Below, piece by piece: positions 1-64,000 of a DNA stretch of 64,000 bases. The notes beneath the pieces are model-generated. The model was given only the letters and a program-made list of their open reading frames with translations, had not been told where the DNA came from and ran no database searches. The stretch comes from Paramecium tetraurelia. Lineage: Eukaryota. Numbering within the stretch: position 1 is the first letter of the stretch; the number at the start of each line of letters is the position of its first letter. Made by a program: the position numbers and the translations under genes. The stretch is taken from assembly GCA_000165425.1 (NCBI GenBank), contig CT867993.1, forward strand, positions 186,001 to 250,000. The letters run 5' to 3'.

Positions 1-421
1 AAAACAACAAATCATGAATTTGAGCTGGACATTTTTAAAGTGGGTACTTTAATGTATAAATTGTACTAATTATTATGTAAAATTAGCTACAAAAAAAATA
101 TGTAAGGCGATTAAGACTAATTTCCTGAAATTCCAGATTTTGGAAGTGATCTTTTGAAAAATCTCCTTGAAAACTAGTCTTACTATAGATTTAATATGGA
201 TGCAGCCTTATAACATCGATACTTCAATTCTTTAAGCGGAGATGGAATTTATAAAGGTATTTATCCAAACATATTTAGAAATTTATTCAATGAATCCCAA
301 ATTTAAGGATAAGATCGAAGAATCCTAGTCTTACTAAACTAAGAATTTTAACACTCTATTATCTTTAACAAAATAATAATAATATTTTTAAGTAGATATG
401 TCGACAGAACTCTAAAACTGA
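1..421 (+). CDS. 3' end of a protein kinase-like gene (5' truncated by window edge)
   Basis: Code-6 translation with two small introns gives ELDIFKVGTLMYKL...FGSDLLKNLLENQSYYRFNMDAALQHRYF, resembling kinase subdomains IX-XI; TGA at 419-421. Confidence 0.6.
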
Positions 422-1401
422 TTTTATATTTTTTTTTAGTTTATTTAACTATTAAATTTAGATATTGATCTTCCAACGCAAATGCTATTTGAAGCCAACC
501 AGATATTTCATAACTTTGTTAAACTATAAATTAGAAATTTTAACTATTTTGATATTTATATGGTAACACTTTTATTGTTTCAATTTTTAATTATTTACAA
601 TATAGTATAAAAATATATTTATCGCATTTATTGCATGCATAAATAGTACGGTAATTACATTTCCATATCTTTGATACGTGATTTTTCTTTTATCAACTGT
701 GTCTTAATTAAACAAAATTTTGAAGATTAAACCAAATTGGGAATATAATAATAATTTAATTTATGGTAGTAAATTGAATTAAAAAAAAAATAATCTTTAA
801 CAAAGTTTAGGTAATTTACAGAACACAAGTTAACAGTTGAATTATACAATATCATAAATTCCCTAAAAATGTATATTATTAAGATCGTAAATTTATAATC
901 ATAGTTTTAAATTTCTTATGAATATTATAATTTATTGCTCAATCCTGTTTGAGGATAGTATTTATAGGATTTCAGTCGACTTCTATTAAATTCATAATAA
1001 CTTTTTTTTAGTAGCTTATAAATCTTATCAATTAAAGAAGAAAAATCTAATATAATAGTAAGAATATAATTTATTTGTTTAAAATACTAATATTATTTTA
1101 GGGTTCGTAAATATTGACCTATTCCATTTTCAATGAGATCTCTTGGGATTGAGAATATAAGAATGATTAAATCAACTTCTATAGTATTTTACTCAATAGG
1201 TACTCTAAACGATAGTTTTTTAATAAGTCAAAGGTAAAAAAATCAGTTAGACCCATTTATATTCTATTAATTTAAAAAACCTATTTTTTTTCTTTATGGA
1301 ATGATATTAATCAATCTTAATTTCTATAATTAATTATTAAATATTCTCAAATTTATTTACTCCTAAAAATAAGAATTTTATATTAGATAAATTTATTAAT
1401 A

Positions 1402-2744
1402 TCATAATCTAAATCCAGATTAATAACTCCCATTCGGTTATGTTTGCTTAATATATTGTGTATCACCCTATTTTAATAACAACCCTTTTGGAATAAACTC
1501 TCCTACTTATTATAAATGTTCCTGTAAGATTTTATTCTTCTCCTCCTCTATTACTTGTTATTTATAGACTTCTTCTCTTCTTTATCTTTCTAATTATTCC
1601 ATCTCTTTTTATTTTTCCATTTAAAACAATTGTAATCTTTGTTGCCATAATCTCTCAACTTCTTTTTTATGCTCCATTTCTTTCATTCTTCTTTTCTATT
1701 ATCCCAATTATTCAAGTTTATCATCTTCAGCAAATTTTTTCATCATTTGATCTCTAAAATCTCTTTCTAATTATTATTCTTCTTCTTTCTGCCTTTACTT
1801 TCTTATTCTGGCTTCTTATTCAGCTTATTGCATTTCTCTTTTCTAAAATTCTCTTTTATTTGCTTCATCAATATCCTTTTATCTCATCTAAGCATCATAT
1901 TATTCTTAATAAAGCTAGAATCTTAATTCTGTTAACAATTCTGCCTCTTACTTTCTTCTCTCTTCCTCTTCCTTCAATTTTTAGAAGATTTTATCTCTAC
2001 ACTATATCCAAAACAATACTTAGCTGCATTTTCTTCTTGTTTCTTTACTTTTATTTCATAAGCCTGTCTATCTTTCTCTTTTATGAAATCTAAGTATTTT
2101 TAATTTTCATCCCTTTCTCTTTGTTTCATTCTTTGGATAAGTTCTGCTTTTTCCCTTAATGCTACCTGCATATCAGAAAAAGCTATTTTTTTTTTTTTGG
2201 CAGAATCTTCCAAAAATTTTCTATCTTCTTCAATTAATTAATGAATAACTCTATTCACTTGATCCTTTTCATAAATATATTATTCTTTTGCTTCATCTCT
2301 CAATTATTCATGTTCTTTCATCTACTTTTATAAAGTCTGAAATTTATTATGTATAACATTTTACATATTTTCCCTCTAATCTTTAACCCAAACGGTATTT
2401 TTCTTTAGCTCTTTCTTCTTCTTATTCTCTTTTTAGTTTTTCAAGAATGGCTGCTTCTATTTCACTCTCTTATTTCTATCATAGAAAATATAACTGTCTG
2501 AAAATACCAAGTCTTAAATTCTTCTTAATTGTTATTCTGCTAATTATTGAGTTCTCTCTTTGGTGACATATGCTGTTTGTACTTTTTATTTTAGCAATTT
2601 GATTTCTTCACTTTCAGCACATATCCTTTCAATTTCTCTCTTTCTTTTTTCTTCCTCTACTTTTCTCTTTTATAATTCCCTAGCAAGCTAATCTTCAAGA
2701 CCATATGGATCAGAGATTGGATTTCTATTTTGATTGTGAATCAT
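1402..2744 (-). CDS. MNS1: Meiosis-specific nuclear structural protein 1 homolog (TPH coiled-coil ciliary microtubule inner protein)
   Basis: Begins MIHNQNRNPISDPYGLEDQLARELQKRKVEEEKRKREIERICAESEEIKLLKQKVQTAYVTKERTQQLAE and ends LQEHLQQVGEFIPKGLLLK, matching the N- and C-terminal motifs of MNS1; E/K/Q/R-rich coiled coil between. Confidence 0.8.
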
Positions 2745-2768
2745 GATAAAATAATTAATTATAATAAT

Positions 2769-4216
2769 TCATTTTAATACACCAGCTTAGATTAATGGGA
2801 GTAAATTTGCATTAGGTAAACTTTAGTTTCTATGCTTGTTAGGTCTTGCCTTTCTCTTATTTGGAGAAACTTCCTCAAGTATGGGCAATCTATTGTTCTC
2901 CAAAGATATTTTCGATTAATGTTGAGTTATCACCTCCAAAACACTCACTTCCTCTTAACTTTAATGTCTATTCGGTCTGACCTTCATAATCGGCTTTCTT
3001 ATTTACTTGTTGGCTATCGAAATAAATTCTATACTTTATTATATTATTCTAATATCAACAATACTTCTGGTTAAGCTTTGCGATTATTATGTACGTGGTC
3101 TTTTTTATCAATAGACTTTTAACTAGTTACATCTTCATAACTTCCATTCACACTCATTAAAGATCTTGGATTCGGACTTGCTTGTTGAGAATGTAAAGAT
3201 TTTATTTGTTTTCTATTGACACACTCATAACAAGGTTTTGGAAGCATGGATGTAAAATAATGGTAATTCTTAGGAAACTTAATGGTTGACAACAATGTAT
3301 TAGGTTCGTTATCTGTTTATTCTTGTTTTGGTAGTTCCTCCTATCTTTTCAAAAGAGATGGAAATTATAATAATTTATCGCAATTTGGTCTCAAATGAGG
3401 TTTCACTTACAACATTGACCTTATTGCATTGCTGAGATCTTGAGAATAATTATGAGAAATTCTAGGATAATACCCTCTAATAACTCTCTGATATAATTCT
3501 TCCATACTCTCTGCCTGAAATGGGGGCTTTAGGGCTGCCATCTCATACACAACGCAACCTAAACTCCAGATGTCTGATTTCTGATCGTAAGGTTGATCTT
3601 TCCACACTTCAGGACTTGCATAAAACGGTGTTCCTGTTTGAGTGTAAAGAAGTCCCTTCTTAGCAACTTTAGAAACATTCATATCCCCCAATTTTACATC
3701 TCCATTCTAGTATAAAAATACATTTGCACTCTGTTAAAATATTATATGTTATACCTTTAGATCTCTGTGTAGAATTTTTAATTCATGTAATGCTTTCAAT
3801 CCCCTCACTATTTAAATAAAAGTATTCCAAATTATTTGTTCCTCAATCAATTTCCCAGTTTTTTTAGAGTTTACAATTTTTTAGTACAAATCGCTACCGT
3901 CTGCAAATTCCATTACAATACTAACCGCAAAATTTATAGTTTTTACCATAATGAATTGCTTTGAATATCAATAAAAGCTTCTTTATAACTGATAATATTT
4001 GGGTGTTTTACAGAGGCTAATATACGAACCTCGTTCATTGCATTTTATTTTTCCTTATCATTCAAGTTCTATAATTTCACTTTCTTTAAAGCATATTCTT
4101 ATGAATCCTCCAATCTTTTTACCTTATATACAGACGAATAAGCTCCCTCACCTAATAATACCTGTTATATTCGTCTTACCTAATTTGGACAGCAGTTAAA
4201 AATCTTTCAAAGACAT
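2769..4216 (-). CDS. NIMA-related (NEK) Ser/Thr kinase with low-complexity C-terminal tail
   Basis: MSLKDFQLLSKLG-EGAYSSVYKV, YALKKV, NEVRILAS, HRDLK, GDMNVSK, GTPFYASPEVWKDQPYDQKSDIWSLG; several small introns; TGA at 2769-2771. Confidence 0.92.
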
Positions 4217-4295
4217 TGCTATTTATATATGTTATAATTATTGTTAAAATATTAATAATTATATATATATTAAGAAATTTTTATACTTTGATTTA

Positions 4296-5709
4296 TCATC
4301 CTCCAACCCATCTCACTTTAACTTTGAATGTCTAATATTCTTTAGTCAACTGCAGCATCTTTAATGTTAACGGAAGTTTACCTCCTCCTAGGGGTGTTTC
4401 ATTGATAAATAGATCAACAGAAGCTGCATCTCTACATATAAAATTGATTATTACTTAGAAATTCCTAAATATTGGTAAACTGCCTCCTATAATTATAATA
4501 GGGTGTTATTAGTATTTGTAATTGTTGAGAATTGTCGTACAATTTATCCATCCTAAATCTCAAAGTTGATTGTTATTTATTTTCCTGGACTTTAAACATT
4601 TGATTATGGAGGATTATTGACTTATGATTATCCATATTGACCTTATTTAGATTATTATAATTATTATTATTATTGCTATTAATATTGTTATTGTTATTGC
4701 TATTAATAAGCCATATTAGTTTATTAAACATTTTATTATTGATTGTACTGTTGATTTTGTTATTGATATGGTTGTTATTGATATTGTTGTTATTGATATG
4801 GTTGTTGCTGATTGTATTGCTGATTTTATTATGAATTATATTGGGTTTACCCTCCTGGATTTTATCCCTAAAAATGACTTTAATTAATCACATTGTTCCT
4901 AATTTAAGAATATAGAGATACTATTAAACAGGTCTTTAATTAAAGTTAGCTTGCTAATTATTTTGAAATTAATTAATTTGGCTTGATACTTTCCAATCCA
5001 ATTAGGCGAAATATTACAGTCCTATTGTATTAAGAGTAGTTTATGGATTCATTAATGACAAGTTTTTAGTGCCATGGTAAAGATGCTAATGCCTAAGGAT
5101 ATAAATTAAAATTTACTGTAGATCCACTCCTAAACTTTACTAACTGGCCAAGATCAAATCATGAATTGTAATATTATCACTTAATTAAAGTTAGATTTAC
5201 TAGTTCCCATTTTTTATATTGATATTGCTAATATGGTTTAATATTAATACAATTGTTTTGATTGTTGAGTATTGTACACTTATTATTATTGTTATTAGGG
5301 TAGTGTTGTTAAGACTTAAGGTTAATTTCTTGCTTGAGAATTGGTATAATCAATTTGATTTTGTTGATATGGCCGATTCTAGCTTCCAGATGGCTATATA
5401 TCTAAATTATTTTGATTTGGGTATTGCAATTATTTTTTTTAGAGTAAGAGTTTTGCTTTCTTTAATCCTCCTAAAACTTGTTGAAGGCTGTTGTTTGAAG
5501 GAATAATCACTTGGCCTGTGGCTTAGATTTGAATTTAGATATTACTTTAATCTAATCCATTTAGTTTCCTAAAAACATATTAGAATATTCTACTAAGAGT
5601 GGGTTGTTTGAATGAATTCGATTAGTTCATTTATACTCACTGTATCATCTATGCATAAGGTTGTTTTGCAGGTTGAATCAAATATTTCGATTTCTAGTTC
5701 AATTTCCAT
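4296..5709 (-). CDS. Protein with 2-3 ubiquitin-like domains separated by Q/N/Y-rich linkers, ending in C-terminal di-glycine
   Basis: Spliced last domain KQITINFEIQDGQIVRQFSTITNTNNTLLQLQEAVYQYLGISKDAASVDLFINETPLGGGKLPLTLKMLQLTKEYQTFKVKVRWVGG* follows the ubiquitin pattern; N-terminal and central segments begin similarly; QQPYQQQQYQQQPY linkers. Confidence 0.6.
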
Positions 5710-5864
5710 CTATTTCTATTATTTTTTGAAAATTAATTAAAAATATATTAAATCTTGATTGGGAATTCACAGACTTATTAGAGGGAATATAATTAATGTT
5801 GCTATTACGAAAATCGAGCCTAAACTATTTGAATATAAATATATGATATGCTTTAAAATAATTA

Positions 5865-8037
5865 TCAGAATTTATTAATGATGAGGTCTAAGACTTTATC
5901 AATTTCAGGTTCTGAATATTTCCAACAATCATCCCAAAACACCTCAACATAACCTAACTTCGTTTTCAACTCAAAGGAAGCCATCTGCCCTATACAGAGA
6001 TTAGGTTTCCTATTAGGTTGCGTCTCAATTGATTAATCCTAATCCACCTATTTCTCCTTTCCTACTAGACTGTTCAATCTTGAGGATGTATGTTTTGTGA
6101 AAATGAAATGCATAGTCATTGAGCATTTCATTTAAACCATCGTAACGTAATCTCTTTTTATCATGTCAATGAGAGATTGTTTATCGTTTTCAGCTAACAA
6201 ATAATCACTCCTTTTAAAAACAATTTTGTATTTATCATCAGAAACTTCGCTTGCTAAATACCTCTTATGATAGATTCCATTGTCTATGGTTATCCAGCCA
6301 ATGATATTTTATTCTATCAATCTGTTTAACACTGATTATTGAGACCATTAATCATCGAGTAACGGATATTTCAATTTTAATCTATTCAATTTAAAAACCA
6401 AAGTGTAATGATTATCATCAATATTATACGAATGCAAACCTATTATAACTGGTAAGAAGATTCCCAAACCACACATGAATTCCTACTCATACCTTAACCA
6501 TAATTATTACAATCCTCCACCTTTAGTTAATTGTCTCTTCTATTCATTGGTAATAAATTCAACTGAAATTAGATTATCATGAGATAAGAAGAAAGTCCCT
6601 TCACGGTTAATTCCTTATTATTATTATTTTACACATTCGACATTCTTTTCTACATCTAACGACATTTTTATTTCTTTCATTGTAATTCCAAAATACTCTC
6701 TTACTTTTTAATTCAGAATATCCTAACCAAAAGTTGTAATCAGAATATTGTTATTGTTACTTATTTGAATTGCTTTCTATAACATCTTATTGAATTGAAA
6801 GTGAGTCATCTCGTTATTTAATAGATTTTGGCCATCTTCTAACATCTCATAACTTGCATAAAGGAATAATCTCAATTAATTATGACCAACATGTTGAATG
6901 CCTTTTAATAACTACTAAGGATCTTCGTATACGGTTTCTTAAGGCAATAATTAAAGTGGCTAAAAGGATTCCAAAGACAATGAAATAGTATTGTTCTTTT
7001 TTTATCTGTAAACTTTGATTTCAATACTATTTATATCTTGGCCTTTGGTCTCGATTTGAATGTTTTCATAAGACTTCTGTATCGTGTCTGACCTCTCCTC
7101 ATTATTTGTATCCAAGAGTCTCTATTACAGAACCAACTTTTTCGGACGAAATAAATATCTCACGTGTCTATGGATTATTGGCTCATACAATCGAATTATG
7201 GTCATCATTAATGTGGCTATCACTTAAACGAATTGACACACAATTCTTAATCTTTCATCATCCTAAAAGTAATTTATAACCACAGGCTATCATAATGACA
7301 ATCATTTATACTATCAGCAATCTCGCAAATACATATAGCAATCCGTAAGTAACATTTATTTTAATGTAAGTTTGCAGGTATTTCTTTATGAACTTATCAA
7401 TTACAGTCTTGTATATTTCCGTTTGTAATATCTCTGGAGGATACTTTAACAACTTCATTAACATCGTTGATAGAATTATCATCACAATACCTCTTAGATA
7501 TACTAAGAATGTTGAAAACACATTGTGTGATTTTAAGTTACAATCTCCTAAAATACTAGTCAATGTATTATTAATACCTTACACCTAAATCATCAAAAAC
7601 CACTACGAGTATCAAAGAAATCAATGCTGCTGCAAATATTCCTATCTTGATCTCCCTTGATATATTGAAATCATTGTAATTCTTAGCATAAATCTAACAA
7701 TATAGGTTAACTATCAATAATGTGTTCAATAAATTATAAACAATTGAGACTATCAAAGAAGGAATGGCAATCATTTGGCAAGTCTTCTCATTAATAGACA
7801 AAATATTTTCTTATTAATCTAATGAGTCATCAACTTAATAAAACTGGCTAAACATAAGAAAGAGACTCATTATCTAAATAACATAATCAAATCTACAGAT
7901 TGAGAGATAAGAATTCCCAAGATAATCTGACCAGGGTTGTGTCTTAATCTCCTGATCTTTCTTTGCGCATGTATTAGGATCAAAGTTATCACAAAAATAA
8001 TTCCATACAAGGATGTAAGCATAATATTTCTGAACAT
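5865..8037 (-). CDS. 7TM GPCR-like domain fused to a degenerate PIP5K-type phosphoinositide kinase domain (GPCR-PIPK)
   Basis: N-half has about 7 hydrophobic segments with Cys at the top of TM3 (TCQMIA) and in ECL2 (LGDCNLKS). C-half has PIPK-like ITTFGQDILNQKVREYFGITMKEIKMSL and GINREGTFFLSHDNLISVEFIT. Confidence 0.7.
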
Positions 8038-8340
8038 TTTTTTGTTTTAATAATCTATATATTCAAATCATATTATTCATAATTTTAAATGCTTATTCTA
8101 CTCAGAATAATAACATAAATTGACTCCTTTAAACAACACCCATATCCAAAATATGCTTCACACTGGGATAATGTAATTTTAGAATTCAAATACTTATTTC
8201 ACTTCCATTTTCATAGGTTATCTCTAAAACTTGATTTTCGTTATATAATCTCAATTTAATTAATTATAAAAGAAATTTTTACTTTCTAGATAATCCTTAC
8301 CTAAGGAAATAAAACCTAATCTGAATATTAATAATAAAAA

Positions 8341-9624
8341 ATGAATATCAAGTTTGTTTACTAACAAAGGACTCATAAGATATCCTCAAAATATCAAACA
8401 TTGGCTGAAATAAGAACTGCGATGTAAAATATCTATCCAAATGAACTTTCTTAAGGATTCTCTCTGTATGTGACTTTGGATTAAAGTAAGCTTTTTATAA
8501 TTCACCAATAGCCCAAAGTCCTTATGAAATTCAGGATGAGTAGTTTTTCAAAAGGATTAAGGACTTATATGGTCACCTGGGATGGCAATCAATTAAGTTT
8601 CTTGTCAAAGATGTAAACTTTCCTGTTCTGACTACAGATGAGATCAACACACTCAATCAAAGTGTAGTAATAAAATCGAATGTGTAATTGAAATAATTTG
8701 ACGATATCTTATTGAAAAAAGCAGCAGATAAACCCCAACCTTAGAAATAGGAGATTAAAGAAAGTAATCCCTAACATTAACCTTAATAAACTAAAGTTGC
8801 AGACGGATTTACACAAGAGTAATTGATATTTCATAATTTTCAGGATAATTTAGCAGATAAATATGTTATCATTGCAAGATGTAGATTGCAATAGTGAAGA
8901 ATTCAAAAAATTTGTTTTCGAACTAATTGATGAGCGATTAGTGTTTCATGGAATCATTTAAAATCAAAAGCCATAACTTTAGTAGGAATAGCCGATAAAT
9001 CCAATATATAAAATGCAGGTTTTGTAAAAATAGAATAATCAAATTCATATGGAGATAGGGAAACCTTATAAATGGGAAATAGTTTTGAAAAATGATGGTA
9101 ACGTCATTTGGAAAAAAGGAATAGTAAAGTTAATTGGCATAGCTGGAACATTTAAAGACTTAAAGATAGAGGTATATTTGTAATCATGAATTTTAAGTTA
9201 TAAAACGATGTTAAACCCTAGGATACAGGATTGTTTTAATGTATGTTGAATCCACCAAACTAAAAGGTTAGTAATGCTATCAATGAATTTAAAGTAAGTG
9301 AAAACAATGATCGTAATTTAGTTGGCCCATTTTTCAAGTAACAAACCTGAATTTTTTGGACAAAAGGTGTGCTTCTGTTTGTTTGTGAATAATCAGGATG
9401 AGAAAATTAATAGAACATCAACAATAACTTAAAAAGATGCTCAATTTGATAGTAAGATATAATATAAAATTTAAGCTACCATTATAGACTAACAATTAAA
9501 AAAGATTTCAACTTTAGTATCTGTTCTGGGAGTTTCTAATTCTGAGGCGTAACTCTTTGTTCAATAAAACTAAAACCTAGATGTAGAACAACTAATTAAT
9601 ACCTACTTGGCAAGAAATAATTGA
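8341..9624 (+). CDS. NBR1/p62-like protein: PB1-like N-terminus, NBR1 FW (Ig-like) domain, C-terminal UBA-like helical domain
   Basis: MNIKFVYQQRTHKI (PB1-like); YKWEIVLKNDGNVIWKKGIVKLIGIAG...VKPQDTG (FW-like); ends QLKKISTLVSVLGVSNSEAQLFVQQNQNLDVEQLINTYLARNN*. Confidence 0.65.
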
Positions 9625-9735
9625 TTTATGAGTATATGTAAGCTAACATTTCACTTTTGGTAATTATTTTTTTTGTATAATCAGTGAGACAAGGGATGAA
9701 TAAATTAAATTCTTACTATATTATATTTTATAAAA

Positions 9736-11793
9736 ATGGACCCAGGTGGTTCTACATTTGATTTAACAGCGCCAGCCTAGTTTTTATAACCTAAAATTAA
9801 TGTTAGCAAGCAGGCTGAGTAACCGATCAACAAGCCTTAAAAGGATGTATGGAATGTATATATAAAGCAGTTACAACAAAAAACACAAGCTTCAAATTCA
9901 AAACTACCTTAATTAAACAGCAATTAGAATGTGGCGAAAGGTTCAAACCAAAAGTAGACCTAGCAGGTGCAATAATCATCTCCAAAGCCAATCTAGAAGG
10001 CTAAAAAGATTGATTTGTTTAGAGATGCATTGTCATAAGCAACAACAAAATATTTACGTATCTTGTATTTTGACCATAGCTCCTGGGAAAAAGGAGAAGG
10101 ACAAGACTCAAAAACCTAAACCATAATAAGAATTGCAACAGCAATAGATAGAGGAGATCAAGAAGGAATATGAGGATTTGGTGTAAAATCATTATAAAGA
10201 CTTGTATGGACATGTTGCGAATGATCAGTAGAAGAGTTTGCAGGATTTACATAATAAGAGAATTGTTACTGCGTTGCAGGATTTGGAATCCAGGCCGAAA
10301 GTTTAGAATGCTCTTGAGAAGAAGGAGGAACAAATCAATAAGCAAAGGTTGTATAAGGATAGACTACTGTATGACATCAAGTAGATGATCATAAAGAGCA
10401 GAAGGCTGGATGAATTACTGAATGATTTGGTGTTGCAAAATGAGGATACAGTTAAGGAGACAATAGAGGAGTTGTTGGAGAAGGAATAAGTATAGGAGGA
10501 GAAAATGGCGAAATAAACTTATGAAATCGCTAAGTTGAGAGACATGTATTTAAAAAGAAGTATTTTCAATTTGATAACGAAGGGAAACTATTGTTGGAAG
10601 TGCAAAAATAATGTCAAATCACCTATGATGGATTAAAAATCAAATATTAATAATATGAAGCATCCTCTCAGAGTATGATGAGTAGGAAGAAGCAATTGGA
10701 ATCGTTATCAAAGATAGTTGCAAAGTATCGAAGTGAGTTTTAGAGTTAACAGAACTTCTTTGGAGCCAGTCTAAGAGGGAGATTTGATCCTATGTTGGAG
10801 GAAATATTGGAGGATGAACTGTCCAAATGTGGTGATGAATAGGCTTTGGAGATCGTTTAGCAAGGGGAAAAGAAGATCATAGCCATCAAGGAAGATAATG
10901 AAAAGAGGAAGAGGGGGGAACAGAAAGATAAAGCCAAATTGGCAATTGAGAATGCGACTTAAAATATTAATAAACAAAAATAGGATATACAATAGGAATT
11001 GGAGAAAAAAGTACTTTTGTTAATTTTCTAATTAGAAATAAATGTTCTAAAAATTAAGAGTAGTTACTAGCATTTCAAATTAAGAGATCATGAAGAAATA
11101 TAAATTAAATATGGATTTAGATTAAAATGAATTAAAAAACATTCAAGAATATGTTGGAAAAGAAATTGAAAGATACGAAAGATAGAATGATGAATTAAGG
11201 TCAGAAATTAAAAAATTGAAATATGAATAAGAGAATTCAATATTAGATGCTCAAATAAATTTGGATCAATTGGAAAGAGATGTTACTAAATAATAAGATT
11301 GTTTGTCAGAAAAAGAGAAATAAGTTAAAAAAGTTGAAAAATCAATAGATGAAGTGACCATGTCCTTATCTAGAATTATGTATCAATTAAGTGGTAAAGG
11401 AATGAAGGCAAAAAACATCGAAATTAAAAGGTCTGCTTTAGTAGCAACAGCCTCGACTATCTAATTACGTTTGGAAAGAATGCTAACAGTGCTGTCAAAA
11501 ACATAAGAGTTCTTAAATGAAGAATCTATTAACACAAATCCAAGATACAATAAGGTTGAAGATTTTATATGTTTGAATCCAAAGGTATAATAAATTAATT
11601 AATTTAGAGTTATATATCCCAAGAAATTAATGAGTAAGTCGAGGGTAACATAAAGTTTGTGTATAAGGAAGAGGATAGCTCTGATGAAGATTGCAAAGAT
11701 ATGGATGAAGTGAGATAATAAGTAAAGACCAAAGCTTAAGAAGATAAACCGTAAGTAGTTGTAGTACAAAAGAAAGATAAAAAACTTAAGTGA
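9736..11793 (+). CDS. Long coiled-coil protein of unknown function
   Basis: ATG 9736 (MDPGGSTFDLTAPA), E/K/Q-rich heptad-like sequence across several small introns, TGA 11791-11793. Confidence 0.7.
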
Positions 11794-12075
11794 TATTATT
11801 TTTCTTTCCATTATAAATATATCTATAAAGATTAAAGCATTTATCCAGCAGCTTCGAAGGATAAATTATGATCTAATACAAAAGAAAATTCCATTATTTC
11901 AAAGTATGTGTAATTTGACTGAATAATAAATGATTACATAGAAGACTTTATTAATACATCTGCATAGTCGTATAGACACTTTTGAAACAAAGGATTCCTC
12001 CATTAAACTATGGGATAGTTATTTAAAAATGATATAATGAACTAAGTTGATTTCTAATCGTATATATAATAGTAA

Positions 12076-12477
12076 TCAAAAATTGTATAAAAAGAAGGAT
12101 TCACTTTAATCTAGATGTTCTTCCCATCTTGAAATTGAATTTTTGGTTATCCTTAATTTTTCATCATTTTATTTAGATATTGTTCCATTGATTAGGTGAT
12201 TTTTCTCATTTCCTATGATTCTCCTACTTCTCATAGTTTTATATGGAGTTGTCTTGTTGAAGCTGAGATTCAATTTTGTAGCCTGAATTCTTAAAGGAGT
12301 GCAGCATTGAAAAGGACCTTTCCTTTTCTTTTTTTCTGTTCTCTATTTCTCTAAGTAAGAATTGAAAAATGATATCTATTCATCCAATCGAGAAATGTCT
12401 TTCAAATAGGTCTCTGATTTAGCAATTGGGAGTGGACTAAAGTTTAGTAGTCTTTTTTATGATCGACTTGTAATCAT
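12076..12477 (-). CDS. Small basic hypothetical protein (~133 aa)
   Basis: Uninterrupted code-6 frame MITSRSQKRLLNFSPLPIAKSETYLKDISRLDEQ...SESFFLYNF*. Confidence 0.55.
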
Positions 12478-12676
12478 ATATAAATTAATTTAATATACTT
12501 GAATAAAATCCAAAATATAAATAACAGATCGGATTCTCTTTATAATGGACATTTACTCGATATATTCACAGATATTTGAGATAGATCTACGTATTTTGAT
12601 TGGATAATATTAATCGTTGTTTTTAAATGAATTTAATCATCAATATATTAATTAACTATATAATCATTTGCAATCT

Positions 12677-13296
12677 ATGTCAACCAAGAGACAAAACTAA
12701 AAAGAGAAGTAAAAGATTATGCAACCATTACAAGAGCATAATGAGAGTACAATTATTTAAATTGATAGTGGTAGCTGAACCTAAAATACTTTCATGTGAA
12801 GGTACTTTTCAAAGTCATTTTAGTTGGAGACACTCAGAAATAATTTCAAATTGATAACATGAGGGACTCTAATGAATATCTAAATTCAGATGTAACTTAT
12901 CAATAATATTGCAAGAAAGAACTCAATTTAGACTAATTTGAACAATTCCCGTAAAACTCAAGCAACAACCTGATCGATAACAATTATCCATTGAAAATGA
13001 TGGATTCAACTCAGCAATAAGATTGTAAAAAGATATAAAAGTAGAATGCTTCAACTAAACAAACAAATGATTTTCAATAATTGCAAGAGATCCAAAATCC
13101 AAACTAATTGGATCGGAAAAGTCTATAAAAGTAATCTAAAGAGACCAAACCATAAAGTACATTAAATGAGGAAATCAAAACTTTTGAAGAAAGAATTGTG
13201 AAATATACATCAGAAGTCAATCAAGAAATTAAGTTGAGTCCTAAGCTTTCAGACGAATGGAAAAAGAAGTTTACCTTCATTAAAAAAAAGAAATGA
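12677..13296 (+). CDS. Hypothetical protein
   Basis: MSTKRQNQKEKQKIMQPLQEHNE with two 22-nt GT..AG introns restoring frame; ends KLSPKLSDEWKKKFTFIKKKK*. Confidence 0.6.
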
Positions 13297-14545
13297 TTTC
13301 AATATAAGTGAATAGATTATAAAATTCACACTCCCTCTAAATCCTATTATAGCAATTTTGTAAAATTACAGGTAGATGTAAATGCCCTTTTTCCCTATTT
13401 ATGCTTAATTGTATATTAAAAGAAAATCAGAAATTTTCTAATCATAGGGATAATGATAAATGTAATAAAAGAATGATGTTAACAACCATGTTAAAATTCA
13501 TCATTTAGTACACTTTTATCATATAATCAAATTTGAGTCAATTATTATTATCCCTATTTTTATTTGCTTCATGTTTTTATATAAAATAATTCACTGAGAT
13601 CTTGATTCATCTTAATTAAGAAAAATATCATTTATCTTGTTCTTTTAGTATCCTCTGTTTATGTTAATATTATTTACTAATTTATAAGAAATTATTGGGA
13701 AAATTCTAAGCATTTAATCTTCAAACATTTTTGTTTGGTAGTTCAATGAATTAATAGGATTATCAGATTTATTATAAATAAAGGAAGTAATCAAAAAGAG
13801 AAAATGTTTCAATATTAATGAATTGATAGAAAAGTGATGTTGTGAATTATTTCAAAATAATAATGATAATTATTATTTAAAGAAGATAAAGAATGAGAAC
13901 AAAATACCTATTATCATTTTGATATCATGCAATTTTTAGAACTTGTATAAATATGTTAGTTTAATAGGAGAGGAGTAGATTATTCATTGATGAATATAAT
14001 TAGTATTTAGATTTTCATAAATGCATCAAGTTGGATATACATCAATCCATTAAGTAACCTCAATTTTTCAATAGGTTTATTATAATTGATTTAACAATGT
14101 CCAAAAATTTAATTTACCAATTTTTTCTTATTTATTAGTATTCTATTAGAATTTCAAATTTTCTTATTGTTTTTCATAGATGTCAATTTGATTATGTTTA
14201 CATTGAGTAATAACTAAATTGTAATGTTTATTATATTTTGACAAAATTTTAAACCCATTAACAGTCTTTTGTTGTTAATGAACACCAACGTAAGAGTTAT
14301 TAATATTGAATGTGCATTTCATGATTTATAATTAGAGTTGAATATATTCCGTAATTATCCATCTCTTTTTTGAGAGAGACTTCTACATATAATTATTTTG
14401 AAGACATTATTTTTAGTGAACCTCTGTTAATGAGTTCTTATTCAGTTGATTTTGATTCATCTAATAGAGACAATTTATTGTATTAGGCTTTTATGAAATT
14501 GAGAATTAATAAAATATAATAAATAGTAAAAAAGATAACTGAAAG

Positions 14546-17500
14546 ATGGCTACAGCACTAGTATCTGCAGGATAATCAATAAGTAAAATGCTTTCATTTA
14601 CAGGTTTAGTTGGAACTTATGTACAACAAGATATAGAGACAAGATTACAATAAGAAGTGTACAAAAAGTAAATAAGAGTGAGGGAATTCTTCACAGATTT
14701 TGATCGTCTCCGTAAAGGTTGGGTAACAGAAGATAAGGTATTATTGATTCAATAACAATAAGTTTCGTTCTGCTTTGTCGATGATAAATTTCCACTTTAC
14801 TAGGGATGAAATCGAGGAAATTATAAGAAGATATAAACTCAATGATGGATTAGTCTAGTACACAACATTCTGTAACAAGCTTGAAGAGCAATTCTTAAAT
14901 AGTGAGGCTAAAGCTTAAGTGTTTTAGGCCCCCCAAGTATGAATAATAGACTAATTGTAGATCTTCAATAAGGATGAGGAAGACACCGTAAAGAGATTGA
15001 TGTTGGCAATAAAAAGGAAAATAGCAACAAAACGAATATTTTTGAAATAGCCATTCCAGGATTTTGATAGAACTGCCTGCTCCCATATCACCATAGATCA
15101 ATTTTCAAGAGTGCTCAATTAATTAGGATTACTACCTAAGGATCAATATTTGTAATTGCTTATCAGATAATACATTGATAATGGAAATCCTAAGGAAGTC
15201 AATTATGGTTAAATTTTGTGACGATGTTGATAATGTCCAAGAAATGCTCAGTGGTGTTATCACTGGTATTAAGCATAATCCAAAAGAAGTATTACTCATT
15301 GATTATGTAGGTTCATCCTGATGATGATTTCATTGAAGACAAAGAAGGACTTGATTTGATTTCTACTTTGTTTACTTCCAAGAAATTAACTGATAACATC
15401 AACACCTTGGAATAGGTATTGAAGAAGATTTAAGGAGATGTAGTTATGAAGAGAATCAGAATCAGGGAGTTCTACAAGGACTTCGATTCCTTGAGAAAAG
15501 GATTAGTTACTGAATCTCAAGTATGCTATGATTATTGATGTTAGTTTGCTAGAATATTGCACCTTCAAAACATTCCTGTTACTGAAAAGGAAATATCCAT
15601 ACTATTGAATCACTATAAAATTGACAGCATTCCAAATGGTCAGGTAGATTACAATCAATTCTGTGAAGATGTCGATAAGATTTTCACTATTAAGGGAATC
15701 GATAAGTCTCCTTAAGCCTAAGTTCCTTAGATTGATGATACAACTACACTACCAGCTAGAAGGAGATATTTATAAATGACAGAGTAAGAAGCCATTTAAT
15801 TGGATGAATTATTGATGAAATATAAACAAGCCATTCAAAATAAACGATGTTCTCTTGAAACCAGTCTTTGAAGACTTTGATAAGACTAAGTAAGGGTACA
15901 TCACTACAAATCAATTCTTAAGAATTCTTAATTAATTCAACTTATTCCCAGACCCCTGTTTACATTGAATTTACTATTGAAAAGATTTGTTGATAAAGCC
16001 AATTTAAATGAAGTCAATTACTATGATTTTTGTAGAATAGTTGATCAATCTGATGAAGGTGTTGCTATAAGTAGATCTCATGCAGACGCATTCAAAAACT
16101 ATGTTAAGTCAGACAATGTTAGTTAAGCATTCATCAGAAATGATTAACCAAATGATTTTGAAGATCTTATGGCTAAATTAAGAAGAATAGTTAAGGAATA
16201 GAGACAAAGAGTTGCAGAATTCCTTAAAGATTTCGACAAATTAAGAAGTGGAACCATTACTGTCACTCAATTAAGAAAAGGATTAAGCATGGCCAAGATT
16301 CTATTATCTGATGCTGAATTCCAATTGATTCTATAGAACTTTGGATGCAAAGACAAACCAAACTTTGTATATTGGAAAGATTTCACTGATTAAGTTGATT
16401 AAGTATTCACAACTAAGAATCTTGAAAAAGTCAGTCCTTCAGAAGATGTTCCTCTGATGTCAACTCAATATAATTACGGTAGAGTGTCAATTACAGAGAG
16501 AGATCGATAAGTCGCTGAAGTTGTCAAGAAGAAATTTTAATATTTCTGTAAGGCTACTAGATTGGATATCAAATAGTTTTTCTAAGATTGGGATAAATTG
16601 GGTAGAAACAAAGTGTCTCCTAAGTAATTCAGATAAACCTTGGCCACTGTCAATTTCATTTTATCTGATGAAGAATTCTAAGCAGTTGTTAAAATATATG
16701 CTGCTGAAGATGATGGAGATATTAGATATGTTTAGTTTATAAATGATACTCAACCTCCCTTGGAAATGTAAACTGAGTCAGGAGCATCTCAGGCATATGT
16801 GGGAGTAAAACCTAAAGAAAAAGAAAAAGTATATATAATTATTATGTTAAATTAATTAGTTACAACCTTCTGTACTCTTAGAATAAATTAAAGTGGCTGT
16901 TAAGATCAAAAGATTAAGATTGGGTGATTATTTCAAGGATTTTGATCCTCTACGAAAAGGATTGATGCCTACTAATAAATTTAGAGGAGTGTTGAGTCAA
17001 ATGAAGATAGATTTGGATCAAGAGAGTTTAGACCTATTAGAAACCATGTATGTTGTGCCAGAAGATCCCATTAGAGTTAATTATGCTAAATTCATAGAGG
17101 ATGTTGAAATTGTATTTACTAAATCTGTAAGAATCTATATTTACCAATTTAACAAAGGGATTGGATAAAGATCCGTTGATGAAACCTCCTGTCCATGTTA
17201 TTCCAACCTTCCTTGATCCCAGAGATGCCTTGACTTCAGAGGAAGAGGAAGCCTTACATGCTATTATGTTGAGATTAGGGGAAGTCGTTAAAAAACACAG
17301 AATCCTACTCAAACCTCACTTCTAAGATAAAGTAATGTATTTCATTCACATTTTATAGGACAAAACTAAATCTGGAAAGATTACTTTTACTCGATTTAGA
17401 TCTATTATGGATTTTCATAAATTGCCATTAACTGATGATTAATTTAGAGTCATTTGCAAAAGGTAACCAATTATATTTTATAACCTATAGATTTGCTTAC

Positions 17501-17569
17501 TAGGGCATTGAATTCAATTATGTGGAATTTGATGAAATTTTAAAGAAATACGAGAATTTTTATCAATGA
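14546..17569 (+). CDS. Eight-repeat EF-hand protein, CFAP115-like (three apparent frameshifts in this sequence)
   Basis: Eight units of the type R-x-R/L-x-x-x-F-x-D-F-D-x-x-x-x-G-x-I/V-T-x-x-Q/K-F, e.g. VREFFTDFDRLRKGWVTEDKF and LGDYFKDFDPLRKGLMPTNKF, arranged as four A/B pairs. Frame breaks near 15207, 15848 and 15955. Confidence 0.8.
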
Positions 17570-17606
17570 ATTATAAACACAAAAATCATATCTATTAATA
17601 AATTTT

Positions 17607-18313
17607 ATGTAAATTTTTAAGAATTCTAAATTTTTCTTTGGAACACTCAAAGCTCACACTTTACCAGCCCTTAAGTATGGATACAGTGATCTTGAACCAG
17701 TTTTGAGTGCAACACTTCTTGAATTCCATCATTCCAAACATCATTAAGCTTATATCAATAATCTTAATGCTGCATAGGAGTAATTGGAGGATGCCTTAAC
17801 AAAGAATGATGTCTAGAAGATTGCCACTCTACAAGGCACCATCAAATTCAATTTGGGAGGCCATTTGAACCATAGTGTTGTTTTGGGAGAACTTGTATTC
17901 ATATTTAACTTATAATGCAGGACCCCAATTAAGAATGGAGGAGGACAATTACCTCATGGAAACAGTGCTCTAGTCTAAGAAATCAATAAAAATTGGGGAA
18001 GTGTTGACAACTTCAAGACATTCTTCAACACTAGAACTGCTGCAATTCAAGGCAGTGGATGGGGATTCTTGGGAGTTGATTAGCAATCAAAGAAATTGAG
18101 ATATTTGGAACTTCCCAATTAAGAAATTCCATAAAACTATGGTCTTACACCAATCTTAAGTAAAGATTCACACTTATACGATTAGCAATCGATGTTTGGG
18201 AACATGCCTATTGGTGGGATTACAAGAATGTGAGACCAAACTTCTTGGCTAATGTATGGAAAATCGTTAATTGGAAGGATGTAGAAGCAAGATATAATCA
18301 AGCTTAAAAATGA
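17607..18313 (+). CDS. SOD2: Mitochondrial manganese superoxide dismutase (one apparent +1 frameshift near 17877)
   Basis: [63 protein letters not shown]; short basic presequence; two introns. Confidence 0.93.
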
Positions 18314-18794
18314 ATTAAGAATCATAACATCCATTTATTAAAGTATTTTTAGATTATCTAATAACTTCTTTATTATGTATGTTTCTAAACGAGGGTAGAG
18401 AGATCATTCTGTTCAGTATAATCGGGAAACCTTATCGTTAACTATCGATCTCTTTTATTGAGCAATCCTTGATATTGCTCTTACAATTTCTGCTATTGCA
18501 TCATTCTATGAGATCCAAACGGAAATATTGATTATACTTCTCAACCATACAACTATATATATTATTCTGCTTGATAAAATTCTTCTTATATGTTGACGAT
18601 TGATATACTGTCATCAAAGAGTATATGATTTAACAAACATAAAGTAATTATCCTTATTAATATATGAATAATATTGTAATATATTAAGAGTAATGTGGCT
18701 CTAATTGATTTTATATGGAGTTGCGCATCAATAAGTTTCATTAACAATTTTTTGTTGTTTTATTAATTAATAAAATAACATTTTTATTTTCAAA

Positions 18795-21114
18795 ATGTTA
18801 CATCTTGATATTGAAGTGCAGACTATCCAATTTTTCATTGGCTCCTCACTCGATTCATGTTCTATTAGATTAAACGATTGTATTTATAGTGTGAAATCTT
18901 AGCCTCCTCCACTACTGTCTTGGAATCGAAAGTCAGATGCAAATCCAAAGAGATTCAAGAAATTTGGGAGAAAATTGAGTTAAATGTGTAATATGTTGAG
19001 AAAGGCAATGTATTGGATTATTGCATATTTTTATAGTTGAAACTCTTCTTTTATGAAGGGACATCCATTTTTGGAGAGGCGACCATTAATTTAGGGTTTT
19101 ATATTGAGAACAATCTTCCTCTTATCATTGACAAAATTACAATACAAAATAAATTCGATTCAGAAGCATAAGTTTAAATGAGTCTCGCATGGAATTAGTT
19201 GGATTAGGTGCAACCCAAATAAAATCGGTAAGTAAGTCCTTTGAGAGACCAACCACCTTCTTAGAGACCAATTGGGTAATAAAAGAAACCAGCTGATGAA
19301 CTTCATTTTGATAAGAGAACTGTTCATGCCACATACACATAATGGAAAGATCACTAAGAAATGGTGAAGGAATAATATGTCAAGAGATTGAAGGAACCCA
19401 TCAAAAAAGGACAATTAGAAGATGAAAAACTTGAAGAAGTTCGTAAACCTGAAGTTCGAATCATGAGTCCTCGCAGATTCCAAACTCCCAAGGATTATAA
19501 ACCTCTAAATAAGTAATAAATTTAAAAATCAACTGGAGGATTTGACAATCTAAAAATCTCAAATAACAATCAATTGGATTTCAGATAAATCAACAAGGAC
19601 TTACAGAACAACTCAAATAACAGAGCTCCATCTAAAAGTCCCAATCGTTATGATTCAAGAACGAAAACAAGAAATGAAATCTTATCTGCTACTTCACCCA
19701 TCGAATAGAGTGAAATCCTCAAAGGATCTACCAAACCCAAACCATTGCCTAAGAAAGGAGAATTCTAAGAGAATTTTGGGACCAGACCAACCTAATTGGA
19801 AGGAGGTTTGACCATGTCCAGCAAGTAATTGGATACAGAAGGAGATTCCAGTTAATGGAGATAATAATTGTCCTAGTTATAATAAGAGAATTCTCAATTA
19901 AAAAATTAAATTTAAAAACTAACTAATGAAAATTAGAGTTTAAAAGATCAATAAATCAAAAGTGAAGCTGCCTTTAATTTGTTATCAGAAACTTACAGCA
20001 ATCTAAGGAACGAGTATCAAAGAATCTAGGTGAAGAGCTTTAATAATAGTTCAAGTCATTCCTTATTAACAAGCAAGGAAACGGATCATTTGAAAAGAGA
20101 ATTAGATCAAAAATCTAAAGAAATTGAATTCTACAAAAAAGAGGCTGAATTATGGAAAAAGGATTTGGAAGTTACTAAAAGAGAAAATGCCTAAATTAAA
20201 AAAGAAGCAGAACAGCAAAAGAGAGAATTCGAAAATAGATCTTATGATTTCGAAAACCAAAAAAGAGATAACGAGAACAAAAAGAGAGAAATAGAATATC
20301 TAGAAAAGGAGTTGTAAAGAGCTCAATAAGCTATTTAATTGATCCAAAATGAAAGTTTTAGGAATTCCTCTTAACTATCAGGACAAAGTGGCAATTAGGA
20401 AATTCTAGAGCAAATGAAAAATCTAATTAAAACGAGGCAAATTGAAGTGGACAGTAAGAATGAAGAAATTAAGTAAAATAAGATTAGAATAGCTTATTTA
20501 GAGAAGGAATTGTAAGAGAAAGGCAGACGTTCTTAGGATTAATGCGATCAAATTAAGAATCTAAGTTCTTAGTTGGAATAAGAGAATGATCAATTGAAAT
20601 AACAATTAATTGAAAAGAATGTTGAATTGAAATCAAAGTAAATATGAATCATAGAACATAGAAATTAAGAGATTGAGAGATTAATGGCTTAGAATAATTT
20701 AATCCTGCAATCTCCTGATATTTAGAATACAGATTAAGCTAAATTATTAAATGAATACTTAGCAAAGACAGCTGCTTTGAAATAGGAGAATGAAAGTTTA
20801 AGTAAATATAGTATTTATATAAAAATAGTCTTGTAAAGTAAAAAAGATTAAGTTGAAATTGAGAGTTTACAAAACTAGGTTGAAATAAACAAGGTAACCA
20901 CATAATATATAATAATTGACAGAAAATTGTTGTACTAAGTGATTAGCGCCATCAAACTCTCGAGCATTAAATATTGGAATTAGAAAAAGCTGTCGTTGGA
21001 GGAAAATAAAATATGGCAGATGTGATCAATGCTGTAATGGAATGCGGTGGTCCTCAGTTGGCTGAGGAGGTGGAGAGATTCTTGATTACTAGAAGGAGTA
21101 CCAAAATCGGTTGA
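18795..21114 (+). CDS. N-terminal C2 (NT-C2-like) domain protein with long C-terminal coiled coil
   Basis: Spliced N-terminus includes IWEKIELNV...LKLFFYEGTSIFGEATINLGFYIEN, then a low-complexity linker and E/K/Q coiled coil; ends EVERFLITRRSTKIG*. Confidence 0.65.
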
Positions 21115-21569
21115 TATATACCATTTTTATTAAAATTATTAAATTATAAAAATTGAAAAAAAAAAAAATAAAAAAAATTTATTATTACTTTTTTTGTAAA
21201 AATTCCTTTTTTAAAATTCTGCTTCAAATTTGAATTATCGATAGAAACCGAAAAATTTCTCAAGATTATCATTTAATAAGGATTGAAAAGTGTTTTTAAA
21301 AGTGAATTCTCTGCAGTAAGTCTTAAATCGATCGAAATTAATCATAATTTGAACTGCTCTAGTAGGCAGAATTTTGAAATTATTTGATGTTTAAAATACC
21401 TTGTGAGGAAGAGCATGTGCACAATTATCTATTTGACAATTAAAGTAGAGCAATATTATTATCCAAAATGTAATCAAATAAACCAATGAAATTAACGAAA
21501 TTTTTATAATTCGAATTCAAAGCTTAAGAGAAAAAACCTTAATAATAAAAATAAGAAAACATAATTAAA

Positions 21570-21877
21570 ATGGCAAAAGCAGCAACTAAAGGAAACAAAG
21601 GAGCAAAGAAGACAGCCCCCCCAAGTCAAATATTTAATTAATTGTAGAAGCTACCAAGCATGTCAAGAAAGTTACTAAAAAACCAACTGAAACAACTCCA
21701 GCACCAGCCCCAGTCACCACTACTCCATCTGTTCCAGCAACCGCAACACCAGTCGCTGCCTCTACACCCAAAAAGCAAGGCAAGAAAGTAGCCTAAAAGC
21801 CAAAGGGTAATAGTAATAAAAAGGGACCAGCCAAGAAAAACACTAAAAAGGCCCCCAAGAAACAAGTTAAGAAATGA
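21570..21877 (+). CDS. 94-aa Lys/Ala/Pro/Thr-rich basic protein, histone H1-like without globular domain
   Basis: One 23-nt intron (21625-21647). Product MAKAATKGNKGAKKTAPPKATKHVKKVTKKPTETTPAPAPVTTTPSVPATATPVAASTPKKQGKKVAQKPKGNSNKKGPAKKNTKKAPKKQVKK has 27 Lys, one acidic residue and a TPKK site. Confidence 0.7.
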
Positions 21878-22753
21878 TTAGTTATTTAAGAATTAATCAA
21901 TTAATTAGATTTAATTTTACTTTCTCCTCCTTGCCTCCTTTGCAATATTATTTTCTTATCAACTCCATCCTAAAAAATTTTATTTTAACAAATAAAAAAA
22001 TCAAAAACTAAAAAAAAACATACAGAAATCATTCATATTCAAAGAATTGAAAAGAATGTGACTTACTATCATCAATAGCAATAACTGGAGTGAAGGTTTC
22101 TCGGAAAAGGGAAGTATTCAAGATCCCAGATCCTAGTATATGATTTCAATATTGTATATTTAAACATCAAAGAATCAAAAATTCTAGATTCAGGTTTAGA
22201 GCGATGTCTGTCCATCTTGAATGATTTAAACACTAAAGGAGATGTTTGATTATGAAGAAATAATAGAAGTTTAATGAGAAGCAATATATCCTTTCTAATA
22301 GTAATTAAAAATGGTTTTATACAAATAAATAAATATTATTGGATATATATTTTATGAAAATTAATACTCTTGATTAAATCTTTTACTAATAGTTTCTTTA
22401 CTGCATAAGATCTCATTTTAGTACATATGCTCATGGAAATTTATAATGATATCTTTTGATTAAATATTTTAACTCCAATCATAATTTTCATGTTGAATCA
22501 TTATTCTCCTAATATTAACTAGATTTTCAAAGCCAGAGTTTGTCAAATACTTGTGATTGCGAATCTATAATAATTAACTCTTCTTTTAATGTAATCTTTA
22601 GTCCTTAAAAGACTCAAGTGTTATGTTTTTATTCCTGCAGAGATGATAATTAGGATTTTAAAATTAGATATAATATAGACATTTAAGATATTTTTTATTT
22701 AAGCAGTTCATATCTTAAATTATATGGAATAATTGTATAATTATTATTAAATA

Positions 22754-23751
22754 ATGAGCAACTTTAGTAATAAAAAAGGTTTAACAAATTATTCTTATTT
22801 AGTTGGTAAATAAACAAGAGCTTAAAACAAGAAGTAGGCCGCAGCCCCTGTAATGTTGAAGAAGATGAAACTTATTTCGAAAAGCAAAGGGATATATAAG
22901 TTGGAAGTGGATGAAGCCTTTGTCCAATAACTATAGCAAGTTTAACAATTTTTGTCAGAATTAAACGACACTATGGTCGGTCCTGTAGAATAGAGTTAGG
23001 CAATGGCTCAAGAATCGAATCCCCAATTTGAGCAGTAAGAGGAGGAAGGGTCATCGTCTGCCTCAGAAGATAAAAGTGGTGCTCCAATGTCTCAACAACC
23101 ACAAGAGCAATAATCTCAATAACCCAACGAGGTCAAGGAAACGTAGGACTTTTATAGGTAAGATTATGAATCAAATTAAGACGTATACCTCATTTTTTTA
23201 TGGGGAGGTTCAAGAAATGGGCAAAGATTTTAAAAGAAGATGATGTTAGTTCATTTTTACATCAACTAAAGTCTAATAAGAAATCGAAACAGGGCAGATA
23301 TGAGTTGGGGGATTTTCATAAGTAATGATATAATTGAAATGAAAGATGTTTTTAGATTGACAAAAATGATAGCAATGATTAATAAAAGCAGAAGAAGAAA
23401 ATAAAAGAATTGTTTCTTGAATTTTTATAGAACGAGGCCGTCCTCCAGATCATCCAATATAACAAGATCACCAACCAGGATTAGAAGGTAGTCCAATGAT
23501 TGATCATATAGATTAAATACATAGATGTGATTCCGAATATGGTTTAGGAGATGTACAGTGATAAGCCATTTGATTAATTTTTGGCTCAGTAGAACATAGA
23601 GAAACAGATAAACAAAAAGAAGCAGTTGTTGACTGAGACCCAGGAAGTGAAGCAATAGCAGCATTAGCAACTCCCTTAACAAAAATAAGATCTATCTTTT
23701 GAGGAGCCCATGAAGCTAGCGCGAGAAGTATCATTTCAAAGCTAATTATGA
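22754..23751 (+). CDS. Hypothetical Q/E-rich protein
   Basis: ATG 22754, three small introns, conserved-looking block RIPHFFMGRFKKWAKILKEDDV, ends KLAREVSFQSQL*. Confidence 0.6.
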
Positions 23752-23774
23752 TGTTTAATGATTTATGTATAATA

Positions 23775-26422
23775 TCATTAAGGCAATGCTCCTCCAATTA
23801 ACTGTTGGGCTCCATTGAACAAGTTTATAGGGTTATTACCATCAGTGAAGATATAACCTTATAATCCCAATCCCTTGAGCAACTCAGCTTGCATTTCTGG
23901 TCCTGCATTGGCCATGGCAATAAGGGTATCTTGTCCTAAGGCTTCGATGATTTGCTCAAACTTATTGGATTCGATTGTAGCTAGTTCCTTGGCTCTTCTG
24001 ATTTCAAGTTCAGCCTTCTCTTGTTCATACTTGATGGTTTGATCTTGTTCCTTTTGCTTTTGTTTCAAAGCAGCTTCCTTTTCAATCTTATTGGCTCTTG
24101 CTCTCAATTGAGCCAATTCATATTCCTTTTGTGCTTTGATTTGTTCAGCCTTGGCAATGGCTTCAGCTTCTGCAATGGCAGATCCTTATTAAGTAACTTC
24201 TTGTGATTTGTTTTCCATTTCAAGCAATTTCTGTTTAGCAGCTTCAGCTTTGAGATCGTCTTCAATTCTCAATTAATCTAATTCACCCTAAGCTTATTGT
24301 TCTTGTTATTCAGCAACGTGTTAAGCAGCCTATTCCTATTTCTTGGTTGAAATTTCAATAGCCAAAGAAACAGATCTTTGAAGACTCTATCTAGTTTGGT
24401 TGTCCACTGGTTCGACTGTTTTGATATCTACATTAGTAATGACTAGATTATTCTTCACCATCAGATATTCCTTTCTGATTTTGCCATTTTCATCAGTACC
24501 GAAGATGGCTGTTCTGATGAGTTTGGCAGAGGTCTTATGGAATTTGTCGAAAACAACAGAGGCAACAGCAGCTCTGACTTTAGAAGCCATTTGATTACAG
24601 AGATCTCCAATGAAATCTTTGACTGCAAAGATCTGGGAGGCTGATTCAATGTTATTTTCATCTACCTTAAATCTCCAATTGTAAGCTAAGAGTAATTTCA
24701 AGACAGCATGATCGGATGTTTCAAACAGTGATTTCATCAGTGGAGAATTCTGGACCCATCATAACATGTAATGTATTGACAACACCAGGAGTCTTTGGTG
24801 TTTTACCAGACAAAGATAATTGAGTAAATACTTCATCTGGTTCTAAACATACCAAAGCAGGACCAAATACAATTCTTGTCTTCTTGGTCTTGTAATCATA
24901 GACCTACACTGATGTATTGAAGGGAGCTCTGTAACTAACAACCTTCCATTTGTCTCTCTTTCCACCTGTATGGAAATATTGAGATGACAACAATTATTCA
25001 ACGTTGTTTGGCAATTCCATAGACCATAATTCCTCATGGGATTTCAACATATAGGATTCACCAAAGACAGTTCTCACTTAACCTGTTCTTGTGTCTCTGA
25101 CATACACACCTTCATTCTTGTCAAGAGGAATTCTCTCTCTCTTCTCAATCACTTCCACTACAATGGGAGGTGTGTAGATGCATGGTCCATGAATCATCCA
25201 TTTATTACCTGGTTCATAGTCCACTTCAACTTCTTCAAATTAATTGTTCTTAGCCAACTTCTTCTCAGTGAATTTGCATTTCTCTTTTGCTCTCAAAAGC
25301 AATGCTTGATCCTCTGATAAGATGTAGGAATCTTGAATTCCATATTGCAAAGATTCATTGGGTCTAAGGAAAAAGCTTCTTGGACCTTCAACAAGCACTT
25401 TGGATCCAAATTTGTTTCTTTGAGTTTCAAAATCAAATGGATTCTCTATTATACAATATTGTCTTGGATCTAAAATGGTCAAATTTATCACAGTGACCAA
25501 TTCTTCAAACACATCCACTATGTGTGCAGATGTCTGTTCAGATGTTATCAAATATTCCTCTCCTGCCTTTCTCTCAATTGCTATTCATATTTACACATAT
25601 AAATTACAATAAACATCTTTGAAAGTCTGAATTGCTTTTAAATGCAATGCCTTGCGATTGTCCAAAATCTCAGCATCAATTATCTTGACAAACTCCTCAT
25701 AAACTTAAGGAAGATAGTATCCAGGTGTTCTAATCAACCACTGCTCTCCTGATTTTCTGACAACTCCATTAGAATCATTTTCTTCTTATTTTGCTCTGAT
25801 AAGAATTGCTTAATTCTCTTTAATTAGAATGGAATCGATTTATCCCAAGATCTTTTCCTCAATTCTTGGATAATAAGTGGCTGGACCTTTGAATAGGTAC
25901 TAGTCACCTGCCAAACTGTATTGTTGTTATTAAAATATGATACATATTATTTTCTCCCTATTTAAAGTTACGTTGTGCCTCTATTTTCAAGGCACTTCCT
26001 TCCTTTACAACTGTGAGCTTTTTAGGCTATTGAAGAAGGTTTTCTTTTGGGAAAAGGGGGAATGGAGTGCTGTACTGCTCGAAGAAACGAATCTCTCGTT
26101 CACCATGCAGAACGACAAATTGACTAAACATTAGAGGAATCTCATTACCCATATCGATCCTTAGTAGGCTAACCATCTTTATCCTTCACAATTGGGTTTT
26201 CAATGATGCAATAGTGTTGTTTTGGGAGCACAACCATTTTTTGAGGTTGTTAACCAGACGTAACCTTTGTTGCTATTTCATTATTACTTATTCATGGTCT
26301 TGACGAATAAAAGTTTACGGGCCTATCTCAACTCTAGTCACATTCGAATTGCAATCCAAGACATGTATGAATTAATATGGTAAAATTTTGTATGTGCTTG
26401 TCTATCCTTTGGCTTATGACAT
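23775..26422 (-). CDS. MVP: Major vault protein (one apparent +1 frameshift near 24723)
   Basis: Vault repeats ([49 protein letters not shown]), shoulder (ETSDHAVLKLLLAYNWRF...DFIGDLC...FDKFHKTSAKLIRTAIFG), cap helix ([30 protein letters not shown]). Confidence 0.95.
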
Positions 26423-27762
26423 ATATCTTTATTTATTTAATAATTATTTGCATCAATTTTAATCATATATATAATGGCTCAGAAAAGATATATCTCATTT
26501 CAGATATGACATCATTTTAATTATTTAAATTCTTTGCATTTTTCATTTAAAACCCACTTTCCTTTAACTCTTTCTTCTAATTTATAATAAATTCCTTAAT
26601 ATAATTTAAATGCAGAATGTTTTCATTTCTACACATGCTTCAAAATCTTAAATGCCAAAAACTCTATATTAGATTGCATACACATATTTCGTTGAGAAAG
26701 TATTTAAGCTATAAGTACAATATCTTATAATATTTTATATACTTAATATTAATAAGTGAAAATTTTCTATTATCAGCAATTTTACCTAAATTTGTTTCTA
26801 ATATTCCCATAAACGTAACGAAAATATTTTATTATCTCTACGATGCCTTCTGTATTAATTTCATAATTTTATCCTGTTAATACTAAATACCCCAAATAAA
26901 TACCATTTCAACATATTTTTAATGAAATTGTAGACTTTTTGAAAGTGGATGAAAATTGGGGTACATAAAGAATTTGTCAGTAGATTACAGCAATATTAGG
27001 GCAAATAAAGTCACTGCCTATTTTATAATAAATATCAGAGGTGCAACCAATGACTTCTTAAACTTATTTAAGATAAATTCAATTAAAGAGCAAAATTAAG
27101 AAAACTAGAAGATGTATGAGAATTTGCTTATCATAATAAGGACGAATAAATACAAAAGATCAGTATATTATTCAAAAAAAGTATTAAATATTTAATCTGA
27201 GATGAATTGATAAGAGGATGATAGTGATAATAAAATTGAGATTTTGAGCACAAAACTTGAATTCTATTTTATTAAAAGGTAGAGAGTAATAGTTGGTGAG
27301 GGCATTTTAAGAAGTTTTGAGACAATCATTTGGCATCTTGAATGTCTAATAGAAATGATTTTAAGTTGTGTTAATTAAAGATGGAAGCATCCGATTTGTA
27401 TAAAAAACAATTATTATTTCGTTTAGTTACTTTTTGAAAAACTTATTATAATCTTGTAAATTCTTTTAAATGTGGGATTAATATATGAAAAAAGGAACTT
27501 ATTGTATTTATTAGTAATATTAATTAAATTAGGCAAATAATTAATAAGATAGGAAAAAATGTAAAAGAGAAAAAGTAAGTTTGTTCCAAATTAATTAATC
27601 ATTTTTGAGATAAAAGAAAAATTAAAGGAAAATCAATGGAAGGTAACTTTAGTTGTCAAGAAGAATGATCATACTTTATATAATTTCCTATCATTTCCAA
27701 AGCCTACAAAATATATATGAGTTTTAATAAGAAAGTGTTATGGAATTAAAATATCTTTTTTA

Positions 27763-28898
27763 TCAATTAATAGCATTATGTCCATCCCCAGCAGCTTCAT
27801 CTAACCATCTTTATCTTCTACCATCAATCCATTCACCTTCTCTTTGTTCTCCCCCTGGCTTAACAAATATTCCCTTGCCATGTTATTTACCTTTTTTCCA
27901 TTCTCCAATATATTTTCTACCATCACTCCAAATAAAAGTCCCTTATCCATGCTTCTTATCATCCTCATAGCTTATGAATAGTGAAAAATTAATTACTCTC
28001 CCTCATAACTTCTTCCATCAGGCCAGGTGGTTGTTCCTTAGCCATGCATTTTATTTCTCTTCCATTCTCCTTAATATTTTCTATTATCAGCCCAAATATA
28101 CACTCCAAACCCATGGATGTCATTATTATCAAACTAACCTTCATACATGGATCCATCAGCAAATACTAGTTTCCCTTTACCATGCTTCTTCCCCTCTTCA
28201 TACTATCCTTCGTAATGAGCCCCGTCTGGCCATGTCTCTTTACCATTACCATGTTATTTATCATCCTTCCAAAATCCTACATATTGAGCTCCATTGTTGT
28301 GAATGTATTTGCCCTCTCCATTTGCTTTGTCATTTAGCCATTCACCTTCGTATACATCTCCATCAGCATGTATTAATTTGCCTTTTCCACATGCCTTATC
28401 ATTCTACCAATATCCTTCATAAACTGAACCTAAACACTTGATTATTATAATTACCATCTGGCCAAACTTATTTTCCCCAACCCCATCTCATTTTCCCTCT
28501 CCATTAACCAGCATATGTGGCACCTTTTAATGTAAATCAAAGATAATACCAGTCTCCAAAGTTACTGGTTCATACTCTTTCTACTCATCAGGAACAGGTT
28601 GTTGATTATTTTAACTATCTTTATGAGGATTAACTGAAGCTTCGTTGCTTTCAACTAGTTTAACTTTTTCTTTGTAGGACTCATTTTTCTATTTGTCCTC
28701 CTGTTGTTGTTCCTACTTTTTTTCATCTAAAATCTCCTCTTTAGGTTAAGCTTATTATTAAGCATCATCTTATGGGACATTTCCAACAGCAAACACTTAT
28801 TCTATTTATTACTATTCCTCCAAATCCACCTTCTATTTCTTATCCTCAATTGTTTGTGCTACCATATCCTTACCACAAATTCCAGTGCAGTTGCCCAT
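27763..28898 (-). CDS. MORN-repeat protein with predicted N-myristoylation/palmitoylation
   Basis: Starts MGNCTGICG; about nine tandem YxGxW/FxxxxxxGxG repeats (e.g. [18 protein letters not shown]). Confidence 0.9.
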
Positions 28899-28949
28899 AA
28901 TTCCTTTTTTATATAATAATTAAATAATGAAAAATTAATCATTATGGAC

Positions 28950-29480
28950 AAAATATATATCTCATAATTCCTCCCAACTTCAATTTAAATACCAGCTCAA
29001 CCCTCCCTCCTTCAATATATCTCTTGTTCCCTGTTAATTTGCTTTTTTAGCTTTTTAATTTTTTAGAAACATCATCCCTAAGCCCAAGTCATTTATAACC
29101 ATATTACCATGTAATCCTATTACCTATTCAAATATGTCGCTTGCTCATAATCCTAAAATGTCAAACTACTTATAAAATAAATTATTCATCACTATATCCG
29201 AATTTCATTCTCTTTTATCAAAGACACTTTGTATTGTATGGAATTAATAGAGAAACAAAATTATGATTAGTATATAGACCTTTGAAGAGCAATTGGTTAA
29301 AGCAATTGATTAAAGCTTATTAAATAACTCTGATTTATTATAATCTTATTTGATAATATTTACATTGTTATAAATCTTCCTTAATTAACTCAAAATTTAA
29401 GGTTTAAATCCCTCTATATCACTTCTCTTTAATATTTACTTACTTTCTCATTAATATACTATCCTGATTTTATCATATAT
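28950..29480 (-). pseudogene. Possible decayed kinase (CK1-like) relic
   Basis: Broken frames contain VIQRDLNL, INDLGLG and LTGNKRY, resembling HRDxKP, IDFGL and LTGTxRY; interrupted by TGA and frameshifts. Confidence 0.3.
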
Positions 29481-29663
29481 TCTTGTTTGTATTTATTTTA
29501 ACCAGTAAAATATTAACTAATTAATTAATCGTGATTATTCAATTATTAAACCATCTTTTCTTTTAACTAAGAATCTCAAGAAGTATATTTAATTTCTTTA
29601 AATCTCTAGAACACAGTTCTCGAAACTATCTAATTAATGTATAATAAACATATTATAAACAAT

Positions 29664-32600
29664 TCAACAATTTCTCAAATTGACAAATCCCCTTCCTAAT
29701 TCGACCAACTCTTAAAATGTACCCTATTCTACTATGGTTCCATTTTCCATATAGTAAATTCGATCATAATCCTTTAATGCTTCCAATCTATGTGAGATTG
29801 TTATTATTGTCTTTCCACACTCTCTCAAATATTATTAAATGAAATCTTCCACAGATTAATCTACGCTTGCAGTCGCTTCATCTAAACAAATGATATCTGG
29901 ATTTTATAACACAACTCTTGAAAATGAAATCAACTGTCTCATCCCCTAAGAAATTTAATTTGACTCTATCTATGTCTCACTATCCATTGGAATGTATTTT
30001 GAAATAAGATCCTAATCAGAGCAATCCAAATTCTCACTCAAAGTTCCATCAAATACAAATCCTGATTAAGGAATAACACCCACTTTATTTCTCCATTAAA
30101 AAAGCTATTATGATGGCACCGACATTTCTCCATAAGTTTGCTCATATAATTGAAATAAAACTGCCAAAATTGAAGATTTGCCACTTCCTGTCCTCCCACA
30201 AAATGCTATCCTCTTTCCTTATTCAATCTCTAAGTTTATTCCTTTTAATGCTAACTACCCATTAAGGTACTATAATTGAACATCCTTAAACTTTATCTCT
30301 TTGGAATAATTCAAGTATTTATTTTGTTCCATTGAATTATTACAATATTTGTTTACTCTTTCATATGATACCAGTTCTTGTTCACAAGTAGTTAACGATA
30401 ATGTTAAATCCTTAAATATACTTATCTTAGTCAAAGAGTAATATAATAACAATTATAAGGTTGACTTACTGATAGACAACTCATAGTATAAACTTAAAGC
30501 AGTGAACAATAGAATAAAAAATACGATGAATCCTGCAATTAGTTGCAATCTTATCTATAACCACAATGCAATTACTCTACTACACCATTAAACTTAAGTG
30601 GCTTGTGTTAGTTTATTTAGAAATATACCTTAAAATATATTATATTCATAAATACTTCTAAATTCTTCCCGTTTATTGAAGGCATTTATAGTTAAAATTC
30701 CTTTGAATTACTCAAAAATGATGGTTGCCAAATTTGAATTAGTCTCTGCATCCAATCTACGTAATGACAGACTGGTTGGTCTGTATAGTTATTATAATCT
30801 ATAAAATAGTAGTGCTGACACTATTACAGGTAGCATCAATTGATACTAAAGAACAACCAACACAATTAAGGTTCCGATACAATTAAAAACGTTATTGCAT
30901 AATATATTCAACTCAAATGGAAATCTGTTATCTATAACATTTTGATCATCTGAGAATCGTATTAATATCTGTCCACTATCCTCAGCATCAAAAAAAGAAC
31001 AAGTTGCATGCATCACATGGCTCAATAAATTACTGAATATAGATTTGGCTTAAACTAAATTACCATAAGCAAACGACACAGCTCTTGATAATTTGATGAT
31101 TATATCTAAAACTAATAATACAAATAAGGTCAATTCAAAAGAATTACTAAAGATAAATATTGGATTCTAATTAATATAGGAGTTTAGCCATAAATCATAG
31201 ACATTAAAAGACATTTACATTAAAGCTAATGAAATCAATATCCATAAAAAGTTGTTTAACCCTAGTGCTTGTAAATAGCAGGAGATTGAGTTTTAAGCCT
31301 TCTTGATTTCAGGTTTTTCATTATTTTCTCTTTCCTGCTACACTGTTTCTTATTAGACAATATTGCCACTCTACTCTTTCAAATCAAAGGTTATATCCTG
31401 CAAATCTTGGAAATACATATCAATTTTCTGTTAATCATAAATGACCTAACCCTCCTGAATAATTATAATTTAATCTGCATATTTTTTGTATCTCTGCAAA
31501 TGATTATCATTTAATGCAAATATTATCGGTTTCTTTAACTTCAATAAATTATAAAAAATGCTATCTCCTACTAGTGGATCTAAACTACTAAAGATATCAT
31601 CCATTAGATATATATTACTATAATTGTACAAAGCTCTACAGATACACAATCTCTATTTTTATCCTCCTGATAGTTTAGATCCATCAGGGCCAACATCAAA
31701 TAAGTCCTTCTCTGGATATTGTTTAATATCATCAATTAAATTACTCAAAATCAAGCACTATTGGTATAACTCAGCGTCATAATTTGATTACATTAAAATG
31801 TTATCCCTAATTGTCCCTTTAAAAAGCCAACATTATTGCGAAACATATGAAAATTCTTAATTTACTTAAAAAAATCCAGAATACGGCTTCATTTAATTCA
31901 AAAGCGAGAGTAGAAATGAAGATTTTCCTGATCCCACTTTTCCTCCAATGAATACTATATTATCTATCTTGAAGTGAGGAATTTTCAAGGTGAATGCGGC
32001 ATCAAAATCCCATTTTAGCTCTGCTAAGTTAATTTGAATGCCTTCTTCAAACTAATTTTTAACTTTTCGAGTTATCACAAATGAATTAATTCTTTTAAAC
32101 GAAGTCTTTGCTTATAGCATCCCAGCCAAAGTCCAAGGTAATGCGTTTAAAGGATTTGTTAATAATGAAAATACATAAATGATGGTAAATACATTATCTA
32201 GATCGTTGTTTTGGTGAAATATATGTATACAGTAATTGAAGATATCAGAAGTATTAGTAATTGACCAAAAGATGACACAGAGAGAATCCAGCCATTTTGA
32301 ACCTGCAATAACTGCGAATTCTTTATCTCTGAGATTCATAATTTTGGATTCCCATTTGTTCTCCCATTTCAGAAATTTGATAGATTTAGGATTAGTAATA
32401 AACTCTTTTAAAGCTTTCATTCTTTAATCTTTGTAGATCAGACCTGATGAATAATATTGGCCTATTTTGTTTGCAATTGCAAAATTGATAAGCATTAAAA
32501 TGATGGCTATAGTAAATCCTACAAAAACTGCCTCTTGTATTTGCAAATATAAAATTGTCATGCCTATCATCAATTTTAGAATTAAAGACCAAAATTCATG

Positions 32601-33179
32601 AAAACTTATAAAATAATTCATGATTGTATTGACATCAATATTGATTAGGTTCATGAGATCTAAATTAGATTAGGCTTCAATGGAATTATACAATGTTTAG
32701 ATCAAGAATGATTTACATCTGAACTCTAAAATCTTGATTTAATAATTGTATTATGTATCAGTGAGGGTAGACACTAAGGTTGAACACAAGACTGCACCTG
32801 AGTAGACTACAAAGTCGTTATTTGATTAATCTACCGCAGTAGTCAAGTAATTGATTAAAATTGGAGTAGTGAATAAAAAAATAACCGAGAATAATTTTAG
32901 CAATCCAATCCATATAAAATTCTGCAAAAACATTTTCTACAAGGTCTTCAAAATGGGTTCATTGTTCTCCAATCCTCCATCATATTAACCAATTAGTTCA
33001 TTGGGTAGGTAATTAGAATCACTAAGAGTGTTTTCTACTTCCTCCAAAGTAATAATTCTCTCCTTCGATTATATGATTTTGCGGATTTAAGTGAAGAATA
33101 AACTACTCAGATTTTATTTGTAATTTTTAGACATATAGGACTGGATCTCTTCATTCAAATTTTGATGTTGAACTTTCAT
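29664..33179 (-). CDS. ABC transporter, ABCC/MRP subfamily (TMD-NBD-TMD-NBD)
   Basis: Walker A GKVGSGKS and GRTGSGKS, signature LSGGQKQRLCICRALY, DDIFSSLD, LDEATASVD, ISHRL; FFDAEDSGQILIRFSDD in TMD2. Confidence 0.93.
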
Positions 33180-33258
33180 GAATAAAATATTCCTGTTGAT
33201 TTATAAGAATGATAATTTTAAAACAAAAGAATTGTAAAACATAATAGACTTAATATAT

Positions 33259-36009
33259 TCATTTTTCTGTTAATTCTCTATACCCCTTCCAATCTTAAGG
33301 AGCTTTGAAATTAGTTTCTCCCATTACATTAAAAAGTGTACTGATTGGACCATCATTCGGTTTAAGTTACTTAGCTTTTTCAAACCACATATGGGCCTCT
33401 TTCCAATTTCCCAACAGGTAGCCTTAGAATCCTTGACCAAATTGATGCTAGATTTAGTAGTATGTATAACATTACCAAGAATTCTGGATTGAAATTTTTA
33501 GTTATAAGTCCAAGATCCTTGTTTCTTTTCATATACAATTCTCCATTAAAATCACCAGACTCTAATTATTAAAGAAAGATTTGCTTTTTCTCATACATCA
33601 CTTATTGCTTCTCTTCCTAAGGGTAATCCTACTTACTAAGAGGCAAATCATCTCCCTCCATCTCAACTGTGAACAAACCAACAGGCTTAACACTTCCCTT
33701 CACTGTAACTTTATCGATCTATCTTGTATATTTCTTGATTTCATTGGAGAAATATTGGTGCAATTCACTTGAGATCAAGACTGCCACTCCATATTATTTA
33801 GTTGCAGCTTCTAAACGGGAGGCCATGTTAACATTTGGACTTAGATAGGAGGCATCAATTTTGAATTCTGATCCAATGGCCCCTTCTATACCCCATCCTA
33901 TATGCAATCCGAATCCCATCTTGACTTTATATCCTGGCAAACGTTGACTTAATCTCTCATCATTTCTATATTCTAATATTTTGGGTTCTCTATTGATCTT
34001 AGCATATATCTTCATGAAAGCAATTAGAGCACAATCAGCTAATTAATTTATGAACACCAAGTTGGACCTTGTATAATATAATGATATTTACCATTTGATT
34101 TCATTTCCATCCTCATACCATTAAGAATCATTGATTTTCCAAACTAATAAGAATGCATCTCCTATGTTTTTATTGGCTGATCCTTGATATCGATCCACCA
34201 TTGAATGAACAATCTCAGCTATATTATTGACAAACAACATCACATCTTTTTGCAAGACCTCAGTGGCATCAGTGAAATTACGAATATCACAAAATCCATA
34301 AATTGCCCATTTACGTTTACCTGGTAACATAGGATCCACATCTCCTGATGATGCCATATTAGTTCCTATAATAGCAGAACCTGCATCACCAAATCCTAAT
34401 GCCAACAAGGCCCCTATTTTGATGATAGCATTTTCTATCTAAGTGGTTTCCTTTTGGGTTCCTTCAGATTCTAATTTCATCTCCTTAGCCAATTAAGGAT
34501 TCTTAGCTATTAAATTGACTTTCACTATCATCCTATCTATTGGTTTCAATGCAACATTACTAGCATCATTGGAAAATGCAATTGCTCCAAATAACAATAC
34601 AGCACTCACAAATAAGGTATTAACAATATTGATAATTGAATTCTTAGACTCAACATCAGAATTATCTGAGACAAAAAGAATGACAGGATCACCGATGTAA
34701 TCCAATCCCACTAATACAGGATCTACTAATTCAAAATAATAGCTTTTCGAACTTTCTCTTAAAAATTAATATGAAGGGGTTTCGTAATTCTCTATCTCAG
34801 TAAATGGGTTAGTGATATATCCTACAGGTGTGTCAAATGATTTATGCTAATCGATCACAAAATTAATTGTCTAATTGATCTCACTTAATTTAGTATTCGG
34901 AATTTCAGCCACAACTCTGAAATATGAAGCTGCATAAGCCAAACTATATGAGGGTTCAAAATAGTAATCAGAACTAAATAAAGGCATGATTAAAAGCAAT
35001 ATAATGACAAGGATGATGACTTTCTTCGTTGTGGAATCTGATAATCTCTTGCTCACTCTTGATTCTTTTATTTCTTTTGCTTTGATTTACGATGGTTCTT
35101 TCATAGACTGTCTACGATTTGGTAAGCTCTTTGGAATCGAATTCTCAATTTAGAGTTATTTTGCAACCATATTTTAATTTTCTCGATTTTCTTAACTATT
35201 CGCATTATCTTCTCCTTCTGGTTTATGACTCTCAATACTGCCCCGTTATTCAGTGTGATTCTCTTTTTTATTTAGATTCTCTTATTCAATTGCTATATTA
35301 TTAATGTTCTCATAAACAGATGGATAAATTGTTGCTCTACTTTTTTTAATGGTCTAAGTTCGGATTGGTTACCTTTTGAATGCTTATTCCTACGAATAAC
35401 TAGCTGCCTTATACAACTTAACTATTCTAATTAATCTAACAAGACGAACAACTCTAATTGCTTTTGAACTAGTCTTAGAGGCTTTGTTGGCTTGGGACAA
35501 TTAGGAGGCGGATTTTGCAGCTACGGAACCTCTAAAATAAGATTAGGGGGGGAAATAGTTACTGTAAACCAACTGCAATATTGAACTAGGTGATATCCAA
35601 AATTTAAGAAACTGTTGATATTATATCCAGCCAGAAAAAGAATGAATTAAAATAGTCAGTTCTAACCATGCTTGCAATGACAATTTCAATTGAAAATATT
35701 ATCTACCATAGATGATGATTTTACCATGCATATTATAGTGATTACATCGAATCCATCATCAGCTCTTTTATCAAAAGCAATAATTCTAATGTCATCGCCA
35801 AATAGAGCATAGATAGTTAACAGATTTACGAATATTTAAAACCAACTACTATCCAAAATACTCGTTAAGAGTGGAAACTTATCACTGAATTCATAATTTT
35901 TTCATTACATTTCTTAATCTTGACCAAACACGTCGATATCATCAGCGTTGCTCTCTTCTGAAATTACAGATTAGTTATCAACTTCTGGATTTACTTGCGG
36001 TTCATTCAT
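33259..36009 (-). CDS. Adenylyl cyclase with N-terminal voltage-sensor/ion-channel-like domain
   Basis: TM segments (LLTIYALFGDDIRIIAF), S4-like IRVVRLVRLIRIVKLYK, class III cyclase motifs GFCDIRNFT, NKNIGDAFLLVW, GFGLHIGWGIEGAIGSEFKIDASYLSPNVNMASRLE. Confidence 0.93.
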
Positions 36010-36635
36010 TATTATTTCTATTTTAATTATTATACATATTCCTAAATTTATAACTATATAATAATATAATTAACTAAATTATTTATAAGTAAGATCTTTT
36101 TCAAAATATATTCTTCAATCTTTCCAATTTCGTTTTCATAAATATATAAATAAAGAATAATTATATCTATCAATGAGATTAGGGTTGGTTGGTTTTCCGT
36201 TTTTTCCTTTTTGCATCAGTTTTTCCAATTCAATTCATTTTTCATCATCACAATTTGTAATAATAGAAAAGTGTGAGAAAAATGTCTCTGCATCAATCTA
36301 AAGGAATTTCTTCTTGATAACTTTTTTACTCAGTCTTAAAACTCAATTAAGGTGTTGATGTTTTCAATTTAATTACAGTTACCTGTGTATCTGTAATAAG
36401 CATAAGGTCCTTACTAAATGGATTTTGAATCAGTTGTTTAAGCACAGATTTCTTTGATTCATCTATATTATAATTTATATTTTATATTATAAGATTCTGA
36501 ATTTAAATAATGAATTCATTACTGTTTAAAGGAATACTTACTTTTGCATTACTAGAATTATTCAAATATTGCGGATTCTGATAAAAGAGTATTATTGATA
36601 GTATTAAAAATCTTAACTAATTACGAGAATTATAA

Positions 36636-37052
36636 TCAATTCCATATTTAAGATTTCGGGACATTGAATCGTTGAGCATATTTGGTGTATATACCTAATT
36701 CTCTATTTTTAATTTCTTCTATTTTCTGTCTGGATGCCAAATTGATTTTGTTATTCCTATAAAATGAATTTCTAAACCCAATATGTTATTCTAATTAGGA
36801 GGAAACAACAGGAGATTTGTGAACATTTTGTCTCCTCCTCTTCTTGTCTACCATGACTCGTATATCCACTTTCTGTAATGGCGGTAGTGATCTTTTTTAT
36901 TATTCTCGTGAATTTTTTTCTGAATACTAATCTTCGTCAGTCTCATTTATGGGGAGTGGATTGGTTCCCTCCATTTCAGCTAAAAAAATTGGTACTCTCT
37001 TAAAATTAACACCATAAATCTAATCAAGAGTAAGAGGAATAGATTAAATCAT
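36636..37052 (-). CDS. Small hypothetical protein (~138 aa)
   Basis: Uninterrupted code-6 frame MIQSIPLTLDQIYGVNFKRVPIFLAEMEG...RFNVPKSQIWN*. Confidence 0.55.
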
Positions 37053-37376
37053 TTTGTATTTCCAATTAAAGTTCCTATTAATAATAATAATCATAATAAA
37101 TTTGGCTTCTGTAAATGTAAATCATGTTCTCAGATGTTCTCTCAAGTGGGCATCCAAGTACAGGAGCAATAATAAACGGGATATTTGTAAGCAATTGGAA
37201 ATTCGTTTAGAAAATTATGCAAAAATGAGCGTTTTATTTAGGTTTTGGGGTGATTGAAAATATAATAATAAAAGGGGGGGGAGTAAGAAATTCTGGGTGA
37301 ATATTATTATCATTCTATAATCTTCAAAGACTCATAAATTTATTTATTATTAGTTTGTAAGAATTAATATAAATCA

Positions 37377-40292
37377 ATGAATTAGTAATTGCTGTCTGAG
37401 AAATTGCAATTGAGTGGATTGAAAATTGAATCATGTGGATTTATTAGGACATTTGATTATCTTAGGAATTTGAAGTTGTAAGATGAAATTCGGATTGAGG
37501 ATATTGGTGCACATAATATCTATAAATTTAGTGTTAGAATATTAAATCAGTAATATATCATAAGGAGAAGGGTGAAGGATTTCTAGTAGTTGGAATCAAC
37601 GACAAATCCTGATCCGCTTTTTTTATTCAAAAAAAGAGAAGTAATAAAAGAAAGTATGGAAGATTAACCCAAAGAGAAATAATAAATTTTGTTCAATTTT
37701 TTGAAGTCATTTCTGCAGAGTGAAAATTTGAATGAGCTAACTCAAGAGGTTTTAAAGTTTTTTGAGATTTCTGAAGTGGAGTATGGCGATTTCAAAAAGT
37801 TCAAGGAATGCACCTTAAAAAAGAGAGCAGGAGGAAGATTCTCCGAAAGTAGATGCACCAGATGCGGAACCCTCTGGGGAAGATGGTCAAAAAGGTACGT
37901 ATTCCAACATTAAAATTAGATATTTCTATATATCGAATAATGGAGTGATGTATTGTAAGGGTCCCTTCGGACAAAGAGCATAGATGAGAGAATAATTGGT
38001 GTTTGATTACAATTTTCGAATGAAATATGGTAAGGCAGGAACTGGTTACAATCGAGGTATCAAATTAGAGTTCGCGACAAGACATCTATTGCTTGTTGCC
38101 CCTGATTACTTCACTTATACAGAATTCTTAACAGCATTAAACCAAGCATAATAGTGCTGTCCTTACATGCAGCTCCATAGATTCAATTCCTTTGCCCCCA
38201 TAAAGGATAGTCATTGCAAATGGTACATCGACGGAGAGGGGTATTTCAGCGATGTGATGACTGCCTTGTTGAGTGCCAAGGAATATGTATATATTACTGA
38301 TTGGTGGATGAGTCCAGATCTCTACTTAAGGAGACCCATAGCCATAGATTAAAATGATTAAATAAATTAGGATTCCAGATTGGATAGGATCCTCAAGAAG
38401 ATTGCAGATAGGGGAGTGGCCGTCTACATCTTAATGTATTTAGAGCCCACCATAGCATTAAAGCATGATTCAAATCACACTAAACTTTTCCTTGAAAGAC
38501 TGTCTCAAAATATCATAGTCTTAAGACATCCCTCACCTATGCCTTAATTATGGAGTCATCATGAGAAGATTGTGGTTGTAGATGGATCAGTGGGATTTAT
38601 GGGAGGCCTCGATTTGTGTTTTGGCAGAATGGACACTCAATAGCATTTACTCACTGATTTGGATGTGAGGAAACAGTTCTGGCCAGGGATTGATTATGCA
38701 AATAATAGAATGAAGGATTTTGAGAGTGTTCACAAAAGTGGAGAGAGCTAAATCAACAGGAGTGATCCTAGGATGCCTTGGCATGATATTGCAGTCAAAG
38801 TAAGTGGATAATCAGTTAGTGATTTAGTCAGACATTTCGAATAGTATTGGAATCACGTTATGATTAGTCAGAATTTTTAAAAGAGAATACAACATTAATT
38901 ATAAGGAAATGCTAAAAATCCAAGCAATTATTATAAAATCTAAGATGCTCAATTGCAAACTACCCATGATACTTTCTTCTAAAAATATAAGAATGAAATC
39001 AGGGAGGAGTATCAATGTTAGGTTCCAGAAGAAGAGTTCAAAGATAATTTGGAGAAGGCGATTACAAAATCTTATAATCCAAAACAAAGGTTGTCAGCCA
39101 TTTTCCCCAATAAACAATAATGTAATAAGGACTTTATGGAAATTCTTGAGAAAATTCATGGATAAAAGTAAGAAGATGAGGAAGATTTCGAAGAGAGTAT
39201 TGTGCCGATAAATAAACAATTTCGATCAAGCATTATGATTCAACCTAAATTGTAGATTGTCTACGAGAAGGGAGAATGTCAGACTTAAATTTTGAGATCA
39301 GCATCAAATTGGTCAATTGGTTGCTCTCCTGCCAACACTGAATTCTCTATTCAAATTGCTTATACTCATCTTATATCAGAAGCTCAAAATTTCATTTACA
39401 TTGAAAATCAATTCTTCATTAGTGCTGTCGATGACAATCACAAGACCTTAGAAAATAAAGTAGCTTTGGCTCTAGTTCAGAGAATCAAAAAGGCAGCCCT
39501 AAAAAAAGAGAAATTCAAAGTGATAGTATTCTTGCCTTTATTACCTGGCTTTGCTGGAGAAATTGACAAGGATTCTGCAGTTTTGAAGGTCTAATTGCAT
39601 TGGGAATATTAGACAATTAGTAGAGGAGGGAACTCCATTCTTGAGACACTTAAAAAGGATGCCAACATTTAAGATCCTAGTGAATATATTGAATTTTATT
39701 CATTGAGAACACACACCAAGATTTTGGATGTTCCGAAAACTGAATAAATTTATATTCATTCTAAACTTATGATTGTTGATGATGAATATGCTCTTATCGG
39801 ATCTGCAAATATCAATGATCGAAGTTTGGTTGGAAATCGAGATTCAGAAATTGCAATTGTCATTTATGATAATAAAAAAAAGAGATCCATGATGGGCGGT
39901 GAAGTTGTGGGAAGGTCTATATTTGCTTAGGAGTTAAGGACTTCCCTCTACATGGAACATTTCGGATTAACATATGAATAAGTCATAGATCCTTTGAGTC
40001 CAGAATTAGAACAACTAATTAGATATAATACTCGTAGAAACACAATTATATATAGATAAGTATTTGCATGTTACCCTGATGATTATATTAAATCATTGAA
40101 TGACTATTAAACTGTAAATGAATATTTAATTTTTAGTTTAAATCTTAAGGAGACCTTTCCAAATATGATTAATTATCTTAATAAATTGTAGGTCATGCCG
40201 TTGAATTCCCCTTAGAATTTTTATGCAAAGAGGATTTGACAATTAAAATCTTGAGTATGGAAATTATCGTTCCAGAAATCAATTTTACATGA
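37377..40292 (+). CDS. Phospholipase D (PX/PH-type, two HKD motifs)
   Basis: [35 protein letters not shown]...[37 protein letters not shown]...[17 protein letters not shown]. Confidence 0.95.
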
Positions 40293-40614
40293 ATTTAAAT
40301 TATACACAATTTTAATGCGCTTAATGTACATTTCTTATTAATTTTATGTTTACTAGCTAAAATCTTATATTCTTTAATTAACGTATTCATCATCCATAAT
40401 GATATGATTATTAAGTTTATGAAGAATAAATATTTTGTTTGGATTAGATGAAATCAGATTAGTTCATTTATATATGTAAGAATAACCCGAAAGTATCATC
40501 ATTTATATTTATAACTCACCTGCGGATAAATAGACTTGTTCATATTTGTTTATTATACTTCATTTTTAGAATATTGTGGAAATTCGTTAAGAAATTAATC
40601 CATTAATATTAATA

Positions 40615-42384
40615 ATGTTTCTGAGATTAGCATCCAATTTCATTAGGCAGCCTATGATGATGAAACAAATTTCAAAGTAATTGAGATTTCTGCCTATGAC
40701 AACAATATTGAACAATCACAAGTTGTTGATCTATAATTTATCATAATTGCACACAGCATTCTTTTAGATTGAAGAGTAGAATGATGATGAGGACTTATTG
40801 TAAATACTGTCTATGAATAGAGTAGATTGGAAGAGGTCCCAGTACGTAGGACAAACTCAAACTAATTGAAAATTGATTGATTATTATAGTCATAGTGAAA
40901 TATTCAAAATTATTCATTCATTTTAAGTGTGGATAGTATTTTAATTAAATTAATGAGAAGTTTTCCGCTTAGATTCATTGCTTAAAGAACCACGCAACTA
41001 TTCAGATCAAATTAATCCCTTTCGAAATTAATGTCATGCAGAACAATCAGATTTCATTATTCCCAAGAGTTCATTCATAATAAAAATAGCAATAATACTT
41101 CGAATCAGAGCAAAAAGGATAATAAAATTATAGATATTCAACCCTTTTAAATGATCGAGCTATTCTAAAAGTTGGTCGCTTTGAGAAAAGAAGAATAGAA
41201 TGAAACCAATTGTATTTCATAATTCGATATTTGTAGAGGAAAGTATGATCTTAACATTGGAATAATTAGTACCCTTTATTGACAACTTCAACATTCATTA
41301 ATTAGAATACTTTTTGGTTCTGGCAAATGAGACAATTGAAATTGATCAAAAACTTACTGATAAATTGTATGAATAGAATAAGCATCTCTTGTATTCAGAG
41401 TATCCATATTTCATTAGAATTTTAGATAATCTGATTTCATTAAGTGTTTGTAAGTCCTGGCTTTATTGACTGAAAATCCTCTTGAAGAGCCACAATTGGA
41501 AAACTTCATTAAAATGATCTTTACAATTCTTGAGATTCCAGATCTTGAGGCATCCATTCTTGCTTACTCTATATATGTATATGGACTAATCATTAAACAA
41601 TACAAAATCGAATCAAAAGAATTCTATTAATCAATCACTAGGCATTTAAAAAATATTGATTTAGATTATCAGGAAATCATGGAAAAGGGTAAAAAGGATT
41701 CTTAATTAATTAATTTTACTTAACAAGACCTCAAACTACTATCCTTAGGATTGCATTTTGGTGGATGCTAAAACTCTGTTCTTGGAAAATATATTTCATT
41801 AAAAGCACAAAGTATTTTTGTTGAAATCTCGAATCTCATTTTTATATCTAAATTTTTGTTTAAATAAGAATAGGTTGAGCAAGAATTCTTGACTTACTTT
41901 AAACAATAACTTGAGAAGTCCAAGAATAAGATTTAACCAGATGACTTGATGCAATTGGCCATTGCTGTCAAACAGATGAAATAGCCAGATTAACAGATAT
42001 TAGAATTCATTGTTAAAGAATTCTTGAGGACGAAAAGCAATTTTACAGTAGGGGACAAAGCATTCTTATACCAAAAGATGGCATAAATGCTTTGTACATC
42101 TAAGGAATTATGGACTCAATTTGCATCGGAAGTGAAAGAAATTACAGATAAATGTGAGTGGTTTGATGCGTGCTTTATGTTTTATGGCATTTTTGATGTA
42201 ATCCTATTGGATTATTTAGGTTTTCGAAGCTTTGTCACCAGAATGTCAAGAATTCATATTCAACTATATCATTGGGCATGAGAAAGTGATCGATAGTGAA
42301 ATGAAGAAATTGCTATTCACAAAGTTGAAAGAGAAGGGGATCCTTACCGAACAAGATATTGAGGAATCAAAAAAGTAAAATTGA
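40615..42384 (+). CDS. Hypothetical helical protein with probable mitochondrial presequence
   Basis: MFLRLASNFIRQPMMMKQISKQLRF (Arg-rich, no acidic residues); long code-6 frame with introns; TGA 42382-42384. Confidence 0.6.
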
Positions 42385-42407
42385 ATGTGTATAATATGCG
42401 TATAAAT

Positions 42408-43225
42408 TCATAATGCTAATTGATACATGTAATTGACTCTTTTTAATACTTCTTTGTAATTTCTAATTGCTTTGTTTGCTCTATCCGTGAGCGATGTGTT
42501 AGTAGTAATCGAAAAATTGAATGGTTTTAGTTATAATATATTATCTTTGAATGGTGACAATTAATTCTAATTAGATTTTGAGTTCTTACATATATTATTT
42601 AAATTTAATCTGTATCTTTTGAATTTACAAGGTCAAATATTTTTTGTATTAATAATTTACTGTACCTACATTCATTCATCATGTAATTCAAATTATTCAT
42701 ATTTATTGTTTTGTTATCTTCCAGTATCAAGTATTAGGATTCCCTAGTGCATAATTCAAAGAGCGCCAACCCTAATTGCTATTGCATGTTGTAAGATTCT
42801 CCCTCCATTATTTTAATCTACCCATTATTATAGAAAATGCAGGTGGTGCTAAGATTTGAGGTTTAATTTTTAGATTTGATGAACATTACTCCTTGCAAGA
42901 TCTAATAAAATAGATTCCAGATTTCAGTCTCCGCAATGGGTAATTCCTGATTGATTAAATAATCTTGTAGAGTGGAGTCATAAAACTCATAATATATTGA
43001 AATGTAGCTATTATCGTTTTGCTTGTGTAACTCCGCAGCTAGTAGCTCGATTACATTCTCGTGTTCCCAATTTGATCTTTCATGCAATTCCTGTTTCGAA
43101 ATATCTGATTGCAATATTTTGCAATATGCCAACTATCCATTCTCCTTCTATTTCCAAATATCAATTTGACCCAATTCCAAATGCCGAATGGTAAGTAGAA
43201 AGTCATAGCTTTCCAAGAAACTCAT
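42408..43225 (-). CDS. Pseudokinase
   Basis: Kinase-like HENVIELL, IYYEFYDSTLQDYL, ETEIWNLFYQILQGV, but the catalytic loop reads NQTSNLSTTCIF and the DFG position reads IKIMEG. Confidence 0.65.
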
Positions 43226-44244
43226 TTTTTGTTAACTGATTAATTAATTATAAAAATCTATAATAAAGTTCATATATAATGATTATAGAAATCTTTAATA
43301 CTCATCAAGTAATCCATAGTAAATACTATTCCTACTAAGTAATAGCTAAAAAATATAATTTAACTGTTTATGTTCTTATATTAAATTGAAAATAAGAAAG
43401 TTAATTTGCATCAAATTAATTTATTTTATTTCGTTATTATTCACAATCTATTTAATCAATAGTCTGAGGATAGTGCTTTTATTTATAATTTAATTGAATT
43501 CTAATCATATTAAGTTATTTTATATTACCACTATAAACATTATATTAAATGTCCAAATTTAGAATGATAAAAATGGTTAATTTTAAATCCTTATCAATAT
43601 GTCCTATTATATAATACAAAAATTCTGTATAGTTATTGAAATTATATTAATTAGTTGGTTCATCCATCTATACTCGTTATTAGAATCATGAAAAAGTATT
43701 TGTCATTCACTATTAAATACATACTTTCTTTATATTAATGTTCTTTTGATTAATTAAAAAATATAAAATTCAATTTAATAGTGAAATTATAAACCATAAA
43801 TCAACAATTCTAATGTTAATTGGGTAAATTCATAAATCCAACTTTGAATTTACCAAATATTTGTAAAATTAATAAGTTTACTAATGTATGAACAATCATT
43901 GCAAGTGTTTGATTTTCTATTCATAGATTTCATATAGAAATTATATTTTTATTCTATTTTAAATTTGATTAATATAATTAGTATTATTAATTTGATTAAT
44001 TTGTTTGTGAAATTCCTCTTCAAATAATATTATTATTTTCAATTATAGATAAACAGCAATTCATTGATCTTCTAAACAGTAAAACTAATATATAATAGTA
44101 CTTTATTAAATGATATAATTTGTTTAGGTGTTTTGATATGCTGTATAAATACCATTATTATTTTGAAATTGATATAACTTATCAATCTTTACATTTGATT
44201 TAATTTCCAAAAAGGTCTTGGTTTGATTAATTTATTTAATTTTA

Positions 44245-45248
44245 ATGGATAAACAATGTAAAATATATAAGTCGAAGGAGATAGTTTACTCCAGGGATCC
44301 CAACGATGTAAGACTATATCTTAGTGAATTTTAAGAAAAAGAAAATCATAAATGGGTATAAGATTATGAAAATAATTGGGGAAGGATCATATGGGAAAAT
44401 TAAACTAGCAATTAAGGATAATCAAGAATATGCAATAAAAAAGATTAATAAGTTTATTCTGAAAAAGAAGAATAAAATGTACAAGAATCCCAATGGAAGT
44501 AATTAAATATAGAATTATTTAAAGCTACCAAGTATGTTTCATTGTTGGATGAAGTATACAGAGAAATAGAAATTCATCAAAAATTAGATCATCCAAACAT
44601 CGTCAAGATGCTTGAGATATATGATGATGAAGAGAGAGAGAAATTGTATGTGGTTTTAGAATATGCAGAAATGGGGCAAATTTTGAAATGGGAAAGCAAA
44701 TAAGAATTATTCACAGCTCCATGGAAATTCGATGAACTCACATTCAAAGATTATGCCAAACAAATGCTGACGGGATTGCAATATCTATAGTAATAATATG
44801 TTGCACATCGAGACATTAAGCCACACAATATACTATTGACCAAAAATCATCAGATTAAAATATGTGATTTTGGATCTGCTCAATAAATGTCTCCACAAAA
44901 TGACAGAGTAAAAGGTACTGAAGGAACATTTCAATTTGTTGCTCCAGAATGTTTAAGAGAAAATAAAAAAAGTGAAATTCCAGGCTATAGTGGTCATCTG
45001 GCAGATGTTTGGAGTTTAGGAGTTGTGTTCTATTGTGTAGTGGAATTGAGATTGCCATTTCAAAGTGAGATAATGTTGGAACTATTTAATTAGATAGAAA
45101 CTAAAGAGTATTGTATATTCTGTTAACATTAGAATTACAATGAAATATGATGGACCTGCAAAAGGTGTGATTCTCAAAATGTTGACTAGAGACACTAATG
45201 AAAGACCGAATGCAACCTAGTTATTAGAGGATCACATATTTTTAATGA
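44245..45248 (+). CDS. CaMKK-like Ser/Thr kinase
   Basis: IGEGSYGKIKLA, YAIKK, VYREIEIHQKLDHPNIVK, HRDIKPHNILL, DFG, GTEGTFQFVAPE, DVWSLG. The stop at 45246-45248 is in frame only if one T of a T5 run is an extra base. Confidence 0.88.
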
Positions 45249-45291
45249 TTTAGTATCGTAGTAGCATTTTTAGATATAATTAATTCTACAA

Positions 45292-45646
45292 TCACATCAT
45301 TTTGCTCAAGTACTTCACTCTTAAATTCATTATAAATGTTATACTCTACAGGTTAATATTCTGATTGAACAAAATTCCATTTCAAAATCAGACATCGCTT
45401 ATTGTCACATTCAAATTCAAAAACATACTCCTCTTTGTTAAAATAGGAATAATCGTAATTCAATCCAATTTCCCATACAAACACAACCCATTAAGGACCA
45501 AAGAGCTGATTCAATTGATTTCGAATGAATTCTGCCTAATTGACAAATACTTTCTATTTCTAGCTTCTTGAGAACACATCATAAATAGCCTCCTTGTGTA
45601 TTTAAGTTACATTATAGCCTTATCTAATGATGCTAAATTAACTCAT
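45292..45646 (-). CDS. Divergent dynein light chain LC8-like small protein (~109 aa)
   Basis: NQAEFIRNQLNQLFGPQWVVFVWE...YVFEFECDNKRCLILKW follows the LC8 pattern; one 25-nt intron. Confidence 0.5.
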
Positions 45647-46107
45647 AGATTTCAAATATATTCTGAGTAGTTTATATAATAATTAAAAAAAAGAATATTC
45701 AACAATGATTATTATAATTATTACTTGGCTTCTTTTGTTCTTCTTTTTAGCTATTCAATCAGCTTTTGATTTAATCGAAAATAGTTAATAATCTTTTATC
45801 TCTAATATTAAATTGCTTCTAATACAATATCATTTTATATATTATTAATCATTCTTTTAACTTCCTTCTGATCATGATATAATTATTTATATCCTTTTTT
45901 GGAAAGATGAGATATAACTATTACCTTTTGAACTTTCCAATTATTGTCATTTCTGCGAGAATATTAAGTTTTAGTATTGTAAAAGTATAAACAATTAAAT
46001 TTAGCCTTATTAATATGAATTAGTAAAGCGTTGGAATCCTATTTTATTTTTGATTTTAGATTGTAATTCCTTAGAATATCAAATTAAGAATATTTAATTT
46101 TATTTAA

Positions 46108-47470
46108 ATGCTTAATTCATCTTAAACCAAAAGCACTATGGAGACAAAAAGGCCAATAATTATTGAACACAAATATAGCATTATCAAAAACATTTACAGA
46201 GGGAAACAATATAACATATATTTAGGTAATAGATGTAGAATTTAAGAGATAGGTAGCCATAAATAAAGAGGAGGTTAATGATTTCAATTCGGCAAATTTC
46301 AAAGATAGGTTTTACCTAATAAAGATGAGAAAGTAAGAATGTATTGCCATTTTAAGATAATCCTAACAAAACGAGATAATTCCAGAACTGCAATTTTTAT
46401 TAAGATTAAAGGACAGTATACTCCTATGTAATATTAATAGCCAACTGTGCTTCCATATTAGTCAAACATGGAGATCAGGTTATAAATGGCTAAAAATATC
46501 ATTATCAAATCCTATAGAGACATGGTCCTTCGATCAAGCTAGTTTACCATTATCTGTCCAAAAGCCTTCCTCTACCTCTACTGTGTCTCATAGCCATTTA
46601 AACTGTACTATTGAATACGAATATTGTAGTTAACTTGTCTTGAAGCCATCCACAGAAATTAAATAGTTCATAGGAATATTCGACCGAAAAAATTATTGCT
46701 TTCAACCAGTGGCAATGAAATCTTACTTTGCGATTTCAAATTTGCTAGTAAGTTCAAGTTGCAACAAGGATCAATTTGCTGTTTGGAAAACCACAATTCC
46801 AATTCAAGCAAACTATTCCTCAATAAATACTCAAGTATTAATTAGCATTTGAATCAATGTAAGAGTGTCAATACAACTATTAGTTCCCACACCTAAGGAT
46901 GATCTAGAGTCCCTAGCTTATATATTGTTAGTGTATGCAACAAATTCTAGTATCTTCAAGATAAAGGCTGATAATAAAGGGCTGAAACTCAAAAAATTGG
47001 AGAACATTAAATTATCGATGGTACCTGAAATTGCATTTAAATCCGCTCCAATTGAATTCATCCACTTTCTAAACTTAATTAAGACTAGCAATGCTAATGA
47101 CTATCCTTAAGAATATGAGAAGTTCAAATCATTATTTCGTAAGATTATTTAAGCCAAGGGATACAATGAAAAAGATTTATAATACACTTTATTCCATATG
47201 CAATTTCAGGAATCTCATTCCTAATAATAAAAAGTTTAGGCAAGTAGATTTAAGAAAATATCGAATCGCAAAGAGAGTTCTGAATAAGAGGCAATGGATG
47301 ATGAGTTTTCAGTTTAGTAGTGTAATACCGTTGGAGAGGATTGTACTATAGAACCAATCATAAAATCTGTAGGATCATAATCACATAAAAGCCTATCTGG
47401 TCTTAATTCACATAGACTTGAACTTGAAACTTAAATCATGAAACTCCAATTAACGAAGACTCGAAATTTA
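46108..47470 (+). CDS. Casein kinase 1-like pseudokinase (3' end unresolved)
   Basis: IVHRNIRPKKLLL, LCDFKFA, KYSSINQH, KDDLESLAYIL; catalytic Asp replaced by Asn. No in-frame TGA located before the next gene. Confidence 0.7.
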
Positions 47471-47540
47471 GTATATTTTTTAACAATTTTCTACATTTAT
47501 TAGACATAATTATAATGTTTTAGTGTCAATTAATAAATTA

Positions 47541-48158
47541 ATGAAATATTATATCATTCTTTGTTTAGTTGCAGCTACTTTGGCTGGATCTTGTGGATAA
47601 ACATGCTGCTAGGATTTAAAGACCAGAGCTGCCATGACTTATCACTATTATATTAATACAGGTAGATTTGTTGGAGGCAGTGGAGACTCTGCAATTAAAA
47701 CATTTGGATATTCTGGTTCCGGTCAAGTATCTAAAGTCATATGATAAAATGTAGTATAGAAATGATCCAGCATCTATGTGCATCAAGAACAAAGGTCCTG
47801 CTCCAGCCACTACTTATAAAATTACATTGTGCAAAAACACAATGCATAATCCCCCAGTTGACAGACCTTGTTCTTTTTGGATCGAGGCAGTAGATGAAAA
47901 AACAATGTGTGGCAGAAGTGAAATCTTCATCCACGGTTGTTAATGCTGTTCAAATGGAGATTGGACCGAACCACCTGTTGATGGATGTTCTGCAGGGTAT
48001 TAAATATTTGATTACATCATTGTAGATGCGTCATCATAAACGAAGCCAATAGAAAGAAGTTAAGAGTAGGAGACACTATAATTATTGAATAAAGGGATCC
48101 ATTGGGTGATGATGTTCAATTCTTGGAAGATTACTCTTAATTTGCACAAGAAGAATGA
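47541..48158 (+). CDS. Secreted Cys-rich Tlde1/DUF2778-like (L,D-transpeptidase-related) protein, 186 aa
   Basis: Signal peptide MKYYIILCLVAATLA; introns 47727-47754 and 47997-48025; motifs GYSGSGQYRNDP, NKGPAPATTYKI, CGRSEIFIHG, CSAGCVII. Confidence 0.78.
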
Positions 48159-48200
48159 AGCAATTGTTACATCATTGGACAATTATTTATCAAATTATTT

Positions 48201-48772
48201 ATGAAATGTTTTCTTGCTCTTTTATTTGTTGTCATAGCATAAGCTGGGAATTGTGGACAAACTTGTTATTAAGATTTGCCAACGAAACCTCCAATGACAT
48301 TCTATAAGTTTATAAGCACTGGGAGATTCTTCGGAGGCAATGGCGATTCATCGAATAGTACTTTTGGTTATTCTGGAACTGGAAAAGTATTTATTCTACA
48401 GACTCAAAACTAGTTTAGAAATGCTCCCACAGCCTAATGAAGAAAGAACTAAGGACCTGTTCCTGCAAATACTTAAGCAATAAAAAAATGCTAAAATACA
48501 ATGCATAATCCTCTAGTGGACGGGCTTGTTCATTTTAGATAAACAGCAAGGACAAAGACAAAATGTGTGGAAGAACAGAAGTTGTGATCCATGGATGTGC
48601 TGGTTGTACACCTAGTGATTGGAATGGAATGTACCATCTATTGATGGCTGTTCTGCCTACAGGGTGATAAGTAATTGCTAAGATAGATGTATCATCATAA
48701 ATGAAGAGAGTAGAAAAACTAAGAGTGGGAGACACTTTGATCGTTTAGGATTATGATACATTGATTGATTGA
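48201..48772 (+). pseudogene. Decayed tandem paralog of the Tlde1/DUF2778-like gene
   Basis: Same signal peptide layout, motifs (GYSGTGK, GPVP, CGRTEVVIHG, GCSA) and intron positions; in-frame TGA at 48438-48440 plus several indels. Confidence 0.8.
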
Positions 48773-48890
48773 AAGTATGAAATTAGATGACATCATCTTG
48801 GAGAAAGAATTATGTATGAATGAATTATTAATTTGCAATAATAATTCCTGTTATTATTAATTATATTTTTAGATAGAAGGTTTTTTCTTA

Positions 48891-49640
48891 TCATTTGGTT
48901 CTTTAATAAAATTCAAAAGCTGAATCGTACATTGTTTTGATATAGGGTGATAATTTTTAGAGAACATTTTTCAATGAAATTTGACAACATCCAGCCATTT
49001 CAGATATTGCGTTTAAATTTATACCTCCTTTTTCTTTGAATACGAAATCTCCTGATAATTTAATTAGGACTGATGCGATTACATGTTCGTGTTCTCCTTA
49101 AATAAGATTCAGATTCTTTAAATTTGAAAAGAAGAATTTGCATAGTGTTTAAAACTTCTGATTAAATCCTATGCCTTTACAAATTCTAGCCATGAAAGCT
49201 ATGGTAAAGGCGTCTTCATTAAATGGTTCAAATTGGTTTAGTTGATTCAGGATCTTGCGTACTTACTTATCATTCACATCTATAATTTAAATAACTTCGT
49301 TGACTCTTAATGGGACGAGCAGAATTCTTAAAGATTATATAATCAATGCACATGCTATTGATTAATATTTTTTCGATTTTACTTTCTCTATTAACTCACT
49401 ATTCAACATCTCGAAACATTTGGCCTTGATCGTGTCTTGATTTAAATCACTTAAGAATTAAGGATTATCTTGTGAGAGTTTTTTGAGCATTTCATCGATT
49501 AATAGGTTAACTTGTTTAAGTCTTCTTTTGTCGGATTTCTGCAATTCTGGCATCTGTTTTGTTTCTTTGATTTATTTCTGTGCTACTAAATTCCAATTGA
49601 ATTTGGGAGGAGGTGGTCTTTAGCTAATTTTGTAATTCAT
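48891..49640 (-). CDS. TFIIB-like protein: two cyclin-fold repeats, no zinc ribbon (249 aa)
   Basis: KSKKYQSIACALIIQSLRILLVPLRVNEVIQIIDVNDKQVRKIL and FMARICKGIG...LNLIQGEHEHVIASVLIKLS...LNAISEMAGCCQISLKNVLQKLSPY align by eye to the two TFIIB core repeats. Confidence 0.7.
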
Positions 49641-49853
49641 ATTATTTTGGTTAATTAATTAATTAGAAGAAATTTAATTGAAGTGCCACTGACCAGAAAA
49701 GACCAGAACTTAATTTCAGAGCATGTTATGTTATTGAATTCAAGTAGATATTATTTCCATAATATATTCTGCATATTTGATCGGGCTGTTATTCTATTGC
49801 GCTTATATAAATTTATTGCTATTATTGTAGAAAATCAACTGATAAATAAAAAT

Positions 49854-51460
49854 ATGTTAACAAATGTTAGCAAACCTGTTGAAATCTCTTATCAATCTTA
49901 AATCATCTGTAAATCATCCCATCTATAGAAGAACCTACTTTAAAGTCGTAGCAGCCACCCACTACTTAGATACAAAAATAGGCATTATAATCGATCCCTT
50001 TGGTTCCTTTGAGATAAGCCCACAAATCCATGACCACAATTAGACCCTCCATATTTAAATCCAGAGTGGAGGAACCGACTTCATTTAATAAGTATCACAT
50101 TATCTATAAACTCAGAGATGCCTCCTCCCTGATTGCTAAACTTGATTCGTTACGCGAAATTAAAACCTAAGAGAGTCCTTTCAGACATCACAAAACAACC
50201 TATATTCAACCTCAATCTAGCGTTGTCTTGGAATTCAAAAACGCTGCACCCAAAACTGTGCAATTGCAATCAAGTGTCTTCGCCAGTTGTGTTGAACCTT
50301 TCCGTTCTTCCAAAAGCATCGCAAGCTCGAGTGTCTCAAACAGTTAATAATGGAGTAAAACTATTCCTCCCTAAAAAAATTATGAAGCACTCATCGAAAC
50401 TCTGATGAAGGAACAAGACACAGTGGTTGAACAATACGGTGATAAATTAACGAAGTTGGAATAGAAAGTGGTTGTCCTCTCTCAAGAAAACACAAACCTT
50501 ATGGAATAAAATAAATTACTTTTGACTTAAAACATTGAATTAAATGAAGAAATTACATAATGGAAAAATTAAGTAAAACAATATCTTCAATAATCCTAAA
50601 TTAATTCCAAATTCCAAAATGATATCGAAATCTTAGAGAAACAACTTGAATACAAACAAGATGAACTCAAATAAACCATCTCTAACCTGGAATAAATCAA
50701 AAATATTAATCAATCTTTCGAACTCACCATCAAAGAATAACAAGACCAAATCAATTCTATACTATAACAATAACTTAAAGAAAGTGATGCTTACAACTCA
50801 AAAATCATTGCCCAAAAATAAAATATCCAAGAATTAGAATCAAAAGTCAATCAATTTTACAAAAATGAATCTTCATCCTAAACCTTAATCAGAGATTTGC
50901 AGAATAAAATCAAATTATTAGAACAAACCAATGAGAGATCGAAAGTCCTCAATTAACAATCTCCTGCCAAAGTATAATTATATACTATCTAGATTAATGT
51001 TAAAGATTAGTATGAATATAAACAATTACTCTTGGAATTGGATAGCAAATCCATGACCATTACAGAAAAAGAAACCTAAGTAGAAGCTTTGAAAATCAAG
51101 AACACCATGCTCTAACAATAGCTAATCTAATTATAAGCATGCCAATTGGGTATCAGAGACTATGAATCTGGATTAAAATAAAAGCAACAAGAAATCAATG
51201 AATTATAATTAGCTTTACAAAGGAAAAATTAAGAATGCGATGCTCTTTCATAAAATTAACAAATCATAATCAATAATAGAAATGAAGAATATGAAAATAT
51301 CATAAATGAACTGTAATCAACTTTGCAAAATAAAAATGATGAACTCGAAAAAGTTACCCTTCAATTAAAAACCGTCAAAAAGGAAAAAGCCAAACTATCT
51401 ATGAATTTAATTACAGCCGGAATGGCAAATCTAGTAATGGTATCCTAAAGTTCTACCTGA
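49854..51460 (+). CDS. Coiled-coil protein with S/P-rich N-terminus
   Basis: Small introns restore a continuous frame; Q/E/K/N heptads from about 50400; ends MNLITAGMANLVMVSQSST*. Confidence 0.7.
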
Positions 51461-51699
51461 GCTATGAGTCTCCCTGATAATCATTTATATCAAGCATATA
51501 AAAATATTATTAAGATTCTACTTATAAATATACAATTATTTAATTTTGGTTGAATCAAATTTAAAAAATATATGATAAAAACAAAAGAAATACATAATTC
51601 TGGTGGAGATTTTAATTTTCTTAAGTTATTTGAACATTCCCTGGAGTTGAGATCAAACCTAATAAGTTTATGCAAAATTTACAGATATAAACGCTAATC

Positions 51700-53108
51700 C
51701 ATACTCTGGTATCAATTTTGCACTAGTTCCAAATTTAATCTTCTATCTCATTTAGAAGTGCCGTACCGAACCCAATAATCAATAGATTTTGAGTCTAAAA
51801 TTCATATTCATGCAAAAAAGTAACACAAAAATAATATATTATACATAATGCTATAAAATAACTAGTAAAAAATTATCATAATATAATATATTAATTATAT
51901 TTATAATTAATTAATAAATTATTAATATAATTATTTTATAGAATTTAATTAAACTTTTTATATTTTTTTAAAATAATTTGGATAATATATCTTCTAGTAA
52001 GACTCATTTTTCAAATATTATGAAACTAGACATTAGATTGAAAAGGATACTAACCATTCTTATAAATATTTTATGTTCTTAAATATAAAATTCTCATGAG
52101 CAACAACATCTTACAACGTTTTGAATAACTACTGGGCCATTAAAAGTGAGAAGAATTGAGATAGAAAATCCTACTATTCCCATTGTTATTTTATTTGTAA
52201 AGCTTAGACCCTCTTATACCTCCTTTTTCTTTATGTGTGCTAGAAAATATTAATTTTTGTTCATATTTTTTTCTGCTGCAAAGATAGCAACACTTTTAGA
52301 AATCTCTGAAAAATTGAATTCCAATAAAAGATACATAACTTTCTTACCTTCCTTTAAAATTGTTTACGATTATTATTTGATGTCATTAAAAAATGTCAGC
52401 TTTAAGTCTTCATAATTTTCAAGCTAAAATAGTTAAAAATCCATATTACTATGAAAGATATTTCAACCTATTTCTTTTATTCTTTTAAATCCATTACATA
52501 ATATTGCATTTACTCTGGAACATTTAAATTCAAATCTTTAGTATCGGAGAACTTAAAAACTTGTGAATGGCAATCATCTCCAAAGTATCCTGAAAAACAC
52601 TCACATTTTTATTTCTAACAATATTGAAATCTGTTACTTAACATAAGCCATGATGATTACACTAATTCAAACAGTTGTTCCCTAATTTCTTCATAGCAGT
52701 TATTGTGATTTTATACTTTGTGTTATTTTAAGAGAACACCTAAATATTAGTTTATTTGTGATGCTTATTGTAAACTATAATATGCCTTTCCAATTAGCCA
52801 TCCAAATAACTTTATAGAATATTATTTATTTACCTTGAAATAGTTACATATTCAAAATCCTATTAATCATATTGGGTAAAACTATTTTCTTTAATATCAA
52901 GCTGGATAAGAAGAAAGGTTTGATCCTCATGCTCTAAAGTTACATCAATGCTATAGTAGGAATGACCAGCAGGGAGAGTGTAAAAGGAATTACTTGAAAT
53001 ACTTTCTTCGCTCCATTAATTTAAAGAATTTTCCGACTGATGTAAGTTGATTTATTTGGTCAATCTACATTTTGCAACAATGACAAGCAAAATTATGTAG
53101 CAGAACAT
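51700..53108 (-). pseudogene. Decayed gene for an EGF-domain membrane protein
   Basis: Signal-like MFCYIILLVIVA, EGF fragments CNHHGLC and CECFSGYFGDDC, a hydrophobic stretch downstream; frames broken by TGA and shifts not explained by GT-AG introns. Confidence 0.45.
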
Positions 53109-53324
53109 AAGGAATTGTGTAAATAAACTAAATTTATTTAATACTAAATAAATATTTAATGTTGACATAAGGATACATTGTAGATTTAATTGGAATATCA
53201 AAGTACTAGTGATTAGATGGAATTCATTTTAATATCAAAATTCTTAATGAACATTGCATCACATAAAATCATACAGAAATATTATTATAGTAAAATTCAA
53301 ATAATATAATAAATTAGAAATTTA

Positions 53325-54370
53325 ATGGCGGATAGATTTGATGAGCATTTCTTTTTAATCGCAAAAGAAACAGGAGGAATCGAAGGGTTGTTAAATTCGT
53401 TATTCAGTTTTCTATTGCGAAGGACAGATTATTATTATGAATGTATTGCATGACAAAATCAATTTAGGTGATCCTGGAGATAAGATGGGATTTCCACCTG
53501 GAGTGGCCTTGAATATGTTAGGAAACATATTTAAAAAATATTAAGATGAACACTATAAAGTACATAAAAAGAAGTCTGCCTAAGAATATAAGGAGAAGTT
53601 GGAAATTTATTAAAAAAAGTAGAAGGAACTGTAAGAGAAGTAAAAAGAATAGGAAGAATTAAAGAAAGAAGCATAAAATCAGCAAAAGCAACAAAAGTAG
53701 GTTCAATCGTGTGAGAATAAAGAACAATAGGAGGTTTCGATTAAATAAGAGCAAAACCAATAAAAGAATGAGAGTTTTACTCACAAACAAAAAATAGATC
53801 CATACATTAATACTTATAATGGAGGAGAGACAGAAAAATATTCTTGGAGTTAATCTGGCAATGATGTGGTAGTAACAATGAAAGTTCCAGAAGGATCTAA
53901 CAAAAAAAATGTATTATATATTGTTAAGAATAATTCATTAGATCAAGGTGCTTATTACGGCAAACACATTAACAGTGAAGGTGAAGGATAATGTGGTTGT
54001 GGATGGAAAATTATACGACAAAGTAAAATGTGATGAGTCAGTATGGTCTATAGAGGAGAATCTATTGACCATCACTTTGGAGAAAGGGTAAGAGAACATT
54101 TGGAAAACTGTTATTCAAGGGGATTAAGAAATAGATGCAACGAAGGTTGAGAATACAAAACCTTTAGATGATTTTGATTCTGAAACTCAAGGGGCAATCA
54201 GAAAGATTATGTACGATTAACAAAGGAAATAGCAAGGATTGCCAACTACTGAGGAGGAGTAACAATTAGAGATGTTAAAGAAAGCTTGGGATGCTGAGGG
54301 CAGTCCATTCAAGGGTTAGCCTTTTGACCCGAGCAAATTCAATCTTAGCAATGGTTAAATATAGTTCTGA
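53325..54370 (+). CDS. NudC family co-chaperone (NUDCD3/NudCL-like, CS domain)
   Basis: GGIEGLLNSLFSFLLRRTDYY, MGFPPGVA, YNGGETEKYSWSQ, ETQGAIRKIMYDQQRKQQGLPT, LKKAWDAEGSPFKGQPFDP. Confidence 0.9.
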
Positions 54371-54434
54371 GATATTATAGATATTATATTATGTTGATAT
54401 ATAATTATATATATATATATAAAAATTTGATTGA

Positions 54435-57400
54435 ATGTCTGTAAACTAAATAATCGAATAAGTACTTGTGAGTATGTTGGATTTTGAGAACACAGACTTC
54501 AAGTTATCTAAGAAATCTCAGATACTGGAATTGATTGAGAGAGATGAACTATTAGTTATGGAAAGACAATGGCCTGCAAAACGATTAAATATGGTGGAAT
54601 TCATAAAATTGATGATTCCTATAGTGCATCATAAATAGAGTGAACTGTTATATTTGGTGATGGGATTGATTGAATTATATAAAGATGTTGTATCAATAAG
54701 TTAATAGAATGAACTCAGCTTGTAAGATGTTACAAGTTATGTATGTTAAGTAGATACTAGTGAAAATACTATGGTGCCATAACGTTTAATATCAGATCCG
54801 AAGAAGTTCAACTTGAACAAAACAAGAATCAGAGAAATAGATGTGGTAAGTTATAAATTTGACAATTCTAGGAATCAGCCAAAATTATTGGTAGCAATGA
54901 TAATGAGATATTTCATATAGTTCCAAATTAATTGTAAAATGACTCAATCAGACATCATAATGGTATTGTTCATACAGGTGTATATTGCAGCAAACAAATT
55001 ATAACACTGGATAGTTTGGATTCAAAGATTAATATCTATCATGTTGATGGTTCATTGAAACAAATGGTCAAGATATCTCAACATGAAGATAAAGAAACCA
55101 TCATTTTGAGTTTCGCTTGGTCTGACAGATAACAGAGAGTAATCTAAAATATTATATATTAAGATTGGCTTGACTCTAAAATCACATTCCATCTGCATGT
55201 ATGAGGGTGACTTTAAAAAATATCGTATATTCTCAACTGTTTTGGCCTCATAGGAATATCAAACCAACATTTGGTTTCTAGAGAACCAGAATTAATGGGT
55301 TACTACAGATAGCACTTTTAAATTATACTTTTGGGATCTATTGAATGAGTCAGCTAGTCTAATCTTTCAGAATAAATGCATCTAGGGAAATATCATTGAA
55401 TGTGTAGAAGTAGTTCATATGAAAATGATAGCGACTGCCTCCTTAGACAAGTAAGTGGCCTTATGGGATATCTAGAATGGAGAAATTAAAATTACATTGT
55501 CACTCAAAGAATATGGGGGTATTCATAGTTTAGTCTATTCTTATTACTACTAAGTCTTCATTACATGTGGATATTCTACGTATATAAATGTATATGACAT
55601 CAATCCTAAATATCATGATGTAACTCAGATAGGTAAAATGACAGGACACACTTCCATGTTAACATCTATTCTCATGGTTGGAAAGTTACCTGTGTTGGTC
55701 TCTGGTGATGATAGTGGATCCTTAAGATTATGGGATATTAGAACATTTTCTTGTCTTCAATCCCTTAATTTTGGAAAGAAAACTCAAATCACTAAACTAC
55801 TAGATATGTCTGATATTAATATGTTATGTTTTCTTGGATCAAGAGTGAACATTCTAAAATTAGATATTAAACATAATGAAGAAATTGAAAATTATGCAAT
55901 TAAAGTTGAATTTGATCAATAAAGAGATGAATTAATTGTGGCAACTAAAAAATAAATAATATTCCTTGACATTTTTACTGGCAAAATTAAAACTATATTG
56001 AATGGGCTACTATCAGAATTCGAAGATGACATCACTTAATTTAGACCTCTCAATTATTTCAATAAATTCATTTTGGCAGATTCTAAAGGTAACGCTAAGA
56101 TTTATTATCATAATGGAGAATACATTTCATCATTGAAAGGTCATTCAGACATTAATGTATTAAAATTAGACATTTTAAACAAACTAATTATTACAGCAAA
56201 TTAAGATTGCATTCTTATTCAAAAAATGAATGGGGAAATTCTGAGAGAAATTACTCATTTCGAGGCTTCCCAATTAGAATTATCTGTTCATCATTCTCTC
56301 ATTCTATTATCCTAAGGCTCTAAACTATATTATATAGATTATGAATTTGTTAAATGTCTCGGAGTTCTGGAATTTGATGCAGAAATTACCAACATTATTA
56401 TCATAGCTAATTATCCCTTATTGGCTGTCTCTACCATACAAGGAAAAGTAATATTTATTAAATTCAATATCAAAGAGCACATTTAAGTTGATTCAGAACT
56501 CTATGATCTCTATGATGTGGGTTCAAATAACTATATTACTGAAGATACAGAATAGGAATTTGTGACCAAGATGCTATTCAATTTGAAAGAACTAGAGCTA
56601 TTGTTTGCAACTTCGGAAAGCAATATCATCAGAATATCTTTAAATTTAGATGATTTAGCAACTACAGAGCCAATCCATGAGAGAATCAATTATAATCCTC
56701 TCAGAAAAGCTAGAGAGTAACTGTTGTTTAGTGAACCTTAAAAAATTTCCATTCCTCAAAACTTTACAAGCATTAAAAATTTACATATGTTTAAAGTCTC
56801 AAAAAAACAGATAATTTCTCTTAACTTCCTAGAATTAGACAATCGCTATATTTTAATCTCTACTATTGATGGATAAATTTCAATTTTCGATCTGATTGGA
56901 AACTTAATTGCTTTATATAATATTAATCATCCTTTGCCTATCAAATGGAACATCTAGTATTCAAAATAAGGAGAACTAAGAAAAAGAATCATTTATGGTT
57001 TTAAAGTCATCGACATTTTAAGAAAGTAATCTAAATCCGAAAAGGAAGCTGAATAATACAATTTAGTTGAATCTCTGGCAGTCACTGGTAGGATTCCATT
57101 AAAATCACCCAGATAATATATAACGACTGTCATGAGAGATGAATTCAGTCCTAGAGATCTTAAATTCAATAAAATTAGACATCTCTATTAAGCGGAAGTG
57201 TAAGGCCCAACTCTTAAATAGCTTGAGGCTTAGAGAAGACTAGTAGAAGTTTAGAATATGTTTAAAGATGATTCTAAAGATCCAAAGCTAGATCTTATGC
57301 TCAAATAAAAAGAGAGGGAAAGATAAAAGGTAATTGATAGAGCAAGCAATTTAAATTTCTTAGATCCTGAATTTAGAGACAAATCTTTATTAAATACTAA

Positions 57401-57923
57401 ATTCTTCTAAAATAATTAATATCTTACTAATCTAAATTTAAGACTAGAAAATACAGAAAGATAAGATTATTCTTAACACACTAACAAGGAAATCAATAAT
57501 AATAATACTAATAATAAATAAAACATATCTCTTCCTATCAATAATCGACATCATAAATCTATCACTAAAAAGAAATCAGTATCTGATTTTTATCAATATG
57601 CTGTCGAAAAAAACCTATTTAATAACGATCAAAACACTATAGATACATTTGCATCGCAAAGTAGTTTGAGACCTATTCAAATTAGCACTAATCGATAAAT
57701 GAAATCCATTGGATCTTCCTTAATATCAAGTGACTTAACTTGGCATGGATAACATCGATAACAGCAAAAAGATTTATCTACAGTGCTTCATAACTTAAAT
57801 CAAAAACTAAGACTTAGCAAAAACTCTTAAATTAATGAACCCATCTTAAAGGATATCTCCAAGTCAGACATTACATTTGAGGAATAAATCGACGATTTTA
57901 CAAAGCGACACAAACTTAAATGA
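54435..57923 (+). CDS. Large WD40-repeat protein with degenerate EF-hand-like N-terminus
   Basis: WD units ATASLDKQVALWD, MTGHTSMLTSI...VSGDDSGSLRLWD, LKGHSDI; N-terminal helical region; TGA 57921-57923. Confidence 0.85.
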
Positions 57924-58005
57924 AATTTATATTTACATAAAATATATATATTAAATATTAAAAATTATATATATATTATGATATATTTTAATCTTATATT
58001 GTATG

Positions 58006-58501
58006 TCATTTCTGTGTCAAATTCATCGGACTTTGAAAGACTTGATTTGAATTAGATAGTAAAATTAGTTATTTTTGAATCCCTTCGCACCATTGTTAAA
58101 TCAGACAGAAATTGTTGAGCTCTATTTCTTCAGTAAATTTCTCGTTTTAATTAGTTTTTTCTTTTTATCCTATATTTGAATTTTCTATACAATTTTCTGT
58201 TTTTTATGATGAAAGAACTGTTGACATCAAAGGATATATTGGATTTAATACAATTTCATATGTCCTTGTTAGTTTTCGAATTTTTCTGGTTCTACTTGGC
58301 TTTTTCCCCACTCTACCCTCTCTCTAAAAAGTGTTTATTATCGATTTACAAGTAGACTATAAGATGTTGTACTCTTATGCCACCTAAATCATTAATGCAG
58401 AATACTTCCATTAAGGATTTTTTTTCATTTAGAATCTTGTGAATAATTTATCCTCTTAACTCATTTTTGATTTTGCAATATTGTTTCTTAGAGTAATCCA
58501 T
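58006..58501 (-). CDS. Small helix-turn-helix (homeodomain-like) DNA-binding protein
   Basis: YCKIKNELRGQIIHKILNEKKSLMEVAQEYNILQSTCKSIINTFQREGRVGKK after removing a 22-nt intron. Confidence 0.65.
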
Positions 58502-58981
58502 TTTGATAAATATTTATATTTTATTTGATTGAATTTGCTAATCATTTTAATTATATAATAAGAATCTTTTTTTCAATTAAAATTATGTTCAAAGTCTCTT
58601 CTCAACCTTTAATTTTTGATCATTTGTTTAATTCTTATAAAATATCCATTATCATAAAAGTTTAGAAAAGAAGAGTTAAATCAATTTTTTGAAAATTCCA
58701 TCATCTTATTTATCTTAAATAAATTTATCAAGAAATTTAATCTCATCCAAGTGGAATTTTACTTAATTCAAATAGCTAATGACATTTCTTTTATTTTGTT
58801 TAATGCCTCCATCATTCATTAGAAGATTGGAAAAATTATTATATTTCAAATTTTGATACTTTAGAAGATTTTTATCATTTTTATTTAGAAAAACCCTTCG
58901 CATATTAATGTATTCGAATATTAACATCTAATTATAATTATTATTCAAAATTATTAAATTATAATTATTATTAACAGTAAG

Positions 58982-60631
58982 ATGGCTTACAGTATTTCTA
59001 AAGAAGCTCAATAACTTCTGTGTGAGATCATAAATTAAATAAGTCTGACCGAGAGGAGAGCAGAACAAATAAGAATATAATTATGCAGAAAAACTAGTTT
59101 CAATCCATACGCTAGCTTCAAAAGGTAATGCATGTAGCAAACCCTAGATTAGATTTAATGAACACTAATTAAATTAAACCTGAATAGGTAGTACAACTTT
59201 TGAAAGAGAATGATTTCTTCGTTTAAGAGCTAAACACATTGTTTAATAAAACATTTTTGAAGGAATTTCTTAATTATCAAGAGTATAATTAATAGTTGCT
59301 AATTTTTAAGCTTTTTAAACTTAATTTTACCAAAAACCGATAGTGAATTGAGAGAGATCACAGCTATGAAATAACCAACAAAATCTGCTGTAGAAAAATA
59401 GATAGATTACACATTAGCTTAATTATTCAATTTGTATTTCCAATACTAATTATAGAGAATATAATGAAGCTATAAATTTAGAAAGACTGAAAACTAGATT
59501 AAGTAATCAATATAATGCTGATCAAATGTTTTAAAGTTTGGATTCTCTAAATAACAATATCCTTAATTTTAAGGATTTCGATAGGTTCTTTAGAAGGAAT
59601 GGGCTGCTGTTATATGAGGAAGAACTGGTAATTGAAACTATAATTGATAGATAGCATTTTTTTATAGAATAGATCTTCAAAGGACAGGATAGATTACTTT
59701 GAATGAGTTTAGAAGAATGTTAGAACCTCTCCAAAGATCTGAATAGCCAATTTCAACAAATACTCTATAAACTCCAAAATAGACAATTTCATAACCCAAA
59801 TTTTCTAGTACCTTTAAAGACTAAGTTGGCAGTGGTAATAAAGCTGGACAAATAGTATAAACCAGAACCTTCTCAGCAAGCAATAAAAAAAAGTTTCAAT
59901 CTACTAGAAGAACGTCATCTATTACAGAAAGTCTATAAACAACAAAATTAACAGAGAATTTTTTAAATGATGAATAAAGATTTATTGATTTAGGATTGGA
60001 AGTCTTAAAATTGGAAATGTATTTAGAAGAAATAAGATTAAAATTATAATAGTAAAAAGATTTCAACACTATGGATTTTTTTCATTTTATGGATTTGAAG
60101 AACAAAGGTAAAGTGAATCAACATGAATTTGCGTATTTTTTGGAACAAATATAACTCAAAAATATTGATGTTATTGACTTGTTTAATTATTTGGATACAG
60201 ATTTAGATGGGTTTATTAGATATTCAGATGTTTCTGAATTTATTTCTCCTTCAAATATCAGCTCAACTTACATTTGTAAGAAACCAGCTAAAAATAGTCA
60301 TCTCTCATATTCAATCTCCTAATTATTCTCAAAAACTACTATAGTATTGATTCAGTTGCTATTTAATTAGTGGAATGCAAATGAAAAAATCATTAGACAA
60401 AAAAAAAAATAATTCTTGAATGAATAAAGTCTATATTAAATATTCAATAAACTTGATCAATACAAAAAAGGGAAATTCAATCGATAAGATGTATTTTTAT
60501 TATTAATTTAGCTTCAACGGTTTTTTGATCTTTATAATGTTAAAGACGATATTAAATTACTGTATAAACGATTGGGAAAACTCAACAAAGAGATTAATTA
60601 TAAGGAATTTGAATTATTTTTTATCAACTGA
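58982..60631 (+). CDS. Multi EF-hand protein
   Basis: FFYRIDLQRTGQITLNEF, FMDLKNKGKVNQHEF, YLDTDLDGFIRYSDV, KLDQYKKGKFNRQD; duplicated N-half/C-half organisation. Confidence 0.8.
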
Positions 60632-60634
60632 TAC

Positions 60635-61478
60635 TCACAAATACAATTGATAAAATCTATCTATAGAATAGTGAATTTATCTATTCACTTTCGCCTTGTT
60701 CTATTGATGTAAATCATTAGGATTGTAAATTTATTAATCTTCTCTCTTATCCCAATATTAAGTATTCAGGTCTGCCAAAGTTTTATCCATTTAATTCTAA
60801 ACTTCGTTATTTATAAATATGTCGATGTAATTTGTGAATTCTTCTGGTAGATTTAATTGGTATCCTATTAATTGAATGATGTCAGCAACCGTTGTGATTA
60901 GAGGAGCTTTGATGAAATTTTTATCAATTTGGTTGATCAACTAATTTTAAGCACAGAGTTAAATATTGCAAGATTGATTGGTATTGGTTTAAGCGACAAA
61001 TTTTTAAAGCTTATCATTTTTCTATTTTTATTATCTAAAATTTTTAATCTCTTATTATATTAATAATTCTTCCTGCATTCGATATTATTTGATATCAGGA
61101 ACTACAGTATTGAGTATTTTATTCACAACCTCATCAACACGTAAGTCTCTCCTAGTTGCTATTTTTTTTCTACATGTGGGACATGACTTTTCTCTTTAGA
61201 ATCTTATGCTCTTTTCAATACATTCCTTACAAAACCTATGACTACAATCCTTAACTGAGTTCAATTAAATAAATACTATAGACTGGCTATTCAAATAAAC
61301 TTAAACAGATGGGACATTAAAGTTCATCAAATATTTTCGCCACTTGATGATCTGTAGGTTCTTTGTCAGAATCTATTAATGCACGAACCTTGAATATTCC
61401 AATTAAATTATTTGTTTATTCATCTACTATATCTTCAGAGTCTGATTAGTCTGAGGCTTCTTTTAATGTTCCGAGCAT
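60635..61478 (-). CDS. RING1/RNF2-like C3HC4 RING protein with possible RAWUL domain (5' end unresolved)
   Basis: ELQCPICLSLFEQPVYIKDCSHRFCKECIEKSIRFQREKSCPTCRKKIATRRDLRVDEVVNKILNTVVPDIKQYRMQEE; C-terminal FIKAPLITTVADIIQLIGYQLNL...DKTLADL. Confidence 0.72.
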
Positions 61479-61559
61479 AAATTTAAAAGAATATTATTGT
61501 TTATTTATAATTTTTTCAAGTGATTTTTGTTTTACTAATATATAATGCTATTTTAATTA

Positions 61560-61901
61560 TCATGCCCTTTGTGATGAACTGCATCTTGGTTTTAATTTCG
61601 GTAATGTACATGTAGTCTTATTCTAAGTATTTATTTTCTTTATAGTCTGAAACTCTATTGCGTCACTAGTAGTATTCAATGCAGATTTAATATTTGTTAT
61701 GTTTTAATGAATTTTTTGATTCTCTTAAAAAATTTCTGTCCATTTCTCATTTTCCAATCTTCGAAATTAAGATTGCACAGAATAATGAATTTCTTATTTT
61801 GGCTTTCTCAATTTTATTTTTTGTATTTAATTCGTCAAATGTTTCTAAGTTAGAGCTCTTCTTATTTTATCATTCAAAGATAGTGTATATTCAAATATCA
61901 T
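61560..61901 (-). CDS. Small basic hypothetical protein (113 aa)
   Basis: Uninterrupted frame MIFEYTLSLNDKIRRALTQKHL...WTEIFQENQKIHQNITNIKS...SSSQRA*. Confidence 0.55.
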
Positions 61902-62987
61902 ATTCGTTAAAATTAATATAATTATAATATATGAATTTAATGAGTTTAGAAAACTATACTATGCTCATTAATATTATTCATTTTTACCTTAATGTTATTT
62001 GACCAAATATATATTATATGAGTGAAATCTATTTCCTAACTTATTTAATTATCATTAGTTTTGATTGTGTATTCAAACCAGCCATAGTAGTCTGGCATAG
62101 TATCAATATAAAACGAAAATGAAGAATAGTTCTCTAGTTAACGCCAAATTTAAATTAGATTTTCCTCTTTTTCTTATTATTGTTGAATTTATTAAATTGT
62201 AGAACACAAAATCAAAAAATAAGAAAATAATAACAAAAACTAAGAAGATAACGAATATAAATTCAATGACATATTCAAATACTTATTATTACTTGCTCTC
62301 TTTTTCATAAATCAATTAAAGTAATAATTTATGGTATCACTTTACTATCTGATGCAATTAGTCCTAAATTGAATAATCATGAAATCAAAATAAATTGTAA
62401 CTAATGAAATAAATATATTTGTATGAATTGTTATCAGATAATAAATAAGAAGCAAATTTAGTCTTTGAGGTTTCCTAACTTTGATAATAATTAAGAAATA
62501 TGAGAATATTATGTGTAAAAAATATTTAATCAATATATATCATCAATATTTACATCAATTAGCAATTATGATAAAACACTCCATAACATTGTATAATCTT
62601 AATGCCTATTAAAATTAACAATCATGATAAATTTTGTAGAAAATAATTATTAACAAGCAAAACTAATTATTATTTAGAAATAAATTCTATTGAATTTTTT
62701 TTTAGAAAAGAAAGAAATTATACTTAAATTAATTTCTAAGTATTCTCTGAAATACTAATGTCTTTATTAGTATTGACACATATGTTCACCTTTTGTAGAA
62801 TTTTCTAAGTAAAATTGATCTATAGCCTTAAATAATTTATTGATTAACATAAATCAACAACTACAAAATAGATACTAATAAATTAACTTATATGTTGATT
62901 ACTATTTAAATTATCTTTTAGTGATAATTTGTAATAAATTATATAAATTATTTTTAATAATGAAAATAATAATTGACGCCATAAATT

Positions 62988-64000
62988 ATGAATCAGATTA
63001 GAATAATTATTAAGTAAAATTAAAATGTGGACCAACAGTGTTATAAACAGTGTTAGGAAACAATTGGAATCACAGGTTTGTTTTAGAACATAAAAAAACA
63101 TCAGAAATCAGAGTTGAAGTTTGGCAGAAACCTAATGAGGAATACTAATTAATTGGAGATTCAATAGTTTAGAGAATAGAGGGTGCATAAAGATTGAAAA
63201 TAAAATAAAATAACAAGGAATAGGGTTTTATCAATGTGTTTTATAAGGAAGTGAAGGACTCAGTTACACAATAAATTCTTAGTTAAGACTCATTGAATGT
63301 AAGTATTAAATGAACTTTAGTTATCCAAAATAGAAAAATAAGCTTAAGCCCTTTAGAAATTGAATGATTCATTATCGATGATGCCCAGTCCACGTCAAGA
63401 TTTTGGATCCGTAAATGAATATTTCTCATAATAATTTTAAAATGAAGATATAGTAGGAAATTCGAAGTAAGTAGCTACTAAACTCGTAAAGGAATCATTT
63501 GATAGAGTATTACAAAACATCCAAATTGAAAAAGAAACTCATATTCAAGAGGATGATGAAATGGTGGAAAACGAAATAGAAAAAAAAAATATTGAGAAGG
63601 TGCAAAAGTAATTGATGAAAATTGATTGTAATAAATTGGAGAGAAAAAGAAAACAAATAAGTTCTGAGATTCTCTAATTAGATGAGATAGCTTAATCATT
63701 GAGAATAGATCAGATAGATTAAAAATAATAAATATAAAATCTAAGACAGGATTTGTTATAGAAATTGCTTTATCTTGAAGAATAGATTGAGCATTTAAAG
63801 AAGTAAATAAGAAAGTAGAAACATCATGTGTTTGGAACAAATCCTAATTTAGTAAATAGTGAAATAGAAATGAGTTCGATTAATTTATAAAAATAATTTG
63901 TTGAAAAATGGTAATAAGATCCTAATGTCGAAAAACAAAGACAAGATTTCATATAGAAGTAGATACAGGAATGGAATGACATTTAAATTTAAAGGAAAAA
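62988..64000 (+). CDS. Hypothetical protein with coiled-coil region (3' truncated by window edge)
   Basis: MNQIRIIIKQNQNVDQ, two small introns, EIRVEVWQKPNEEYQLIGDSIV then E/K/Q-rich helix; open to the window end. Confidence 0.6.

What the first reader, a model, noticed from the sequence alone, without database searches (positions are those of the whole stretch)
21570..21877. Candidate macronuclear linker histone H1 lacking a globular domain
Seen: 94 aa, 27 Lys, one acidic residue, rich in Ala/Pro/Thr, repeated KK pairs, an STPKK CDK-type site and several TP sites; the codons are noticeably less AT-rich than in neighbouring genes. Established: Tetrahymena macronuclear H1 (Hho1p) is a basic protein without the winged-helix domain and is regulated at S/TPxK sites. 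To my knowledge no H1 has been confidently identified in Paramecium by homology. Inference: this low-complexity protein could be the overlooked linker histone.
Basis: partly seen in the sequence, partly recalled or inferred. Interest (0 to 1): 0.7.

Follow-up and report, generated by a model that had tools for sequence, protein, structure and literature searches.

The report
Candidate missing Paramecium linker histone H1
This small, very basic and heavily transcribed Paramecium gene carries the same promoter signal as the core histone genes, which makes it a strong but unproven candidate for the linker histone H1 that published work could not find in this organism.

Summary
The gene is real: 21570-21877 (+), one 23-nt intron seen spliced in RNA reads, 94 aa, 27 Lys, 1 acidic residue, no globular domain. 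It is kept in four whole-genome-duplication copies, all transcribed, dN/dS about 0.2. It is highly expressed: the window copy alone reached about 740-820x depth in two of three poly(A) runs, against 9-50x for its two neighbours. New evidence beyond composition: a CCAAT box 83-87 nt before the ATG in all 4 copies. The same box sits in 31 of 32 canonical core-histone promoters, but in 1 of 210 background, 0 of 17 tubulin, 0 of 4 PCNA and 0 of 11 RPS8 promoters. The protein has two lysine blocks around a 29-residue lysine-free Thr/Pro/Ala spacer with four TP sites, one of them CDK-type. Best reading (0.65): a globular-domain-less H1-like chromatin protein made with the core histones, working like Tetrahymena Hho1 and the 7-9 kDa H1s of trypanosomes and Toxoplasma. 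Homology to Hho1, nuclear location and co-expression with histones were not shown, and the published 151-bp nucleosome repeat argues against classical linker binding. The scan's earlier notes held nothing on this DNA.

The parts
21458..21468 (+). Upstream promoter block with TATCC, conserved in all four copies; core-histone promoters have a TAT(T/C)C about 8 nt before CCAAT, here it lies 18 nt before
   Evidence: likeness judged by eye
21477..21493 (+). CCAAT box (core 21483-21487, 87 nt before the ATG), 17 nt identical in all four copies; core-histone-type promoter element, probably an NF-Y site (inferred)
21554..21569 (+). Transcription start region and short 5' UTR; read 5' ends pile up at 21554-21572
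   Evidence: table 6 (reads of all four copies pooled)
21570..21624 (+). Exon 1, residues 1-18, start of the first lysine block
21625..21647 (+). 23-nt GT..AG intron, same place and length in all four copies
21648..21877 (+). Exon 2: end of lysine block 1 (11 K in residues 1-30), lysine-free spacer (residues 31-59, 11 Ser/Thr, four TP sites, CDK-type T58), lysine block 2 (16 K in residues 60-94), TGA stop
21878..21913 (+). Conserved 3' UTR block, nearly identical in the four copies, echoed in the outside relative P0002 and similar to histone H4 3' UTRs; its hairpin is not better than shuffles

Best explanation
A small, disordered, globular-domain-less H1-like chromatin protein, produced in bulk together with the core histones and most likely loaded on macronuclear chromatin. 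Shown: spliced poly(A) transcript, high level, four retained copies under purifying selection, extreme Lys/Ala/Pro/Thr make-up, no fold, histone-type CCAAT promoter. Inferred: NF-Y drives it with the core histones during DNA synthesis; the two lysine blocks bind and neutralise DNA electrostatically; phosphorylation of the lysine-free spacer (CDK-type T58 plus neighbouring TP/Thr sites) makes a negative patch that loosens binding, as shown for residues 35-54 of Tetrahymena Hho1. Because Paramecium linkers are only a few bp, it probably bridges or screens DNA between nucleosomes or fibres rather than sitting on a long linker.
For: Splicing, strand and 5' ends. Window copy 158 of 644, 744 of 3735 and 821 of 2915 reads at a diagnostic base, against bin depths of at most 20 and 51 for the two flanking genes. 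Four syntenic copies, dN/dS 0.17-0.22 in three pairs. [AGT]CCAAT[CG]A at -55 to -110: canonical core histones 31 of 32, divergent H3 variants 0 of 4, candidate 4 of 4, background 1 of 132 and 1 of 210; tubulins 0 of 17 and PCNA 0 of 4; RPS8 0 of 11. 3' UTR resembles H4 3' UTRs (7 of 8 score in the top 7% of background, found after the fact). No PF00538 match in G000, no Pfam match, no secondary structure in the model, pTM 0.18. Precedents: Hho1 lacks the globular domain and is regulated by a charge patch (PMC2173238); T. brucei H1 is 7-8 kDa, pI about 12, Lys/Ala/Pro-rich (PMC3486875); TgH1-like is 9 kDa (PMC9769792).
Against: No sequence link to a known H1: the only outside hit in three word-seeded searches and one full HMMER scan was the unnamed P0002. 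Hho1 itself was not compared directly. One CDK consensus site against three in Hho1 (PMC7460583). The nucleosome repeat is about 151 bp, which has been linked to the absence of H1 (PMC8997360). The CCAAT 8-mer is no commoner in the window than in shuffles (9 against 8.97), so only its position and conservation count; its score under the histone matrix (11.7) is below most histones (17-26) and was exceeded by 4 of 132 background promoters. The four copies are one ancestral event, and the histone genes are not independent of each other either. The same box lies in a Ran/Rpn11 promoter. Background gene starts come from my own rough gene model. No location or binding data.
Confidence: 0.65

Rival explanations
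1. A linker or condensing protein of the micronucleus or of the developing macronucleus rather than of the vegetative macronucleus.
For: Same histone-type promoter evidence. The window copy's level differs about fourfold between X21 and X22/X23 while neighbours change about twofold or less. Tetrahymena has separate macro- and micronuclear linker proteins.
Against: The high mRNA level fits the large polyploid nucleus better (inference). No HMG box, no Arg and one CDK-type site, unlike the micronuclear MLH products, which have HMG boxes (PMC4122937 passage) and lack cdc2 sites (cited title only). Conditions of the runs are unknown.
Confidence: 0.13
2. A nucleolar, ribosome-associated or RNA-binding basic protein.
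For: Basic, abundant and retained in four copies, as ribosomal protein genes often are; TgH1-like is itself partly nucleolar and pulls down ribosomal proteins.
Against: No Arg and no hydrophobic core; no match among PDB chains at E up to 1. It lacks the AATAAAATCTTTT element seen by eye in 11 of 11 RPS8 promoters (a near-identical pattern scored 0 of 4 copies) and has the histone box instead.
Confidence: 0.12
3. A cytoskeletal or ciliary protein that binds acidic microtubule tails through its lysine blocks, with a Pro/Thr spacer for kinase control.
For: Lys/Pro/Thr-rich disorder with TP sites also occurs in microtubule-associated proteins (recalled); Paramecium expresses many cortical proteins highly.
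Against: Tubulin promoters lack the box (0 of 17); no repeats or coiled coil; the histone-like 5' and 3' signals are left unexplained.
Confidence: 0.07
4. Not a protein gene: an artefact of ORF calling, or the shadow of the 171-aa antisense ORF at 21517-22032.
For: An antisense ORF overlaps it; no protein-level evidence was found.
Against: Spliced, stranded transcripts with under 2% antisense reads; dN/dS about 0.2 and frame-preserving indels between the intact copies; a relative outside this genome.
Confidence: 0.01

Closest known systems
Tetrahymena thermophila macronuclear H1 (Hho1p)
   Same: Lysine-rich, no globular domain, CDK-type site, clustered Ser/Thr sites in a mid-protein stretch (residues 35-54 in Hho1 per PMC2173238; TP at 35-58 here), intron-containing gene (title of Wu 1986 as cited).
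   Different: Much shorter (94 aa against about 160, recalled), almost no acidic residues, one CDK consensus against three, four gene copies against one; no homology detected and none tested pairwise.
Kinetoplastid single-domain H1 (Trypanosoma brucei H1)
   Same: Similar size (9.7 against 7-8 kDa), pI 11 against about 12, Lys/Ala/Pro-rich, multi-copy, no globular domain (PMC3486875).
   Different: A 29-residue lysine-free Thr-rich spacer splits the charge into two blocks; distant lineage, likeness is compositional.
Toxoplasma gondii TgH1-like
   Same: Alveolate, 9 kDa predicted, basic, no globular domain, long overlooked, mid-protein phosphosite (S43) (PMC9769792).
   Different: No sequence match found; TgH1-like is experimentally nuclear and nucleolar, this protein is untested.
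Canonical tripartite H1 with the GH1 winged helix (PF00538), including Stylonychia H1.1
   Same: Resembles the Lys/Ala/Pro C-terminal tail with S/TPKK.
   Different: No GH1 domain here or anywhere in G000.

Membership tests
Single-domain H1 (Hho1 / kinetoplastid type) | Small, very basic, Lys/Ala/Pro-rich | tested here: met
   29% Lys, 73% K+A+P+T, pI 11.1, 9.7 kDa
Single-domain H1 (Hho1 / kinetoplastid type) | No globular winged-helix domain | tested here: met
   No Pfam match, no Leu/Ile/Phe/Trp/Tyr, no secondary structure in the exon-2 model
Single-domain H1 (Hho1 / kinetoplastid type) | CDK consensus site(s) in a cluster of phosphorylatable residues | tested here: met
   TPKK at 58 in all three intact copies and P0002; 11-12 Ser/Thr in residues 31-59. 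Motif only; one site, not three
Single-domain H1 (Hho1 / kinetoplastid type) | Regulated with the core histones / S phase | tested here: inconclusive
   Promoter signature shared; co-expression not measured, reads were laid on this locus only
Single-domain H1 (Hho1 / kinetoplastid type) | Sequence homology to Hho1 | tested here: inconclusive
   Hho1 was not available for a pairwise test. Word-seeded searches covered 39-132 and 185-2000 aa and so skipped its recalled length; the unrestricted HMMER scan returned only P0002. Low complexity limits all of them
Single-domain H1 (Hho1 / kinetoplastid type) | Perchloric-acid solubility, release from chromatin at moderate salt | not testable with these tools
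   Features listed in PMC2173238; bench test
Single-domain H1 (Hho1 / kinetoplastid type) | Macronuclear location on linker DNA; loss decondenses chromatin | not testable with these tools
   Bench test; the 151-bp repeat leaves little linker
Canonical H1 (PF00538) | GH1 winged-helix domain | tested here: not met
HMGN / HMGA chromatin proteins | Arg-containing nucleosome-binding core or AT-hook (motifs recalled) | tested here: not met
   No Arg in the protein; no Pfam match
Ribosomal proteins | Family match, solved-structure match, ribosomal promoter element | tested here: not met
   (only RPS8 promoters were available as the ribosomal control)

The most novel reading that the evidence does not exclude
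Paramecium does have an abundant H1, but one adapted to the shortest known nucleosome repeat: a two-block polycation with a neutral, phosphorylatable hinge that cross-links nucleosomal DNA without needing a linker. The link drawn between 151-bp spacing and loss of H1 would then be wrong, and H1 function would be uncoupled from linker length.
Probability: 0.35. Interest if true: 0.85.

Novelty: new member of a known kind. Interest (0 to 1): 0.68.

Why it matters
Three papers from 2022-2025 state that no H1 has been found in Paramecium and use that to explain its very short linkers and its apparently condensation-free gene silencing (PMC8997360, PMC8997361, PMC11789628; passages read). A concrete four-gene family with a histone-type promoter makes the question directly testable by RNAi, GFP tagging and MNase-seq. 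It also bears on models in which nucleosome spacing guides programmed DNA elimination. The promoter signature is a way to find H1-like genes that homology searches miss.

Tried and rejected
Homology: exon 2 alone, near lengths, nothing at E up to 0.01; profile at longer lengths, nothing among 7999 scored; Pfam 0; PDB sequences 0; metagenome pattern scan 0 and profile scan 603 pattern hits, none confirmed. The ESM Atlas was not searched, so feature-level look-alikes remain open. No RNA holder was listed by the run index; expression rests on three raw-read runs added by species label. Longer 5' frames from ATGs at 21387 and 21468, which my gene model preferred: rejected, since read 5' ends lie at 21554-21572 and the models of the other copies start at the short ATG. 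Antisense ORF: rejected. A histone-type stem-loop in the 3' UTR: not supported, z = -0.02 to -1.6. GC-rich codons as a sign of high expression: mostly explained by composition. Frameshifts in copy L002 as gene decay: two of five extra bases are absent from its spliced reads, so assembly error is likelier; the other three were not checked. Tight promoter pattern genome-wide: 53 sites against 7 for the reversed control; I classed 4 as this family, 4 as core histones, 1 as Ran/Rpn11, 36 inside predicted coding regions and 8 as other non-coding sites; the pattern was shaped with the candidate in view, so this is descriptive only. Controls dropped for lack of a clear start codon: 13 of 30 tubulin loci, 1 of 12 S8e loci, all 4 S3Ae loci examined. 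The sigma-70 scan is irrelevant to a eukaryote. Supplement searches for H1 terms and two peptides found nothing in PMC11789628 (2 files) and PMC8997361 (2 files, one further file not searchable). Earlier scan notes: nothing relevant.

Full report
1. The observation. The window lies in G000, a 72.1-Mb assembly in 697 contigs. Code 6 and 23-nt introns fit Paramecium; the size fits P. tetraurelia (recalled). The stretch 21570-21877 is not open as it stands. Removing a GT..AG intron at 21625-21647 gives 94 residues ending at TGA. The lysines form two blocks (11 in residues 1-30, 16 in 60-94) around a lysine-free spacer with 11 Ser/Thr. Among 242 predicted proteins in 464 kb, none other came near its net charge or K+A+P+T content. 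The high GC is mostly due to the amino acids (42.0% expected, 44.6% seen). A mild high-expression codon bias remains: AAG makes up 40 of 80 Lys codons in three copies, against 33% in background and 44% in histones.

2. It is a real, abundant, conserved gene. A DNA search found four copies with aligned flanks in two pairs, 88% and 83% within pairs and 72-76% between them. This is the pattern of two genome duplications, after which 49% and 76% of duplicates were lost and highly expressed genes are preferentially kept (PMC2869310, passages). The intron is in the same place in all four. Three copies are intact (94, 91, 91 aa) with dN/dS 0.17-0.22. The fourth, L002, has five extra bases in the assembly; two are missing from its spliced reads, so these look like assembly errors. 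In three oligo-dT runs laid at 80% likeness, reads are stranded, show the exon junction, have 5' ends at 21554-21572 and include sequence specific to each copy. At a base that separates the window copy from the other three, it supplied 158 of 644, 744 of 3735 and 821 of 2915 reads, about 140, 580 and 640 per kb per million letters. The flanking genes reached at most 20 and 51 per bin, and the major vault protein gene 130-280, each with its own duplicates pooled. Reads were 58 nt and family totals are lower bounds; the run conditions are unknown. One outside relative exists: P0002, an unnamed Logan protein, 59% identical to exon 2. Its tail reads through the TGA into letters that match the same 3' UTR, so it is probably an ortholog from a related ciliate (inference).

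3. The promoter ties it to the histones. All four copies share a 17-nt block with CCAAT 83-87 nt before the ATG. I fetched the histone-fold genes of G000 and scored [AGT]CCAAT[CG]A between -55 and -110 on either strand: canonical H3, H2B, H2A and H4 31 of 32; divergent H3 and CenH3-like variants 0 of 4; candidate 4 of 4; predicted background genes 1 of 132 and, with more DNA and a stricter model, 1 of 210. Highly expressed or replication controls lacked it: tubulins 0 of 17 and PCNA 0 of 4 with a clear start, RPS8 0 of 11, one partly unreadable. RPS8 promoters carry a different element that the candidate lacks. NF-Y-like histone-fold genes are present (family name by eye). Limits: the 8-mer is at chance frequency over the window; the candidate's site is weaker than most histone sites under a matrix, with 4 of 132 background promoters scoring higher; gene families are not independent counts; background starts are predicted; a Ran/Rpn11 promoter also has the box. 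A second, weaker sign found after the fact: the 3' UTR resembles those of H4 genes (7 of 8 in the top 7% of background; a pattern in 4 of 4 copies, 4 of 8 H4 genes and 1 of 224 background genes). Its hairpin is not significant.

4. How it most likely works. There is no fold: no Pfam family, no PDB relative, an AlphaFold model of exon 2 with pTM 0.18 and no secondary structure (four-sequence alignment). G000 has no PF00538 match. I infer a polycation that is made with the core histones, enters the nucleus through its lysine clusters and binds DNA by charge. The spacer is the best conserved part and would become a negative patch when phosphorylated. That parallels Hho1, where five sites in residues 35-54 act as a charge patch that speeds exchange (PMC2173238, passages), three of them CDK sites (PMC7460583, passages). 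HHO1 mRNA peaks in macronuclear S phase (PMC9930529, passages). With a repeat of about 151 bp (PMC8997360, passages) there is little linker, so bridging or charge screening is likelier than classical linker binding. Confidence 0.65; rivals are a micronuclear or developmental protein (0.13), a nucleolar or ribosomal protein (0.12) and a cytoskeletal protein (0.07).

5. Comparison with what is known. It works, by inference, like the single-domain H1s: Hho1, T. brucei H1 (7-8 kDa, pI about 12; PMC3486875, passages) and TgH1-like (9 kDa; PMC9769792, abstract and passages). It is not a canonical GH1 histone. Membership in the Hho1 lineage is unproven: no search linked it to a named H1, and such links often fail among ciliate H1s (the Euplotes H1 shows no similarity to the globular domain; PMC4122937, passages). 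The biochemical criteria need bench work.

6. Novelty. PMC8997361 could not identify a macronuclear H1 and allowed that it may be too divergent (passages); PMC8997360 and PMC11789628 say the same. Five library searches on Paramecium with H1, linker-histone, CCAAT or acid-extraction terms (listings and abstract starts, at most 25 rows each) showed no paper naming a Paramecium H1. Subscription journals, older biochemical work, database annotations and unseen proteomics supplements could hold one. The scan's own notes had nothing on this sequence.

7. Verdict. Observation confirmed; interpretation partly supported and strengthened by the promoter evidence. New member of a known kind; interest 0.68.

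Noticed in passing
L002:1622-1934 (-): The fourth copy has five extra bases in the assembly that break the frame; reads lack at least two of them, so the gene is probably intact and may be mis-annotated.
   Followed up: partly
L005-L033, L062-L069 promoters: Core histone genes share a CCAAT box at -57 to -91, forward in H3 and H2B and reverse in H2A and H4; divergent H3 variants and one H3 gene (L012) lack it.
   Followed up: yes
L155-L165 promoters: RPS8 genes share an AATAAAATCTTTT element just before the start codon, a likely ribosomal-protein promoter or 5' UTR motif.
   Followed up: no
L082:1400-1584: A Ran-like GTPase and an Rpn11-like gene (names by eye) share a short divergent promoter with the CCAAT box.
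   Followed up: no
window 23775-26422 (-): Major vault protein gene (Pfam Vault and MVP_shoulder), well expressed.
   Followed up: partly
window 17607-18313 (+): Predicted gene resembling Mn/Fe superoxide dismutase (by eye).
   Followed up: no
window 21931-22750: Unusually long untranscribed stretch after the gene; a DNA contig differs from the window by two 2-nt deletions near 22314 and 22343.
   Followed up: no
window 47541-48667 (+): Tandem small cysteine-rich genes with signal-peptide-like starts.
   Followed up: no

Follow-up and report, generated by a model that had tools for sequence, protein, structure and literature searches.

A Tlde1-domain gene of Paramecium tetraurelia belongs to an old ciliate clade of cysteine-rich, putatively secreted proteins

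Main finding

The gene located at 47541..48158 (+) of the window, a stretch of 64,000 nucleotides from Paramecium tetraurelia, is GSPATT00028763001, an expressed and twice-spliced nuclear gene of the host. Its product belongs to the Tlde1 (DUF2778) family and is modelled with an L,D-transpeptidase fold. On balance we favour, with somewhat better than even confidence, an old ciliate-wide enzyme of the Tlde1 branch that is of bacterial-toxin or phage descent, passes through the secretory pathway, is rich in disulfides and acts on peptidoglycan. Public databases already contain this gene model together with the label 'Tlde1 domain' (the automatic UniProt name is 'Tlde1 domain-containing protein'); what is new is not the gene but the recognition of its clade, of how old the clade is and of what characterises it.

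Gene structure and expression

The gene is formed by three exons separated by two short introns. Exon 1 (47541-47726, +) encodes residues 1-62, identical to residues 1-62 of the database protein, and contains the hydrophobic N-terminus (residues 1-16) and a CxxxCC extension, as well as the first part of the Tlde1 domain (GYSGSGQ). Intron 1 (47727-47754, +) has 28 nt, GTA...TAG, with an exact junction in all three RNA runs; its retention leads to an in-frame TGA and a 67-aa ORF that ends inside the intron. Exon 2 (47755-47996, +) encodes residues 63-142 (80 codons) plus the GG of Gly143 and comprises the core of the domain, including Arg116 (47914-47916) and His122 (47932-47934). Intron 2 (47997-48025, +) has 29 nt, GTA...TAG, with loose RNA ends at 47996 and 48025 in the three runs, and splits the Gly143 codon directly before Cys144. 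Exon 3 (48026-48158, +) begins with the A that completes Gly143, followed by 43 codons and the TGA stop (48156-48158); the catalytic Cys144 lies at 48027-48029, and the last strands of the domain and an acidic helix at the C-terminus are also encoded here. Five in-frame TAA/TAG codons are read as Gln under code 6. The spliced product of 186 aa is letter for letter Paramecium tetraurelia GSPATT00028763001 (P0004), residues 144-186 being 100% identical.

Three oligo-dT RNA runs contributed 1228, 1567 and 1937 reads, on a single strand throughout, with peak bin depths over the gene of 223, 277 and 364. The reads are 58 nt long and splice junctions were taken from their loose ends. The overhang at 47726 was TATAGAAATGATC, the start of exon 2 (38, 37 and 47 reads in the three runs), and that at 47996 was ATGCGTCAT, the start of exon 3 (12, 16 and 20 reads); reciprocal overhangs of loose read ends were present at 47755 and 48025. 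A fourth run (X4, contigs) covered 47300-47503 only and was uninformative on the gene. The initial annotation had proposed, from the letters alone, a 186-aa gene in code 6 with two introns, the second one splitting the Gly codon before Cys144; identity to the database protein and exact junctions for each intron in three poly(A) runs bear out this model, including the split codon.

The GC content of the gene (0.33-0.36) is similar to that of its surroundings, and the scaffold is a Paramecium scaffold of 302,836 bp. Since two introns are spliced, five TAA/TAG codons lie in frame, the GC content is host-like and the RNA is poly(A), this is a true host gene. The Pfam scan of neighbouring ORFs gave a weak dynein light chain match on 44744-45646 and nothing else; immunity or T6SS component families were not found among the ORFs scanned.

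Motifs, cysteines and N-terminus

The four ordered motifs that had been read from the DNA, GYSGSGQYRNDP, NKGPAPATTYKI, GRSEIFIHG (with His122) and SAGC (with Cys144), were each located in the spliced protein. Cysteines are found at positions 8, 18, 22, 23, 71, 88, 101, 114, 124, 126, 127, 140 and 144, of which 12 lie past the hydrophobic N-terminus, the number given at the outset for the mature part. Residues 1-16 form a putative signal peptide, judging from their hydrophobicity, and a hydrophobic N-terminal run was identified by a crude test in 43 of 49 relatives of at least 170 aa. The spacing between His122 and Cys144 is 22 residues, as opposed to 10 in Tlde1a, with an insert of four cysteines between them, so that the substrate pocket may differ from that of Tlde1a.

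Family assignment and predicted fold

The whole protein matched Pfam PF10908 (Tlde1 domain, formerly DUF2778) with E=2.4e-26 and 92.9 bits (cut-off 30.1), residues 56-152 being aligned to profile positions 5-101 of 120; exon 2 alone gave E=2.3e-17 and 64 bits. The Pfam YkuD model (PF03734) did not match the protein at E<=0.01, and the NCBIfam scan assigned it to no family. A profile of 102 sequences matched Tlde1a weakly (E=0.029) and placed R..IHG...SxGC on RGGFYIHD...SHGC of Tlde1a, with SAGCV on SHGCI. In this way the equivalents of Tlde1a R115, H121, G130 and C131 are kept as Arg116, His122, Gly143 and Cys144. According to the Tlde1a papers, H121 and C131 are required for toxicity, R115 and G130 are conserved and tied by the authors to D-amino-acid exchange, and the catalytic motif of the family is H-x(n)-(S/T)-x-G-C-h. 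Single-sequence phmmer against PDB sequences retrieved neither Ldt nor Tlde1; the similarity to complement factor H that it gave (E 0.0067) was due to chance, via a Cys/'WTEPP' patch.

The AlphaFold2 model presented a pLDDT of 89.7 and a pTM of 0.84. In Foldseek against the PDB it gave 45 matches at E<=1e-3, all of the matches listed being L,D-transpeptidases or Tlde1a. The best match in VIA-align was Salmonella Tlde1a (7uo8_A; Z 12.3, rmsd 2.9 A over 120 residues, model residues 30-171), followed by Csd6 (Z 11.8), Pgp2 (11.2), Bd1075 (10.0) and the classical Ldts (about 9-9.8). The assignment to Tlde1/DUF2778 made from the letters is thus upheld by a PF10908 score well above the cut-off, by Tlde1a as best structural match and by the conserved catalytic residues. 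The relation to YkuD enzymes that had been claimed along with it holds at the level of the fold, by Foldseek and VIA-align, but not at that of the Pfam YkuD profile.

Distribution and age of the ciliate clade

The predicted secreted, cysteine-rich form was also identified in Tetrahymena thermophila, T. malaccensis, T. utriculariae and Pseudocohnilembus persalinus, plus 69 further clusters. In P. tetraurelia the gene has a paralog, GSPATT00026852001. Orthologs occur in five species of the Paramecium aurelia group, with 89-97% identity in four other species; the relatives of Tetrahymena and Pseudocohnilembus are 49-51% identical, and some further sequences of the clade come from genes in ciliate code. 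In the careful tree these proteins form a clade of 22 rows with three named ciliate genera (support 100/99) and Paramecium nested inside; in a larger quick tree the clade has 26 rows (support 99). Both trees are unrooted, with weakly supported deep forks. The stem of the clade is long, with 1.23-1.68 changes per column over the quick and careful trees.

HGC and SxGC are kept in 54 of 54 clade members of at least 150 aa. An alignment of 93 rows was selected by these two motifs, the invariance of Gly143 in it being part of the selection pattern; Arg116, Cys71 and Cys114 each occur in 92 rows out of 93, and Cys88, Cys101 and Cys140 in every row. The features specific to the clade are the N-terminal CxxxCC extension and the four-Cys insert between the catalytic His and Cys.

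A single, strongly supported clade that extends across ciliate genera indicates an old, ciliate-wide transfer. Acquisition by Paramecium itself, as first suggested, is contradicted by the Tetrahymena and Pseudocohnilembus forms within the 100/99 clade. Of the features thought to have been added in Paramecium, the signal-like N-terminus and the disulfide cysteines are found clade-wide and therefore predate this genus. Only the introns, alone among the added features, may be specific to the lineage; a related ciliate-code gene on locus L036 lacks introns.

Bacterial, viral and diatom relatives

The founding preprint reports 6332 DUF2778 sequences in alpha-, beta- and gamma-proteobacteria. The bacterial-type relatives identified here include Rhs-fused forms (P0156, P0177). 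In the unrooted trees, whose deep support is weak, the ciliate clade forms a single branch amid rows of phage type and further rows, most of which are taken as bacterial. Most likely the clade descended from a peptidoglycan enzyme of polymorphic-toxin or phage type, bacterial ancestry and direction being what we infer. A contig scan with one narrow pattern found no bacterial genome carrying the cysteine-rich form (9 matches, 2 confirmed). The one candidate carrier, a 'Desulfosporosinus' MAG, was discarded, both confirmed contigs being ciliate-like.

The second group is viral and algal. Out of 35 viral loci, 24 are low-GC contigs of giant-virus type (eight with a GVMAG label) with a putatively secreted Tlde1 protein of 163-183 aa and 9-10 Cys. 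These proteins (L006-L010, L013-L018, L020-L031, L033), together with P0178 of the diatom Aulacoseira subarctica, share with the ciliate form PF10908, a hydrophobic N-terminus, many cysteines and an association with eukaryotes; their motif is IHGGxCSxxPSEGC whereas the ciliate one is IHGCxCC...PPxxGCSAGC. The ESM Atlas clusters nearest to the Paramecium protein were from Nucleocytoviricota. In the careful tree the giant-virus/diatom clade is separate (support 98/87) and sister to the ciliate clade (support 80/0, branch 0.044); the two, along with three more secreted-looking proteins, form a wider group with support 88/85. The quick tree, which is larger, separates the ciliate clade from the giant-virus/diatom clade.

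A full-text literature search found no paper linking Tlde1 to ciliates or giant viruses, and another found none naming GSPATT00028763001 or the Tetrahymena gene TTHERM_00486700. No DUF2778 literature on eukaryotes was found, as judged by titles or the start of abstracts.

Proposed function and alternative explanations

Ciliates that feed on bacteria probably kept a bacterial weapon against bacterial walls. In the mechanism proposed, for which we infer secretion, substrate and cellular site, the N-terminal signal would be removed and the mature protein would enter a compartment where it meets bacteria, which could be the food vacuole/lysosome or the medium. In that setting Cys144, together with His122, Arg116 and Gly143, would cleave the mDAP3-D-Ala4 bond of tetrapeptide stems, by analogy with Tlde1a. 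Such L,D-carboxypeptidase action, or the exchange of D-amino acids, would result in less cross-linking and would contribute to the killing or digestion of prey or intracellular bacteria.

An unlikely reading, although the foremost of the rivals, is that the fold was retained and the job changed, to another substrate, either a peptide or one that contains D-amino acids, or to cross-linking proteins that the ciliate itself secretes. Certain L,D-transpeptidases of bacteria likewise link proteins to the cell wall, and ciliates themselves have no peptidoglycan; the long stem (1.23-1.68 changes per column), the clade-specific CxxxCC extension and the four-Cys insert that more than doubles the His-Cys spacing also point in this direction. 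However, the D-amino-acid-binding and catalytic residues (Tlde1a R115, H121, G130 and C131) are kept throughout the clade, the structures matched best are those of peptidoglycan L,D-carboxypeptidases, and the hosts meet the ancestral substrate constantly, as it is always at hand for a bacterivore. Arrival by way of giant viruses, or virus-ciliate exchange, with one entry for the ciliate, giant-virus and diatom forms, is distinctly doubtful as well. It would agree with the 24 of 35 viral loci of giant-virus type with a secreted-looking, cysteine-rich Tlde1 protein, with the Nucleocytoviricota origin of the nearest ESM Atlas clusters and with the sister position in the careful tree, inside the 88/85 group; but that sister position has support 80/0 on a branch of 0.044, the clades are apart in the quick tree, identity between the forms is 25-34% and their cysteine patterns differ.

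The two remaining explanations concern the Paramecium gene itself. Recent horizontal transfer from bacteria to Paramecium, with signal peptide, disulfides and introns added there, appears highly improbable: the family is mainly bacterial and the two introns are absent from the intron-less ciliate-code gene on L036, but the same architecture at 49-51% identity is present in three Tetrahymena species and in Pseudocohnilembus, Paramecium is nested in the 22-row clade (100/99), and the cysteines and the signal-like N-terminus extend throughout the clade. An artefact, whether from bacterial DNA contaminating the assembly or from an ORF arising by chance, has a probability close to nil, having in its favour the bacterial flavour of the domain and nothing more; against it are both introns spliced in poly(A) RNA, the five TAA/TAG Gln codons, a GC content of 0.33-0.36 like that of the surroundings, the 302,836-bp Paramecium scaffold and the orthologs in five aurelia species.

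To our knowledge, eukaryotes have made few bacterial cell-wall toxins their own; the best studied is the tick Dae2 amidase, whose function has reportedly been proven by experiment. Tae amidases are papain-like. Tentatively, and with somewhat less than even confidence, we propose that the Tlde1-type L,D-carboxypeptidases are a second family of interbacterial wall toxins domesticated by eukaryotes after Tae/Dae, with a disulfide-stapled secreted version fixed early in oligohymenophorean ciliates, where it would trim the stems of ingested or resident bacteria, and a second version in giant viruses and diatoms. If true, this would open the killing or digestion of prey, or the policing of endosymbionts, to tractable genetics in both main ciliate model organisms, and would provide a test case for the refitting of a periplasm-acting toxin to the eukaryotic secretory pathway; protist viruses may then both ferry and use anti-bacterial weapons. 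The range of the Tlde1 family, given as alpha-, beta- and gamma-proteobacterial in the founding preprint, is widened to include ciliates, giant viruses and a diatom.

Comparison with known systems

The closest known system is Tlde1a (Tae5), an antibacterial effector of the Salmonella Typhimurium SPI-6 T6SS (PDB 7UMA, 7UO3 and 7UO8). Both proteins carry PF10908, are small with a single domain and align in the catalytic His/Cys and the conserved Arg/Gly; in the profile alignment Tlde1a shares the Cys pair of '..QC..' and '..CG..R' as well. Sequence identity is about 15-16%. Unlike Tlde1a, the Paramecium protein is encoded by a eukaryotic gene, has a signal-like N-terminus, is not T6SS cargo and lacks an immunity gene; it also presents the extra N-terminal CxxxCC segment, the acidic C-terminal helix and the four-Cys insert. 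It is therefore a member of the Tlde1 domain family outside the Tlde1/Tldi1 T6SS effector-immunity system.

The L,D-carboxypeptidases Csd6 (Helicobacter pylori, 4XZZ), Pgp2 (Campylobacter jejuni, 6XJ6/6XJ7) and Bd1075 (Bdellovibrio, 7O21) share the YkuD-type catalytic barrel, but they are multi-domain bacterial housekeeping or shape enzymes without the cysteine-rich decoration (identity 11-14%). The Tlde1a paper compares the D-amino-acid pocket of Tlde1a with that of Csd6. The classical L,D-transpeptidases (YkuD, LdtMt1/2/3/5 and Ldtfm; PF03734) resemble the Paramecium protein in their fold (Z about 9-9.8, Foldseek E between 6e-5 and 1e-3) and in the H...(S/T)xGC catalytic logic; they differ in making 3-3 cross-links for their own cell. 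The Dae genes of ticks and other eukaryotes share the theme of an interbacterial peptidoglycan toxin kept as a secreted antibacterial factor, although the Dae enzyme family is different from Tlde1 and unrelated to it.

Tandem second copy

A second copy lies in tandem at 48201-48775 (+), as identified by DNA alignment to the first. Where the conserved Cys71 is expected it has a TGA, after 'PLVD' its reading frame shifts, and the SxGC motif is lost through further indels. A selenocysteine reading of the TGA was ruled out because frameshifts follow it. By tblastn with the intact paralog P0027 the copy is split over two frames with an in-frame stop. In the public annotation it appears as a garbled model of 144 aa, GSPATT00028764001 (P0058), in which no Pfam family was identified. 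RNA bin depth over this copy is 0-5.8, as compared with up to 223-364 in the bins of the first copy; the second copy is decayed and nearly silent.

Gene structure and expression

The gene at 47541-48158 of the window (forward strand) comprises three exons, defined by ciliate-code translation (47541-47726, 47755-47996 and 48026-48158), and two introns of 28 and 29 nt, both GTA...TAG. Five in-frame TAA/TAG codons are read as Gln and the stop is TGA. The encoded protein of 186 aa has the same sequence as GSPATT00028763001 (XP_001425126.1, UniProt A0BGR1) of Paramecium tetraurelia, located on a macronuclear scaffold of 302,836 bp and named 'Tlde1 domain-containing protein' in UniRef; the gene model and the domain label are both already in databases. 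The initial annotation was right in its three exons and two introns, in the four motifs it quoted (GYSGxGxYRNDP, NKGPAPxxxYKI, GRSEIFIHG and SAGC), all found in the protein, in the 12 Cys of the mature part, counted C-terminal to the hydrophobic N-terminus, and in the interruption of the Gly143 codon by intron 2 directly ahead of Cys144, borne out by translation.

Three oligo-dT RNA-seq runs labelled P. tetraurelia (58-nt reads) were mapped on 47300-48900, where 1228, 1567 and 1937 reads aligned, in a single strand orientation throughout. Peak bin depth over the gene was 223, 277 and 364, falling to about zero upstream of 47516. Splice junctions were taken from loose read ends: reads ending at 47726 (38, 37 and 47 in the three runs) carried the overhang TATAGAAATGATC, the start of exon 2; those ending at 47996 (12, 16 and 20) carried ATGCGTCAT, the start of exon 3; and reciprocal overhangs were present at 47755 and 48025. 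Since the loose ends match the exon starts, both introns are removed in vivo, and the junctions predicted from the sequence are confirmed in all three runs. The mRNA is spliced and polyadenylated.

Family and predicted fold

The Tlde1_dom model PF10908 (formerly DUF2778) matched exon 2 alone at E=2.3e-17 and the whole protein at E=2.4e-26 (92.9 bits, cut-off 30.1). Of the two profiles initially put forward only this one was recovered, the YkuD model PF03734 giving no match at E<=0.01 in the Pfam scan of the whole protein. The NCBIfam scan of the protein identified no family.

The AlphaFold2 model, built from a 102-sequence alignment, has a mean pLDDT of 89.7 and a pTM of 0.84. Foldseek against the PDB gave 45 matches at E<=1e-3 and, among the matches listed, all were L,D-transpeptidases or Tlde1a, the Salmonella T6SS effector. 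When these matches were re-aligned with VIA-align, the top three were Tlde1a entries (7uo8_A, Z 12.3, rmsd 2.9 A over 120 residues, model 30-171), followed by the L,D-carboxypeptidases Csd6 (Z 11.8), Pgp2 (11.2) and Bd1075 (10.0) and then by classical L,D-transpeptidases (Z about 9-9.8). Single-sequence phmmer against PDB sequences retrieved chance matches to complement factor H only; a search with the 102-sequence profile brought up Tlde1a at E=0.029, a weak, sequence-only link in which R116..I-H122-G is placed over R115..I-H121-D of Tlde1a and S141-x-G143-C144 over S-H-G130-C131. As described for Tlde1a, toxicity requires H121 and C131, the latter being the catalytic cysteine, and R115 and G130 are conserved among Tlde1 subfamilies (PMC9638812; 10.1101/2020.02.18.954545). 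The Paramecium protein has a Tlde1-family L,D-transpeptidase fold with an intact Arg/His/Gly/Cys set but, unlike Tlde1a, a His-to-Cys spacing of 22 residues with a four-Cys insert. The original assignment to Tlde1 holds, with PF10908 far above its cut-off, Tlde1a as best VIA-align match and a predicted model that matches both Tlde1a and L,D-transpeptidases. This is almost certainly a genuine ciliate Tlde1-family gene, and the observation as a whole is confirmed in gene structure, splicing and family.

Distribution and origin

HMMER was run in full against 1.84 billion representatives; 146 proteins passed E<=1e-3, of which 41 also passed E<=1e-10 and 6 passed E<=1e-30. The close relatives share the entire architecture, comprising a hydrophobic N-terminus, C-x3-CC, 'TYxYYQNTG', 'GYSG', 'QC', 'RPCSF', 'MCGR..FIHGCxCC' and 'PP..GCSAGC'. 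Distant relatives (about 25-40% identity) contain plain 'IHGD...ASxGC' domains, some of them being Rhs-repeat fusions (P0156, P0177). A profile search seeded with 14 Cys-rich members against 3274 candidates (75-378 aa) gave 73 clusters at E<=1e-5. Named organisms occur in four: two clusters of Paramecium, one of Tetrahymena (T. thermophila TTHERM_00486700, T. malaccensis and T. utriculariae) and one of Pseudocohnilembus persalinus (PPERSA_03828). The other 69 are metagenome or transcriptome sequences.

Two more Cys-rich members, both intron-less, were identified in contigs deposited as a Desulfosporosinus sp. MAG (L036, DYPS01000081.1; L037, DYPS01000007.1). A bacterial source is ruled out: the contigs are nearly devoid of long ORFs under table 11 and contain exon-sized pieces of PP2A-B56 and H+-pyrophosphatase, and their Tlde1 genes carry in-frame TAA/TAG exactly at Gln or Glu positions of the relatives and stop at TGA. 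The contigs therefore represent eukaryotic DNA in the ciliate code that was wrongly binned with a bacterial MAG.

In the quick tree (130 rows, unrooted, SH-aLRT supports) the Cys-rich clade comprises 26 rows with support 99 and a stem of 1.68, and the 10 Paramecium rows lie inside it, also with 99. The careful tree (89 rows, unrooted, 20 long-branch rows and P0096 excluded beforehand) recovered the ciliate-type clade at 100/99, with bootstrap not fully settled; the clade holds 22 rows, and each of the three named genera is represented. As Paramecium, Tetrahymena and Pseudocohnilembus fall in one supported clade, the acquisition is older than the split between Paramecium, Tetrahymena and scuticociliates, and an old ciliate-wide clade replaces the acquisition by Paramecium itself that had been proposed. 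Signal-like N-terminus and cysteines are ancestral to this clade and were not added by Paramecium as suggested; the introns, the third feature of that suggestion, are not shared with the intron-less L036 gene and may be lineage-specific. A bacterial ancestry is suggested by the overwhelmingly bacterial and phage range of the family, among whose sequences the ciliate clade forms a single long branch in the unrooted trees. In the founding preprint, 6332 sequences with DUF2778 are described, spread over alpha-, beta- and gamma-proteobacteria (10.1101/2020.02.18.954545).

Conservation and proposed function

At least 150 aa are present in 54 of the 73 clusters, and all 54 keep HGC and SxGC. In an alignment of 93 sequences picked by these two motifs, whose columns are invariant by construction, Arg116, Cys71 and Cys114 are each kept in 92, and Cys88, Cys101, Cys140, Asp131 and Pro135-Pro136 in all 93. 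A signal-like N-terminus was identified in 43 of the 49 members of at least 170 aa by a crude hydrophobic-run test. Ortholog identity is 97% in P. octaurelia, 94% in P. pentaurelia, 93% in P. primaurelia and 89% in P. sonneborni. At the sequence level, conservation across the clade and identity among aurelia orthologs argue for a working enzyme under selection, and the protein is very probably catalytically competent.

Under the function hypothesised here, the N-terminus would route the protein to the secretory or lysosomal pathway and the conserved cysteines other than Cys144 would form disulfides, giving stability outside the cytosol. Cys144 would attack the mDAP3-D-Ala4 bond of tetrapeptide stems, like Tlde1a, and L,D-carboxypeptidase or D-amino-acid-exchange action would leave fewer cross-linking donors in prey or resident bacteria; the site of action would be the food vacuoles or the medium. 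The best structural neighbours, all L,D-carboxypeptidases, fit this action, with a margin over transpeptidases of only about 2-3 Z units; the 22-residue spacing and four-Cys insert could reshape the pocket and call for caution on substrate. By a small margin, bacterial peptidoglycan is more likely than not the physiological substrate.

Dae proteins are a precedent for eukaryotic domestication, and the domestication idea of the initial annotation is supported. Searches of the main text of non-subscription articles found no paper pairing Tlde1 with ciliates or with giant viruses, and none naming GSPATT00028763001 or TTHERM_00486700. Judged by title or opening of the abstract, none of the papers found to contain DUF2778 concerns eukaryotes, and the words Paramecium, ciliate and virus do not occur in the preprint text of the founding study (10.1101/2020.02.18.954545). 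What was found is a eukaryotic form of a toxin family already known, visible in databases, apparently unpublished and present in two tractable model organisms.

Second copy

A decayed tandem copy of a 187-aa paralog type was identified by sequence comparison at 48201-48775 (forward strand). Its damage comprises TGA in place of Cys71, a frameshift past 'PLVD' and more indels, the SxGC motif being gone; its public entry, GSPATT00028764001, is a garbled model of 144 aa that had no match in the Pfam scan. The copy is almost untranscribed (bin depth 0-5.8 in the three oligo-dT runs). Most of its few reads show A>G and G>A differences, at 48705 and 48710. These reads probably stem, by cross-mapping, from the intact paralog, GSPATT00026852001, on a separate scaffold, and probably not from the pseudogene. 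Both types are intact and in tandem on a single contig in P. sonneborni, and the neighbour copy is likewise garbled in P. pentaurelia. No third copy was found in the 64-kb window.

Giant viruses, phages and diatom

The nearest ESM Atlas clusters are Tlde1-domain proteins from Nucleocytoviricota. The IMG/VR scan identified 35 loci, 24 of giant-virus type (L006-L010, L013-L018, L020-L031 and L033; low GC of 0.25-0.36, 8 labelled GVMAG) and 11 of phage type (L001-L005, L011, L012, L019, L032, L034 and L035; GC 0.40-0.67). The former encode a conserved secreted-looking Tlde1 protein (163-183 aa, 9-10 Cys) with the motif IHGGxCSGNPSEGC, the latter plain Tlde1 domains that are about 120 aa long and lack a signal peptide. 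In the careful tree the giant-virus type groups with P0178 of Aulacoseira subarctica and with P0114 (98/87); a possible sister relation between this group and the ciliate clade has support of 80/0 there, and in the larger quick tree the two are separate. Judging from other secreted-looking Tlde1-domain proteins, the family may have entered further eukaryotic lineages.

The top structural matches in BFVD include a 'Tlde1 domain-containing protein [uncultured Caudovirales phage]'. The Aulacoseira subarctica proteins P0178 and P0200 (MMETSP) are secreted-looking Tlde1-domain proteins with N-terminal low-complexity PT repeats. P0115, P0126 and P0145 are also secreted-looking, with N-terminal low-complexity regions that in P0115 are acidic repeats.
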